Positions 1-64,000 of a stretch of DNA of 64,000 nt are shown piece by piece. A model generated the notes under the pieces. That model was given only the letters and a program-made list of their open reading frames with translations, was not told the DNA's origin and made no database searches. Made by a program: the position numbers and the translations under genes. This stretch comes from Anthoceros angustus (Eukaryota > Plantae > Anthocerotophyta), in contig VJWM01000044.1 in assembly GCA_010909165.1 (NCBI GenBank), forward strand, positions 62,001 through 126,000, read 5' to 3'. Each line of letters starts with the position of its first letter. Position 1 is the first letter of the stretch.

Positions 1-2484
1 TGCGTTGGGGGACGAAAACTGGTGCGCGTGTGTGAACGCCGGACTGGAACCGGTTCCGTGGTAGCGGCAAAGAAGCCGCATGTCATTTGACCGGTTGACG
101 CGCCGCGGATGCCATCCGGCCGGTAAAGGCAAGCTCATCTTGGGCGACACGTTGGCCGAGCATGATGAGTCGAGTTGGCGCTCGGCCTTTCCCTTTCGAT
201 AGGGCAAGGTGGGAAAGTTGCGTAAAGGGAAACCTTATCCTCCCTTGCTGCTTGATGTGGACGCTCGGTCTGGAGTTTCTTTGAACGGAACGGGAACGGT
301 GACGGGGTCGGCCGGTCTGGCGTCTGGCATCCTCCATCCTTGTCTCTTCGTACTTTACGCGACCAAAGACTTTCCTTCCTGTACTGCCAAAACAGCTTGA
401 CGCGACCTCATACCAGAACATATCAGGCGGTGACAGGTAACCCGTAACAGATTTTTCCAAGTGTGCCTACCTTCCTAAAATAGAATTACTCCTTTAGATA
501 ATGATCCAAGAAAATAATGTGGGCAGTGTGACGTCGTTTCTTGCATGCTTTTGTAGGTATATATAATATTTTTTTATTGATTTAGACCTGGATACCTACC
601 ACATAATGGTTGACATCTTTATAAAAAGACTGCTCTATTTTCGAAAAATCATACTTTTTCAGACAGACTCTTAGTGGACTCTCCGCACTTGGGGGAAGGA
701 ATACCACGTTTCAAGCTATTTTTGTACATATTTTATATTATTTATATCTATATTTTAATAATTGACTTTTAATAAAATTTAATTGTGAAGAATCTTTTAA
801 AATAAAATAAATTAGAAAGAAAAATTTCAAGTTCACCAATCCAAAGTTGATGTAGACCACAAGCATGTGTACTGTCAATACTAGTCTACTTATGAGGCAG
901 ATTTTTTAGTGGCATGCATTAACTTCCCATCTATGAAATAAACGGAAAGCTGATCTAATCGATTGAAAAGTTACCACACTCTCAGATTTCCCAAATATGT
1001 CAGGCTTCTTTGAGTTCCAAATCCGCTACTGCTAAATTATTGTTCCCCTTTTCGTACTCTCACTCCGAAGCCTTATCCTCTCTCTCCCCCTCATGTCTTG
1101 AGTCCATGGTGGGCTTAGTTGTGGTGCTTGATTTTGAACTTGCTCGTTCGCGATAGAAAATAAATCACATGTAAGTGTGCGTATACATACACCTTTAAAG
1201 ATAGAGCAGAATCAAATAGTTGAGAAAAACTATATCAAGCACGGGTAGGTAAAGAGAGTGGGTTCTTGAGTGTGAACATTAGACCTGGAATTTCACAATC
1301 GGGCCACCAGTGAGTCCATTCCATCATCCGTACTACTACAAGAAGCGTGAACTTTAAATTTGTTCCTTCAGTTTTCTTGCTAATATAGTAACAATAGTGT
1401 TTATCAAGTGATAAATCTATGGTGGAGACTAACTGGTATCAAGTAAGAATAGTAAAAGCAAGCTCAAAATGTAGATAAGCTGGAATAACCTTTGTCCAAT
1501 GACCTGCTATTCAGCCTAGAAGTAGCATAAATAGTGAATAAAATAAGTCTTCTTTATTGACTTTATACTATCATTGTAATTAGTTATGAATGATCTCCAA
1601 AAGTTTTAAACTTCATGTAACATGTTAGGTTCAGGTTATGTAATTTGGGGTTGATTATGTACCATACATTAGCTATTCAGCCTAGAAGTAGCATAAATAG
1701 TTCATGGTTCCAACCTCAATAAAGTTAGAAAAAAAAAGTGAAAGAAATATTTCGTTTCACCTTTGTCATGGATATAGGAATGCACTTGCAAATTTTGTGG
1801 AGAAGAGTGAGGATATTAATTGAGTGAATATCTTGTAATAAAGTCAGATGTACATATGTACATCTGACAATATTAAACTTTATTATAATATAAAATACAT
1901 TAAAATACGTTGGCTGGACATTCTAGAAGAATTACGAGTAGAAATGTATTTGCAAGGAGCCTATATATAAAGGCCAAGTTAGCCTGGAGATAATAATGGC
2001 GGTCACGTGCGAAACAGGGTGGGAGCCAACTGGTACAAGAAACAAGAACCATCTGATACCATTCAACATCGTTTCGTGGGGCCTGCGGGACTTGGGTCAA
2101 GCGCAAGGCGCCGTGGCAGCGGCTGCCCGCTCCTGTTACTCCTTCCCTCGTGTCAGCCATAGCTGCACGCCCGCGCATGGGGGCGGCCTGTGGGCTCGCA
2201 GCTCGCATTCCAACGTCACACTCGACCTCACATTTGCTCCACGGAAGCACCACTGGTCCATGGAAATATCGTTCTCCCTGCCAAACCCACTCCAATTCTC
2301 CACAGACATTCCTTGACAGGCACGGTAATCAACCCTTCTGTCGCAATCAGCGACCTACCACACCATTGCTGCACATGCTTTTGAAATTGGGCTGTACTGC
2401 TCAGACTGTACAACATGATGCCATTGCTAAAACACTGCTTGCACATCTTCACACGAGGACCCAGCTTGGTTGGACGACCCCATG

Positions 2485-5400
2485 TCATTGCCAGGACGGG
2501 AGTGGGCTACCTCTGTGGAAGGAATCATCTGCAGAGAACTGCAATATTGTCCGCTGCCTTTTGTTCGCACAGTCCAGGTATTCCGCGATGGGTGGGAGAC
2601 CCGAGCTCTCCGCAACACCCCTGATGAGCTGCAGCAGACATGCCAAATATAGGCTTTACATAGGCTGGTCCTACCACTTTGCAGCTCGTACACCAAACAA
2701 AACAGCTCTTTGACCGAGCACTGCTGTACCTTCGATGCCCATCGACGTTCGGCCTGCTGACATACGTCATGGAGATCACGGCCTGACATACTGTATGGCC
2801 ACAGAAACAGTGTCAGACGCAAATACGTACGGATCGGAGATTACAGATCGGAGGGAACGGAGATTGGATGAGGTTCGTACCCCTCGCTTGCTGCAGCCAA
2901 CGACGCTAGCTCTGAAGGGGTCAGATGTCGCGCATACTGCGAGGCAATCTCCCCTCTGGTTGCTTGGTCTGGAAGGTTGAATGTTATCGCTGAATCAAAC
3001 CGGCTGCCCAAAGCACGAAATAAGATGAGCACCAAGAGCCCATGAAAAAACAATGTGCTGAGGAACGAGCTGCTTAAGGACGAACCTCAACAGAGCAGAA
3101 TCCAGGTCCTGTTTCCGGTTAGTGGCAGCAATAACTACTATCCTTGAGCTTTGTTCAAACCCATCCATCTGCAAAGCCAGAGAAGAGCCTTAGGAACAAA
3201 CGGGATTCAGAAGCCTTGTCAATCAGAAACTCCACTGTTGCCAGCATCACCTGCCGGAGGAGGACGGATAGCATTCGTCTAGTTGCTTCGTGCATCTCAT
3301 TGTCACGAGCTGTTGCCAGTGAGTCAATCTGCCAGAAACACAAAAAAAGGATGAGGGCCTTACACTGCAAAGCACATTCAGCTCTTGCAGGCTTGAAAAT
3401 ACAGCCTTCAAACTACCGCCGCATATGCAAAAAAACCGGCCAAACATAATGGGCATATCCGAAACCTTCTCAAACACGTAAGATAGATTCAAGAACCAAA
3501 GTAGAAACGAGAAAACCGCTATCCCACAAGAAATCCTAAAACCTCTCCTTACTTCATCAAGAAACACAATTGCTCCATCAGGCAGTTCGTTGCCCGCTGA
3601 GAAAATTGAAGCCAATGACCTCTCGCTCTCTCCATAGTACTTGGAAACAAGGGCCTCCACTGGCACATACAGCAGCGGAACTTTCTGCAGGAACCATCAA
3701 CACATAGTGAACAAGGACACCAAGCCTGCACATAGTGAAGGCACAGAGTGATGGAGTAAGTGGTAGGAAGCATACCGCTTGACTAGCTATGACCCTGGCA
3801 CATGAGGTCTTACCGGTTCCTGTGATTTGAACAAAGAAAATCCATGTTATGACCTTATTCACAAAGATCTGCCGACTCACAAATTACATCCTCTTGCCCT
3901 CTACCCGCTAAAATTGCTGCTTCACGACCTGAATACTCCAAGAAGCCATGTGAGCCCAATCACACTTTAAAGCATCGATATTTGTCTTTGGGCATTCATC
4001 GTATGCAGTCGCAGGCAACTATTTCTAAAGTGTAACTGCAGGGTCAACACTTTTTTATAAGACCCAATACTCCCACTTAGTGAGACTGTATCGTAGGAGC
4101 AATTAAGAAACAGCCTGGACCATGAAAAATCCAAGTACAAAAGTAGCATTACTCTTCACTCAGAATAAATGCAGCATGTGCTAGCCAGTCTGTACCATTT
4201 GCGAATGCCTCAACTATTTTAAGTGACCATGCAAATATTACCACACGCAGTAATTGCTACATCAGATATTCTCTGTCCATGCTTCTCTCATAAAAAAAGA
4301 GACACCTTGCAGACAACCATTACTCTTGCAAACATAATAGATCCTTTAAACTGCATGGTCTGAAACAAGTTACTCACTCTACATAGCACATCCTGTCCAT
4401 TGACAGCTTGACCAAGCAACCAGGATCATGCAACATATTCGACTCTTGTAACAGAAGGAATGTGCATATCATCAAGAAATGAAGAACCACCATACCTGGA
4501 GGTCCTTCAAAAAGAATTGCCCGGGGTCGATTGGACTCAAACTTTCGACGTGTTCCATGGGCAATTTTGTCATAGACTTCTGGCCGTTGCAAAGCAAGCA
4601 GCACAGTATCCTCTATTTCCCTGCAAATTTCAGATGGTCCAGGTTAACAAATGATTTGACTCTGGTGTATTTAGATTGCTCAAACAAGGACCGCAAACCT
4701 TGCAGGCATACGAAAGATATTCCAACATTTTCATTCTGACAAGGGCTTCTGACCAAGAAAAGCAGACTCAGCACCACAGCCTTTGGCTGAGAAGGTCCAT
4801 AGGGAGCTCAGAACTATACACTAATACAACTATCATGGTAGCAAAGCCCCTCCAAATCATCACCCATACCTCACCCACAATTCTGCCTCTGAGTTTCGAG
4901 TTTGACCTAGAAGCATGCAATTTATCTCACACAGGACATACATGCAGCACTGTCTCACAAACATAAAGGGTCGGCAATCACCATGCATTTCCGTAGAACC
5001 CGATAGATAAAGAGCTGTTTTGTTATGTAGGATGCAAGGATGGATGAAAAGCACACACCTTTTTTGCTCATGATATCCTGCAATGCTGTCCCAATTTATG
5101 GTCTCAGTATTTGACTTAGGTCCATCAATGGTCTCCAGCCCATAGACTTTAACCCCCATGCGCTCTAAAGACTCCAGCGTCTTCAAGTAGCTTCGTCCAG
5201 CTGGTCGTCTTTGACCAGATGGAAGCCTGTTCCCCGGCATGTCACCAAGGCTCCCACCACTACTGTATCTCCATCTGTCTCCTGGCCACTTGGCATCTAC
5301 TGACCAGTTGTTATCCCCAAAACTTGGTGCTTCCGTTAAACCTTCTGGATAGCCCTCTCTTCCAGTTCTTGTCGGCGCTGGGGTTATTACATTATCCACT

Positions 5401-6977
5401 GAATTATCTGCTCGGCTAGCAGCCTTCAACACGCTTGCAACAGCATCTAGCTCTTTGGCGGAGAAGTAGCCAAATTTTGAAAACTCTATTTCCTACCAGA
5501 AGAGACAGGCAGAGTTATGTTCATAGATCACGTTTTCAGCATGAACACTTATCACATTTTCTCATTCGACATTTGTCATAGCTCGAACAAGATATCACAA
5601 GGTACCAGGCTTGCAATGGGTTCGACAACTTACCGGTAGTTTATCACCCACAAGGGGCTCAAACACAGAGACACTGAAACGGTTCATAAAATCACCACTT
5701 CCATCTTCTTGAGATGTCTGCCCTGCATTCTGCCCTGATTTGGACTGTTCCGCAGTGGAAATGATCACATGGCGGAGGACAGGACTGCAATACCATGCAT
5801 GACAAGAGTTAGTAAGGCATCATAAGAGTAAAAAATCATCTTCTACAGAATACGGGCATTGGTACCTGTCCCAAGCTCGAACAACCATACCGGAGACTGT
5901 GTCACTTCCTCCAGCACTATCTTTCCCTCCAAGCTGACCGATCACATGCTCAATTATTTTGGACATGTCGCAAGTTGGTCGGCAAGAAAACCGGACAGCA
6001 ACCTGTTGGCGTAGCACTACCAGGAAGCATGTTAAGTGTCGTTTAGCAACAGGTGGTGGCCCTTGGCGAAAACGAACGCCGACTTCAGCTGGCTGCAGCC
6101 TGGTGAAACCATTCTCCATAACATTAGATTACCTGATGTCCATTGGCAGCAATCGTAAGCTTCGGAATTTGTGACCCTTGCTCCTTACAAGACTGCAGCC
6201 TTTCTTCTATTCCTCTCCGCACATACAGAACCACTCCTTCAGTGTCAAGTTTTGCATCTTTTGGTACAGATCCAGGCTCAGGTCCTGGAAATCCTGCACT
6301 GTCATTCTAAACAACCAGAAAAACTTTAAGCATAGGAACCTTCGCCACAACCGAATCAAATCAGATTGACCAAAAAACACAGCTCTAACAAACCATATCA
6401 TCACTAATTTGCTGAACCAGCATCAGTTGAGTGACAAACGCTTACACGCTCGCTTTCACTCGACGCGGCTTCCTGCAGTGATAATGCTCCAAGAAGCAAA
6501 CCAACTCCAGCAGCAAGGTACGAGCTTGCGATACGACTGCTTGTGTGACTCCCAGCGGGGTGCGCGCCTGAGAAGAAAAGTCGGTGAAGATGATTGAACC
6601 CTGCCATGCTCACGAACGTCAATGATAGCCTCGTGAGATTTTCATTTTCCCAGGGTCTCCTCCAGACACAACTCTAGAGAACTTTGCAGAGACAAGCAGA
6701 GACCTACTGCACCATACAAGAGACGCCAAGGACTGACTCATCGACCCACCTGATGTACTAGGAGCACCGGGGTTAGTGGAAATCACTTGCCATCAAATTC
6801 TGCGTGCAAAGGACCATGAGAGGAAGCAGACATACAAGAGATGGATTCCCCGCAGCCCTCAGAGCTGGTATGATATATTCGGCTCACCGCACCGCGAATT
6901 GAATGTGGGTGGCCCGAAATGGGATCAATCGCAGCGGCACTCCGCAAGCATCTACGAAATGCTCTGCTCGACAGCAT
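2485..6977 (-). CDS. AAA+ ATPase with a single AAA domain and putative mitochondrial transit peptide (At4g04180-like), ~13 exons
   Basis: Exon translations: MLSSRAFRRCLRS (transit-like); WDSIAGYHEQKR; LALQRPEVYDKIAHGTRRKFESNRPRAILFEGPPG|TGKTSCARVIASQA (Walker A split by an intron); GAIVFLDE (Walker B); IDSLATARDNEMHEATRRMLSVLLRQ; SRFDSAITFNLPD; MSGRDLHDVCQQAERRWASK. Last exon 2628-2485 reads LIRGVAESSGLPPIAEYLDCANKRQ...SWQ*. The junctions checked are GT-AG. Confidence 0.92.
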
Positions 6978-7180
6978 GGTAGCTCCGCTCAGGCCTCTGC
7001 CGAAGCTCAGATTAACCGTAGGCGCGATGTCGGAGAAAAGGAGGAGAAGAACAGTGTCCTACAATTTTCCTTGGACAAAATCAGAGACGGAGGGATGAGG
7101 CTACCTTAGGGTTTCGCCGTGTTGCACCGCTTCATTTTTGTACAGGAGAGAAATTCAGTTCTCACCGGGAGAGGGAGGCC
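6978..7180. promoter_or_regulatory. Compact bidirectional promoter between the AAA ATPase and ferredoxin, with a telo-box (TAGGGTTT, 7107-7114)
   Basis: Divergent ATGs only ~200 bp apart; TAGGGTTT is the reverse complement of the plant telo-box AAACCCTA. Confidence 0.6.
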
Positions 7181-7645
7181 ATGGCAGCCACGACACTGCC
7201 TGCTGCCTGCACAGCAACAACCGTGAGCTGTGCCAGTGTCACAGGAACCCGTCTGGGGCGTTTTTGTGGAGCTGCTGGGAGGCGGCGATGGGCAGCTGGG
7301 AGCATGGCAGTGTCAAGTCCTTTCCGGGAGCATCCAGCCGGGAGGACGTGCCTGGCGTGCTACAAGGTGACACTGGTGACGCCCCGCGGGGAGCAACTGG
7401 TGCAGGTGAAGGAGGGCGAGTACATTTTGGATGCGGCTGAGAGAGCGGGCCTGGAGGTGCCTTCGTCTTGCAGGAGCGGGGGCTGCTCCTCCTGCGCGGG
7501 GAGACTGACGTCCGGGGAGGTGGACCAGAGCGAGCAGACGTTCTTGGACGAGAACCAGATCCGGTTGGGCTATGTCCTGACGTGCGTGGCCTGCGCGCTG
7601 TCGGATGCGGTGATCAAGACGCATCAGGAGGAGCAGTTGTACTAA
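7181..7645 (+). CDS. Plant-type [2Fe-2S] ferredoxin precursor with plastid transit peptide, intronless
   Basis: 154 aa. Ala/Ser/Thr/Arg-rich N-terminus, then YKVTLVTP...[12 protein letters not shown]-x4-C-x2-C ([12 protein letters not shown]), [25 protein letters not shown]. Confidence 0.96.
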
Positions 7646-8348
7646 GTGTTGGAATTCCCAGACATTCCGTGTGATGGTTGCGTCAGCTGGAGTTTTGGAA
7701 GCCCGAGATGCAGCCCAGATTGTGTGGGACTGCTGCTTGCCGACACCATCGCAAGGTCACCGAGGTGGGATCACGTGACTGCCATAGCCTTCAGTCCTTG
7801 TGTAGCAAAGGTGATGTGCTCACACTGTTTGCCGATCTGGGGCACTTAATTCCCGGGGGTGTCCATGTGAATGGAGGTGTCTGAGTGAAAGAATCTTGGA
7901 ATCTCTGGCTGCATCTGTCAACGGTTTTGGCTCCATTCGAAGTCTTATTCTCTGCCTGGGGATGCATGTAGGCTTGACATATCTGGACTTATGTTGGTGA
8001 AGATACTTGCCTGTTGGTTGCCTGCTTCTTATGGTTAGAGGTATGCAGTGTGTATTGAATCGAGGCTGTCGTTTTGTCCTTGCAGGACCTGACGGACCAT
8101 CCTGTTTTACTGGACGCTAGACAATCGTCTTGAGTGATTGGGGAGGGTGTTTCTATAAGCGTTGTTTCTTAGGCACTCCACCTAGGCCTTGCTTTACCGT
8201 CGGAATAAAGATGGGGAGATTTGTGGATTTTGGGCTCCCAAGGGCAGACATACAGGAATCTCCGGTGCAGAATTGTTTCTGAATATCGAAAGAGAGAGAG
8301 AGAGCAGTGGTATGGATGACGAAGGTTATTGCATGAGCAACGAGGGTT

Positions 8349-8858
8349 TCAGTTTGCAGCTGTATCTGGCTCCTGGTAAACCAGTCTTGCATAGCGTACG
8401 GGCGGCACTATCTTGAGGCCCACGAAAAATTCCAAGGGTTGTGGCCAAGGGAAGAACTCCGAGCCGTAGCACAACAAGCCCTCCGGGGTTGCCAAAACAC
8501 AGTTTTCCGGGCACACCTTGTCGATGGCCATGTCGTGCCACGTTCTAGAAGACGGGTCATAGGCCGATGACAGCCTGTTGGTTGCACCGATCACAAGCCA
8601 AGGCCGTTGCGCGGCGGCCTCTGCAATGAGCCTCACAAACTCCCTGGAGAAGATGACCTTATTCCATCGTTTGCAGACGCTGCGCAGCCGAAACAGGTTG
8701 TGTATAGACAGGCATGCGATCACTCTGTCCAAAAGGTCCGCTGGGAGGTCTCCCCAAACCAGAGGATCCATGGCTGTTACATTTGCAACTTCAGTGCTGG
8801 TCACCCGGTTATGTTGAAGGGGATAGTTCGTCACAGCCGCTTCATCAGCTGAAGCCAT
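8349..8858 (-). pseudogene. F-box (kelch-associated type) gene, C-terminally truncated or degenerate
   Basis: Clear F-box: VWGDLPADLLDRVIACLSIHNLFRLRSVCKRWNKVI, then AYDPSSRTWH and ATPEGLLCY. The ORF stops after ~170 aa; out-of-frame kelch-like remnants (PYH..SFDIQKQ) follow near 8270-8330. Confidence 0.7.
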
Positions 8859-10235
8859 GACGAGTCCGCCCCCATGTGAACAACGATGCAAAGACAGCAA
8901 ATGTCCACCCTAATCTCCCGGGGGAGTAAGCGTGTTTTAGGGACCGTGGTGGATGCCGTTTCAGCATCTGAACCCCTGTCCCTTCCACTGCGATGCTGCC
9001 CAGCTTCGCTTCAAGATTCTAATCCAATTTTCATCTTCTCGTGGAGAAGAGTCTTCATTCAAGACTAGCTAGTCAAGAAGCACATGTAAGCAATGCCTAT
9101 ACAGCCAACGACATTTCATAAAAACAGGCCTTTATTCATGAGAGAACTCCTTCCAACCCTTCTCCACCTGGCCACACAGAGGGCAGCTCAAGGTGGGAGG
9201 TTGCAAAGCCTTGCTCAGAAGCAAGGCATTCAACATCGAAGGACCAATGATTTGTTCAACACTTCAACACTCCCGGAAGGTCATGTAAACCTTCACGATT
9301 GTGCGAGGTCGCAAAATTCATGAGCAAAAAGGAAAGTAATCCTACGCATCTTCTATTCCTCCTCAGGAATATCCCAGTGGCATGCGCACTCAAGAAACCC
9401 AAGACCAAACCGTCTAAAGTATAGTGCCACTGCTCCTGCCCAAAGTCAACACAAAGCTCTCTCCTGAGACTCACTGCTTCCATGAAAGACGACACCTGCA
9501 ACATTTGCTTCCAGCCTCCCTTGAGGCCTGCCCTTCCCTCAGCCCCCTCTCAAGGTCTCTCAAAATCAAAACGGAAGGGCCCACTCAAGGATTTCAAAAA
9601 AGAAAGAATTGGATTCAAGAGTCTGGTACAAGATGATCAGGGTTTAAACAAGTGTCTGCAGGATGGGAAAGCAGGTCTCGGAGTCAATGTGCAACTCAGC
9701 CTCTGAAGGAGCTTCACGAAGGCAAATTCACTGCGGTAACCTCCAAGAGAGGGCACCGCAAGTGGCTCAACTCATCAGCACCGGCCGTCCACATAATAAT
9801 GCTCAGAGCATCAAATCCTCGAACTCTGCAGATGTGTCCGTCCCTGAAATCTGCCACAGCTCAGATGCGAGGTTGCGATGGCCGAATTCGGCCACCTACC
9901 TTCGGAAGATGCTTATTGGGAAAAAATCTAGCAAAAAATGGGAGGACCTCAGGGATTGAACATCAGCCACTACAAAGGTTAGCGGAAGATGACTGGAATG
10001 AAGCTGACAGAGATTGGGGCAGAGATTGGTGAGATAAATAGATGTGGAGGGAAAGCTAACACAATCGAGATGATTGATCTGGAAGCCCACCCCCTGAACC
10101 ACTCTGAAGCCAACAACTACCTTCAGACTCACCAGGACACTCCTTATTTCCCACGTAGAGACCCGACCCGACGCGACGCGCTATGGTACAAGAGGCCAAG
10201 GATATCTCGACCTCACTCCCCCTCCTCTAAACCCT

Positions 10236-12103
10236 TCAGAGGTTGAGCACACCAGATCTGGCAGTCAGAGCTGGTGTGAAGAACTGGGCAACCCCAGCAG
10301 CTGCGGATTTGAGTCCGCTGTCGTAGCCACCTGACTGTGCAAAGTAAGCGCCGTTGAGGAAGAGATCGTTGTCCGAATGCCAGCTCCAGTTGTTCCCGCC
10401 GCCAACCTCACGCTTGGTCACCTGCCAGATCGATTGAGGAGCATTAGAGTTATGAAGTCACGCCAAGAAGCACACAAACAGGAGGACTGAAATCTGTGGC
10501 TCACCTGCTTAGCTCCACCGGCCACAAAGTGGTTGCCTTCGCTGAGAATGGTCGGATCTGCGCTTCCTCCAATTGCGTAGATGCCCCAACCATCGGGATA
10601 ATCGTTGTTGATGACGTGGAACTCGCCATGGCGGCAACGGGGCATCCTCTGCACCAGGTTGGGTCCGAAGGTGTTGTATGCAATGGTGACCTTCAAGATC
10701 TTGTCCGCGGTGAAAGCATCGCTGTGACCCAGAAGCATCACCTGCGAGGAGGAAGGCCCAGGCCAATTAAACATTGCGGAGAGGCCACGAGAAGGGAGCA
10801 AGCAAAAGCTTAAGCAAGAGCAAACACAAACACAAACCTTGTCGTGATCGGAGAAGTAGTTGTTGGAGATGGTGATAGCAGTGGAAGCGTGAATGACATC
10901 AATGAGACCGTCAGTGGCGTGCCTCAAAGTGCAGTGATCAATCCAAATGTGAGAACTTCCGAAGACACTGATAGCATCCCCATCAGAGCCACCTCGGTAG
11001 CCGGTGTGAGTGGTGGAGCTGATGACATTCCCGCTGTGGCCCGGAGCGCAGTTCTGAAAGGTGATGGACTCCACGATCACATGCGACACAAACTGGATGG
11101 TAAAGCAGGGCGCTCCGTTCCCCACAGTCACCTTCCTCCCGCGGCCGTCGATGGTCTTGTACCCCTGGATGATGAGCTCGTTGTCGAGCTTATAGTCGAA
11201 GTCCCCAGCGAAGATGATCCACAGCGGCTGAGGCTGGATGACGCCGTACCTGAGCGTCCCGGGGGCTGGGTTCACAGCGTCGTCCCCGCCGTCTGTGACC
11301 ACGTAGTAGGCACCGCCCTTCCCTCCCGCAGCATCAGACCCGAATCCGATGGCGCAGTCCGCAAGCTTCTGTCTGTCGGCCGCCCAGTTGGGTCCCAGCC
11401 AGCAGTTGTCGATGGGATTGCCCCTCCCGCCATAGCTACCGCCCAGGGGAGTGGAGGGCACCGGGGGGATCTTGGGCACGGAGGGAGTGTGAGGCACCGG
11501 GACATGAGGCTTCTTCTTGGGCAACTTCTTCTTCAACACGGGGACCTTCTTCTTCAACACCGGGACCTTCTTCTTCAACGCAGGGACCTTCTTGCTGCTC
11601 TTCTTCTCCGCCTCCGAGCTCTTCTTCTTCTTCGTCTTGGTCGTCTTCTTCTTGGAGTCGTCGCCGCCGCCGCTGCTCTTGGTCTTCTTCTTCTTCTTCT
11701 TCTTGTCCGTGGTCTTCTTCTCGTACGGGCTCTTCTTCTCCGCGGGCTTCTTGGACTTCTTCTTCTTCTGCAGCCGCTCCAGCGTCAACAGCCTCCGCCA
11801 CACCCCGGAGGTCCTGCATTGCATCAGGCGGTGAGAACAAGAAGCAGCTCCCGGATCGCCCACAAAAACCCACAACCCACGCACCCCCTCCCAATTCCCT
11901 CACCTCACGTCCTCATCCTGGTCGGCGACCTGAGTCCCGCTCCCGGACGCGACCTCCAGCTCCTCCCCGACGACATCCGCCTCGAGGTCCCCGAGCTCCT
12001 GCAGGGCGACCGCCCCGGGCAGCGCCCCGAGGCGCAGGCAGGAGGCGAGCAGCGAGAGCAGCAGCAGCGACCAGAGGGCGGTGAAGCACTTGACGCGCGC
12101 CAT
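10236..12103 (-). CDS. Pectate lyase (PL1) with an N-terminal acidic pro-segment, Lys-rich domain and Pro-rich linker; 4 exons (12103-11904, 11813-~10838, ~10741-10504, ~10421-10236)
   Basis: Signal peptide MARVKCFTALWSLLLLSLLAS; plant PL1 motifs [101 protein letters not shown]. Confidence 0.95.
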
Positions 12104-12409
12104 GGCGGGAGGCGGGGAGCGCGGGGTCGCAGAGCGGCAGGGCGGGGGACCGGGGGGCGCCGAGGTCACAGGTGCAGCATTGCGGCAAGCAAGCAGAGCG
12201 CAGGGCCGGCGAGAAGAGAATGGGAGCGGTGGAAGGATCGGCGCGCTCTTGTACCCACTCGAGATTGCACGGATTCCAAGCACCGAGGCCGAGGCCGAGG
12301 CCGAGGCGAGTGAGCTCAGGAGATGCGAGAAGGAGACGTCTCCAGCTGGAGACGAGACGGACAGAGTCGGCTGTTGCTTGTTGCAAGCTTGAGGAAGTGG
12401 GCAGTTGGG

Positions 12410-12425
12410 CGGGGGCATATAAAGG
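12410..12425 (-). promoter_or_regulatory. Candidate TATA box of pectate lyase 1 within a GC-rich (CCCCGG repeat) promoter
   Basis: CTTTATATG on the minus strand ~315 bp upstream of the ATG, flanked by very GC-rich sequence. Confidence 0.4.
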
Positions 12426-13169
12426 GCCGGGCGCGGGATGGGAGCGGGCCCGCCCCGGCCCCGGCCCCGGCCCCCGGCCGCCGGGCTTGCTTAAATTATT
12501 TTAATTACTACCTGGGGTTCCCCTTGAGGTGCGTTACGGCCCCCCGCATGTCGCGCTCGTCAAGCATGAGGGCACCACGACCAGGCGTGGCGGAACGTGG
12601 CGGTGGCGCAACTCCGCTAACCTAATCTCGGTTTGCTCCACCGGTGACCGGCCCACCGGGTCGCGAGATTTGACTGGCGGGGGCGATCCCGATACCGCCT
12701 CCCACGCACGCTGCCCTCTCCTGTTCCTGTTGACGCTCCCTCTTCGCCTCGGTACCCATTTTGCGCTTGACCGCCTGGAAGGCCGCAGGCGACGAGGAAG
12801 AAGAGGAGCCATGTACATATGTACAAGAGTGTGAAGCGGGCCTGGGTAACCGCTTCCGCTGACACCTGCGCGCTTCCGGTACGCCCGGAAGCCCCCGTAA
12901 GTGAAGTCGCATCCTTGGACCCGAAAACAAGACCCGATGCCGATGCGGGCCTTGTACGGAAGGGCGCGCCACCGGGCCAGCCCGTGGCGCGAGTCCCGGT
13001 GACCGGATACCACCACATTTCGGGCGGGCAAGTTGGGCGGGACGGGATGAGCGGGCTTCGCGGCTTTGCCCCGGCCTGCCCGCCGCGCTTTCCGTTGTCA
13101 ACTGCCATAACTGTCTCTCCGCAAACGTCCAACGCATTTGGCGCTTCGCAGGCTCGGCGCATGGCTGCG

Positions 13170-13254
13170 GCTTGGCCTTGGCCTTGGGCTTGGGCTTGGG
13201 CTTGGGCTTGGGCTTGGGCTTGCGGCCTTGGGCTTTGAGCTTGGGGCTTGGGCA
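13170..13254. repeat. (TTGGGC)n hexamer microsatellite
   Basis: Visible run cttgggcttgggcttggg... with degenerate flanks. Confidence 0.9.
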
Positions 13255-13833
13255 AAGCGCTTTGTTTGCGGTTGAATTATTGCCCGCCTTTCGCCTTTGG
13301 CTTTGAATTCCCTTGGCATGGCCATGGGCCCGCAGTCTGCAGCTAATAAAAGCCCGCATCCCGCCTTCTTCCCCTCTCATAAACGCCTGCTGTCACAACT
13401 CCATTAAATTGGATGGGATGTCATTGCCCTATTTATCCCGATCCCATTTCGCATTCTATGTATGTACGTATCTGACAACACCGTTGCTTTTCGACATTCT
13501 AGGGCCTATGATCGCCACTTGCTTCTTACTGGGCACTCGACTGTTCACTGTTATAGCACAGTGTGGCACCTGAGTTTTTAATAGGTACTTCAAACAATAT
13601 TTACAAACATGCATCAATCATGAACACTAAGCATTCATATTTTTTTAACTCCGCTCAAATCACTTGATTCATCCCGTCAAGCTCTGGCGGCACTCTCCTT
13701 CCATCTTTCCTAGTATGTATGTACAAAAACATGGTGGTGTAGATGCTCCTCGACATACTTATACTAATATCCCCTGTGGAACACATAATACCGGAACTGA
13801 AATTGGAGCTGGAACTGTCACCTTCTGGAAAAC

Positions 13834-13936
13834 GTAACACCAAAGCTGTCAGCTAGCTTATCGATGGACCCACTTCGGGCATGTGTAACACCGAAGCTGT
13901 CAGCTAGCTTATCGATGGACCCACTTCAGGCATGTG
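13834..13936. repeat. Two-copy ~51-bp tandem repeat
   Basis: gtaacacc(a/g)aagctgtcagctagcttatcgatggacccacttc(g/a)ggcatgtg occurs twice. Confidence 0.85.
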
Positions 13937-16092
13937 GTACTCGTTGTGTATATTCAAACTTCCGGCAAACCATGTTGCTCTTCTTCTCCCATGACTGTCC
14001 TTTATCTACTCCAAATGTTGTGTATGTCCTCGACGACTCTCTCTCCTTTAGTTCCATGGGGCGGACCACAATAGTTGCGCGGCTTGCTAGTAACACAAGA
14101 ACATCGTACCTAGTCTTAATGAACTGGCCCACTGGAGGCATACGGTACTGTGAGGTTCACGTTGTCCTCGTTGCGCCGCCTGCTTGCTTGCTAGTAGTAC
14201 AGGTCTAGTCTTAATTACACGGATCAACGGCCCCACTTGAGGCATGCGGTACTAGGAGCTTCATGTTGCCTATGTCCTTTGATCAGTTAGACCGGTGTGT
14301 ACTTTACCTGCAGAACATAATGCTTGAGCCGCCGTTCCGTTCAAGAACATAATAGCTGCAAGAGCTGCGCCATCTTGTAACATCGCCTTCAATCGTGACA
14401 GAAATCCGTATTCCTCGGCCCCACTTCACGGTACGTGTAATCCGTATTCTGCGGCCCACTTCAAGTGTGTGTATTATTTAGAGCTTCACGTTCTTCATGT
14501 ACTTCGTTTGATTCACTCTGCATTTCAAACTTGAGAAATTAAGTTAAATTCAATGCATTGTACATAATTATGTGCTAGCTGGACATGATGTTGAGGCTTC
14601 CTACATTTTGAAACATTCTTGATCCCATGTCATCCAGTCCTAGCATACTCGTCACATTGTTACTTACCTTATTATGTACATGTAAGGTACTTTGCAGTCT
14701 TGTCCCTGCTCTTTGAAGGATTATTCATACTCGTCATACTCTTTGCTACTTTATTATATGTAAGGTACAATATTTGCATACTTGTCCTTGCTCTTTGAAC
14801 GATGACCTGATTCAAACTTGTGCGAACAGATGCATCTGCCATGATGTGATGTTCGGCATGCTAGCTCCGTGCTAAGTTACGAACCCAACTGCCTATAACA
14901 ATCAATTCTCTTACACTAAGTACTTGAAGTGAGATGTTACTTGCATGAAATATTGATGGTTTATGCATGTCATTGACTTTTGTTTTCCCGAATATAGAGT
15001 TTCCTGCCCCTGCCCCTACCCCCGTCTCTGGTTGCATTGGAATATCATTTTGTAGTTGTAGTTGTATAGCAACATTCTTTGATACACAAGCATGTAAAAA
15101 ATCTCCTGAAATAATAATAATATTTTTATATTTTAAAATATCTCATATTTACAAGCAAGCAAGCGACTTGAGTAGACTTTGGTAGTGTAAACACAAGCCA
15201 TTTGCATATTCCAAAACCCTTAAAAATACGGTGGTATGCTCCAAAGAGATCTAGATACATAGAGTATCCGGCGAAGAGGGAAGAGGGAAGAGGGAAGAGT
15301 AGGCAAGGCAGGGAGCAGACACGCAGGCATAGGCAGGCAGGATCCAAAGATACAACTAGTCCACCTACCCTAGCCTACCCCCGAGACAAGACAAGATACG
15401 TGAGCCCAAGATACAACTGTCCCAAATCCATATCCTCGGAGCACACCCTTCCATTGAATGCGGTTGAAGTCCAAACCGTCTCCAAAGGACAAGAGTGGAG
15501 TGGTGCCTGCCCCGAGGCCAATCACTGCAAGCTGCACTGCAGTCTGCTAGTCTACTATGCGATTCTGCTACATCCGCAATGTGAAAACAAGTCCGCCTCA
15601 TCACCACACATGTCACTTGTGGGACTGGAGTGGACTGACCGGCCACATTCGCCCGCATCCCAAGTCCCAAGTACATAGGCAGAAGAAGACTACCACCCCA
15701 AATGCCGATAACGAACGCTCTACAACTGGAATTTGGGCCCACTGCACGCTGCACTCTCCACTCTGCGCTGGTAATGGAGTTTAGGCTGCTGCCAGTGGCA
15801 GTAGGGGGTAGGACGGGGTAGGTGAAAAAGAAGGAGGTCCGGGAGTCCGGGTGCCGGAATCGCAACACGCCTCTGGCTCACGTCCCACGTCCTTGAAAGG
15901 CGCGGGCAGCGGGGAGCGGGGAGCGGGGGGCGGGAGGGGGAGGAGGAGCCCCATCTCCCATCTCCCATCTCCGACTCCGAGCCCAAAGGCGGAAAAGGAA
16001 AGGGGACGACGAGTTGCATGCGTTTGCTGGGCCCTGTTCTGGAGAGGCCTGGGCCACTTCCCACGCCGATGGCAGATGGCAGATGGCGGTGT

Positions 16093-16101
16093 CGGCACAG
16101 C

Positions 16102-16168
<67 letters not shown>
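16093..16168. repeat. (GGCACA)n hexamer microsatellite, followed by CTGCCCTA/GGGCA low-complexity repeats to ~16478
   Basis: Visible directly in the sequence. Confidence 0.9.
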
Positions 16169-16172
<4 letters not shown>

Positions 16173-18366
16173 GACGTGGGACGCTGCTCCTGGGTCGTGC
16201 AACAGTGCAGCAGGCCGCTGCACCTGCTCCTGCTCCTGCTCCCCCACATGCCACATGCTGCTGGCCTATCCCCATGCCCATGCCCTACTGCCCCAATGCC
16301 CCGCTGCCCTACTGCCCTGCTGCCCTACTGCCCTACTGCCCTGCTACCCTGCTGCCCTACTGCCCGGAGCCCCGGGCCTGCTCCTGCCCCGTTACCAAAA
16401 AACACCAAGGGAAAGGGGAGGGCCGGGACCGGGCAGCAGGGCCGGGCAGCGCAGGGCAGGGCAGGGCAGGGCAGGGCGGATGCGCAGCCTCGGATGCCAT
16501 CATGGATCCATCCATCCCCCCATCATGCCCACTTCCAACTGCCATTCCGTTATGACTTCACACGGACGACGAAAACGAAGCGTCCCGGCCCGGCCCCAAC
16601 CCATTATTACCGATGCCAATATACGCTTCATTTTCCTCCTTTCGCTCCGCCTATATTCTTGCGACCAAAGCTTCCGCCCGGCTTTCTTGCCTCCCAGCAT
16701 GTGCAAACGGGTGTCAGAAAGCCTATCTATGCACACACACACACGAGCCTATATACCTTGGAAACCAAAGCCTGTCTCTGCCATGGTATCTGCCAACAAA
16801 TGCACACAGTCTCTGTCACTTACTCTGCCTTCTCTTTTCTGCCAGGGCGCAGCTCCTCGATGTTGCTACCTTTCCTGTGCTTTCCTTGCCCCTTTTTTGT
16901 GAGATGCACGTTCTAAAGGTAACCCCCGCTGCCCGCAGTCACTGGCCTCCACAGGATAAGTGTTGCACTATGGAGGGACGCTATTCCCGTACTGGCTAAC
17001 ACTTCTATGGAACAAAGATGCTTCCAACCTCCCTTTTCCCCTTGTGATAGGCCCCGCCATACCCTTCTCTCTGCTTTGGAGCATCTTCGGATTAGCCCGC
17101 TTGTTCATCGGCACCAATATGGGACACCTTTTCTGCCATTGGAAAACAAGACAAGCTACTCTTCAATACGGAACACCTCTTTTGGCATTGGAAACTGAAC
17201 AAGCCATCTTTGAAGAACACTCCCTTTCACTTCATCACCTGCTCTAGGGTCTAGGTGTTATGATATCCTGCTATCTTGACATCACGTATTCAAACAGAAC
17301 GCTGCTTCGGCACGCTTACCGTTCTCCAGTCTTGCCAAGTCCGTTTTCTACACGCCAACGAGATGTGTGCGCAAGACGTTGTACAATTATCATCTGCTCT
17401 TTCCATACTCATGCCGCCTAGGCCAAACTTGACTGCATGAGAGTCCGGCACTCTCAAGAGTCCGCCGACTTTTGGTCCCACGCTGCCTTTGTCTGCCTTT
17501 CACAAACTTTTTCCCTCACCAGTTTCGAGCTGCTGCACTTTAGGCTTTCTTGGCCACACATAAGCCATTCCTTTGGCAAAAGCGAATTGCAGCACACCAG
17601 TGCACATGTGCAATGCCAGCAAATCACATGATCGTGCATTGCTTCGATTTGGGAGCGGAATTTGGACCCACAGAAATAGTCGCATTTCCATAGGCTGCCA
17701 AAGCCTACATGCTTAACAGCCTCCCCTGTCTTCCATGCTTTGCCGTGCTCACCAGCGACCTTCCAGGCTGCTGTCAGTAGATGCTCTCCAGTTGAAAGAA
17801 AAACAGGGCATTCGCTGTTTCACAACAATCTCGTTGATGCCAGGAACCAGCTACACGCTACACAGGGCAAAGGCGACCCCATGTTGCAACTGTATGCCGT
17901 CTCAACGTGAGAGTAATTAATCGGAGTAAAACGGAAATTTTTGACGCAGCGATGGATGTCCTTTGTGCCCACCATGGCGCGCCATCGTTCCGGAGCTTAT
18001 CCGTTCTGGCTTCCCACGCATGCCCTTGGATCTTGAACTTCGGAAACGGGAAGCGAAGGCCTCATTCGGTAACTTTCGACCTTCCGCCTGCACAATCGGG
18101 TGATTTCCGATCAATCGTCACAAATTCTTGGCCTTCCTATCCTTCTGCTTCTGGGACTGTTTCTTGGTCAGCTCGGTTCTGGGTGTGCGATCCTTCTAAT
18201 CAAGCTCACTGCATGGCGAATCTAACTGGTTGTTGCAATCCAAACTCCTCCTGCTGGAACCCCAGCAGCACATCAGGTCCAAGCTACGGCCTTGCCGGGG
18301 GACACTGGTGGTGGGGTTCGGGTGAAATCTCAGCTTCACCGGTCGTAGAATCTTAGATCCCTCAGG

Positions 18367-21300
18367 ATGGATGCCCGGCCGGGATGCAGCTACTGTGGTT
18401 GTCTACCGCACTCCACCATCGTCACCGTGGAAGGTGCATTGCGGACTGCGGGGTCGGAGGGGCGCACTCCTGTAATCGTATATTATGAAGCCCGCTGGAC
18501 CAGGACCAGACGCCGGATCTTGCAAGGGGTCACATTGCTGCTGCTCTTCATCTTTGCATCGCTGGCCATCAACAGTCAGTCCCACACAGAGTCCAACGCC
18601 TTGCCCTACCAAGGTCTTACTTTGACGGTGGATGCCAAACATGCAGGCCGAGCCATTCCTTCTACATTATTTGGTGTCTTCTTTGAGGTTAGTTCACAAT
18701 GCTGCATGCTCTCCTGACAAGAGTCCACTTCTGAATTGTCCATTTCCAAGCGCATGTTGTCAGCTCCATGTCAACCCCGTGCTATGAATTCTGCGATCAG
18801 GAAATAAATCATGCTGGAGCTGGTGGCATCTGGGCTGAGCTTGTAAGCAATCGCGGTAATGCCATGAGCTCCGTCCATGTTCTTCTTGTTGCACACTCCT
18901 CATTGGCTCCTTGACCCACATTCTTTTCCTTGTGCATTTTTGTATATGAAAAGGCTTCGAGGCAGGTGGTCCAAGCACTCCATCTAACATAGCTCCCTGG
19001 TACCCGGTTGGGGATGGAACAAAAGTAGCGTTAGCGACTGAAAGGGCATCATGCTTCGAACGCAACCCGGTGGCATTGCGAATTGATATCCTATGCAGCA
19101 GAGTTGGCTCAAACATGTGCCCTGAAGGTGGAGCAGGTGTCGCAAACCCAGGGTTTTGGGGCATGGTACGACCACCTGTTCATTGTGCTTACTGCCATGT
19201 TCACAATCTTGAGCTTCTGATAAAGAGCTTGCCACTTAGGACATATTTGCCGGCAACAAATACAGAGTTGTCCTTTGGCTGCTCTCCAAAGCTGCTGTCA
19301 GCCTGTCCATTGCTTTCACCTCGTCCAATGGGCTACAGACTCTAGCACAGGAGGACCTCGTGTAAGTCACTCATTTTTACTTTTCTCGTTCTGTGCAAAA
19401 TATAAGTCACTGATGGTGGCTGGCATACATCAGTTCCACAGTGTTCCTAGTGTGGTGTTTATTTCGGAGTATCTAATACTTGTTCGTGAACGGTGTATAG
19501 TGTGGGCAGCTCAACAGCAAGCAAATGGAATAGGCACGAACTTACTCTAACAGCTTCAGCAACTGACCATGAAGCGAGGCTTGTCGTGCTTAGTAGTGAC
19601 GAAGGAACTTTTTGGCTGGATCAAGTCTCAGCCATGCCCGTTAACACCTACAAGGTTGGAGTTGTCTGATTCCAGCTCTTAGCATCTGTAATTCTAGAAT
19701 AGCTCAGAGTGGTCATGAAGTGTAGGCAGCACTTGTGTAAAGAGACAGACACTTCCACCCCTTCCACACCCCTTCCACTGACACTTTCTGTCTTGGCAGG
19801 GACATGGTTTTCGGAAGGAACTTGCTGTGATGCTTGAAGATTTAAATCCTGGCTTTTTTCGATTTCCAGGTGTTGCAAATGACACCATCCTTCTTACTGA
19901 GGTGTCTTCTAACTTGTCAACCATGAAGTGATCAAGTGAAACACCTTCTAATCGAAGCTTGCACTGTGGCACCAGGTGGGTGTTATGTCGAAGGAGGTAG
20001 ACTAATAAATGCTTGGCGCTGGCGGGAAACCGTGGGACCCTGGCAAGAAAGACCTGGCCACTTTGGAGATGTGTGGAATTACTGGTCAGACGATGGGCTT
20101 GGGTACTTTGAGTATTTGCAGGTATTCCCGGTGACACCCAGGAAGTTGGGACACATATCTTGACCAGTTAGTGTGCCTAGTTATCTATTCTCGGCAGGGT
20201 TGCAACTTTCTATCACATGCTTGACATACTCCGTTCCTGCAGCTAGCAGAGGACTTAGGTGCCTCACCGGTTTGGGTTCTCAACAGCGGTATTGTCCCTT
20301 CACCCGGAATGATGAATGTGGCAAAGACTGCTCGACAATGCCAGCGGTTCGGATGTCACTGATGCCTTGCATTTGCAGGTATCAGTCATGGCGATGAGGT
20401 TCCAACGTCACTCATAGCGCCGTTCATCGAGGTATTAGTTTCGTGTTCTCCTCTTTCGCCGTGAACATTTGGGAGCAGACCAATCAAGTTTCCTGTCTGT
20501 CTAACCAGGACACACTTGATGGAATTGAGTTTGCGAGAGGAGCTGTGACCAGTCAATGGGGTTCGTTACGTGCATCTATGGGTCATCCAGACCCGTTTCC
20601 ACTTCACCATATTGCGATAGGCAATGAGGATTGTGGCAGGCTCAACTATCGAGGTGAATCCGTTGACCTATTCTCGGCGTATGTCATGTTTTGATGTTTG
20701 AGTAATAATTTTCGGGGTTAACGAGACACACCATTCTTAGGCAACTACCTGGAGTTCTATAGAGCTATCAAGGCCAAATATCCGGATATTGGCCTGATTT
20801 CCAACTGCGATGCCACTTCAAAACCTCTGGACCATCCTGCCGATCTGTATGACTTTCATGTAAAGGAGTTACCCCTTCTGGCTGCTGCATTGTTACATAT
20901 CTGTCAGCCTCTAATACGCACGGGTTTACGGCCAGGTGTATACATCTGCGAGTAATTTATTTACCATGACTCATCAATTCGATCATACCTCGAGAGTAGG
21001 ACCTAAGGTACTGGGCCAACAATGATTGTTATGTGATGAAGCATTGCCTCTTGACGAGGTCACTTGGCACGAGCCTTACGGTGTGCATGGTACATACAAC
21101 GCAGGTATTTGTTAGTGAGTATGCTGTCGTTGGGGAGGATTCTGGGACGGGCACCTTACGAGCAGCCCTTGCAGAAGCAGCATTTATGATAGGGTTGGAG
21201 CTAAACAGGTCAGTCAGAAAGCTGCAAACGCTAAAGGTGTCAGGAGAACATGCAGTGGGCTAATAATGGTAAGAAACTTACTTTTCCATGCTTCCATGCC

Positions 21301-22161
21301 TTGCAGTGATGTTGTGGAGATGGCAAGCTATGCACCTCTGTTTGTAAATGATCATGACAGGAGGTACCCTTGAAACTCAAACGTTCAGTTACACTCCTTT
21401 GGTTGTAAGAACTGGTTAATTCTATCTGTAGTTCCACATATATGTCAAGTTTGGTTGTCTTCAGAATTGCTTCACTTGCCAATATGACTACAGGTGGAAT
21501 CCAGATGCCATTGTTTTCAACTCTTGGCAGCAATATGGTACTCCTAGCTATTGGGTGCAGCAACTGTTCCGGCATTCAAATGGAGCACAGCTGCTTCCGT
21601 TTTCTTTGGAAGCAGGGGCTACCAGCAGTGGAGCGTCAGCCATTGTGGGCTCAGTTGTTCGAAGGCATAGTGTTCGAGATCTAACAGATTTTCTAGTAAT
21701 AAAGGTAAGCTCGCTTTCTACCGAGTAGATTGACCGACTTGTTATGTTGTTTAAACATCTTACATCGTCTGTTGGCATGCAGATTGTCAACTTTGGGAAG
21801 GATGTCTTGCCAATTCGTATAGAGGTTGAAAATTTGCAGACTCACGGGTTGCTCTCAGCTGCCTCAACTGTGACTATTCTTTCCTCAGGGGATGTCATGG
21901 ATGAGAACTCCTTCAGAGAGCCAGACAAGGTAGAAAGCGAGTGACTTAAGCCATCAATATAAGAGCTCGGATCTGGTGTTTGCACGTTACTTGAAGCCTT
22001 CGTGCTTTGTTATGCAGGTCGCGCCACAACAAAGCAAGATCGCTAATCTGAGTACAGAGACGGAATGGCTTCTGCCCGCACATTCCTTCTTTACCCTAGA
22101 TTTGCAATTGAGCAATCTCTTATGTGTGAATTCAACCGAGGAAGTTGTGACAGGAGGATAG
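18367..22161 (+). CDS. Alpha-L-arabinofuranosidase, GH51 (plant ASD-like), multi-exon
   Basis: Exons encode IPSTLFGVFFE|EINHAGAGGIWAELVSNR|GFEAGGPSTPSNI, GVANPGFWGM, WLDQVSAMP, GHGFRKEL...PGFFRFP|GGCYVEG, RPGHFGDVWNYWSDDGLGYFEYLQ, IAIGNEDCG (acid/base Glu), FVSEYAV (nucleophile Glu), MASYAPLFVN, WNPDAIVF, MDENSF. Confidence 0.95.
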
Positions 22162-22513
22162 GCTGGCCTGTGAAGCTAATTTTGGTTTTCACACTGGTAA
22201 CCTCCCGCCGAGGTCTCAAGTTCTCAACTTTCCGGGCGTCCAATAACTGGTAACGGTTGGTAATTTATCCCTTCTTTAGATAGTGAGCAAGCTCTCATTT
22301 CTGAGGAGGTCCTCAACAGCGTTTTCTAGTTGTTTGTGAAACGGACACCATTGAATTGTGTCCATAGCTGCACATTTGTTGACGCAAGGGAAGAAATTTC
22401 CAATAGCCGTCCATCCGATGCCACTGGTGGGGCTACTGTACAATTTCAATGCACTGGATCCGTGTGATTATTATAAACTAGTTGAGATCACTTAACAATC
22501 GAGTGTACACAGA

Positions 22514-25500
22514 CTAGTTTCTTTTGTATGCTACAAGTCCATTTCGGATGGTGGATGTCATCGACTTCAATCTGGCATATATCTGTTTCCTCTCCGGGTG
22601 CTCCTTATCTTCTACCACAAAATAGTGCAGTTGGCTCTCGAATTCCATCCAGGTACGACCGGGTTCCTTCTCAACACCTCTATCCTCCACGAGTTTTCTT
22701 AACTCTGCGTGGTCCTTCCATAGGCCAGCTCCTGCATAGATGTTTGACATCATGCAATATGCAGCTGAGAGAGTGGGATCAAGTCTTAGTACATTGTCAA
22801 ATGCAAGTTCTCCTTGCTCCACGTTACCATGGATCTGACAACCTGCAAGCAGAGAAAGCCACACAATGGCGTCGGGCAGAAATGGCATTCTCTGTACAAG
22901 CTTTACAGCCTCACAAAGATGACCAGCACGACCAAGGAGATCTACCATGCATGTGTAGTGCTCCATGTCAGGGAGGATGCCAAATTCTGCAGACATAGAT
23001 TGCAGCAGCAAGTCCGCCTCCCTAATCAGACCGCCATGACTACATGCTTGTAGTAGGCATAGGAAGGTAACTCTGTCTGGTTGAACTCCTTCCTGTAGCA
23101 TCCTGTTAAAGAACTGCAGGGCAATTCTGGCACTCCCGTCCTGAGAGTATCCTGCAATCATCGCATTCCATGACGCAAGGGCTCTCTTAGGCAGTCTGTT
23201 AAACACTTTGCTTGCATCCGGAATGCTCCCACATTTTGCAAACATGTCAACTATACAGTTGCCAAGATAGAGCTTACACTCTAAACCTCTCCGCAAAATC
23301 TGTGCATGAAGCAGCTTGCCTTGATTCAATGCTGCCAAACCTGAACATGCCTTAAGCATGCTGATGAAAGTGATTTCGTCTGGTTGAATGCCCTCCTCCT
23401 GCATTGCTTCGAACAGTTGAATACAACGGTCATACTCACTGTTTTGCATATGTGCAGCAATTATAGCATTCCATGAAACCAGATCCCTGCCAGTAAGCTT
23501 GTGAAAGACGGCGTACGCATCCTTCAGGTTTCCACACTTGGTATACATGTCAATCAGTGAATTGGCAAGCACAACATCCGACTCCAAGCCACATCCTATG
23601 ATGCAAGCGTGAACTAGCTTTCCCTGATCTAAAGCTCCAAGATTGGAACATGCGTTCAAAACGATGATTAGAGTGCCCTCATCCATGGCAATGTCCTCCT
23701 GCTCCATTTCCTGAAATAGTGCTAGTGCTTCCTGACTGCAACCATGCTGGGCATATCCTCCAATCATAACATTCCACAAACCTACATCTTTCGTTTCCAA
23801 GCTACTAAATACTCTGTGGGCATCCTCCAAACTCCCACATTTGCAGTACATGGTTATGGTGCCTCTCATAATCTCATTTGACGCAAAACACGCCTCCAAA
23901 CAGCAGCTATGGAGGATTCTGCCAAGCTCTAGTGCAGCCTCGCTGGCACATGCTTTCAAAATGCTGACAAGCGTGACCAAGTCTGGCTGAAAACTTTCCT
24001 GAGACATTTTCAAGAAAAGATCAAGAGCTTCCTGACCAAAACCATGCTGGGTGTATCCTGCAATCATTGCATTCCACACCACCAGGTTTTTGGAAGATAT
24101 TCTATCAAACACTCCCCGGGCAATGTCTAAATTCCCACAACTGGCATACATGTTGATCAAGGCGCTGCAAATAAACGCATCGGACTCAAGACCTGGCACA
24201 GTTATCCCAGCATGAAGTAGCCTTCCTTGGTCCAGGGCTGCTAGACCAGAACATGCTTGAAGTACGCTTACAAGGGTGACCTTGTCTGGCTGCATCCTTT
24301 CCTGATGCATTTCATGCACCAGTTGAAGTGCCTTCAAACTGGCTCCATGTCGTGCATAGCCCGCAATCAATGCATTCCACGACACAGAATTCCTTCTCTC
24401 CAATCTATCAAAAACTCTTTGAGCGTCCTCCAGGCTCCCACACTTCGAATACAAGTCAAGGAGGGTGCTGCTTAAAACTATGTCCGACTCAAGCCCCTTC
24501 GCCATGATCTGGACATGTACCAGCTTGCCGTGATTGAGATCTGCTGCTTTGGAGCACGCCTTGAGAATACTGAGAAATGTTACCCTGTTAGCCTCCATCC
24601 CTTGCTGTTGCAATTGGTGGAAGAGTACAAGGGCTGCGTGAACTTCTCCATTGTGGGCATACCCTGCAATCATGGCATTCCAAGTTACCAACGTTTTTGT
24701 GGCCAATCTGTCAAAAATACAACGTGCATCCTCCATGCTGGCACATTTGGAATACATATCAATCAGCGTGCTGCCAACAAATTCTTGTGACTCAAAACCA
24801 CGTTCCATAATCTGAGCGTGTACCAGCTTTCCTCGGTCTAGGGCTACTCGACTGGAACAAGCTTTCAGAAGGCTGACGAAAGTAACGGTGTCTGGCACCA
24901 CGCCGTGCTGCTGCATCTGGTGAAAAAGCAAGAATGCAACTCGATCATCTCCACAGTGGGCGTAGCCTGAAATCATGACATTCCATGTCACCAAACTTTT
25001 GGTCAACAATCTGTCAAACACTTTGCGTGCATCTTCTAGGTCCCCACACTTTGCATACATATCAATCAAAGTGGTGGCGATGAATACATCTGACCCAAAA
25101 CCACCCTCAATAACGTGAGTATGGAGCAGCTTGCCCTGCTGTAAGGCACCTAACCTGGAACATGCTTTGAGAAGGCTCACCAGGGCAATCTGGCTTGGGA
25201 GTTTACTCTCGAGGTGCATTTGCTGGTATAGGCGGATGGCAACCCAGCCATCTCCATGCTCAGCATATCCCACAATTAGAGCACTCCAAGACATTGGGTC
25301 TCTCTCTGTCAGCCTGTCAAAAACTGACTGGGCTGCCTCCAGGCTTCCACAGGAGGCATACATGTCAATGAGGGCGCTGTTAACCCACGGGTTGGAGTGC
25401 AACCTGTATTTCATCAAGTGGGAGTGAGCATTCTGTCCTGCTGCCAGAGCCCCTGCAGCCGCGCAAGCTTTCAAGTCGGCCACAATTTCGCTCACACTAA

Positions 25501-25795
25501 CACCCTCAGGCCGCAAATCCAAATCGCTGTGGAGCTCCACAGCTTGGTCAGCCATGTCGTGCTTGAGCTTAGCTGACATGGTTTCAGTAGGATGCCCCTT
25601 CTGTGGAGCCTGGTTGTTACCCTCCCAGCTTCCGCAACTAGACGACATACGGAGGAGGTTATTCCCCGAAGACGACCTGAACCCACAGGCTCCATCACCA
25701 AGCCACTTGCCAGCTGAAAGCTCTTTCTTTCCCGTGCCCTCCTGCAGAAAGTTGAAGAGCACTTTGGCAGTAACACAAATTTCTCGCCAGCCCAT
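22514..25795 (-). CDS. PLS-class pentatricopeptide repeat protein, E/E+ subgroup (no DYW), intronless; probable organellar RNA-editing specificity factor
   Basis: Eight repeats of the 'LIDMYxKCG...SWNAMIxGY...TFVSLLKACS' triplet; then HYTCMVDLLGRAG, E motifs PDAIVWLSLLAGCQIHGN and AAYCMMSNIYA, PG-box KEPGRTW and E+ HPERKQIY, then stop. The exact start Met is uncertain. Confidence 0.95.
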   Translation of the reverse strand: MGWREICVTAKVLFNFLQEGTGKKELSAGKWLGDGACGFRSSSGNNLLRMSSSCGSWEGNNQAPQKGHPTETMSAKLKHDMADQAVELHSDLDLRPEGVSVSEIVADLKACAAAGALAAGQNAHSHLMKYRLHSNPWVNSALIDMYASCGSLEAAQSVFDRLTERDPMSWSALIVGYAEHGDGWVAIRLYQQMHLESKLPSQIALVSLLKACSRLGALQQGKLLHTHVIEGGFGSDVFIATTLIDMYAKCGDLEDARKVFDRLLTKSLVTWNVMISGYAHCGDDRVAFLLFHQMQQHGVVPDTVTFVSLLKACSSRVALDRGKLVHAQIMERGFESQEFVGSTLIDMYSKCASMEDARCIFDRLATKTLVTWNAMIAGYAHNGEVHAALVLFHQLQQQGMEANRVTFLSILKACSKAADLNHGKLVHVQIMAKGLESDIVLSSTLLDLYSKCGSLEDAQRVFDRLERRNSVSWNALIAGYARHGASLKALQLVHEMHQERMQPDKVTLVSVLQACSGLAALDQGRLLHAGITVPGLESDAFICSALINMYASCGNLDIARGVFDRISSKNLVVWNAMIAGYTQHGFGQEALDLFLKMSQESFQPDLVTLVSILKACASEAALELGRILHSCCLEACFASNEIMRGTITMYCKCGSLEDAHRVFSSLETKDVGLWNVMIGGYAQHGCSQEALALFQEMEQEDIAMDEGTLIIVLNACSNLGALDQGKLVHACIIGCGLESDVVLANSLIDMYTKCGNLKDAYAVFHKLTGRDLVSWNAIIAAHMQNSEYDRCIQLFEAMQEEGIQPDEITFISMLKACSGLAALNQGKLLHAQILRRGLECKLYLGNCIVDMFAKCGSIPDASKVFNRLPKRALASWNAMIAGYSQDGSARIALQFFNRMLQEGVQPDRVTFLCLLQACSHGGLIREADLLLQSMSAEFGILPDMEHYTCMVDLLGRAGHLCEAVKLVQRMPFLPDAIVWLSLLAGCQIHGNVEQGELAFDNVLRLDPTLSAAYCMMSNIYAGAGLWKDHAELRKLVEDRGVEKEPGRTWMEFESQLHYFVVEDKEHPERKQIYARLKSMTSTIRNGLVAYKRN

Positions 25796-26199
25796 GAGAT
25801 GCTGCTGCACGTGAACAGCGTCATTGAGCTGTGTCTGTGAAATCTGATAGACAACCTGCAAGTTATGGGACGATTTCGATCCTTGCCAATTCTATCAAAT
25901 GAGACAATTGTAGTAGCCGCAGCTCTGCAAGCACACGATCCCCTGGTTCCTTACATCCAACGACATGATGGCCTGCCACCTCCTTCCTGGCTACATTTTG
26001 ACCATTTCTTTCTTGCATCGGGCTCCGCTCCCCCGTGATGTTCACACTACACACCTAGCTCTGGGCGTTCAAACTCAGCCGTAGACTAGGTGATGCAAAC
26101 CCTTCCCCACTGCAGAGCATGAAGAAATTGTTGGAGAGCAGCTTCTTGCACACAAAACTGTGTGTGCAAAGCCGGGGAGCCTTGTAGATCCAAAACAAC

Positions 26200-26805
26200 T
26201 GATAGACATGACGTCACCTGTAGTGCCCTGTTGGACGATATTCACATGAAGGAGATGGTGAACAGCTCTTTGACCTGGTTATCAGAATGCGAGAGGATGG
26301 CATCCAGCCCGACGCCATCGCCATCACGTTCCTTCGTAAGCTCAAGTTCTTTCCTGGTCATACGGGTGGATTGGACAAGGGGCTTGGGTCTACAAAGAGG
26401 CACTATTTCGTCAATCCCACAGCAGACCACTACACATGCATGGTGGATCTCTTGGGTCCGTGGAGGACAGCTGGACGAGGCACTAGCTTTAGTACAGACG
26501 ACGTTTTGTGGAACAGAAGCATAGCCTCGAAGTAAAGGACAAGGAGCAATTACGGGACTTGCGCAGAGCCATAGAGATAGGAGATCGAGATGTTCTGTCA
26601 TGAATATGGAATTTCTTGCTCCCTACCAGATCTGCGGTTCTGCCTGAGCTGCAGTTTAGCATACTCCACTGCGTGCTTGTAAAAAGTGCAGCAACGTGGA
26701 GGTGGGATGCCATAGTGCCTTTTGATGAAGCAGGGAGCCTGGTCAAGAAGGATGCCGCGGCATATCTGTCCATGTTGAATATCCACACCTGTGGTCAGAT
26801 GTGAT
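26200..26805 (+). pseudogene. Degenerate PLS/E PPR relic
   Basis: Frameshifted fragments MREDGIQPDAI..TFL, PTADHYTCMVDLLG, GQLDEALALV, DAAAYLSMLNI. Confidence 0.75.
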
Positions 26806-27672
26806 GCAGGAGGTGCAAGGGAGGAGAACACGAATCAGGGCCAGGAAGCAGCCAGGCCACAGCTGGTGGACGGACACCGATGGACTGGTGCATAGTTTCT
26901 GGGTTGGAGAGGGAGGAAAAGGAGGGTGACAGCCGAAATGAAGAAACGAAAGTATGTGGGAAGACATATCCTATGTGGAAAGGCAAATGTATTGTGTGAG
27001 CACAACGACAATCTGGCTATGGTCTCAAACAAGACACCCCCCCATGTGATCCCCTTGTTGTCACTGTGAAAGATGTGGCGGTTTTGCGTCCATCGTCACT
27101 CTGCCTACCGAAGATATAGCAGTCTCGGGAACAGTTGTTCAAGGACGGAAAACGTTCTTTTGAGGAAGCGAGGGGCTGATATGCCCAGACATGTTGCAAC
27201 TTGCATGCATATGCTTCACTCTCTAAAACCTCAGAAGATGAACTGATCATGCTCTATGACAACGTCTAGTTCGACCCCATCCATCAAGGTTTTGAGTTGA
27301 ATTATGCCCATAAATTGGTTTCTGGATCTGCTTATACTTGATGCGGGAATATGATTGGTTCTCATTGAAGAAGAAGAAGACGAAGAAGAATGAAGGACGT
27401 CTCAACCTCCTCCAATGGCCAATGTGTGATGCATGGCGAATGTGTGATGCATTCATGATCCGCACCTGCGAACATTGCTACATAAACTACATAAGCCGCT
27501 CCAGGCGTGCAGCTTTTCCACTTTCCTTTTGTCCTCTGAATGTCATCTCATCGCTGGTGGGCCATCACTTGTATTGTTATATGTTGTATAGACGACTTTC
27601 TCGAGAAAACAAACATTGTCCGTCTGGGAGAAAGGCAGGCCGCAGGCAGGCTCTTCTGCATCAACTTCCATC

Positions 27673-30003
27673 CAACAGACCAACTGTCCTTTGTCATTTC
27701 CAGAAAAGATACGCCCACGATGACGCACAACGTCTCCTTTTCTGGTGGCGACAAAAGCACGTGGATCCAAACATCTGATGGAGTGAAGCTTTTCTACAGC
27801 AACAATTACAACAACTCTCTGGTACCAGCATCCTATTGCACCTGGTACTGGGTTGCGGTTATATTGGGATGCACAGCTCTATGTTATGCTATGAAGATTC
27901 AACACTTCTACCACCTCCGCTGGTTGGCCGGCTGCGTGACCCATCCAACAGAGAAGTGAGGTCGCAGGAAACCAGAATATAGTACAGCAGGTGGAACGCC
28001 TAGCACGGGATCCTTGCTCTGCAAAATAAGGGGCCAGCTTGTGCAGTCATGATACCAACAAGAGCCGCTGGTTTGGCGGGCGTGCCGACGGACTTCGAGA
28101 AAGTGTAGCGCTGCTCCGCTGCTGTTTTGGCACCCGATTGAACAAAAAAGGCCCCGTTCAACAACAGATCATCTGATGACCACCAGTCCCAGGACTCCCA
28201 ATTGACATTTGTGTCCCGCTTTGTCACCTGTACATAGGCACACCATTTTCAGTACAGTTGAGGAGATTGCCAACACTTTGGAGATGGCCGCAAGAGAGAT
28301 TTGCAACTTACCTCTTTGGTGGTAGAAACATCCGAGGCGAGATATCGGTTGCTCTCGCTGTAGATGGTGGGGTTGGCACTGCCTCCACTGCATACATCTC
28401 CCACTTGGTGTAGTCGTTGTTGACAACATGGAATTGGCCAAAGCGGCACCTGCAGGGCAGACAGAATGCTATGCCAATAAGCAACTTCTGGGAAGAGGAG
28501 ATTGCTGTGATTGGCTATAACAAGTAATATTGGCTCATCAATGAATACCTGGGCATTCGCTGAACCAAGCCTTCTCCAAAATGGTTGAGAGCAACGGTAA
28601 CTTGCATGTCCTTGTCTGCGGAGTACTCATCACTGTGACCCAGCAGCATCACCTGTGGCACATTGGACGTTTCTTCATGTCAGAGCACCGGGAGAGTGGA
28701 GAATGCTATCCACAACTTCGTGTAGTGATTCAGAAATGTTGCAAGTACCTTGTCATGGTTTGTGAAGTAGTTGTTGGAGATGGTGATGGCCGTGGAAGAC
28801 ATCACAGCATCGATGAGCCCGTCTTGACAGCTTGCCAACAGACCAACTGTCCTTTGTCATTTCCAGAAAAGATACGCCCACGATGACGCACAACGTCTCC
28901 TTTTCTGGTGGCGACAAAAGCACGTGGATCCAAACATCTGATGGAGTGAAGCTTTTCTACAGCAACAATTACAACAACTCTCTGGTACCAGCATCCTATT
29001 GCACCTGGTACTGGGTTGCGGTTATATTGGGATGCACAGCTCTATGTTATGCTATGAAGATTCAACACTTCTACCACCTCCGCTGGTTGGCCGGCTGCGT
29101 GACCCATCCAACAGAGAAGTGAGGTCGCAGGAAACCAGAATATAGTACAGCAGGTGGAACGCCTAGCACGGGATCCTTGCTCTGCAAAATAAGGGCCAGC
29201 TTGTGCAGTCATGATACCAACAAGAGCCGCTGGTTTGGCGGGCGTGCCGACGGACTTCGAGAAAGTGTAGCGCTGCTCCGCTGCTGTTTTGGCACCCGAT
29301 TGAACAAAAAGGCCCCGTTCAACAACAGATCATCTGATGACCACCAGTCCCAGGACTCCCAATTGACATTTGTGTCCCGCTTTGTCACCTGTACATAGGC
29401 ACACCATTTTCAGTACAGTTGAGGAGATTGCCAACACTTTGGAGATGGCCGCAAGAGAGATTTGCAACTTACCTCTTTGGTGGTAGAAACATCCGAGGCG
29501 AGATATCGGTTGCTCTCGCTGTAGATGGTGGGGTTGGCACTGCCTCCCACTGCATACATCTCCCACTTGGTGTAGTCGTTGTTGACAACATGGAATTGGC
29601 CAAAGCGGCACCTGCAGGGGCAGACAGAATGCTATGCCAATAAGCAACTTCTGGGAAGAGGAGAGATTGCTGTGATTGGCTATAACAAGTAATATTGGCT
29701 CATCAATGAATACCTGGGCATTCGCTGAACCAAGCCTTCTCCAAAATGGTTGAGAGCAACGGTAACTTGCATGTCCTTGTCTGCGGAGTACTCATCACTG
29801 TGACCCAGCAGCATCACCTGTGGCACATTGGACGTTTCTTCATGTCAGAGCACCGGGAGAGTGGAGAATGCTATCCACAACTTCGTGTAGTGATTCAGAA
29901 ATGTTGCAAGTACCTTGTCATGGTTTGTGAAGTAGTTGTTGGAGATGGTGATGGCCGTGGAAGACATCACAGCATCGATGAGCCCGTCTTGACAGCTTGC
30001 CAA
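27673..30003. repeat. Near-identical tandem duplication (unit ~1163 bp) covering the 3' half of pectate lyase 2
   Basis: 27673-28837 matches 28835-30003; stop codons at 28000 and 29163; junction microhomology CCAA. Confidence 0.92.
28000..28837 (-). pseudogene. Partial 3' duplicate of pectate lyase 2 (no promoter or 5' exons)
   Basis: Encodes [10 protein letters not shown]...VMLLGHSD...QRMPR...[17 protein letters not shown]...ARIPC*; 1-nt deletion in the YAVGGS codons. Confidence 0.8.
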
Positions 30004-30837
30004 ATAGACGTGGTCCACCCAGATGTCTCTAGAACCGAAGATGGAGATTCCGTCTCCATCTGACCTTGTCCTCCACCCATAGTGAGTAGGAGAGCTCCTC
30101 ACCATGGCATTCCCAGCTGACCGACAGTTGTACACTTTCACACCGTGAATTATGACGTTAGAGATGAATTGCAAAGTGAAGCAAGCACCGTTGGCAATGT
30201 GAACATCAGCGCCTCTCCCGTCGATGGTCTTGAAGCTGTTCATGATCAGCTCCTCCCTGAGCTCAATGACCATGTCTTTCTCAAAGACAATCCACAGCGG
30301 CTCACTCTGAATGACAGCATGCCTCAGCGTGCCTGGTTTCGGGGTCACAACGTCGTTGTCACTTGAGTCAGTCACAACGTAGTACCTCCCGTACTTGCCG
30401 CCCAAGGCATTCCTCCCGAACCCAATGCCGCAGTCAGCCAGCCTCTTCCGATTGTCGGCCCAGTTGGGATCGCACCTCCAACAATCGTCGATCGGGTTGC
30501 CAGTGAGCTGACATCCCCGTCCCCGTCCCCGTCCCCGGAGCTGCAGTCTGGTGCTGCTCAAACAAACAGCAAATAAAAGGACATTGATCAGCCTCCTTTC
30601 TGCCTGAATCAGGACCAAGCTTGGAATTCGCTTTCGCAACGGATACCTGGCCGAATCGTTGGCTAAGTTCCTGGGCATTGTGTGAGATCCTCGCAACAGA
30701 TGGGTAGCCGCATTGTCGTCTGTTTTCTCCACAGCTGCTTCAGATGCCTCGGCCAATGCTGGTGCCCCTCCAATGAGGATCCCAAGAAAGAGGAGCAGAA
30801 GCGGAAGCAAAGCAGCCTGAGCCCATTGCTGGTCCAT
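29163..30837 (-). CDS. Pectate lyase (PL1) 2, canonical plant type
   Basis: Signal peptide [24 protein letters not shown]; [64 protein letters not shown] 1-nt homopolymer deletion in the last exon (A5 vs A6 in the duplicate) is probably a sequencing error. Confidence 0.92.
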
Positions 30838-33060
30838 CTGCGAACCAGCACTGAGAAGCAGAGGTGATGCGCAAACAAACGTACAGATTGGAGCAGAATT
30901 CCGTGAAGCAAAGTGGGTGCTGTAAGCAGAGAAGAGGAAGCAGAGAGCATGGAAGGTGTGTCGTGTGGGCAGACAAAACAAGACCGCACACTGATATAGT
31001 GTGGAGTGGAACGTCCGGGGCCTGCAGGACCCCTGGAGCCCCAACTGCCAAGGCGGGGTAAACTCCGAGGCCCAAGGGGGTGAAATGTTCCGGGGAGCGG
31101 ACCCATGTCAGAGGGTGAGGCCAATCCAGCGACCAACTTGGCATTATGTATGGAGTAAATGAACATGGCGGTAGAGCCTGACGCTAAGACTGCAATCATG
31201 ATGTCGGGCGCTGGAGGGTAGTCATCAGTCCTCTGGATGAGCCCAGTCAATTTCTATCTCAGAGATGAAGAGATGCCAGGCTTCAGGGCCTGCGCGCCAA
31301 AATGCCTGACACCAGGGAAGTAGGGTCCGGGAGCGGGAGGCACGCATTTCGGACGGCCCGTTGCGTCATCGGGCTGCCTGCCATGTGCGGACTCGGAACT
31401 TGAAGCAGGCGACAAAGTATGGCCATTTGTTTTTGCTGTTGGGTGGGAACAAGGGAGGACAGCAAGTGAGGTGAAGCATGTGCGAGCAGGATGTGGGTCT
31501 AATCTGGTTCATCAGGCCATCAAGATGCCCAGTAGCACACAGTACTGCACAAGGACTGCACATGGCACTGCCCTCTCCAGTCCCCTTCACAAGTGTAGGG
31601 GAGTAGGCGGCCGGCCCCATTTTTTCACACAAACAGAACACCTCACCCAACTCTCTAAGGTACGCCCATTTTCACACACTTAGCACTCATACTTCGGTAC
31701 ATCGTAAGCATATTGAAACACAAAACTGATACATTACAACATGCTGAACATATTCACCAACGTGTTCACCGTTACAGCTCCAATCAGCTCTCACCAGATC
31801 CTAGGGATTTTCTGTTTTTCACAATTACCTTTTCTCTCCTTTCAAACAAGTTCTGCATGTTTTTCATAATTCTTTTTCTATCCTCCCAAAACAAGTATCA
31901 TACTGTCCACCAGCTATAACTAACCCCTAAACCAGCAAGGAATAAAGAAATGCTCCACGATCAACCAATTATCTCGAATAGTATAGTACTCGGATTTAAA
32001 ATATAATTATATTGATTCATATATACTGTTGAGAAAGGACTAAATAAAACAGTCACAAGTTGTGAATAGTTTTATCTTCCTAGAATACTCTTTATAGTTT
32101 ATTTATTTTTATGAACTGCTGAAGAAAAAATAAGTAATATAGTGACAAGATGTGGAAGATTTCTTGTTACTAGAATGTTTTTTTATGGGTTTTTCGTATG
32201 ATTGGATTGCCATAATATCCTCAAACTCCTTATCAACATTATAAACACCTCTAGTTCCATGAAAGGTTCTCATTCTATCCAACTGCTTGGTATACATGTA
32301 TAGAAAGAATAAGTAATGTAATCACAAGTTTTGGAAGGTTTCTTGATTCCAGAATGCTCTTCTATGACTGCAAGAATATCCTCAAACTCCTTAGCAACAT
32401 TATGAACACCTCAAAATCCTTATCAAAATGATGAAAACCTCTAGCTCGATGAAAGCTTCTCATTCAATCAAATCGTTTGGTGTACATATATAGTAGGCAA
32501 ATTTTTCCCGTCAACATCAACGCCACTAGACAAGAGCTAATCCAAATGACCATTTCTAAGCATTAAGAAATTGTCGTTGTTCCACTATAATTGATGAACC
32601 CTACAATTGAACAAGGATACCTATAGTATTAGCCATTCCAAGTTCATCTATGACATACACAAGTTCTTCCATGTAGATGAACATGAACTATTTTTTACTC
32701 ATATAAAGGAATTGATTGATTTCTAAACCCCACTTCAACTCAATTTCAATTCAACTTGTGCACTCCAGACTTACAAATCCAAAATTGCAAGAAGATGAAA
32801 AGAGGATGTGAAATAATGAAGTATGCAATAATTATTTTTACAATAATCATTTTTATATGGTGAGTATAACTATAAATATTCATTCAGAGAAAATTAATCT
32901 TGGTATCTATACAATAAGATTCGTATTTAAAATATCTTAATTCTTATACGATAACATAAAATATTAAAATTATTAAATAATATAAAATTTAATTATTTTG
33001 AATTCTATGCCATCCTCAATCCGTTGCCAGAATTCGATCCTAGATTGTTCGAGTGGGAGC

Positions 33061-35150
33061 CAACAACAACAACAACAACTTTATTTATGTCCGCTAAGGA
33101 TGGGAGAACCATCATGGGACAGAGATAGTACAGCGTAAAAGAGGTTTAAAAGTCGAGTACACTTACGTACGTCGAACTAGAGAAGCAGACTGTATGAGGG
33201 AAGCAAAAGAAGGCAAGACTACAAGGAGTCCAACAAGGACCGCCAAGATCAAGAAGCTCAGAGAGACATAGTCCGAGAGCCTAGGAATGTGGAAAGAAAA
33301 AATCAGCAGAAGACACATTCAAAAAGAAGAGAGTAACGAGACCGAATATCGGCATAGGTAGGACAATAAAAGAGGAAGTGTGATTCAGATTCAGGATCCA
33401 AGGAGCAAAGCTTGCATATCCTATCGTCTTGGGGAGGGGTAGGCTTGAGCCAACGGTCGGTCTCAATCCGGAGGTGGTGGGAGCTAACACGAAATTGACC
33501 TATGAGTGTGCAGAGTTTGAAGGAAAGGGGGGAACTGAGGTAGCGGGGCAGGTAGGAAATTTACTGAGGGAGGATTAACTCGAGCCTGCCTTTGTAAAAG
33601 CGGAGTCTAGAAGTGAGAGGGGGGAAAAGGAAAGAGGGGACCAGGTGAGGCGAAGGTATCTTAATTTAAGGGCCCTGCGAATGGAGTGGTTGGGGGATGT
33701 GAGAAAGGGGGAGTTGGGAGGAGGGAGGGGGCCAAGCAGGGAGTCGAAAAGGTTTAAACTCGAATCTTCTAAGCCAGTTGGCAGCTTGAGAAAGCCAGCA
33801 AAACGAAGCTTGTGGGTCAGTATTGAGCCAAAGCGAGCGAGAGGACCTAAAGGCAAGGAGGTGGTAAGGGGGATCCAAAATGGGTTTAGCAATATCAAGG
33901 AGGTGGAGGCGGTAAAGAAAGGATGAGAGGCGAAAAAGGCAATCAAGTTCGAGGGGAAAGACTGCAAATTCAGAAAGGAGGATGGGTAATGGAGTCGAGC
34001 GCTTACAAGCAATGTGAGCGCGGAGAAAGGAAGATTGGACCCTTTCCACCTTCGCCCAAGAAGAAGGGGAAAGATCCGGGCCCCAAATTTCAACGCCATA
34101 CAAGGCGGAGGGAATTACCATAGTGTTGAGCAGCTTCAAGATTGATATCCTGAAGATTCATCCTGTATAAAGAACGGCGCAAAGCACAGACAGAGCCCAT
34201 CCCCTTGGTAGCGCGGGAGGAGGCAGAGGAGGTCCAGTTAAATTTAGGACCGAAAATAGTGATACCCAGATAAGTATAGGATCGAACCATCTCCACCTCC
34301 TGACCATCATAATAAAATTTGCAATCACCCTTGTAATCCCGAGTGTTGAACCGCATAATCTTGGTCTTGCGCAGATTGACAAAGAGACCCTTGGTTTTGC
34401 AAAAAAGGGATAAAACATCCGATTGCTTTTGGGCCCTCAGAATGAGATAAAGAACGGCGCAAAGCATGAGCCCATCCCTTGGTAGCGGGAGGAGGCGGAG
34501 GAGGTCCAGTTAAATTTAGGACCGAAAATAGTGATACCAGATAAGTATAGGATCGGACCATCTCCACTTCCTGACCATCATAATAAAATTTGCAATCACC
34601 CTTGTAATCCCGAGTGTTGAACCGCATAATCTTGGTCTTGTGATTGACAAAGAGACCCTTGGTTTTACAAAAAGGGATAAAACATCCGCTTTTTCCGGGA
34701 ATGAGATAAAGAACAATATCATCCATATAGGAGGATAGGAATACTTTCCAGAAATAGCCGAGCACCAGGGTCGCCAGATCGAAGAAGCCATTCCTCAAGC
34801 TCATCAATATACAACCCAAAGAGATTTGGGGACAAAGGGTCGCCCTCACGAATGCCAAGTTGGATAGGGATTTGGTGGGAAGACAAACCACGGGGAGTCT
34901 TGATTCGAGCAAAGACCCTTTTGTAGAGAAGGGTAGCAGCATGCCACAAATGAGGAGGCATCTTAAGAGACTGAAGTCTAATATTGTTAGAACAATACAA
35001 AGGATTTGTGGACAAAACGGTCAAACAAACTTCCAAGCCGGGGACTTAAATAAAATTCTTCTTCTTCAGGGTAGGGAACATGCCTTTGATTTGATCCTCA
35101 CTCAAAAACTGAATATCGAAAGAGTCCGCATATGCAATCATAAGTACTCA
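33061..35150 (-). mobile_element. 5'-truncated, degenerate non-LTR retrotransposon (LINE, RTE-like) with a (TTG)n 3' tail
   Basis: RT fragments GIREGDPLSPNLFGLYIDEL, ILLY..DD, GLFVNLRKTKIM, YTYLG, VIPSALYGVEIWG. The minus strand ends AATAAA followed by (GTT)~6 at 33061-33088. Internal ~280-bp duplication at 34167-34717. Confidence 0.85.
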
Positions 35151-35703
35151 GAGGTGCTTTGAAACTGTTACACTAGAGCGGTGTGCCAGCACAAGCAATT
35201 GTGAGTAGCACCGGTAGAAACACCCATCAAGCAATAACTTCGGACTTGTTCTGAGAGCTACCTGCTGCATCTGGATTGGGTGACAAACGGATATCTGGAA
35301 GCAGAGTTTATTCTGCGTGACGACGAACACTGTGCATGGTGTTTAGTATGGAGGAGTTTATCCGCGGGGGAACAGCCGCAGTCATGCTTTGGGTGTGGCT
35401 CCTAGGAACCAGACGATCGATTTCACCTCAGTGATACACGCAACTCAAGGTCTGACCAAATGCGAAGTGAAGCAGGTGCCACCACGTGGTTCCAGTTTCC
35501 CAGGTTCCGTCTGAATGTCACACGACAATCCCACAACATGAGAGAGGGATGACACAGAAGTAACTCGCATTAGGTCTGGAGTCTGGGTTCCGGGGAGCAA
35601 CCCCAACGAGCAACCTGACGTGGCTTTGCTGAAAGGGACGCAGCAAAAGAGTACTCCTGATCAAAGTCTCCTTTCACATGCACTTGTAAGCTTACACCCG
35701 TGG

Positions 35704-35711
35704 TATATAAG
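35704..35711 (+). promoter_or_regulatory. TATA box upstream of pectate lyase 3
   Basis: TATATAAG ~55 bp before a hydrophobic first-exon segment. Confidence 0.55.
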
Positions 35712-35765
35712 AGGACGCAGTTGTGTAATCCTCTGCATCCAAGTTTTCCACACCCAGCAGGCTCC

Positions 35766-37547
35766 ATGATTTGAGGTCGACTGCTTCTTCATCTTCGTTA
35801 TCATTTTGTCTGTAAGTACCTCCAGGCTCCGATAGCAGCAGTACTAGTTCGTGTTGATCATGGGAATCCTTCGAAGGCCAGATCTAGGTGGTCTAGTGCC
35901 TGTTGGACAAAGTTGTAAAGTCGGACTTACATTTGACAGCGGTGAATATACAGGGAAGCATTCAAGATGACAACGCCTTTCCGACTTCTTCAATGTACAA
36001 TCTGTATCACAATCCTGTTGCTGATATTTGGCTCCCATGAGAGTCTGGGCGTCTGCAAAGTTGGTGGGAACCAAAGGCACGATCAAGACCTACAGACTGG
36101 AGCATTGGATGCTTGATATTTGGTTCATATATAAGTGGCAGACTTGTATGAAAAGAATAGGATTTCTCAGCTGCAGATCTTCAGAAGCTAACCAATTGAA
36201 TTCTGGGTGCAGGAACACACGTCTTTTACAGACTGCGAACGGAAGCGTCGACGCAGCTGGGTGCGCCCAGACCGGCAACTCCATCGATGACTGCTGGAGG
36301 CTCAATGCAAACTGGTCCACGGACCGCACAAAGCTGGCGGGCTGCTCAATGGGCTACGCAAAGCAAGCATGGGGTGGCAAAGACGGAGCCATCTACACAG
36401 TGACAAATGCAAGCGATGATGCCGTAAATCCCACTAACGGAACGCTCCGCTATGGAGTCATCCAAACGGAGCCTTTGTGGATCGTGTTCAGCAAGGATAT
36501 GAGAATCAAGCTGCAGCAGGACTTGGTGTTCGTCAACGACTATAAAACAGTGGATGGAAGAGGAGTAAACGTGGAAATCGAGAACGGTGCAGGCCTCGTT
36601 CTAGAGGGAGTGTCGAATGTGATCATCCACGGAATCAAAGTCTACAATATCGTCTACAACAACAAAGGAGGGCAAGTGAGATTATCCCCCACTGTCGTAC
36701 AGGGGCGAGGGTCGGCAGGAGAGGATGGGATTAAAATCATCAACAACGCCAGGTTGATCTGGATCGACCACTGCTACCTCGCAAACGGCACCGACGGGCT
36801 CATCGACGTGACCAAGAATTCCACCGATGTTACGCTTTCCAACAATCTCTTCGAGAATCACGATAAGGTAAGCACGGACATTCATTCCAGATGATCCTGA
36901 TTCACAGCTGAGCTGGAAGTTTCCACTAAACGATGGTCACATGCAGGTTATCCTTCTGGGTGCCGATGACGGCGACACAGCTGATGTGAACATGCGGGTC
37001 ACAGTCACCCTGAACCGGTTCGGCAAAGGTCTGACACAGAGGATGCCGAGGTGGGTGCCTGGAATCTCATGTCCCAATGTTCTTGTCAAAACATGTATAC
37101 AGTTCACCTCAGACCAATACTGTGGCTGATGGATGCAGATGCCGCTTTGGACAATTTCACGTGGTGAACAACGACTATCTGCCATGGGGATCATACGCCG
37201 TAGGAGGCAGCGCCAACGCCACCATCAACTGCGAGGCAAACCGGTACACGGCAGGGGATCACAAGGAGGTGACGAAGCGCATGGACGACACTGACTCATG
37301 GAAGAGCTGGAACTGGCGTTCAGAGGGCGATCTGTTCGTAAACGGGTCCTTCTTCACTGAATCAGGCAGCCAGGATGCTTCAGCTTATACGGCAGCCACC
37401 AGTCTGCCAGCCAAGTCAGCATCCATGGTAGCAGCCATGACAGCGGATGCTGGTCCGCTCAAGTGCAAAGCAGGAGCTGCTTGCTGCTCTCAAGCTGCTG
37501 GTATATCTGATCTTACCAATACTCTCCGTAAGAATACCATGAAGTAG
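35766..37547 (+). CDS. Pectate lyase (PL1) 3, divergent; 5' exon structure uncertain
   Basis: [56 protein letters not shown]|VILLG, QRMPR|[36 protein letters not shown]. Confidence 0.9.
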
Positions 37548-37904
37548 AGGCTTAGAACAGATACAAAAGGCTTGAGGAAAGCTTCACAATCTTCCAATTC
37601 TCCTGCCATTCTGTGCACGTTGCCGGTTGCTTGTGAACTACGTAAGACTTTTCGGTGTGTAGTTGAGAATCTCAACTACACGCCGGGATGACCGTGAGAT
37701 CTTTAGTGACAGCTTGCGGCCGTGATATAGTATGTTTTCTAGTAAGCTATGTCCTACTTTGGTTGTCTAGCGATGTACTACAATAACCGGTTGAGGAGTA
37801 GAGGATGTATTTCTAACAAGTCATAAAACAGTATAATATACATAAAGCATATGTTTTCTTATCGCGTTTCCAGTGACATAGCCTCGTATAGTGCGGGCCT
37901 GACA

Positions 37905-39860
37905 TCAGTTGGGTGAGGGGACCATGTGCTTCATCTCAGCCATCTGATTCCGGAACTCGCTGTCCATAGATCCTAATTTTTCTTCCAAGTGTCGTATAAT
38001 AACCTTTGACTGCCTCAACTGGTCAGGGCTTCGTACCTTATTCTCCTTGTGGTGGGCATTTGATAGAATCGAATATTGGTATCTGAGAGAATCCTCCTGA
38101 ACTGTATCCTGGTCCTGGTCCTTGACCACGGCAGCCAGATGCTTACTCAGCCTTTCCAAGGCATCCTCTCGTTGCCTGAGCTCGTACTCCATCTCCGTAA
38201 CTTGCTCCTTTAGACTGCTTTGTTGCAATCTGTCCATTTCCTTCTCTTGAGCTGCCGCGTCCAGCAGCCTTCTGGCTTCACTCAGTTCGTGTGTCAGCTT
38301 GGAGCAGCTATCAGTTTTCTCTTGAACAGACCGCTGATAACTTTGGAGCTGGCGATGCAGGCCTGCTGCCTCCTCCTCTTTAGTCTGTGCAAACTGTAGT
38401 GCTTCTTGGTTGATGGTGACCAGCTCCTTTATCCTTACCTTGTGCCCCTCAGTCTGTTTTACTACATCCCGAAGCTTTTGCAGCAGGTCAAACTTTTCCA
38501 TCACAGTTGCGTCGGTTTCACTCTGAATAGCATGCATCCTTCTCTTCAACTCCTGCAGTTGAGAGTCCTTGTCTGCCACCATGCGCTCTAAGCCAGAAAT
38601 TTTCAGCTCGTTCTTTGCAAGCTCCTGCTCTATACCCTTAGCGGAAGCAAGTTTGGCTTCCTTCAGCTGTATCTCCACGGAAGCTTGTAGGCCTTTGTAC
38701 TGAGACCTTAAATCTGCCAGCTCTGTTTCTACCTTTGTAAACTCCACTGCTATTTGGGAGTTCAGCTCCTGAGCAAACTTCAGTGTGTTCTCCTTTCTCT
38801 GCATCTCCTCGGCATGCTGTTGAAGGGCTCTCTCCAGGTCTTTCCTTGCAGTCTGTAGCTCCTGTTGCAGGTTCAGAATATGTTGATCAGTCATGCCCGG
38901 CTGAACCCGTAGCAACGGCCTCCCACTGTGATAGTCTTTCAATTCAGCTACAGCTGTCTGCAGGATCGCAACCCATGGTGGCATAGCAGCAGCTTCTTCC
39001 CTCAAGTCCCCTTGGACAGTCTTGCTGAGTACAGCCAGCTGATGGGTCAGTTCCATGAAGAGTCGAATAACAACGCCGAGAACTCCGAGCTTGCTTACCT
39101 CGTCCTCCCCAAAGTAAACTTGGGGCTTTCGGGGACTACCTTGTTGCATTTGAAAGGTCGACAACAGCTGACCAACGAGAACAGTAACAAAATCCAATTC
39201 CCCACTACTGGATGTCAAAGATAGGATTTCTGACACGCCTGCTCCTTGAGAGTAGAGGGCATGCAAGCAGCTTGCTGCATCAGACAATTTGTCGGGAGCA
39301 TCATCAAGAATGTCAGTCGTCACCTGCTCTTGAGTTGCTACTCTAAGTTCTCCCTCCAATCTGCTCACTTCGGCCCTGAGCATCTGAGCTTCCGTTTGCC
39401 AGTTCAGCTCCACCTGCTCTTCAGCCACTTCAGAAACAAATGTCACTTGTCTTTCTAACTTCTTCATCGGAAACTTCCCCTCCTCATTCCCTGCCCTCCT
39501 GTCTTCAAAAATCTTGGACTGGTAGAAAGAACTATACTGCAGAAGCGAATCCGTGCTCTGAACATACATAGTTTTAGTTGTCTGCTCAGAAGAACCAAAT
39601 GCCGTGTTCACCACTTTGGCATGCAGAGTGTCATCAAAGAAAACCTTTTGAGTCTCCACCATCAGCAACCTCCTCTCCAGCTCCTCCAAGGCGTATCTCA
39701 TGGAAAGCCAAGCTCTTTCTTGCTCCTCTGCGATAGAAAGCAGCTCTACCTTGGCCATCTTCACGGTTTCTTGCTGGTGTTCCGCAGCTGAAAAACCTGG
39801 TTGTTCCAGGATTTGCAAGACACTTGGAAACTCCATAACCAGCTCTTTCGCAATGGCCAT
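37905..39860 (-). CDS. Long coiled-coil protein of unknown function (651-aa exon; further 5' exons may lie at 39900-40600)
   Basis: Uninterrupted 651-aa ORF, E/Q/L/K-rich with heptad character; no enzymatic motif recognised. Confidence 0.7.
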   Translation of the reverse strand: MAIAKELVMEFPSVLQILEQPGFSAAEHQQETVKMAKVELLSIAEEQERAWLSMRYALEELERRLLMVETQKVFFDDTLHAKVVNTAFGSSEQTTKTMYVQSTDSLLQYSSFYQSKIFEDRRAGNEEGKFPMKKLERQVTFVSEVAEEQVELNWQTEAQMLRAEVSRLEGELRVATQEQVTTDILDDAPDKLSDAASCLHALYSQGAGVSEILSLTSSSGELDFVTVLVGQLLSTFQMQQGSPRKPQVYFGEDEVSKLGVLGVVIRLFMELTHQLAVLSKTVQGDLREEAAAMPPWVAILQTAVAELKDYHSGRPLLRVQPGMTDQHILNLQQELQTARKDLERALQQHAEEMQRKENTLKFAQELNSQIAVEFTKVETELADLRSQYKGLQASVEIQLKEAKLASAKGIEQELAKNELKISGLERMVADKDSQLQELKRRMHAIQSETDATVMEKFDLLQKLRDVVKQTEGHKVRIKELVTINQEALQFAQTKEEEAAGLHRQLQSYQRSVQEKTDSCSKLTHELSEARRLLDAAAQEKEMDRLQQSSLKEQVTEMEYELRQREDALERLSKHLAAVVKDQDQDTVQEDSLRYQYSILSNAHHKENKVRSPDQLRQSKVIIRHLEEKLGSMDSEFRNQMAEMKHMVPSPN

Positions 39861-40699
39861 CGGTGTGACTCTCCTACTCCATTTACATCAATCTTCAACA
39901 CTGCTAAATCGTCCTCAACAAAATCAACCCGATCTGCTAGCCAGATCAATTGTGCACAACTTGAAAGATTAGCCTGTGAGCCCTAGAAGCAACCGCGCCT
40001 GTACTTGGGCAATTCTACAACTCCGCGTCCAAGATGGACACCCATCACATACTGCCACCAATTTGTAGAATTGTACGGATCTGGAACCAGGAGAACTCAT
40101 GGAGAGCACACAATCAAGGATCGAAGCAGATTCTTGAAGTTCATGTCTCCCATATCCACAATCAACTGCTCGGAAGTCGAAACTACTCGCTGCCCAAAGT
40201 GCCCAAAAGATTTCTGGAAAGTGCATCACCTCTGGAACATTGATGAATTTTGGGACAATCTCCAGCTCGCACATTACGCCAACGTCGCAGGATCGGGCAG
40301 CAGCCGTTCATCCATCCCCGTGGAATGCGTCACGCGGTTACAGCTGGTGCGATCAAAATGCAAGCGTGGCAATTCCAGTCCAGCCAGGAAGAATTGGCCA
40401 GAATCCTTCGCAGATCTCAGGCAACAGTCGAGGAAGGCAAACGAAGTAGACGATCGACTCCGGATCACACTCGTCCGAACGAAGTCGAAGAAATTGGAGA
40501 AACGACAGGAGAGGATCTCGGTTGACGGGCCTGTTCGGCAAGGACACAATCCCACTGGCTAAAATGGCGGAATCAGCGCGTGAGCGCAATATTCACTTCC
40601 CGCCAGGGATGCGTCAAGTCGATGTCACGTGGCGGCGTCAAGACGCCTGTGAAGCGAATATTGTGCCAGACCTACTTTCAAAATTAGGTGGACTGCTTT

Positions 40700-43600
40700 T
40701 CCACGGAAAGTAGGATTGATAGAAACTTTATGTACAATGCACTGCATGCCGTGCAATTACATTTTATTCATTTAGCCGTCCTAAGATTAATGCAATAGGC
40801 TAAAAAACAATGAACAAGAAAATGAAATATAGGGCTAGGTAACTAAAAAAGGTACATATAGAAGCTTAATAGGCCTGAAACTCACCAACGTCTTATCTGA
40901 TCCATAAGAGCCTCGGGAGGGCTTGTCTCGAATCAAGAGTTAGACGAGAGGCATTTCATCATTCATCCCAATATTTGATTTGCCCAATTCATAGGGGACT
41001 GTAGGAGCAACCCCATGAAGCTGCTCAAGCCTTGCCTACCCACCCAACATGAAACCATTTCCAAACATAAGGGTTGGTCATAAGAGTCGGAAGCGATAGG
41101 GGTCAGTCCAACTTTGTATGGAGGTTGCGATTCCCAGCCTAGCTCCAGGCTTGGATCCTGGTGGCAAGGCCACCGAATAAATATGTAGGCCGTTTGGCCA
41201 TGACTCAAACAGAATTGTTGGCCTATCTCTCTTCTTCTTATCAATCTTGCGGGGCAAGCACTACTACACAACATATGGTTTTTTAACGCACCCCAAATCA
41301 CGTGGACAAGTCCCGTTATTTTGGTGTTATTAAATAATAACGTCGCACTCGAATATAACGTGCGGGATGGGTATGGTCTATATTTTATGGACTGCATAAT
41401 ATTTAGCGTGCTGCGCCCTCTCGTTATTTCCGGCCTATGTCACCGGGAGCACCCCGTTCACGCCCTTCACACTTTTCGACCACACCGGCCTCTTTGTATC
41501 CGTCTTTGTGCCTGTCCCCGTGCCCGTGCCCATATTGTGCCCGTCCCCATCCACCAGTTCATTCAAACATTGTCATATTGTTCGGGCGCTTACAAAAGCA
41601 TGGGTTGGGTACGCGATCTCTCCTAGGCTGTACCACAGGAACTACCACTGCACCACTCGCACTCCACAAACCAATTCAACATGGAATTTATTCATCTCCA
41701 GACCATGTGCGGTGGGGCATCGCCTTAAAGATAGAGGATTCGATCGAACGTCCCCAGGTAAGACGCGACTTCAAGGGTCAAGCTCCGGTCTCGCCTACAC
41801 GGGTGCCCTTTTCCTACACCGCACCAAGGCACACACACAATTACCCCGAGTGTGGATCAAAATAATGTCACACATTTTCTTACGATAGCTTAATGAGTTT
41901 CCTTGGCTCGCAAGGTCTGGCAACGGCATCGACATTTAGACACATAAGATCTTCATCTGGCATGTCTAATTACAAATTCCAAATTGCCTGCAATTGACAA
42001 GTCCCAAATTTGCCCAATGCCTCTAGAGGTAGCTGCCACAAGAATCTGCCCTAAGAAAGCCTAGGCTCCACCCGCTAGTGAGGCATGCAGGTCCACTACC
42101 ACCATCTGCCGCAATGTCCGCGGCTCAAACAAGAATGCATATGTCTTGCCAGCAATCAGGGCTGAGCCTCTCTGGCTACCAACACAATGGCACGTCTTCA
42201 CAATGGCGAGTGAAGCTCCCAGCACCTCGAACAACTTGCAATACCCAGCGCCCTGGTCCAGGCGTCCACACTTCAGGGACCTCGACCTCATCCGCCCGGA
42301 AGGCTTGCGCACACACATAATCTCCAGCTGGGAGGTGAGGTGCATTCTCCACCGCGATCGGGTGGACACGGTGGTCGGCCTACGGCGTCGATGTGCCTGA
42401 TGGGCGTCTTGGGCGAAGATCCGCCGCCAAGTTCTCGCATCACGGACAAGCCCAACTGCTGGGATGAAGGGGGGCATCGGCGGCATTGGGATTGGCCCCT
42501 CCGAAGCGTTGTTGCTAGAGCTATTTGCCATCTCACATGCTCGCCACGCACTAATCGAAATCGGCGAAGCAAGGCGTCAGAAGCGTAAGTATGCACAATG
42601 CAGAAGTACAAAGGAGAGCTTCTGAAGAAGGCGGGAGCATAAACAGTTCAAATGAAGCGTGTTTTTTGCACCCAACACAGTGTGCATGCGTTGTTGACGT
42701 TTGGTACGCGACAGCGGTTGCTGTACTATACTGTGACTAATGACCGTAGCGGACGTGAGACCCATTCTGGCCACATTAGCCCAGCTAATGCGAGCGTGAA
42801 GACCGTTATGGCCCCTTGTCCAGCCCTGATACACCCACCTCCTTGGCCTACACTTCATTTTTACACCTCACTTGCACACAACCTCGACGCGTTGTGGTTG
42901 GCCATGGATCCTGATGCTCCAGTTCACAATCGGCAGATTTCAAGAGGTCGTTGCGCATGTCCTGATTGCATTGGTGTGGAGTGAGGTTTTGCATCCAGGG
43001 ACACAAGGAGGCCCACATTCACCCTCTATGTCGTTATAGTCCTAGGATTCGTTCCCAAGGGAATGGTTTTGTGTCAAAGTGTTCTAAAACTATGGATTCT
43101 AGTCTTCCTACAAATCAGTTCCTACCCAACCGTGATGAACTACTGCGCTCAATTCCACCACCGTGGTGAGTTCGGCCACCGTCGTGGTGGGTTCGGCCAC
43201 CGCGGAGGCTGATTCAGCCACTGTGGTGGGACCCACCCGACCGGCGCGCCCGCGTCGAGGTCGACTATTTGGCGCCCGGTTCCCCCAGAGCTCACTGGTG
43301 GATGCACTCTATGATCACGCACGCCGCGGCACCTCACTTCGTCGCTGATTCCCTCTGACCTCACCACACAATTTATTCCCAACCTTTCTTAACGTTCCGC
43401 GTTTTCCAGACCCTCGCGCTCACCACTTCCTATTATCTCACAGCCGTTCTAGACTCCTCTTCACACAGCGGCTCACTCACCCACTTTCTCATAGGGCCCT
43501 CATACACCCCCGCGCACAAAATGTTCCCACTGATCCTCCTCTCTTAGGCCACACAGACCCCTCCTTGGGCCACACAGACCCCTCCTCAGGCCACACAGAC

Positions 43601-46600
43601 CTCACCTTGGAATTAGACACAATCTGGTTGGACAGCGGGTTGGGAAGGAAAGAAAAAAAAACAATTGGTCAGCACCAAGGGCGATTCGCACACCCGCGAT
43701 CTCACCCCGGTCCCCTATGGGGATCTTCCCTCCCGGCATGCGTTGAGCACCCCTCACCGTTAGTCACCCCAAAAGAGGAGCTTGGTCACTTAGCTCTCGA
43801 CCATCCAGGGATCTCCCCGGCCCTTTTGTGATGAGAGGACAGCACACCGAATCAGTCCGGGATTGATCGGACGTCTCCAATCAACCTCGCGCGCAGATTC
43901 GACACACGAGAGCTCACACCTGAAATTGTCTAACGAGGGAGACGCGAAGGGGTTTCTTGTACATCCGGCCGTGGAGCGCCATAGCTCACTTTTCTAGTGT
44001 CTAAAAAAAATGGCTAACCTACCACGAGCGCACCTACCAATTTAGGTAACTACAAATTTACAGGCTTTCCTAACACCTTATCCCCTAATCCGAGTGAAAG
44101 CCCCTGACCTATGATACCGCTCCCCTCTAAAATCAGCGCGCTCGCCTCCACTATTGCTGCCTAGCCCTGGGGCCCATGCATGTTCCCCTCGCTCTCCTAC
44201 CACACCTCTGATCCGAAAGATTCTCCCTTAATATCTCCATCTCACTTGCGCTATCCGAGGTCTCTTCACTCCTTCCAGGAGGTGCCGCCCGTCTTCTGCC
44301 CCCGCGCACGTTGCCTCGCTCCTCATCACTGGACAGCCACATAGTGCATTCCTCCCTCCACGCTCTGGCCTCCGCCTCGCTCATTTCCTCGAGTACAACC
44401 TGTGGAGGGTATGCCCCAGCTCCCGTTCGAAGGAAGCCAGTGGCGGTTAGGATGTGCAGCCAGTAGTTTCTGCCCCCTCCTGTCCCAACAACCACATACA
44501 CATTTAGAGTGAGCACCCGCTCACCATGCAGGCAGAAGCTAGGGATATGAGCATCCTCATCCAGACGCCGCAGCACAATACGCTCTTCTGCTAACGAGGT
44601 CCTTACCCTCTCCTCCCGTGGACAATCCTAGGCTGGCTGCTTCCTGGAATCCGAGGGAGTTGCATCCCCTCCTACAGCGCTCTTGACGGTGGCTTCCCCC
44701 ACCTCCCGAGATGAGGGCCAGGGACTCCACCATCGGCTATGAGGCCTCTAGCCAGCTGGTGCTAACTCCAAGTTAGCATAAATGTCTTGTGAAAGTTTGT
44801 GAAATACAAAACTTTGGGCCCTTCATTTTTTTTTTTTTTGGTTAGAGTTGACAAAACTTGGATCAAAACGGACTCGGAAAAGTGCCAAAAGAATTGCTAG
44901 GTATTTCTTTGTGGAAGCTTAGACGCAAGTGAGTGCAAGTAGAGATCTAGGTAGAGGCAAAACCATAGGAAGGCAGTGTTGCAGGTGGGCTGCAACATGG
45001 TGAAGGGATCACAACGGGGTGTGCATCATGACGGCGGAATTTGCAGTGGGGCTGCAAGTCAAAGTGAAGGGAGGCCGTTGTGGTGGCCGCGAGGAGAAAT
45101 GGGTAGCAAGGAGGGTTGATACGAGATGTTGTTGAGGCGTGAGGAGTTCACCGAGGAATAAGTTCAGTGTATTCAAGATGAGTGTTATGCACAAGCCAAT
45201 GGGTGTGCTGGACAATGAAGTGTAATTTCATGTAGTGCCGAGATGGGGCGCCTTTTGTGTGAGGTGTTTCAGCTTATTATATTTGCAGAAGTCCCATGAG
45301 AGCTAATTGGGAGAGTGTTTGAGTAGTGCACCCTACGAGGGGTAGGTGTAGGGGGGTAGGTGTAGGGTGATAGTTGGCCCTACAAGAATGGAGAGGGGCT
45401 CCCTACATGGATAGTTTAAGCCAGTGCGTAGGGTGTCAAAAGCTAGCCCTACATAGATGAGGCGTAGGGTGACAAAGGTGACCCTACATAGGTAGGTCAT
45501 GGGTCCCTACATGTATGTATGTGGGTAGGACGACACCTTGTAGTTAGTAAGTAGGGGGAGCGCTTTATATGTGGAAGGGTAGATAGAACGTAGGGTGGCA
45601 AGAGTGACCGTACATAGATAGAACGTAGAATGGCAAGAGTGATCCTACATAGATGAGGCGTAGGATCATAAGGGTGACCATACATAGATAAGATGTAGGG
45701 TGACAGGGGCTCCCTACGGACGGTAGTTGGCGAGATAGGTAGGTAGGATGAGAGTGTCTCCCTACCGTAGGGAGTGGTGAGGTCTCCTTATCGTAGGGAG
45801 TGGTGAGGTCTCCCTACCGTAGGGAGTGGAGAGCATTCCCTACGTGGGCAGTGGAAGTGGGGCGTGACACTCTACTTGGATACTTGCGAAGCAAACTTTC
45901 CATATTAGGCAGGTTTCAACCTAGGAAGTTGTTAAAAAGGGCTGATCTACATAGATGAGGCGTAGGATCATAAGGGTGACCATACATAGATAAGATGTAG
46001 GGTGACAGGGGCTCCCTACGGACGGTAGTTGGCAAGATAGGTAGGTAGGATGAGAGTGTCTCCCTACCATAGGGAGTGGTGAGGTCTCCCTACCGTAGGG
46101 AGTGGTGAGGTCTCCCTACCGTAGGGAGTGGTGAGGTCTCCCTATGTGGGCAGCGGAAGTGGGGCGCGACACCCTACTTGGATACTTGGGAAGCAAATCA
46201 ACCTAGGAAGTTGTTAAAAAGGGCTGTATATGCAAGGTTGTGGATAAATAGGGTATATTAGGAATAATAGACCATAAATATGTAAGGTAGGTAGTGTAGG
46301 GTGCTTATAACAAGTAGGGCTGCTAAATAGAGGACGGTGGAAATGGTGCCACATGGCAAGGAATCAACAGCCTATATCAAGGAGTTTCACTGTCACTACC
46401 AAAGGGCCATGCAAGCGGGGTGTGTAGGGAGTGGCACCTAGGAAGCCTGCGAGGAATCGCAAGGAAGAGCTTGTGCATGCAAGGGAAAGCTAGAGCAAGG
46501 ACTTGGTGGGAACGCGGTGCCCATGTGTGTGCAAGGAGAAGGAGGTGTGCGTGCATAAGGAGTTGTGTGTGCAAGGAGAAGGAGGTGTGCATGCATAAGG

Positions 46601-46900
46601 AGTTGTGTGTGAAGGGATTTGAAGCACAACTGTGAAGAGGGCAACGGCGCTGATTTTTTTGTGCCTAGGACCTTGCAAGTGAGGGATTTGGGCGCATAAG
46701 GAGCTGTATGTTGTGAGGACATCAAGTTTGAGCTAGGTGGGACTGTGGAGTAAAGAGGAAGTAAGTGGAAAAGGGCTGAAGTTGCTCTCTTGGTGGATTT
46801 TGTGTGGCGAGTGAAGAAATCTCGCAATTGTGTGTAGAAACTGAGGTGACAACTAGGTGGAAACGAGCATGTGGGCGTGCCCAAGCTTGTCTTGTTTGTG
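40700..46900. mobile_element. Degenerate transposon-derived region
   Basis: No host-gene-like exons; broken ORFs and repeat arrays, contiguous with the defined elements downstream. Family not assignable. Confidence 0.45.
45320..46222. repeat. CCCTAC/GTAGGG-rich array with 26-bp palindromic tandem units, partly duplicated (~300 bp)
   Basis: Unit tctccctaccgtagggagtggtgagg repeated at 45757-45830 and 46059-46145; 45641-45942 matches 45943-46222. Confidence 0.85.
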
Positions 46901-47177
46901 CAATTATTTTGAAGGTGCAAGATGGTGAAAGCGCCTGCACCTAAGAAGGGCAAGGTGGTTGCTAGGGAGCCAGGAGAAGAGGTACAGATGCTTGAATTTA
47001 ATTGCTTCCCTGCACAGGTGGAGGCTAGGCACTTGGTAGCATTCAGACAGGTTCTTTGGAGAGCCCAACAAGCGCAATCGGTGTATGATGGGCCTATGTC
47101 GACAGAGATGATAGAGGAATGCTTTATAAACTTCACTATGCCACGGCAGGAACTTGAGGAACTGGAAAATAGGGATG

Positions 47178-48571
47178 TGTGGCGCGACTTTCACCGGACG
47201 GCGCACAATCCCGTGTCGTTGTAAGGAGTTCGTTCCACGAGGAATGGTCTCGTGCTTTTTCGCCTCGAGCTCTGACCTATCACCCGAACGGACTTCATTA
47301 TGTTGGGTCCGGCTCCACAACCCTAAGTGTGCCCTCCACAACTCGTCGGACGACGCCCAACACCGGACCTTCCCACAAACCCGGGTTTCTCCAAGACCAA
47401 AAACAGTTTAGCGGCGCGTTCCTCCATCGATCTACGTACTCTAGCGGCCCGGCGCTCCTCAACTCTGTCCGGCCACAACTCCACCTCAACACACACGCCG
47501 CAACGCGACCCTCCTCTCTTGTCCATCACCAGCTGGTAGTCACAACACCAACACGCCGATGTATTCACACCGCCTTGCCCCTTCCAGGCCCACGCTCGGA
47601 GAAGTAGCTGCGACCTGCGACCACAGCCTCCGGCTCCAGCCTCCAAGGATGGCTTCCGCCAGTCACCCCAAGCGCCTCCTAATCCCTCCGACCGCTTCAC
47701 GTCGCAGAGAAGTGACTCGCACTGCAACTCCACCTCAAAGTTAGTCTCAGACCGAGAATTCACCCATGAGCACCTCCTAAGCTCAGTCCGCCCCCGGTGC
47801 ACCCATCAAGCGTGTTGGCGGGCTCGTCACGAGCTCTAACACATCCTCTACCACCAATTAATCCCGCACGCGACGGGAACTCACTCCGCTCCTCAAGCAC
47901 GAAAGGCAAGAGCACACGGAGCGCGAAGATGGTACCCGGGATAGTCTGCCTGGTCTAGGGCGCCTAGGCCTCCTTATACTTCCCACACCCTAATCTAACC
48001 CACCTATGTATGTACCCTAACCCAGGGTCGTGGTAACCGCCAAGACGTAACTCATCATTCCACCAGACTTCGTCCACCAGCTGCTTCCCCGCCAAGCAGC
48101 AGATCCATTCCAGACTATGCCATCCGGACTAACCCGCCCGGCCAGACCACATCCGGACTAAGTCGCGACAGACTCCATCCGCATTAGGCGCCCGGCCGGA
48201 CTTACTCGTCGCCCTTCGGCGGACTTACTCCATCGAGCGCTCGGCGGACTTACCGTCGAACGCTCCCGGCGGACTTACTCCGTCGAACGCCGCTCGGCCG
48301 GACTCACTCCATCGAACACCGCTCGGTCGGACTTACTCCGTCGAACACCGCTCGGTCGGACTTACTCCGTCGAACGCCGCTCGGCCGGACCACTCCGTCG
48401 GACCCCGCCCGGACGGACCTAGGGTCTAGGGATTGCACACTAGTGCAATCTGGCCAAAACGGCCTTATTGGCTAACTCCTCCCTATCCCTCTTAACAGTA
48501 ACGACCCAAAAAAACAAAACAAGCCTAAGACAAGTCGCCAGGAGTACGGACATCGGATTTGGCACTCCACA
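47178..48571 (-). mobile_element. Solo LTR (1394 bp) with 5-bp target site duplication GGATG
   Basis: Begins TGTGG and ends CCACA; GGATG at 47173-47177 and 48572-48576; internal tandem repeats (ggacttactccgtcgaacgccgctc, ~48190-48400); TATA-like gtataagg on the minus strand near 47975. Confidence 0.9.
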
Positions 48572-48780
48572 GGATGCAAGGACTGATCCAAGGTGCTGGA
48601 CAGCCCAACACATCCGACAGGTATATGGAAGGCCAAATGAGGAGGCTCAAGAGGGGATTGCGATCATGGAGCTTGAAAAGAAGGTTGAGGAGAAAGAAGA
48701 AGAGAAAAAGGAGAATAGGAAGTGTCATGAGCTGCTTGAGAAGGCTATGGACATGTTACAATGCGGGCATAAGTCTAGAG

Positions 48781-51700
48781 CACTACTAGGAAACCATGCC
48801 CTTTACTAACGTCTGTTTTTTAGAGAGATGAGAGAGCGGAGCACCTGTTCGTTTTACTACAGGGCTTTATTTGCCGAATTATTCTCCTGAAGTATACAAC
48901 TAGACTTTACAACATGGGTTGCGGTGTTTTACTACGGTTGGGTTTCGCCGCGACTCAATACGATTACGTGGCAGTGGCGAAAGTCTCTTATTACGAAGGC
49001 AATTTTGGATCACAACAAGATAGAAAACTTTACTACGCAAGTATGGAATTTACTACCTGGAGTTTTACTGGTGGGTTAGTTTTTTCAGGTTTAGAAGTGT
49101 TTTACAGTGAAAGTTTACCTTTTCCTAAGACTCTTATTTACTATCCAGCTATATTTTTTTACTACATGCCTGGATTTACAACGGGTTGTCTTTTACTAAG
49201 TTATCAAAAGCATTACAGCATGGCTTTTTTTGCGAATTTTTAGGGCTTGCCACAAACCCTAATTTGCACACCCTATATATGCTCACACTAATGGGGGTTT
49301 GGGCCAAAACGCGCCTTTATGGCATCCCATAGAAGGCGCATGGTATGTCGTTGCTCGTCCACCCATGTGAGTATCCCGCCACGGGCATCAATTCCAAAGA
49401 TTGAATCTATCTCCGAAGGCAACGCCCACTACCATGAACCGCATGCGGAACTCGAAACTCTTTTGGGGACAGCTGAACAATTCTATGGGCGTCCTCTGCG
49501 CTCACGATGGTGTCGTGGGGTAGTTGACCTCGAACCGCCCATGCGTGATCAAAGGTGGCGGATGGTGGCCTCGCGGCGGTGTATTCCGCCATCCATCTCC
49601 GGAGATCCTGCCGGTACGCATCGATGCTTGTTAATCACAACCACACAGGAAAACCGGAAAAGCATTCACATATGTCGGGACTAATGGCGATTAGGTTTTG
49701 GGGAGTCGCGATCGGGTTGCGAGACATGCGACACCAAGGCGGCCATGGTTAAAGACATGGCGAGGCATCGATGTGCCGCGGCTCATGGCCGAGGCACAAG
49801 CATATCCCTCGGCTCATGGCCATGGCATGCGCAAGTCCTCGCCGCATATGGTCGCCCTTCAGCGCGCCTCTCAAAACAACCCCTGGTACACATGTAGATA
49901 CGCAAGAGGGTGCATCCATGCCAACCGAATCAACAGTGAAAATTGTCGCCATGTGAAGGGAAATTGGGACATGCTCACCGTAATTCGGGCTCCAAACTTG
50001 AGTTCGCAGACGCCAATCGCCGTAATAAATCATGACTCCCAACGATCACGAAGGCGGTGGCCTTCTTATGGCTTGGACCGCCAATGGCTCATCGCCACGT
50101 GTCTTCAGTTAGATAGGCGTTTCAATGCTACATTGAACGGCATGCCGACACGTGGTCTATGCACAGGCGCGTGCTTCTTAGAGAACTCGAGTGGTCAAAT
50201 ACACCAGACTGTGGTCAAAGCTTCACACAGACACATACAATGGCTCCATTAAAAAGAGTTTCCTTCAGTGCCTTATAAGCTGGATTTCCTTTCCTTGGGT
50301 CTCGGGGTTTCCATGGAATATCCCATTTTTACCATGGTCAGATAGTATAGGTTATATTCTAGGATTACCGAGGCCTGAGGACAAGCACTGATAGGGTTCC
50401 TGGGCCTCAAGCGTTGAAAACGGCGAGGCTGATCGATGCCCTTACCATGGCCCGAGGACAAAAAATAATTAAGGTTCCTTGGCCTTGCGTTGAGCGAGCT
50501 GCCCTTTTCCATGGCTCAAGGACAATATAAAACTACATACGTATAAATACAAGCAAACGGAATTCAAACGGCAAGAAAGCGGTGGATGTAGGGATGGTAT
50601 CTGGCGAACTCACCTGTTGCGACCACGTTCCCGCCAAAAACCCCAAAAACCCTAAACGGCAGCGAACCGCGTCGGGTCTACTCGATTGATGTCAGTACCA
50701 CGTTGGTAGAGATAACAGGCCAGCTACAATTGCGGGTTACTGAGGGCACTTGGCGTATAAGCGGCGGGGATTGAAGCCACATCAGCCCTCTTTTGGAGAC
50801 TTTAGGACTTAGGGTAAGGATGCAAGTTTTATAGCGATGCGTTCTTCGCCATTTCAAGCTTCAAGTATGGGCATGCCGTTCTTTCCATTGCTCTTGTTAA
50901 TCACAACCAACCATGGGTCCAGATGCCAAAATCGCAGAAGATCGAGTTGCGCAGAGGCGAACAAGGACACTCGGCGGTGGCGGCGGTGGCAATGGTTGCG
51001 GAGATCTTTGTGGAGGCTGTGGAGGGATGACTGGTCTGGACCCAAAGTTGGTTGCGCTTGACAAGAACCTGGATGTGGCTGCCAATTTACTCGGACCAAC
51101 CCCCCAGAGATTAAAGGGCACCTGGCGGAAGGTTAAAGAATCACGGAAGATGTCTATGTCTGTAGGGAACAGCGAGGATGTAGAGCTCACAAAGAAACGG
51201 GCTTCAAGGAGGCCTGGGGTTTCTCGCGGGCGCGAACGGGGCAATGGGAAAAAAAGGGATGCATCCCAGCGGGTGTCCTTGATGGCAGGTTTAGGTTGCG
51301 ATGGCCATGGAAGAGCGTGGAGTAGCCAAGATGGCGCGAGCAAGCGTGGCCGTGGGTTCTCACATGTTCCAGAGTCGCGGCGGCCCAAAACCCGTGCTGC
51401 CACCGCTAAGGCAAAGGCCGCCGCCGAGTGCTCGAGCTTGAATGATGATGTGGGGCGGAGGCATGGTATGCGGACAAGGTTTCGATGAGGATGCCGTGGA
51501 CGAGGCGTCCGCGTTCGAGGAAGACGCCGAGTCCGATTGACATCGACGAAGAAGGGCGCCGCAAAGTGAAGCAAACAAGCGGATCTATGCCCGGGCGTTA
51601 CGGACGATGTCGATTTCACGTGCATGGGTTCGCGTGGCATCAATCAAGCAACACAACCGTTTCGCAGATGCGACAATAGAGGTTACCTCGTCGGCAACCA

Positions 51701-53951
51701 CGATGCCTTGATTGAGAATGATGGGGCTGAGACCGATGCTCCACCGAACTTTGAGAACGAAGCACATGGCGCGAATGCCGTGTACGGCAGTCCTAAAAAC
51801 CAAGCTGTGGGAATTTCTCGCCATGTGAAGGTCGAACCACGAGAACCTGTCAAGATGCATCTGAGCCTGCCAATTCTAACAGTTGAATGCTGAATATCCG
51901 GATGCGTGGCTTCATTGGGGAATGCCGCAATGTGGAGGAAAATGTGGACACCCTTCCAACCGAATGTCGTGATGTAGAAGGCGATGCGACACCATTCCAC
52001 CAATGCCGCGATGTGGAGGTGAAGGGAAAGAGAGGCCCAAAGCGGAAGAGGGTTCACGATATCATCACGGCGCTTCCTTCACATCTCGCACTTTGGTAAG
52101 CACGCTAGTTTGTAGCTCTTGTTATGGTTTTTATTGTAAGAGCGTAATGGTGGCCGTGTGTGCGAATTAAATTTCATCCCGTTTCACGCCTTGCTATTTC
52201 AAGCCTTCTTTGTTTCAAGCTCGGCTGTTTATGTTTGCAAGCGACCATGTGACCACGTTCACGACCATCAAACCCGTTAACGTTGTCATTGTGCTAAGCT
52301 GTTTGAAGACCGAATTAGGCTGATTAAACTCTAACTTTGGTGTCATAGTACTAATCTTGCTGCAACTCCTCGTGTTTTTCGTGGTTTATATACCAAGAGA
52401 GTCCTCATTCATACCCATGAAGGATGAGTCCATTTTATGTCCGGTACATATGCAATCCACTCATATATCCCTTTTGAAACAAACAGACGCCACCCAGCCT
52501 TCATGTTGAGACGTGTGTGCAAACTATGACTGGGCCATGGGAGTTTCAGCCTATTGTCTTGCGCTTTTGAGCACTAATTTGAAGTATTGGAGGAACAATG
52601 TTAGAAAGGAGGCCCGTTATTTTTGGGGAAGAAGTCTAACCCCAAGATGTCCCGAAGGTGTGAAGCAAGAGTATTGGGATGTGTTTTTGAAGGAGGAGCA
52701 AGACAAGATAAGCGGAGTTGTGGCCCTAGTCGGAAAAGCTGCCATGAGCGGGATGAAGGAGGTAGGAAGCAATACATATTCTTGCTTTGGATATGGTGGT
52801 CGGAAGGGGTTTCGCAGAGGTTTAGAGCAAAAATCTGAGGGAACCAAGCGGATGAGATAAAGGCTGAGGTAGCAATCATGGGTCTTGGCTTTGAGAGTGT
52901 TTTGGAGGAGTCCAAAACCGGACAGAGTTGGGTCCGCAGTTGGGGCAAATGGGGAGAAGGAGAAGGCTATTGTGGTGTGGGACATGTTGAAGGAGGCGGG
53001 ATACCTAAGCGATGAATGCGACGGAAGATCATGGAAGCCATCATGAAGCTAAATGTTGCGATGATGGGTGGATGGTGAGGATTATCTTCCCGCAAATTGG
53101 CGAAGGATCTTGAGATTCGAGGATGCATAAGCACACTTTAGGTGAGAGTCTTGGTTCGTGTTGAGACAACCTCTTTGTCTATGCTTGTTCGAATTTGCTA
53201 ATGGCATCCTTTTTGGAAGTTGGATTATTCTTGGGGCCATGCATTAGAGTTCTTGTTGGTGGAGATGAGAATTGCACCTAGTGGAATGTAGGGATGAGCT
53301 AAAGACTAGAGTGTAGAATAGTTGCGTGATGCAGTGCGGATAGTAGATTCGAGGCCATTTTTGTCAACATACTCCCAAACACCCTAAACTCTAAGCTACT
53401 TATACTACGGATGTTTTACTACGCCTTTTTCTAGTTTAGCAATGGAAACCCTTGTAGTATGCACTACAAGTGGTTTCTGAGCTTTTACTACAAAGTTTTA
53501 CTATAGGTGTTTATTAGTCGTTTTACATGGCATTTTACTACGGACGTTTTACTACATGGCATTTTACTACAGACGTTTTAAAAGAGACCCCAGTTAACAA
53601 ACCATAGGTTAAATAATACCAGTTAATAAATCATGGTTAATTAACACTAGTCAACAAACCTTGGTTTATTAACCGGTGATCTAGGTTTATACGTTTTACA
53701 CCCGTAGTAAAAAATGGGGTTAATTTATGTAGTAAAGTAAACTATAGGTCCGTACTAACCTTATATATAAATAAATTACTCCGTATATATGTTGTATTAA
53801 ATTATAGTATATAGCCCGGTATACGGTATGGGAACATTACCACGGAAATTAACGCTTTGTGTTTACTACGGGCGTTTTACTACTGTAGTAGTAACCCTGT
53901 TGTAAAACCCGTTGTAAAGTCCGTGTTAAAGGGCATGGTTTCCTAGTAGTG
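48781..53951. mobile_element. CACTA/EnSpm (CMC) DNA transposon, non-autonomous or degenerate
   Basis: Perfect 25-bp TIRs CACTACTAGGAAACCATGCCCTTTA (48781-48805 and inverted at 53927-53951); subterminal TTTTACTAC repeats at both ends; broken internal ORFs including a TnpA-like fragment RCPEGVKQEYW (52513-52860); no DDE transposase seen. Confidence 0.92.
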
Positions 53952-56180
53952 AGGGAAAGGTGGTTGGTGCACTGAAGAACTCAAGGAAGAGAAATGGAGA
54001 ATGTTTACTAAGATTCTCCTTGGATTGGTGAGTGCTCAACGGAAGACATATCTTAGTGATGCGCAGCTATATTTCATCCGGAGGTTGTCTAGGGGGGCTA
54101 CTCCGGATTGGGGAATGGTAATGTATGATGTTTATACTGCACATTGCGCAAGGTTGCTTATGCCCAATGCGAGGAATCCAAGAGCACGCAGAAATACGTA
54201 CCTCTCCACCTACCTGATTCATATTTATGAGCTCCAAGGATTATTGAAGCAAGGAGAATTGGAATTTTCCAAGATGGATTTCCAAGTGGTATCATTGGAT
54301 GCAGGAATCCCTAAGCCCGTGAGAGAAGTCCCCCCAACAAGAGACGGGAAGAAAAGGAAAGCAATGGAGGAGCCTACTACGGTGTCCTACGCAGATGAGG
54401 AAGGAGAAGAAGAAGAAGTTCATCCAGCGAGAGCATCGGGGAAGAGAGTGGTAGGAAGAGGTGAGTCGGATCCACTCCCTATGACGGTGGAGAGTGAAGA
54501 AGCCCTCGTGGAGAGAGTCAAGGCAGCTTCCATTGCGGAGGAAGCTGCAAGAAGAGCTGGTATGGGAGGAAGAGAAGGAGAAACCAGCAAGTCCGCGGAA
54601 CTTGGGCAAGTAGGAAGGGCTAGCATAACCAATGGGGCTGCAGTAGGGAGGCCCACTGCTGTCCCTACGGTAGGGGCAGCACAGATGACGGTAGGGTGAG
54701 GGACCCTACTGTAGGGAGTGAGCGTAGGGTCGAGTCCCCTACGACGGGTGTGGCACCCGAGGTAGTGAGGGGGGTGCAAGTGTCCCTACCTATAGGCGTA
54801 GGGGCTCCTAGTGGAGTGGCAGCCGCGATGGATAGGCCTATGGAGGGGCCCAGTGAAGGAGGCGTTCACATGAGCCAGAGAATGGAGCTAGGGGGTGACA
54901 TGGTTTTGGAATTGGAACAAACCATAGGTTAAATACCAGTTAATAAATCATGGTTAATTAACACTAGTTAACAAACCTTGGTTTATTAACCGTGATCTAG
55001 GTTTATACGCTTTACACCCGTAGTAAAAATGGGGTTAATTTATGTAGTAAAGTAAACTATAGGTCCGCATTAACCTTATATATAAATAAATTACTCATAT
55101 ATGTTGTATTAAATTATAGTATATAGCCAGATACTGATGGGAACATTACCACGAAATTAACGCTTTGTGTTTACTACGGGCGTTTTACTACTGTAGTAGT
55201 AACCCTGTTGTAAAACCCGTTGTAAAGTCCGTGTTAAAGGGCATGGTTTCCTAGTAGTGAGGGAAAGGTGGTTGGTGCACTGAAGAACTCAAGGAAGAGA
55301 AATGGAGAATGTTTACTAAGATTCTCCTTGGATTGGTGAGTGCTCAACGGAAGACATATCTTAGTGATGCGCAGTTGTATTTCATTTGGAGGTTGTCTAG
55401 GGGGGCTACTCCGGATTGGGGAATGGTAATGTATGATGTTTATACTGCATATCGCGGAAGGTTTCTCATGCCCAATGCGAGGAATCCAAGAGCACGAAAT
55501 ACATACCTCCACCCACCGATTCATATTTATGAGCTCCAAGGATTATTGAAGCGTGAATTGAATTTTCCAAGATGGATTTCCAAGTGGTATCATTGGATGC
55601 GAGGAATCCCTAAGCCCGTGAGAGAAGTCCCCAACAAGAGACGGAAGAAGAGGAAAGCAATGGAGGAGCCTACTTGTCCCACGCAGTGAAGGAGGAGAAG
55701 AAGTTCATTCAATGAGAGCATCGGGAAGAAGGTGGTAGGAAGAGGTGAGTTGGATCCACTCCCTATGGCGGTGGAGAGTGAAGAAGCCTCGTGGAGAGAG
55801 TCAAGGCGCTTCCATTGCGGAGGAAGCCGCAAGAAGAGCTGGTATGGGAGGAAGAGAAGGAGACAAGAAGCGGAACTTGGGCAAGTAGGAAGGGCTAGCA
55901 TAATCAATGGGGCTGCAGTAGGGAGGCCCACTGCTGTCCCTACGGTAGGGGCAGCACAGATGATAGAGGTGAGGGACCCATCAGAGGGAGTGAGCGTAGG
56001 GTCGAGTCCCCTACGACGGTGTGGCACCCGATGTAGTGAGGGGGGTGCAAGTGTCCCTACCTATAGGCGTAGGGGCTGCTCCTAGTGGAGTGGCAGCCGC
56101 GATGGATAGGCCTATGGAGGGGCCCAAAGGAGGCGCTCACATGAGCCGAGAATGGAGCTAGGGGTGACATGGTTTTGAAT
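53596..56180. repeat. Tandem duplication (~1.3 kb unit) including the CACTA right end (second TIR copy at 55235-55259)
   Basis: 53596-54915 matches 54916-56180; the second copy carries many 1-3 nt deletions. Confidence 0.9.
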
Positions 56181-58438
56181 TGAACGACCATGGATGTCTC
56201 AAACATCCGTGGCGACTTGGATACTTTGGGAGAGGTGTGGCGCATGTGTGGGATAGCAAGGAACTTGGATGTGAGGAGGCTTGCCCATGTTGTAGCTACC
56301 CTCCTAAGTGGGGCTACTCTCATAAATAAGCGGGAAGGAGTAGAACTAGGTACCTTTAGGGGTGTTGGGGCCACCCCGGTAGGAAATGTGGATACAGAAG
56401 AATTAAGGACAGCTCAAACTAGGATTTTAGAGCTAGAGTCAAGTGTAGGTAGGCTTAACTGAAAGGGAAAAGCGACTTACATTGGAGCTTGAGGGAGCTG
56501 CGTTGAGGCATCAAGAGATGGTGCAAAAGTTGGATGGCATTATGGTGACACGCGCTAAGGAGAAGGAAGGATGGTCCTTGGAGAATAGAGGGATGCGAGA
56601 ACAAGTCCAACAATTGGTGTATGCCATGGCGATGGCCAAGAAGGATGTAAAGGAGGTCCAGGGCCTTGCGAAGACTAAGGATGGTTATTAAATGGCAAGG
56701 ACCTCGAGGTAGGAGAATTGAGAAGGGAGAAGGAGACCCTACAAGAGTCATGGGACTCCCTCCAAGCAGAGTTAGAAGAAGCCAAGGGGGCTGTGAGTGA
56801 AGCTAATCGTAGGGCCTCGCAAGAGGAAGAGAGTCGCAAGAAAGCTGAGCACATGGTACGTCGCTTGATGGTTGTGCGTACGAGAAGGTTCAGAGCCGAT
56901 CATGCCTTGCAAAAGAGGATGTTGAGGCAAAAATGTGGTGCGACTTTCGCTGATGGCCAGCCGGGCGCGCACAATCCCGTGTCGTTGTAGTAAGGGGTCC
57001 GCTCCCAAGAGAATGATAGGCTCTGTTTGCCACGTTTCAATCGTTTCTCACCTCACTTAGTATCCGCTCGTCTCAACACACCTATTCATCGCTTTCGCCT
57101 AACTACCATAGCGTTCAAGCAATGATCGCCAAACGTTTAAGGACCCGTTCGCGTCCGTATCGTTCAAGTTCGTCACTCATCCTCTAGTCCGTTCCTCTCA
57201 CCACTCTCACTACACTCATCGTCCTTGGGGAAAACGCTGGTGGCTACGGTCCGGACCTCCTCGATCGCTCTGCCGCCTCTCCGTCCGGCTCAGACGCCCC
57301 GGAGTTCCTCCGGCTCACATGAGCCAGAATGGAGCTAGGGGTGACATGGTTTTGAATTGAACGACCCATGGATGTCTCAAACATCCGTGGCGACTCTGGA
57401 CACTTTGGGAGAGCATGTGTGGGATAGCAAGGAACTTGGATGAGAGGAGGCTTGCCCATGTTGTAGCTACCTCCTAAGTGGGGCTACCTCATAAAGCGGA
57501 AGGAGTAGAACTAGGTACCTTTAGGGGTGTTGGGGCCACCGAGGGAACGTGGATACGTAAGAATTAAGGGCAGCTCAAACTAGGATTTTAGAGCTAGAGT
57601 CAAGTGTAGGTAGGCTTATCAAGAGAAAGGCGACTTACATGGGAGCTTGAGGGAGCGTTGAGGCATCAAGAGATGGTGCAAGAGTTGGATGGCATTATGG
57701 TGACACGCGCTAAGGAGAAGGAAGGATGGGTCTTGGAGAAGAGAGGGATGAGAGAACAAGTCCAACAATTGGTGTATGCCATATGGCGATGGCCAAGAAG
57801 GATGTAAAGGAGGTCCAGAGCCCTATGAGACTAAGGATGAGTTATTAAATGGCAAGGACCTCGAGGTAGGAGAATTGAGAAGGAGAAGGAGACCCTACAA
57901 GAGTCATGGGACTCCTCCAAGCGGAGTTAGAAGAAGCCAAGGGGCTGTGAGTGAAGCTAATCGAGGGCCTCGCAAGAGGAAGAGAGTCGCAAGAAAGCAC
58001 ATGGTACGCCGCTTGATGGTTGTGCGAAGAGAAGGTTCGAGCCGATCATGCCTTGCAAAAGAGGATGTTGAGGCAAAATGTGGTGCGACTTTCGATGGCC
58101 ACAAGACAATCCGTGTCGTTGTAGTAAGGGTCCGCTCCCAAGAGAATGATAGGCTCTGTTTGCCACGTTTCAATCGTTTCTCACCTCACTTAGTATCCGC
58201 TCGCCTCACACCTATTCATCGCTTTCGCCTAACTACCCGCAACGTTCAGACAGCGGCGGCCAAACGCTTAAGGACCCGTCACACGTGTCGTTCAAGTTCG
58301 TCACTCATCCTCTAGTCCGTTCCTCTCACCACTCTACACTCATCGTCCTTGGGGAAAACGCGGTGGCTACGGTCCGGACCTCCTCCGCTCGCCGCCTCTC
58401 CGTCCGGCTCAGACGCCCCGGAGTTCTCCGCTCACGCT
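56135..58438. repeat. Tandem duplication (~1.15 kb unit) of the coiled-coil ORF end plus an LTR fragment
   Basis: 56135-57318 matches 57313-58438; junction microhomology GCTCAC; indel-rich. Confidence 0.9.
56934..57312 (-). mobile_element. Truncated LTR end related to the 47178 solo LTR (duplicated at ~58079-58478)
   Basis: tgtggtgcgactttc...cacaatcccgtgtcgttgta matches the start of 47178 (tgtggcgcgactttc...cacaatcccgtgtcgttgta). Confidence 0.7.
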
Positions 58439-61400
58439 TGGCCGGTCCAACGCCGGGCGCCTGCAGACGAGCAAGGGTCCCTAGTCGCTATTCCCCCCCC
58501 GGCTCGCGTGCTATGGAATATGCTGCCTAACATCCTGGAATAGAATGATGGCGACCCATCACAGAGGTGGCAAGGCATGTGCCCACATGCCTTGCCACAT
58601 TGCATACGGTGCATGAGCTAAAACGTATGGCCATGATTAGTTTGGTCCTTTTGGAAAGATCGCGGGTTTCCATTCACGGGCCGGAGCTTGTTGAGCTTCG
58701 AGGTCGAATTTGGAGTATTTTGCACGGAAGCGAGTAGAGATGGCTGGTGTGGCGCAGGATGTGAGTATGTGGGATGTCGACGAAGAGGATTTCGCAGCAA
58801 CAATTGCCCTCAGCATGCAAGCATGTCAATTACCCAAAGATGCCACTGTAGATCGATGTCGACGGGCAGCTGCTGCAGAGCTTCGTCTTTCCAAAATAGC
58901 TAAAAGACGCCCGCTTCATCCAAGCAAGCAATGCCATCTTCGATGCCCGCCACGACGGAGTGATGTGGAAAAGGATTGCACAAGAGGGAGGGCCGCACCG
59001 TCAAGCTCAAAGACTCCGCCAACCGCAGCAGTGGAAGTTGTGGTGGATTTGTTTCCTAAACATGAGAGTATGTCGGGGCAGGTTGTGCGTCAGCAGGAGG
59101 TCATGGTGGGCACCCCGCTCCGGCTGCCGTCAGAGCCAAGCTAAGTTACCGGCCGTGATGAGTCTCGTGCGACCATTGAAAGGACGAGCCGATGCGATCG
59201 GCAGCATGGCGAATGCGCTTGTGCGGACTGGGCGTGGCCACGGATGCGTTCACTGGGCGTTTCCCGCCTTCCCCAAAGGGAGTTTGTTCCCTGGCCCCTC
59301 TCCCTCTGCTGTGAATTCATATCATTGTTGCCTTCCGCAAGTTGCTTACATACCCTTGTTGAATACGGCAGAAGTACCCTCGTGGAGTTCATCTTCTAGT
59401 TTTGACCGTGGAATCTCCCCAGTTAGTGGAGAGTTAACGTTGGGCTGTGGAGTCACCAAGCATGTCTGGGTCATGGAAGGAAGTAATGGGGCTGTTGCGC
59501 TCATCCGACGGCGATTCACTGCCGGCGCCAGGTGGTTCGGAGGATGGTGATAGTGCAAGTGAAGGAGTGGCACTTCCTTCGATGGAGAGCTTGTGGGAAA
59601 CTCGCGTGGAGGCTGTCTCGGGGAAGAAGGCAGCGGAAACTTCCCCCAAGTTGCTTGGACTCGCTGATCAGTTACGCCCACATGAACCTACTGACATTGT
59701 GCGGTGTTTGATAAGACTCCATGGGCCAGAAACTGTGCAAGGTATCACAAAGCTGATGATGGAAGAGCACAGCTCAAAACCTAAACAACTAAGGGATGTG
59801 GACAACCTTATTGGCGGCTTATCTGGTAGAGCAAAGTCAGACTTTCACAAGCGGACAAAGAAGCTATGTGTGACAAGGTTGAAGCTTTTGAAGTCGTGTA
59901 CTAAGCATCCTGTTGCCTTGCGGACGGAGCTCATCGACTTGATCAAGGCACAGTTCCCGGCGATCACAAACGTTGATATTATAAACACACGGTTTTCCAA
60001 GTGCCAGGTGCAACGTAACTTCACCAATTTGAAAAAGGTTAGGAGGGCTGCGAAGATGATGAGGAAGGGGAAGCTAAGCACTGTTCCGAAGCCGTCGGAC
60101 GTGTGTGAGGAGGAATGGACACATGCAATTCAGTGGGCATGTTCTGAGTATGAGCGAGGCAACGGGAGATAGCCGAGGTGCCAACAAATGACAGCTGTCG
60201 AAGCTCGAGTAGCAAGACAGAGCAGGCACAAATCCTTATGGTCGGGGTGGCGCCACGGAATTCAGAAAGCGATTCCTTGTCCGGTGGGGAAGGTATCATA
60301 ACAAGGAGGAGACCGAATGGGCCCTTAAACACGACATAAGATACATGCAAACATTTTGGGATGGCAATCACAATACATTAGGTAAAGTTTTCGTAGGCTT
60401 TCGCAAATATGTTGAGTTTCATATGACGTGTTCATTTCACATTGCCACAACATAATGTCGATGTACACATTCACATTATTGCCTCACATAGCATGCTTAC
60501 TACCTTCCATCTTCCGTCTAACGTTTACTGAATAAACTTGTGCATCCCAGAGACAGGCGTGGTGCCCCTTGGACAAGATGACAACGCAAATGGAGCGGCC
60601 GAAGTAGGGGTGCAGAATCGTGTGGAGGCCACACAGCTTATTTCTATCAAAGCTTGCGCTGTGAGAGGCTTGGACCAGGTGCCCGGCACTGAAAAGAAGC
60701 GGGCCTCGGTAATAGACAAGACAGGCACTTAACCATCTTATGCATTGTCATTACTTTGGGGCTTACTCGAACGAAATGCATCATGATTCCACCTGCAGGA
60801 TTGAACATGAGAATGTGGCTGAGCCAAAGACTCTGATGGGTGAAGCGAATGCTATGCGGAAGGAATTCAGACACTCGAGAAAGGAGACTGTTCATGTTTG
60901 TGGCGCACGAGACGCGACTTGCAAGAAGAAGCGAGCGCGGGGTCTAGATGCAGACCTTAATTGTTGATATGCAGATGTAATGGGTATACACATAGTACAC
61001 ACAAAATGGCTAGGGTTATTTCTGAGGATCAGTACCTAACCCTAAACGGGAGGAAACCAATGGTTTATTTTGAACTGGAGTTAACTTCTTGGGTAATGTG
61101 TTATCAGGTTAATTTTTCCACTTGCCACCAGTAAAAAAGCACCCGGTTAATCATCGGGTTAATCTAGATTGACTCAAGTTAAAGCATCGGATTAACCCAT
61201 GTCTAGTTAAACTGGAATTGTATTAATTTTGTGTAACTTAAAATAGTTTCAATTTACGTAAATTAAATGTGCATTCGAATTTGAGTGTACATACACCCCA
61301 TCTCGAGTAGACGGGACCGTACGCGGACATGCCTCGAATGCGTGCATACGGAGAATCTATAACTGTATTCTCTGTCACATACTGCAGGTGCGATATACGC

Positions 61401-61964
61401 ATGCTGGCATGGGCATGACACGTGAGAAGGCCGAAAGTGATACTTGGTTCGGTAAGAAGACGCTTGACCAAGCCCCGTTCGGGTGAGCGTAGCGTGCCTG
61501 CCACGCCGACGGGCGTCACAAACTGTCTGACGCAACGCCGGCCACCCGCCCAAGTCGACTGCATTGCCGCCCTCCGTACGCCAAATATGACTCCTGTCCC
61601 GTGACGGGCTACCGAGGCCGCTCGTCTTAAGCATAGGTGGGGACGTGCTAAATAAGATAACCATTAAGACAAACCAGGGCCCCGAGGCGGACGTCTTAAG
61701 CCATCCAAGGATGTATTTTACCCATCTTTGTATGCATCTTAAATGCGTCTGTTTTGTAGTAGTGAAGGTAGGTACAAACTGACATGCCCTGTGGTGAGCC
61801 TGACAAACCAATCGCGTGCGCCTTTTCAAGTTACCATGATCCATAATTATGCAAATTATACACCAACACACTTCCCGGTCTCTTTTGCGCCCTTCCGAAT
61901 ATCGAGTTGAATTCCCATGTGAAGCCTTGCGGGCTTCCCTTCCACGGTTGCATGTTCCAAACTC

Positions 61965-62071
61965 TTCCATTGTTGCTTTCTGCAGATTAAGAAGAGGCTG
62001 TTCCATTGTTGCTTTCTGCAGATTGAGAAGAGGCTGTTCATTGTTGCTTTTTGCAGATTGAGAAGAGGCTT
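61965..62071. repeat. 36-bp minisatellite (x3) encoding EQPLLNLQKATM-like units on the minus strand
   Basis: cattgttgctttctgcagatt(a/g)agaagaggctgttc repeated. Confidence 0.85.
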
Positions 62072-62222
62072 CCATCGCACCCTCTCCTCTCTTGATGGAT
62101 CATTGGGCTCGATCCACGTTCGAGTCTCCCCTCTCCTATCTTGGTCGAGATGTTGCTATTGGAAGGCAACCTAACTTCTCTGCCACAAGTGAGCCGCTTC
62201 CTCATCCTGGAGTGCCTCTGCC

Positions 62223-62520
62223 ATCTTCAAGTTCCATGACCCCTCCTTAGCTTCATATCTTCAAGTTCCATGCCTCCTCCTTAGCTTCATATCTTTAAGT
62301 TCCATGCCTCCTCCTAGCTTCATATCTTCAAGTTCCATGCCTCCTCCTAGCTTCATATCTTCAAGTTCCATGCCTCCTCCTAGCTTCATATCTTCAAGTT
62401 CCATGGCTCCTTCAAGTTCTATGCCTCCTCCTAGCTTCATATCTTCAAATTCCATGCCTCCTCCTAGCTTCATATCTTCAAGTTCCATGCCTCCTCCTAG
62501 CTTCATACCTCTTCCTAGTT
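62223..62520. repeat. 33-bp minisatellite (~8 copies) encoding MELEDMKLGGG on the minus strand
   Basis: tcttcaagttccatgcctcctcctagcttcata repeated. Confidence 0.92.
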
Positions 62521-63557
62521 TTATGCCTTTCTCCATGCCTCACCCTAATTTTATGACACCTCCAAATTCACCTCAAAATTCGACCGACTCGCACAAGAAG
62601 AAAGCAGAAGCTGAAGTGCATGACAAAGTGCCTGTAAACAACACATGTACAGCGGGGTATACAGCATGAAAAACGTTTTGGGAGGGAAATAGAATAATTA
62701 TTTGGATATTTTTCATGAAACAAGTAAACTCTATCCTAAACTCGTGCTGACCACTCGCCAATACTACCGGTGATATGTGAATGCCAAGGGTGGTCGAATG
62801 GGTCACCGCTCAGAACAAAGCCGTGACACGGCACTGACTTGTGAGTCAAGACCGGTTATACCGTACCCCGATGGATGGTTCAACAGGATAATGCCGAAAT
62901 AATTATTTTTTGAAAAAAAGGTCCAACATAAATATTTATATTTTTCAAAATTTCTAAAATTTACAAAAATTAATTTTTATCAAATTTCAATATTTATCAA
63001 AATATATAGGTATATATATAAAACTAATGGATATGTATAGACCTCCCTTAAACAGGCCCTAATTTTCCACACAAGCCCTAGTTTCCTTGTTTTGGCATCT
63101 TAAACTCATAAATTTTTACATATTCAATATTTTAAATATAATAATTTTTAGATTTTCAACTTAAACTAATTTTAATTAATTAATGCCGAATCATCCCTCG
63201 GGGTACGTTAGTGTGAATCCACCCTCATAAGAGTCTGATCGAACTGACCTTGGATATTGTGCGTTTCTGCGAACACAACTGGAGGAACACAACTGGAGGA
63301 AGTGAAAGAACGTTTCCGCTTTCTCAAATGCACATAAAATAGAAGAACATTTAGGATTCTATGAAGATACCCTTGGTGCAGTAGATAGTTACGAGAAAGG
63401 CATTCGAGGGGACTAGGACTTCCCCTTTTACTATTAGCCCTTTTTGGGTTGTTCCTCCTCGGTCTTCAGGGGTAGATGGAATTCCCCATCTCGCCTATTA
63501 ATAACGTCTACTCTCCACCATAAAATAGAAGAACATTTAGGATTGAACGAAGTAGTA

Positions 63558-63790
63558 GCCAGGCTCTGGTTCCTGCTCAAGTGAAACGCTAAAGAAGAGA
63601 AGCGTATATCGATGCCCACACTAACATGTTGCAGCCCAGGCTCTGGTTCCTACTCAAGTGAAACGCTAAAGAAGAGAAGCGTATATCGATGCCCACACTA
63701 ATATGTTGCAGCCCAGGCTCTGGTTCCTGCTCAAGTGAAACGCTAAAGAAGAGAAGCGTATATCAATGCCCACACTAACATGTTGCAGCC
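63558..63790. repeat. 77-bp tandem repeat x3
   Basis: aggctctggttcc starts at 63561, 63638 and 63715. Confidence 0.92.
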
Positions 63791-64000
63791 CTCACAGATT
63801 CCAGCATGTTGCTGTTCTTAAAAATTCTACAAAACTCCACGCTCTCCGTGAGTTGGAAACGTCAAAATAGAGTATCTATGTCCAAATGGCTTAGGCCAAA
63901 TGGATACACATAGTGTAAGAACGTCATAGTTAAGTGTTCTACACTACAATCGGAACCCAGATGGGGTACCTAAAGAGGAATGCCTCCGGTGCTAGTAGCC

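Follow-up and report, generated by a model that had tools for sequence, protein, structure and literature searches.

How pectate lyase activity is confined within the plant cell wall is poorly understood, and a few described wall proteins offer points of comparison. Type-I pectin methylesterases (PMEs) carry a motif, RRLL or RKLL, that is processed by subtilases (PMC13477033), and binding of the cationic peptide RALF22 to de-esterified homogalacturonan depends on charge (bioRxiv 10.1101/2023.08.23.554416). A sequence-only reading of the DNA studied here had pointed to both RRLL as a PME processing motif and the binding of cationic peptides to homogalacturonan, and both are documented in these sources. 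For the pectate lyase-like proteins (PLLs) themselves, a recent survey of the whole family (10.1101/2024.12.04.626843) names as parts only a signal peptide, the catalytic domain, Pec_lyase_N, and a low-complexity motif at the C terminus. Pec_lyase_N is described as being of unknown function (PMC3017822). In open-access papers and preprints, we found no account of pectate lyases that carry a Lys-rich extension or undergo RRxL or propeptide processing. A pro-protein layout that runs through this family appears to have gone unremarked.

The hornwort gene described below encodes a predicted pectate lyase in which an RRxL motif is followed by a long basic stretch. Together, these two elements suggest two layers of control, namely subtilase processing, as in PMEs, and targeting by charge to de-esterified pectin.

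The hornwort gene and its predicted product

The predicted PL1 gene occupies positions 12103-10236 on the minus strand of the window (the whole 64-kb stretch of DNA that was analyzed) and has four exons, which were translated exon by exon. Each of its three introns reads GT..AG in the DNA. The features of the gene and its product are as follows.

12103-11904, minus strand: exon 1, from translation
12103-12005, minus strand: signal peptide of about 33 aa, predicted from the composition of the translation
12004-11904, minus strand: acidic pro-segment and end of exon 1, including two bases of a split Arg codon; from translation, third-position GC 0.95
11903-11814, minus strand: intron 1, 90 nt, GT..AG, phase 2, just upstream of RRLL
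11813-10838, minus strand: exon 2, from translation
11797-11786, minus strand: RRLL, candidate subtilase/S1P-type processing site at the acid-to-base boundary, from sequence motif
11785-11507, minus strand: polycationic low-complexity domain, 93 aa, 42 Lys (45%), net charge +35
11593-11525, minus strand: three tandem 21-bp units encoding KKKVP(A/V)L (Tandem Repeats Finder: period 21, 3.3 copies, 93% matches)
11506-11447, minus strand: Pro-rich spacer, 20 aa with 8 non-contiguous Pro
11436/11435, minus strand: candidate in-frame alternative 3' splice site, AG|C, from a script scan
11419-10838, minus strand: first part of the PL1 domain, from NPIDNCW to SDHDK at the end of exon 2, from PF00544 and alignment with Jun a 1
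10741-10505, minus strand: exon 3, part of the PL1 domain with the RMPRCR motif, from PF00544 and Jun a 1
10421-10236, minus strand: exon 4, C-terminal part and stop, from translation

In the predicted product, the parts run in the order signal peptide, acidic segment, TSGVW, RRLL, Lys segment, Pro spacer, LGGSYGGRG, and PL1 domain from NPIDNCW. The components that the sequence-only reading had described (acidic segment, RRLL, a stretch that is roughly half Lys, 21-bp repeats, Pro linker, and intact PL1 domain) all lie on the minus strand where it had placed them. It had also joined 11904 to 11813, and the genomic DNA has a GT..AG intron (11903-11814) at that position. Because this intron is in phase 2, the Arg before TSGVW is encoded by a split codon. 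In a paralog within the window, the corresponding intron, directly ahead of a TRLQL motif, is also in phase 2. This match in position holds only between the two in-window paralogs; the Selaginella gene has no intron before its RKLL and has one after its Lys run.

The predicted signal peptide begins at the ATG at 12103 and combines a basic n-region, a Leu-rich core, and AVA ahead of the likely cut. It is followed by the acidic segment, with 33 aa and a net charge of -11. There is no Cys between RRLL and the PL1 domain, and no second R[RK]xL was found beside that domain in the hornwort protein. In translation, the Lys tail contains a single Tyr, its Pro residues are non-contiguous, and it is free of Ser-Pro(3-5), SPPP, and PPVYK-type repeats. 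An extensin or proline-rich wall protein was considered as an identity for this region and was ruled out by the absence of Ser-Pro(3-5) and PPVYK repeats. At the other end of the protein, exon 4 closes with GVLNL, without the terminal Cys pair seen in many seed-plant enzymes; similar endings occur in Selaginella P0012 and Ceratopteris P0124 and P0137.

The charge profile and a shuffle test were computed on the translations of exons 1 and 2 placed end to end, with X at the split codon. On shuffling of the N-extension, a strict R[RK]xL arose by chance in 9% of trials for the hornwort protein and in 3-21% per protein overall. Searches and fold prediction were run on single exons, not on the joined full-length protein. 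Pfam recognized no family on exon 1 or on the N-extension part of exon 2. The AlphaFold model of exon 2, built on a six-row alignment, was poor (mean pLDDT 46) and gave the tail no structure (pLDDT 25-38), which is compatible with a disordered tail and says nothing stronger.

An AAG repeat is free of stops in two of three sense frames, so an open frame alone proves nothing about coding; here, stops interrupt the Arg frame, and the Lys and Glu frames are free of them. In the N-extension, the 80 codons that do not encode Lys have a third-position GC of 0.93 when read in the Lys frame, versus 0.60 and 0.54 in the other two. The value for exon 1 is 0.95, and the introns are without such periodicity. 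The Lys frame also connects the signal-peptide exon with the catalytic domain. This codon-position pattern shows the Lys frame to be the predicted coding frame of the segment. The N-extension has 123 codons, in which Lys is encoded 43 times by AAG and never by AAA. Eight (AAG)4 runs occur in the window, six of them within the Lys segment, versus 0.02 expected. The candidate acceptor at 11436|11435 is the sole in-frame AG preceded by at least 60% pyrimidines; it resembles the three annotated acceptors and stands behind a pyrimidine-rich stretch that codes for Pro. Joined to the donor at 11904, the acceptor at 11435 could lead to the loss of 378 nt that encode RRLL, the Lys domain, and the Pro spacer.

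With the exons scanned separately, PF00544 matches exon 2 with 30.7 bits and exon 3 with 36.7 bits, against a cut-off of 24. In the alignment with Jun a 1, exon 2 corresponds to residues 2-197 (E 6e-57) and exon 3 to residues 198-271 (E 7e-27). DGDA, DGLID, and RMPRCR (RxPxxR) are kept in comparison with Jun a 1, bacterial Pel structures, and five relatives. We assume for the acidic residues of DGDA and DGLID the Ca-binding role, and for RxPxxR the role of its Arg, that are familiar from PelC and BsPel. The catalytic motifs of the predicted lyase are intact, and Ca-dependent beta-elimination of de-esterified homogalacturonan, as expected of a PL1 family member, is its putative activity.

Distribution of the layout among streptophytes

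In the protein collections that were searched, the closest protein to the hornwort lyase has 69% identity, and no hornwort ortholog or transcript was found in any of them. A word search in which only the N-extension was scored was dominated by Lys words and revealed no new tail-bearing proteins; it returned only 15 ordinary seed-plant lyases, which matched the first quarter of the domain. The sequence-only reading had proposed looking for PL1 proteins with Lys-rich extensions in the proteomes of ferns and lycophytes, and such proteins occur in Selaginella, Adiantum, Ceratopteris, and the fern-like P0122, as well as in Closterium. Selaginella P0012 starts with a signal peptide and a weakly acidic segment; RKLL comes next, then about 17 K/R in a run encoded by an AAG/GAG repeat and a YYKPKY motif, followed by PL1. 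Profile searches recovered Adiantum P0121, in which RKLS is followed by about 100 K-rich aa with YYKPK motifs and then by PL1, and Ceratopteris P0124 and P0137, with RRQL and RREL ahead of a KHKRK cluster. The fern-like P0122 is an uninterrupted ORF in 1.65-kb contigs from three RNA runs, and these look like transcripts that keep the tail. In two of the fern proteins, Adiantum P0121 and P0122, the motif is degenerate (RKLS and KKI). In the zygnematophyte alga Closterium, an exhaustive profile search with name look-up identified P0219 and P0317, with RRKL and RRAL followed by about 60 K/S-rich aa. Further algal proteins, from Mesotaenium, a Leptophrys transcriptome (possibly algal prey), and one more assembly, combine RRxL with a module of about 110 aa that looks helical, and some of them have an additional Lys/Pro/Gly-rich or Ser/Lys-rich stretch. 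A PMEI-like nature was considered for this helical module, and by Pfam it is not recognizably so. Across the N-extensions of the relatives, Pfam found no family, with the exception of PF04431 in the angiosperm type.

The relatives share a plan rather than a sequence. Counting K+R in stretches of 30 aa gives maxima of 17-18 for the hornwort protein, Selaginella, Adiantum, and P0122, of 11-15 for Ceratopteris and Closterium, and of at most 10 for all other matches. Tails of different lineages cannot be aligned, and their length ranges from about 20 to 100 aa. The acidic segments of the relatives carry charges of -3 to -13, versus larger positive charges. As in the hornwort protein, R[RK]xL marks the acid-to-base boundary in Selaginella, Ceratopteris, and Closterium. 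Given a chance rate of 3-21% per protein, the presence of the motif at one and the same boundary in a hornwort, a lycophyte, a fern, and an alga is therefore unlikely to be accidental. In predicted proteins, the layout is kept from zygnematophyte algae to ferns. Since it is found in algae, a lycophyte, and ferns, we consider it old and probably functional, and we have high confidence that it is real and ancient.

Trees were built from the PL1 part of exon 2 only. In a first tree, the gene joined Selaginella P0012, a tailed fern clade, and a short fern clade in a single clade with support of 98/94, which was sister to the angiosperm PLL2/16 group. When algae were included, they were basal; the hornwort and Selaginella genes stood at the base of land plants in no resolved order, followed by ferns and two large seed-plant clades. 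This position of the gene fits a hornwort source. Proteins with long Lys stretches sit on early branches of the PL1 tree. The tree requires the long-basic state to have changed at least four times, and therefore gain and loss are not separable and repeated expansion is possible. Because slippage can generate Lys runs more than once, the long tails are not proven to have a common origin. Between close pairs, the N-extension and the domain have identities of 64 versus 94%, 56 versus 84%, and 44 versus 81%. The extension diverges much faster than the domain. The block of motif and first basic cluster is unchanged in the Ceratopteris and Closterium pairs.

The sequence-only reading had held the architecture to be foreign to the PL1 enzymes of seed plants. 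This does not stand, as seed-plant enzymes have a small version, with RRxL 12-20 aa ahead of PL1; it is the long polylysine alone that they lack. In the sets analyzed, RR stands no more than 35 aa ahead of the domain in 19 of 20 CWRC-type seed-plant and related enzymes, and R[RK]x[LIF] does so in 13 of 20, compared with 3 of 121 in the PLL2/16-like plus seed-free group. In the Pec_lyase_N type, PF04431 ends exactly at the L of RREL (residues 45-102 of P0193 and 39-94 of P0196, which served as positive controls with E of 1e-17 and 3e-16), and the motif is followed by a short basic patch of 8-15 aa, for example RGKKKHKGK. Among these predicted proteins, the order of acidic pro-region, RRxL, basic stretch, and PL1 is general, and the length of the basic stretch is what is special. 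In the mosses Ceratodon and Physcomitrium, RRxL is missing, and the extensions are long and strongly acidic. A bolder generalization would be that all streptophyte PLLs are RRxL-processed pro-proteins in which the basic stretch is an ancestral, fold-less electrostatic module that targets de-esterified pectin. The module would be long in zygnematophyte algae, in hornworts, and in lycophytes and ferns; seed plants would have kept a short patch of it, and in mosses an acidic, repelling extension would have taken its place. We regard this as speculative and rather unlikely to hold in full. The hornwort, lycophyte, and fern extremes are natural gain-of-length variants.

A possible mechanism and its alternatives

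We propose that the hornwort gene encodes a secreted PL1 pro-protein on the shared streptophyte plan, whose basic stretch has grown to a 93-aa polycation and which is cut, keeps its tail, and binds pectin with it. As a whole, this proposal is tentative, and we would put its chances slightly below even. The basic stretch would have been enlarged, largely through AAG-repeat slippage and the 21-bp triplication, into a disordered polycation on a Pro spacer. A subtilase of the S1P/SBT type, in the Golgi or the apoplast, would cut after RRLL and remove the acidic segment. As the motif lies upstream of the tail, the polycation would stay on the mature enzyme after cleavage. There, the Lys-rich domain would bind polyanionic, de-esterified, Ca-crosslinked homogalacturonan, which is the substrate of the enzyme; such binding would keep the lyase in place and might, at junction zones, compete with Ca2+. 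Cleavage, tail retention, and pectin binding are steps that we infer from the layout, and they are not equally secure. On balance, we lean toward processing at the R[RK]xL motif, while tethering to pectin by the tail is a somewhat weaker expectation. Masking of the tail by the acidic segment, which the sequence-only reading had proposed, is doubtful with -11 facing +35; a simpler role for this segment would be to hold positive charge off the signal peptide. Several observations count against the model, including the many dibasic sites, at which proteases might remove the tail, as well as the in-frame alternative acceptor, the degenerate motifs in ferns, and the acidic extensions of mosses.

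The Lys stretch might instead be a tolerated low-complexity linker that arose by AAG slippage and is not under selection, with only the RRxL pro-region logic being functional. The exclusive use of AAG for Lys (43 of 43 codons), the perfect (AAG)n runs, and the 93% identity within the 21-bp triplication would all fit such an origin, as would the repeat behind the Selaginella run and the unalignable tails, about 20 to 100 aa long, of the different lineages. However, a basic composition recurs at this one position from Closterium to ferns, with a short patch in angiosperms. An AAG-type repeat read in other frames would give runs of Glu or Arg, yet Lys is found in every lineage with such a repeat. 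Moreover, one sister fern clade has lost the entire extension rather than letting its composition drift. We consider an unselected linker unlikely.

Somewhat less likely still is that the Lys domain has a purely intracellular existence, either as part of a larger pro-peptide that is cut at dibasic sites and serves as inhibitor, chaperone, or sorting signal, or by being spliced out through 11436|11435. The pro-region of type-I PMEs governs exit from the Golgi. The tail offers many KK and KR sites, the in-frame acceptor equals the annotated ones in pyrimidine content, and the chain of the solved relative Jun a 1 begins directly at NPIDSCW. On the other side, the codon-position signal shows that the segment has been translated over the long term, and the transcripts of the fern-like relative retain it. 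The conserved R[RK]xL lies upstream and not downstream of the tail, and there is no second motif by the domain.

A further alternative retains the tail on the enzyme and has it anchor elsewhere or covalently, for example to anionic membrane lipids, arabinogalactan proteins, or RG-II, or by a Tyr/Lys cross-link of the kind found in proline-rich wall proteins; instead of masking the tail, the acidic segment may simply distance positive charge from the signal peptide for translocation. YYKPK-type Tyr/Lys/Pro motifs in Adiantum and Selaginella and the Pro-rich spacer of the hornwort protein point in this direction, cationic wall glycoproteins are reported to act on RG-II (PMC4973674), and the imbalance of -11 versus +35 speaks against stoichiometric masking. 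Yet Tyr occurs once in the hornwort tail and extensin-type SPPP repeats not at all, and the substrate of the enzyme, being the most abundant polyanion of the wall, is the simplest target. An anchor of another kind is improbable. Finally, that the Lys stretch is an artifact of the gene model, intronic or untranslated and open merely because an AAG repeat lacks stops in two of three sense frames, is very improbable, since the high third-position GC of the non-Lys codons is confined to the Lys frame and matches that of exon 1 while introns are aperiodic, the frame bridges the signal-peptide exon and the PL1 domain, and annotated as well as transcript-derived relatives have the same insert.

Comparison with known systems

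The closest solved structure is Jun a 1 (PDB 1pxz), which shares with the hornwort protein the PL1 beta-helix and the acidic and RxPxxR motifs. Unlike the hornwort protein, the solved chain starts at the NPID motif and has neither pro-region nor tail. A functional analogy to the tail may be found in the bacterial protein BT0996-C, a positively charged, non-catalytic part of a pectin-degrading enzyme for which binding of polygalacturonate is reported (PMC9843283). BT0996-C is a folded CBM-like domain, whereas the hornwort tail is a predicted unstructured stretch of Lys, Pro, Ser, and Thr without a family match; Pfam detected no folded CBM family on it. RALF peptides and their LRX-RALF assemblies resemble the hornwort lyase in having an RRxL precursor (PMC9113046) and a cationic product that associates by charge with de-esterified homogalacturonan (10.1101/2023.08.23.554416). 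The lyase differs in that Pfam recognizes no RALF domain and the Cys pattern is missing, and its cation is a low-complexity stretch fused to an enzyme, not a folded signaling peptide.

Like the hornwort lyase, type-I PMEs are secreted, homogalacturonan-modifying enzymes made as pro-proteins with an N-terminal pro-region and RRLL or RKLL (PMC13477033). In contrast to them, the hornwort protein has no PMEI-like pro-domain by Pfam, its acidic pro-segment is short, and a polycation stands between site and enzyme. The hornwort protein also resembles the Pec_lyase_N PLLs (PF04431; Arabidopsis PLL8-11, PMC3017822), which have the same succession of signal peptide, partly acidic pro-region, RRxL, basic patch, and PL1. 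A scan with PF04431 gave no match on hornwort exons 1 and 2 at E up to 1. The Pec_lyase_N proteins belong to the CWRC clade, away from the hornwort gene on the tree, and their basic patch comprises 8-15 aa compared with 93 aa in the hornwort protein.

The pectate lyase cluster

Together with two further PL1 genes and a duplicated fragment, the main gene (the PL1 pectate lyase with the Lys-rich stretch) forms a cluster in the window, made up of three PL1 genes and one fragment. The additional features are as follows.

30837-29209, minus strand: second PL1 gene, CWRC type
About 35967-37547, plus strand: third PL1 paralogue, CWRL type (gene extent approximate)
28000-28886 versus 29209-30063: tandem segmental duplication, pair 1
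27540-27959 versus 28832-29122: tandem segmental duplication, pair 2

The second PL1 gene encodes a signal peptide, TRLQL, RGRGRGRG, and then the PL1 domain, with a phase-2 intron directly upstream of TRLQL at a position corresponding to that of the main gene's intron. This gene shows the main gene's layout in a short, Arg-based form. In the third paralogue, NTRLLQT precedes the PL1 domain. The second PL1 gene has been duplicated in tandem over its C-terminal half, along with an adjoining ORF, and the additional copy resembles a truncated pseudogene.

The main gene's 5' region and other reading frames

12417-12423, minus strand: TATA-like TTTATAT
12166-12180, minus strand: upstream ORF of four codons (MLHL, then stop) in the presumed 5' leader
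22514-25861, minus strand: intronless pentatricopeptide-repeat ORF, 1115 aa
37905-39860, minus strand: uninterrupted ORF, 651 aa

Because the TATA-like element overlaps the in-frame upstream ATG (12418), this ATG is probably outside the transcript. The pentatricopeptide-repeat ORF has E and E+ motifs, the type usual for plant organelle RNA-editing factors. The 651-aa ORF, which appears coiled-coil-like by eye and has a high content of Glu, Gln, Leu, and Lys, matches no Pfam family.

N-extensions in algae and mosses

In four algal pectate lyases (P0183, P0321, P0234, and P0235, drawn from Mesotaenium, the Leptophrys transcriptome, and one further assembly), RRxL is followed directly by a module of ~110 aa (AWHxLxxAQYW) that contains Cys and looks helical. 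The module has no Pfam match and may be an undescribed pro-domain. Moss pectate lyases have strongly acidic N-extensions, of ~180 aa in Ceratodon (P0211/P0324; 40 Asp/Glu, 1 Lys) and ~100 aa in Physcomitrium (P0328), and RRxL is absent from these extensions. Compared with the Lys-rich type, the moss extensions have the opposite charge at an equivalent position.
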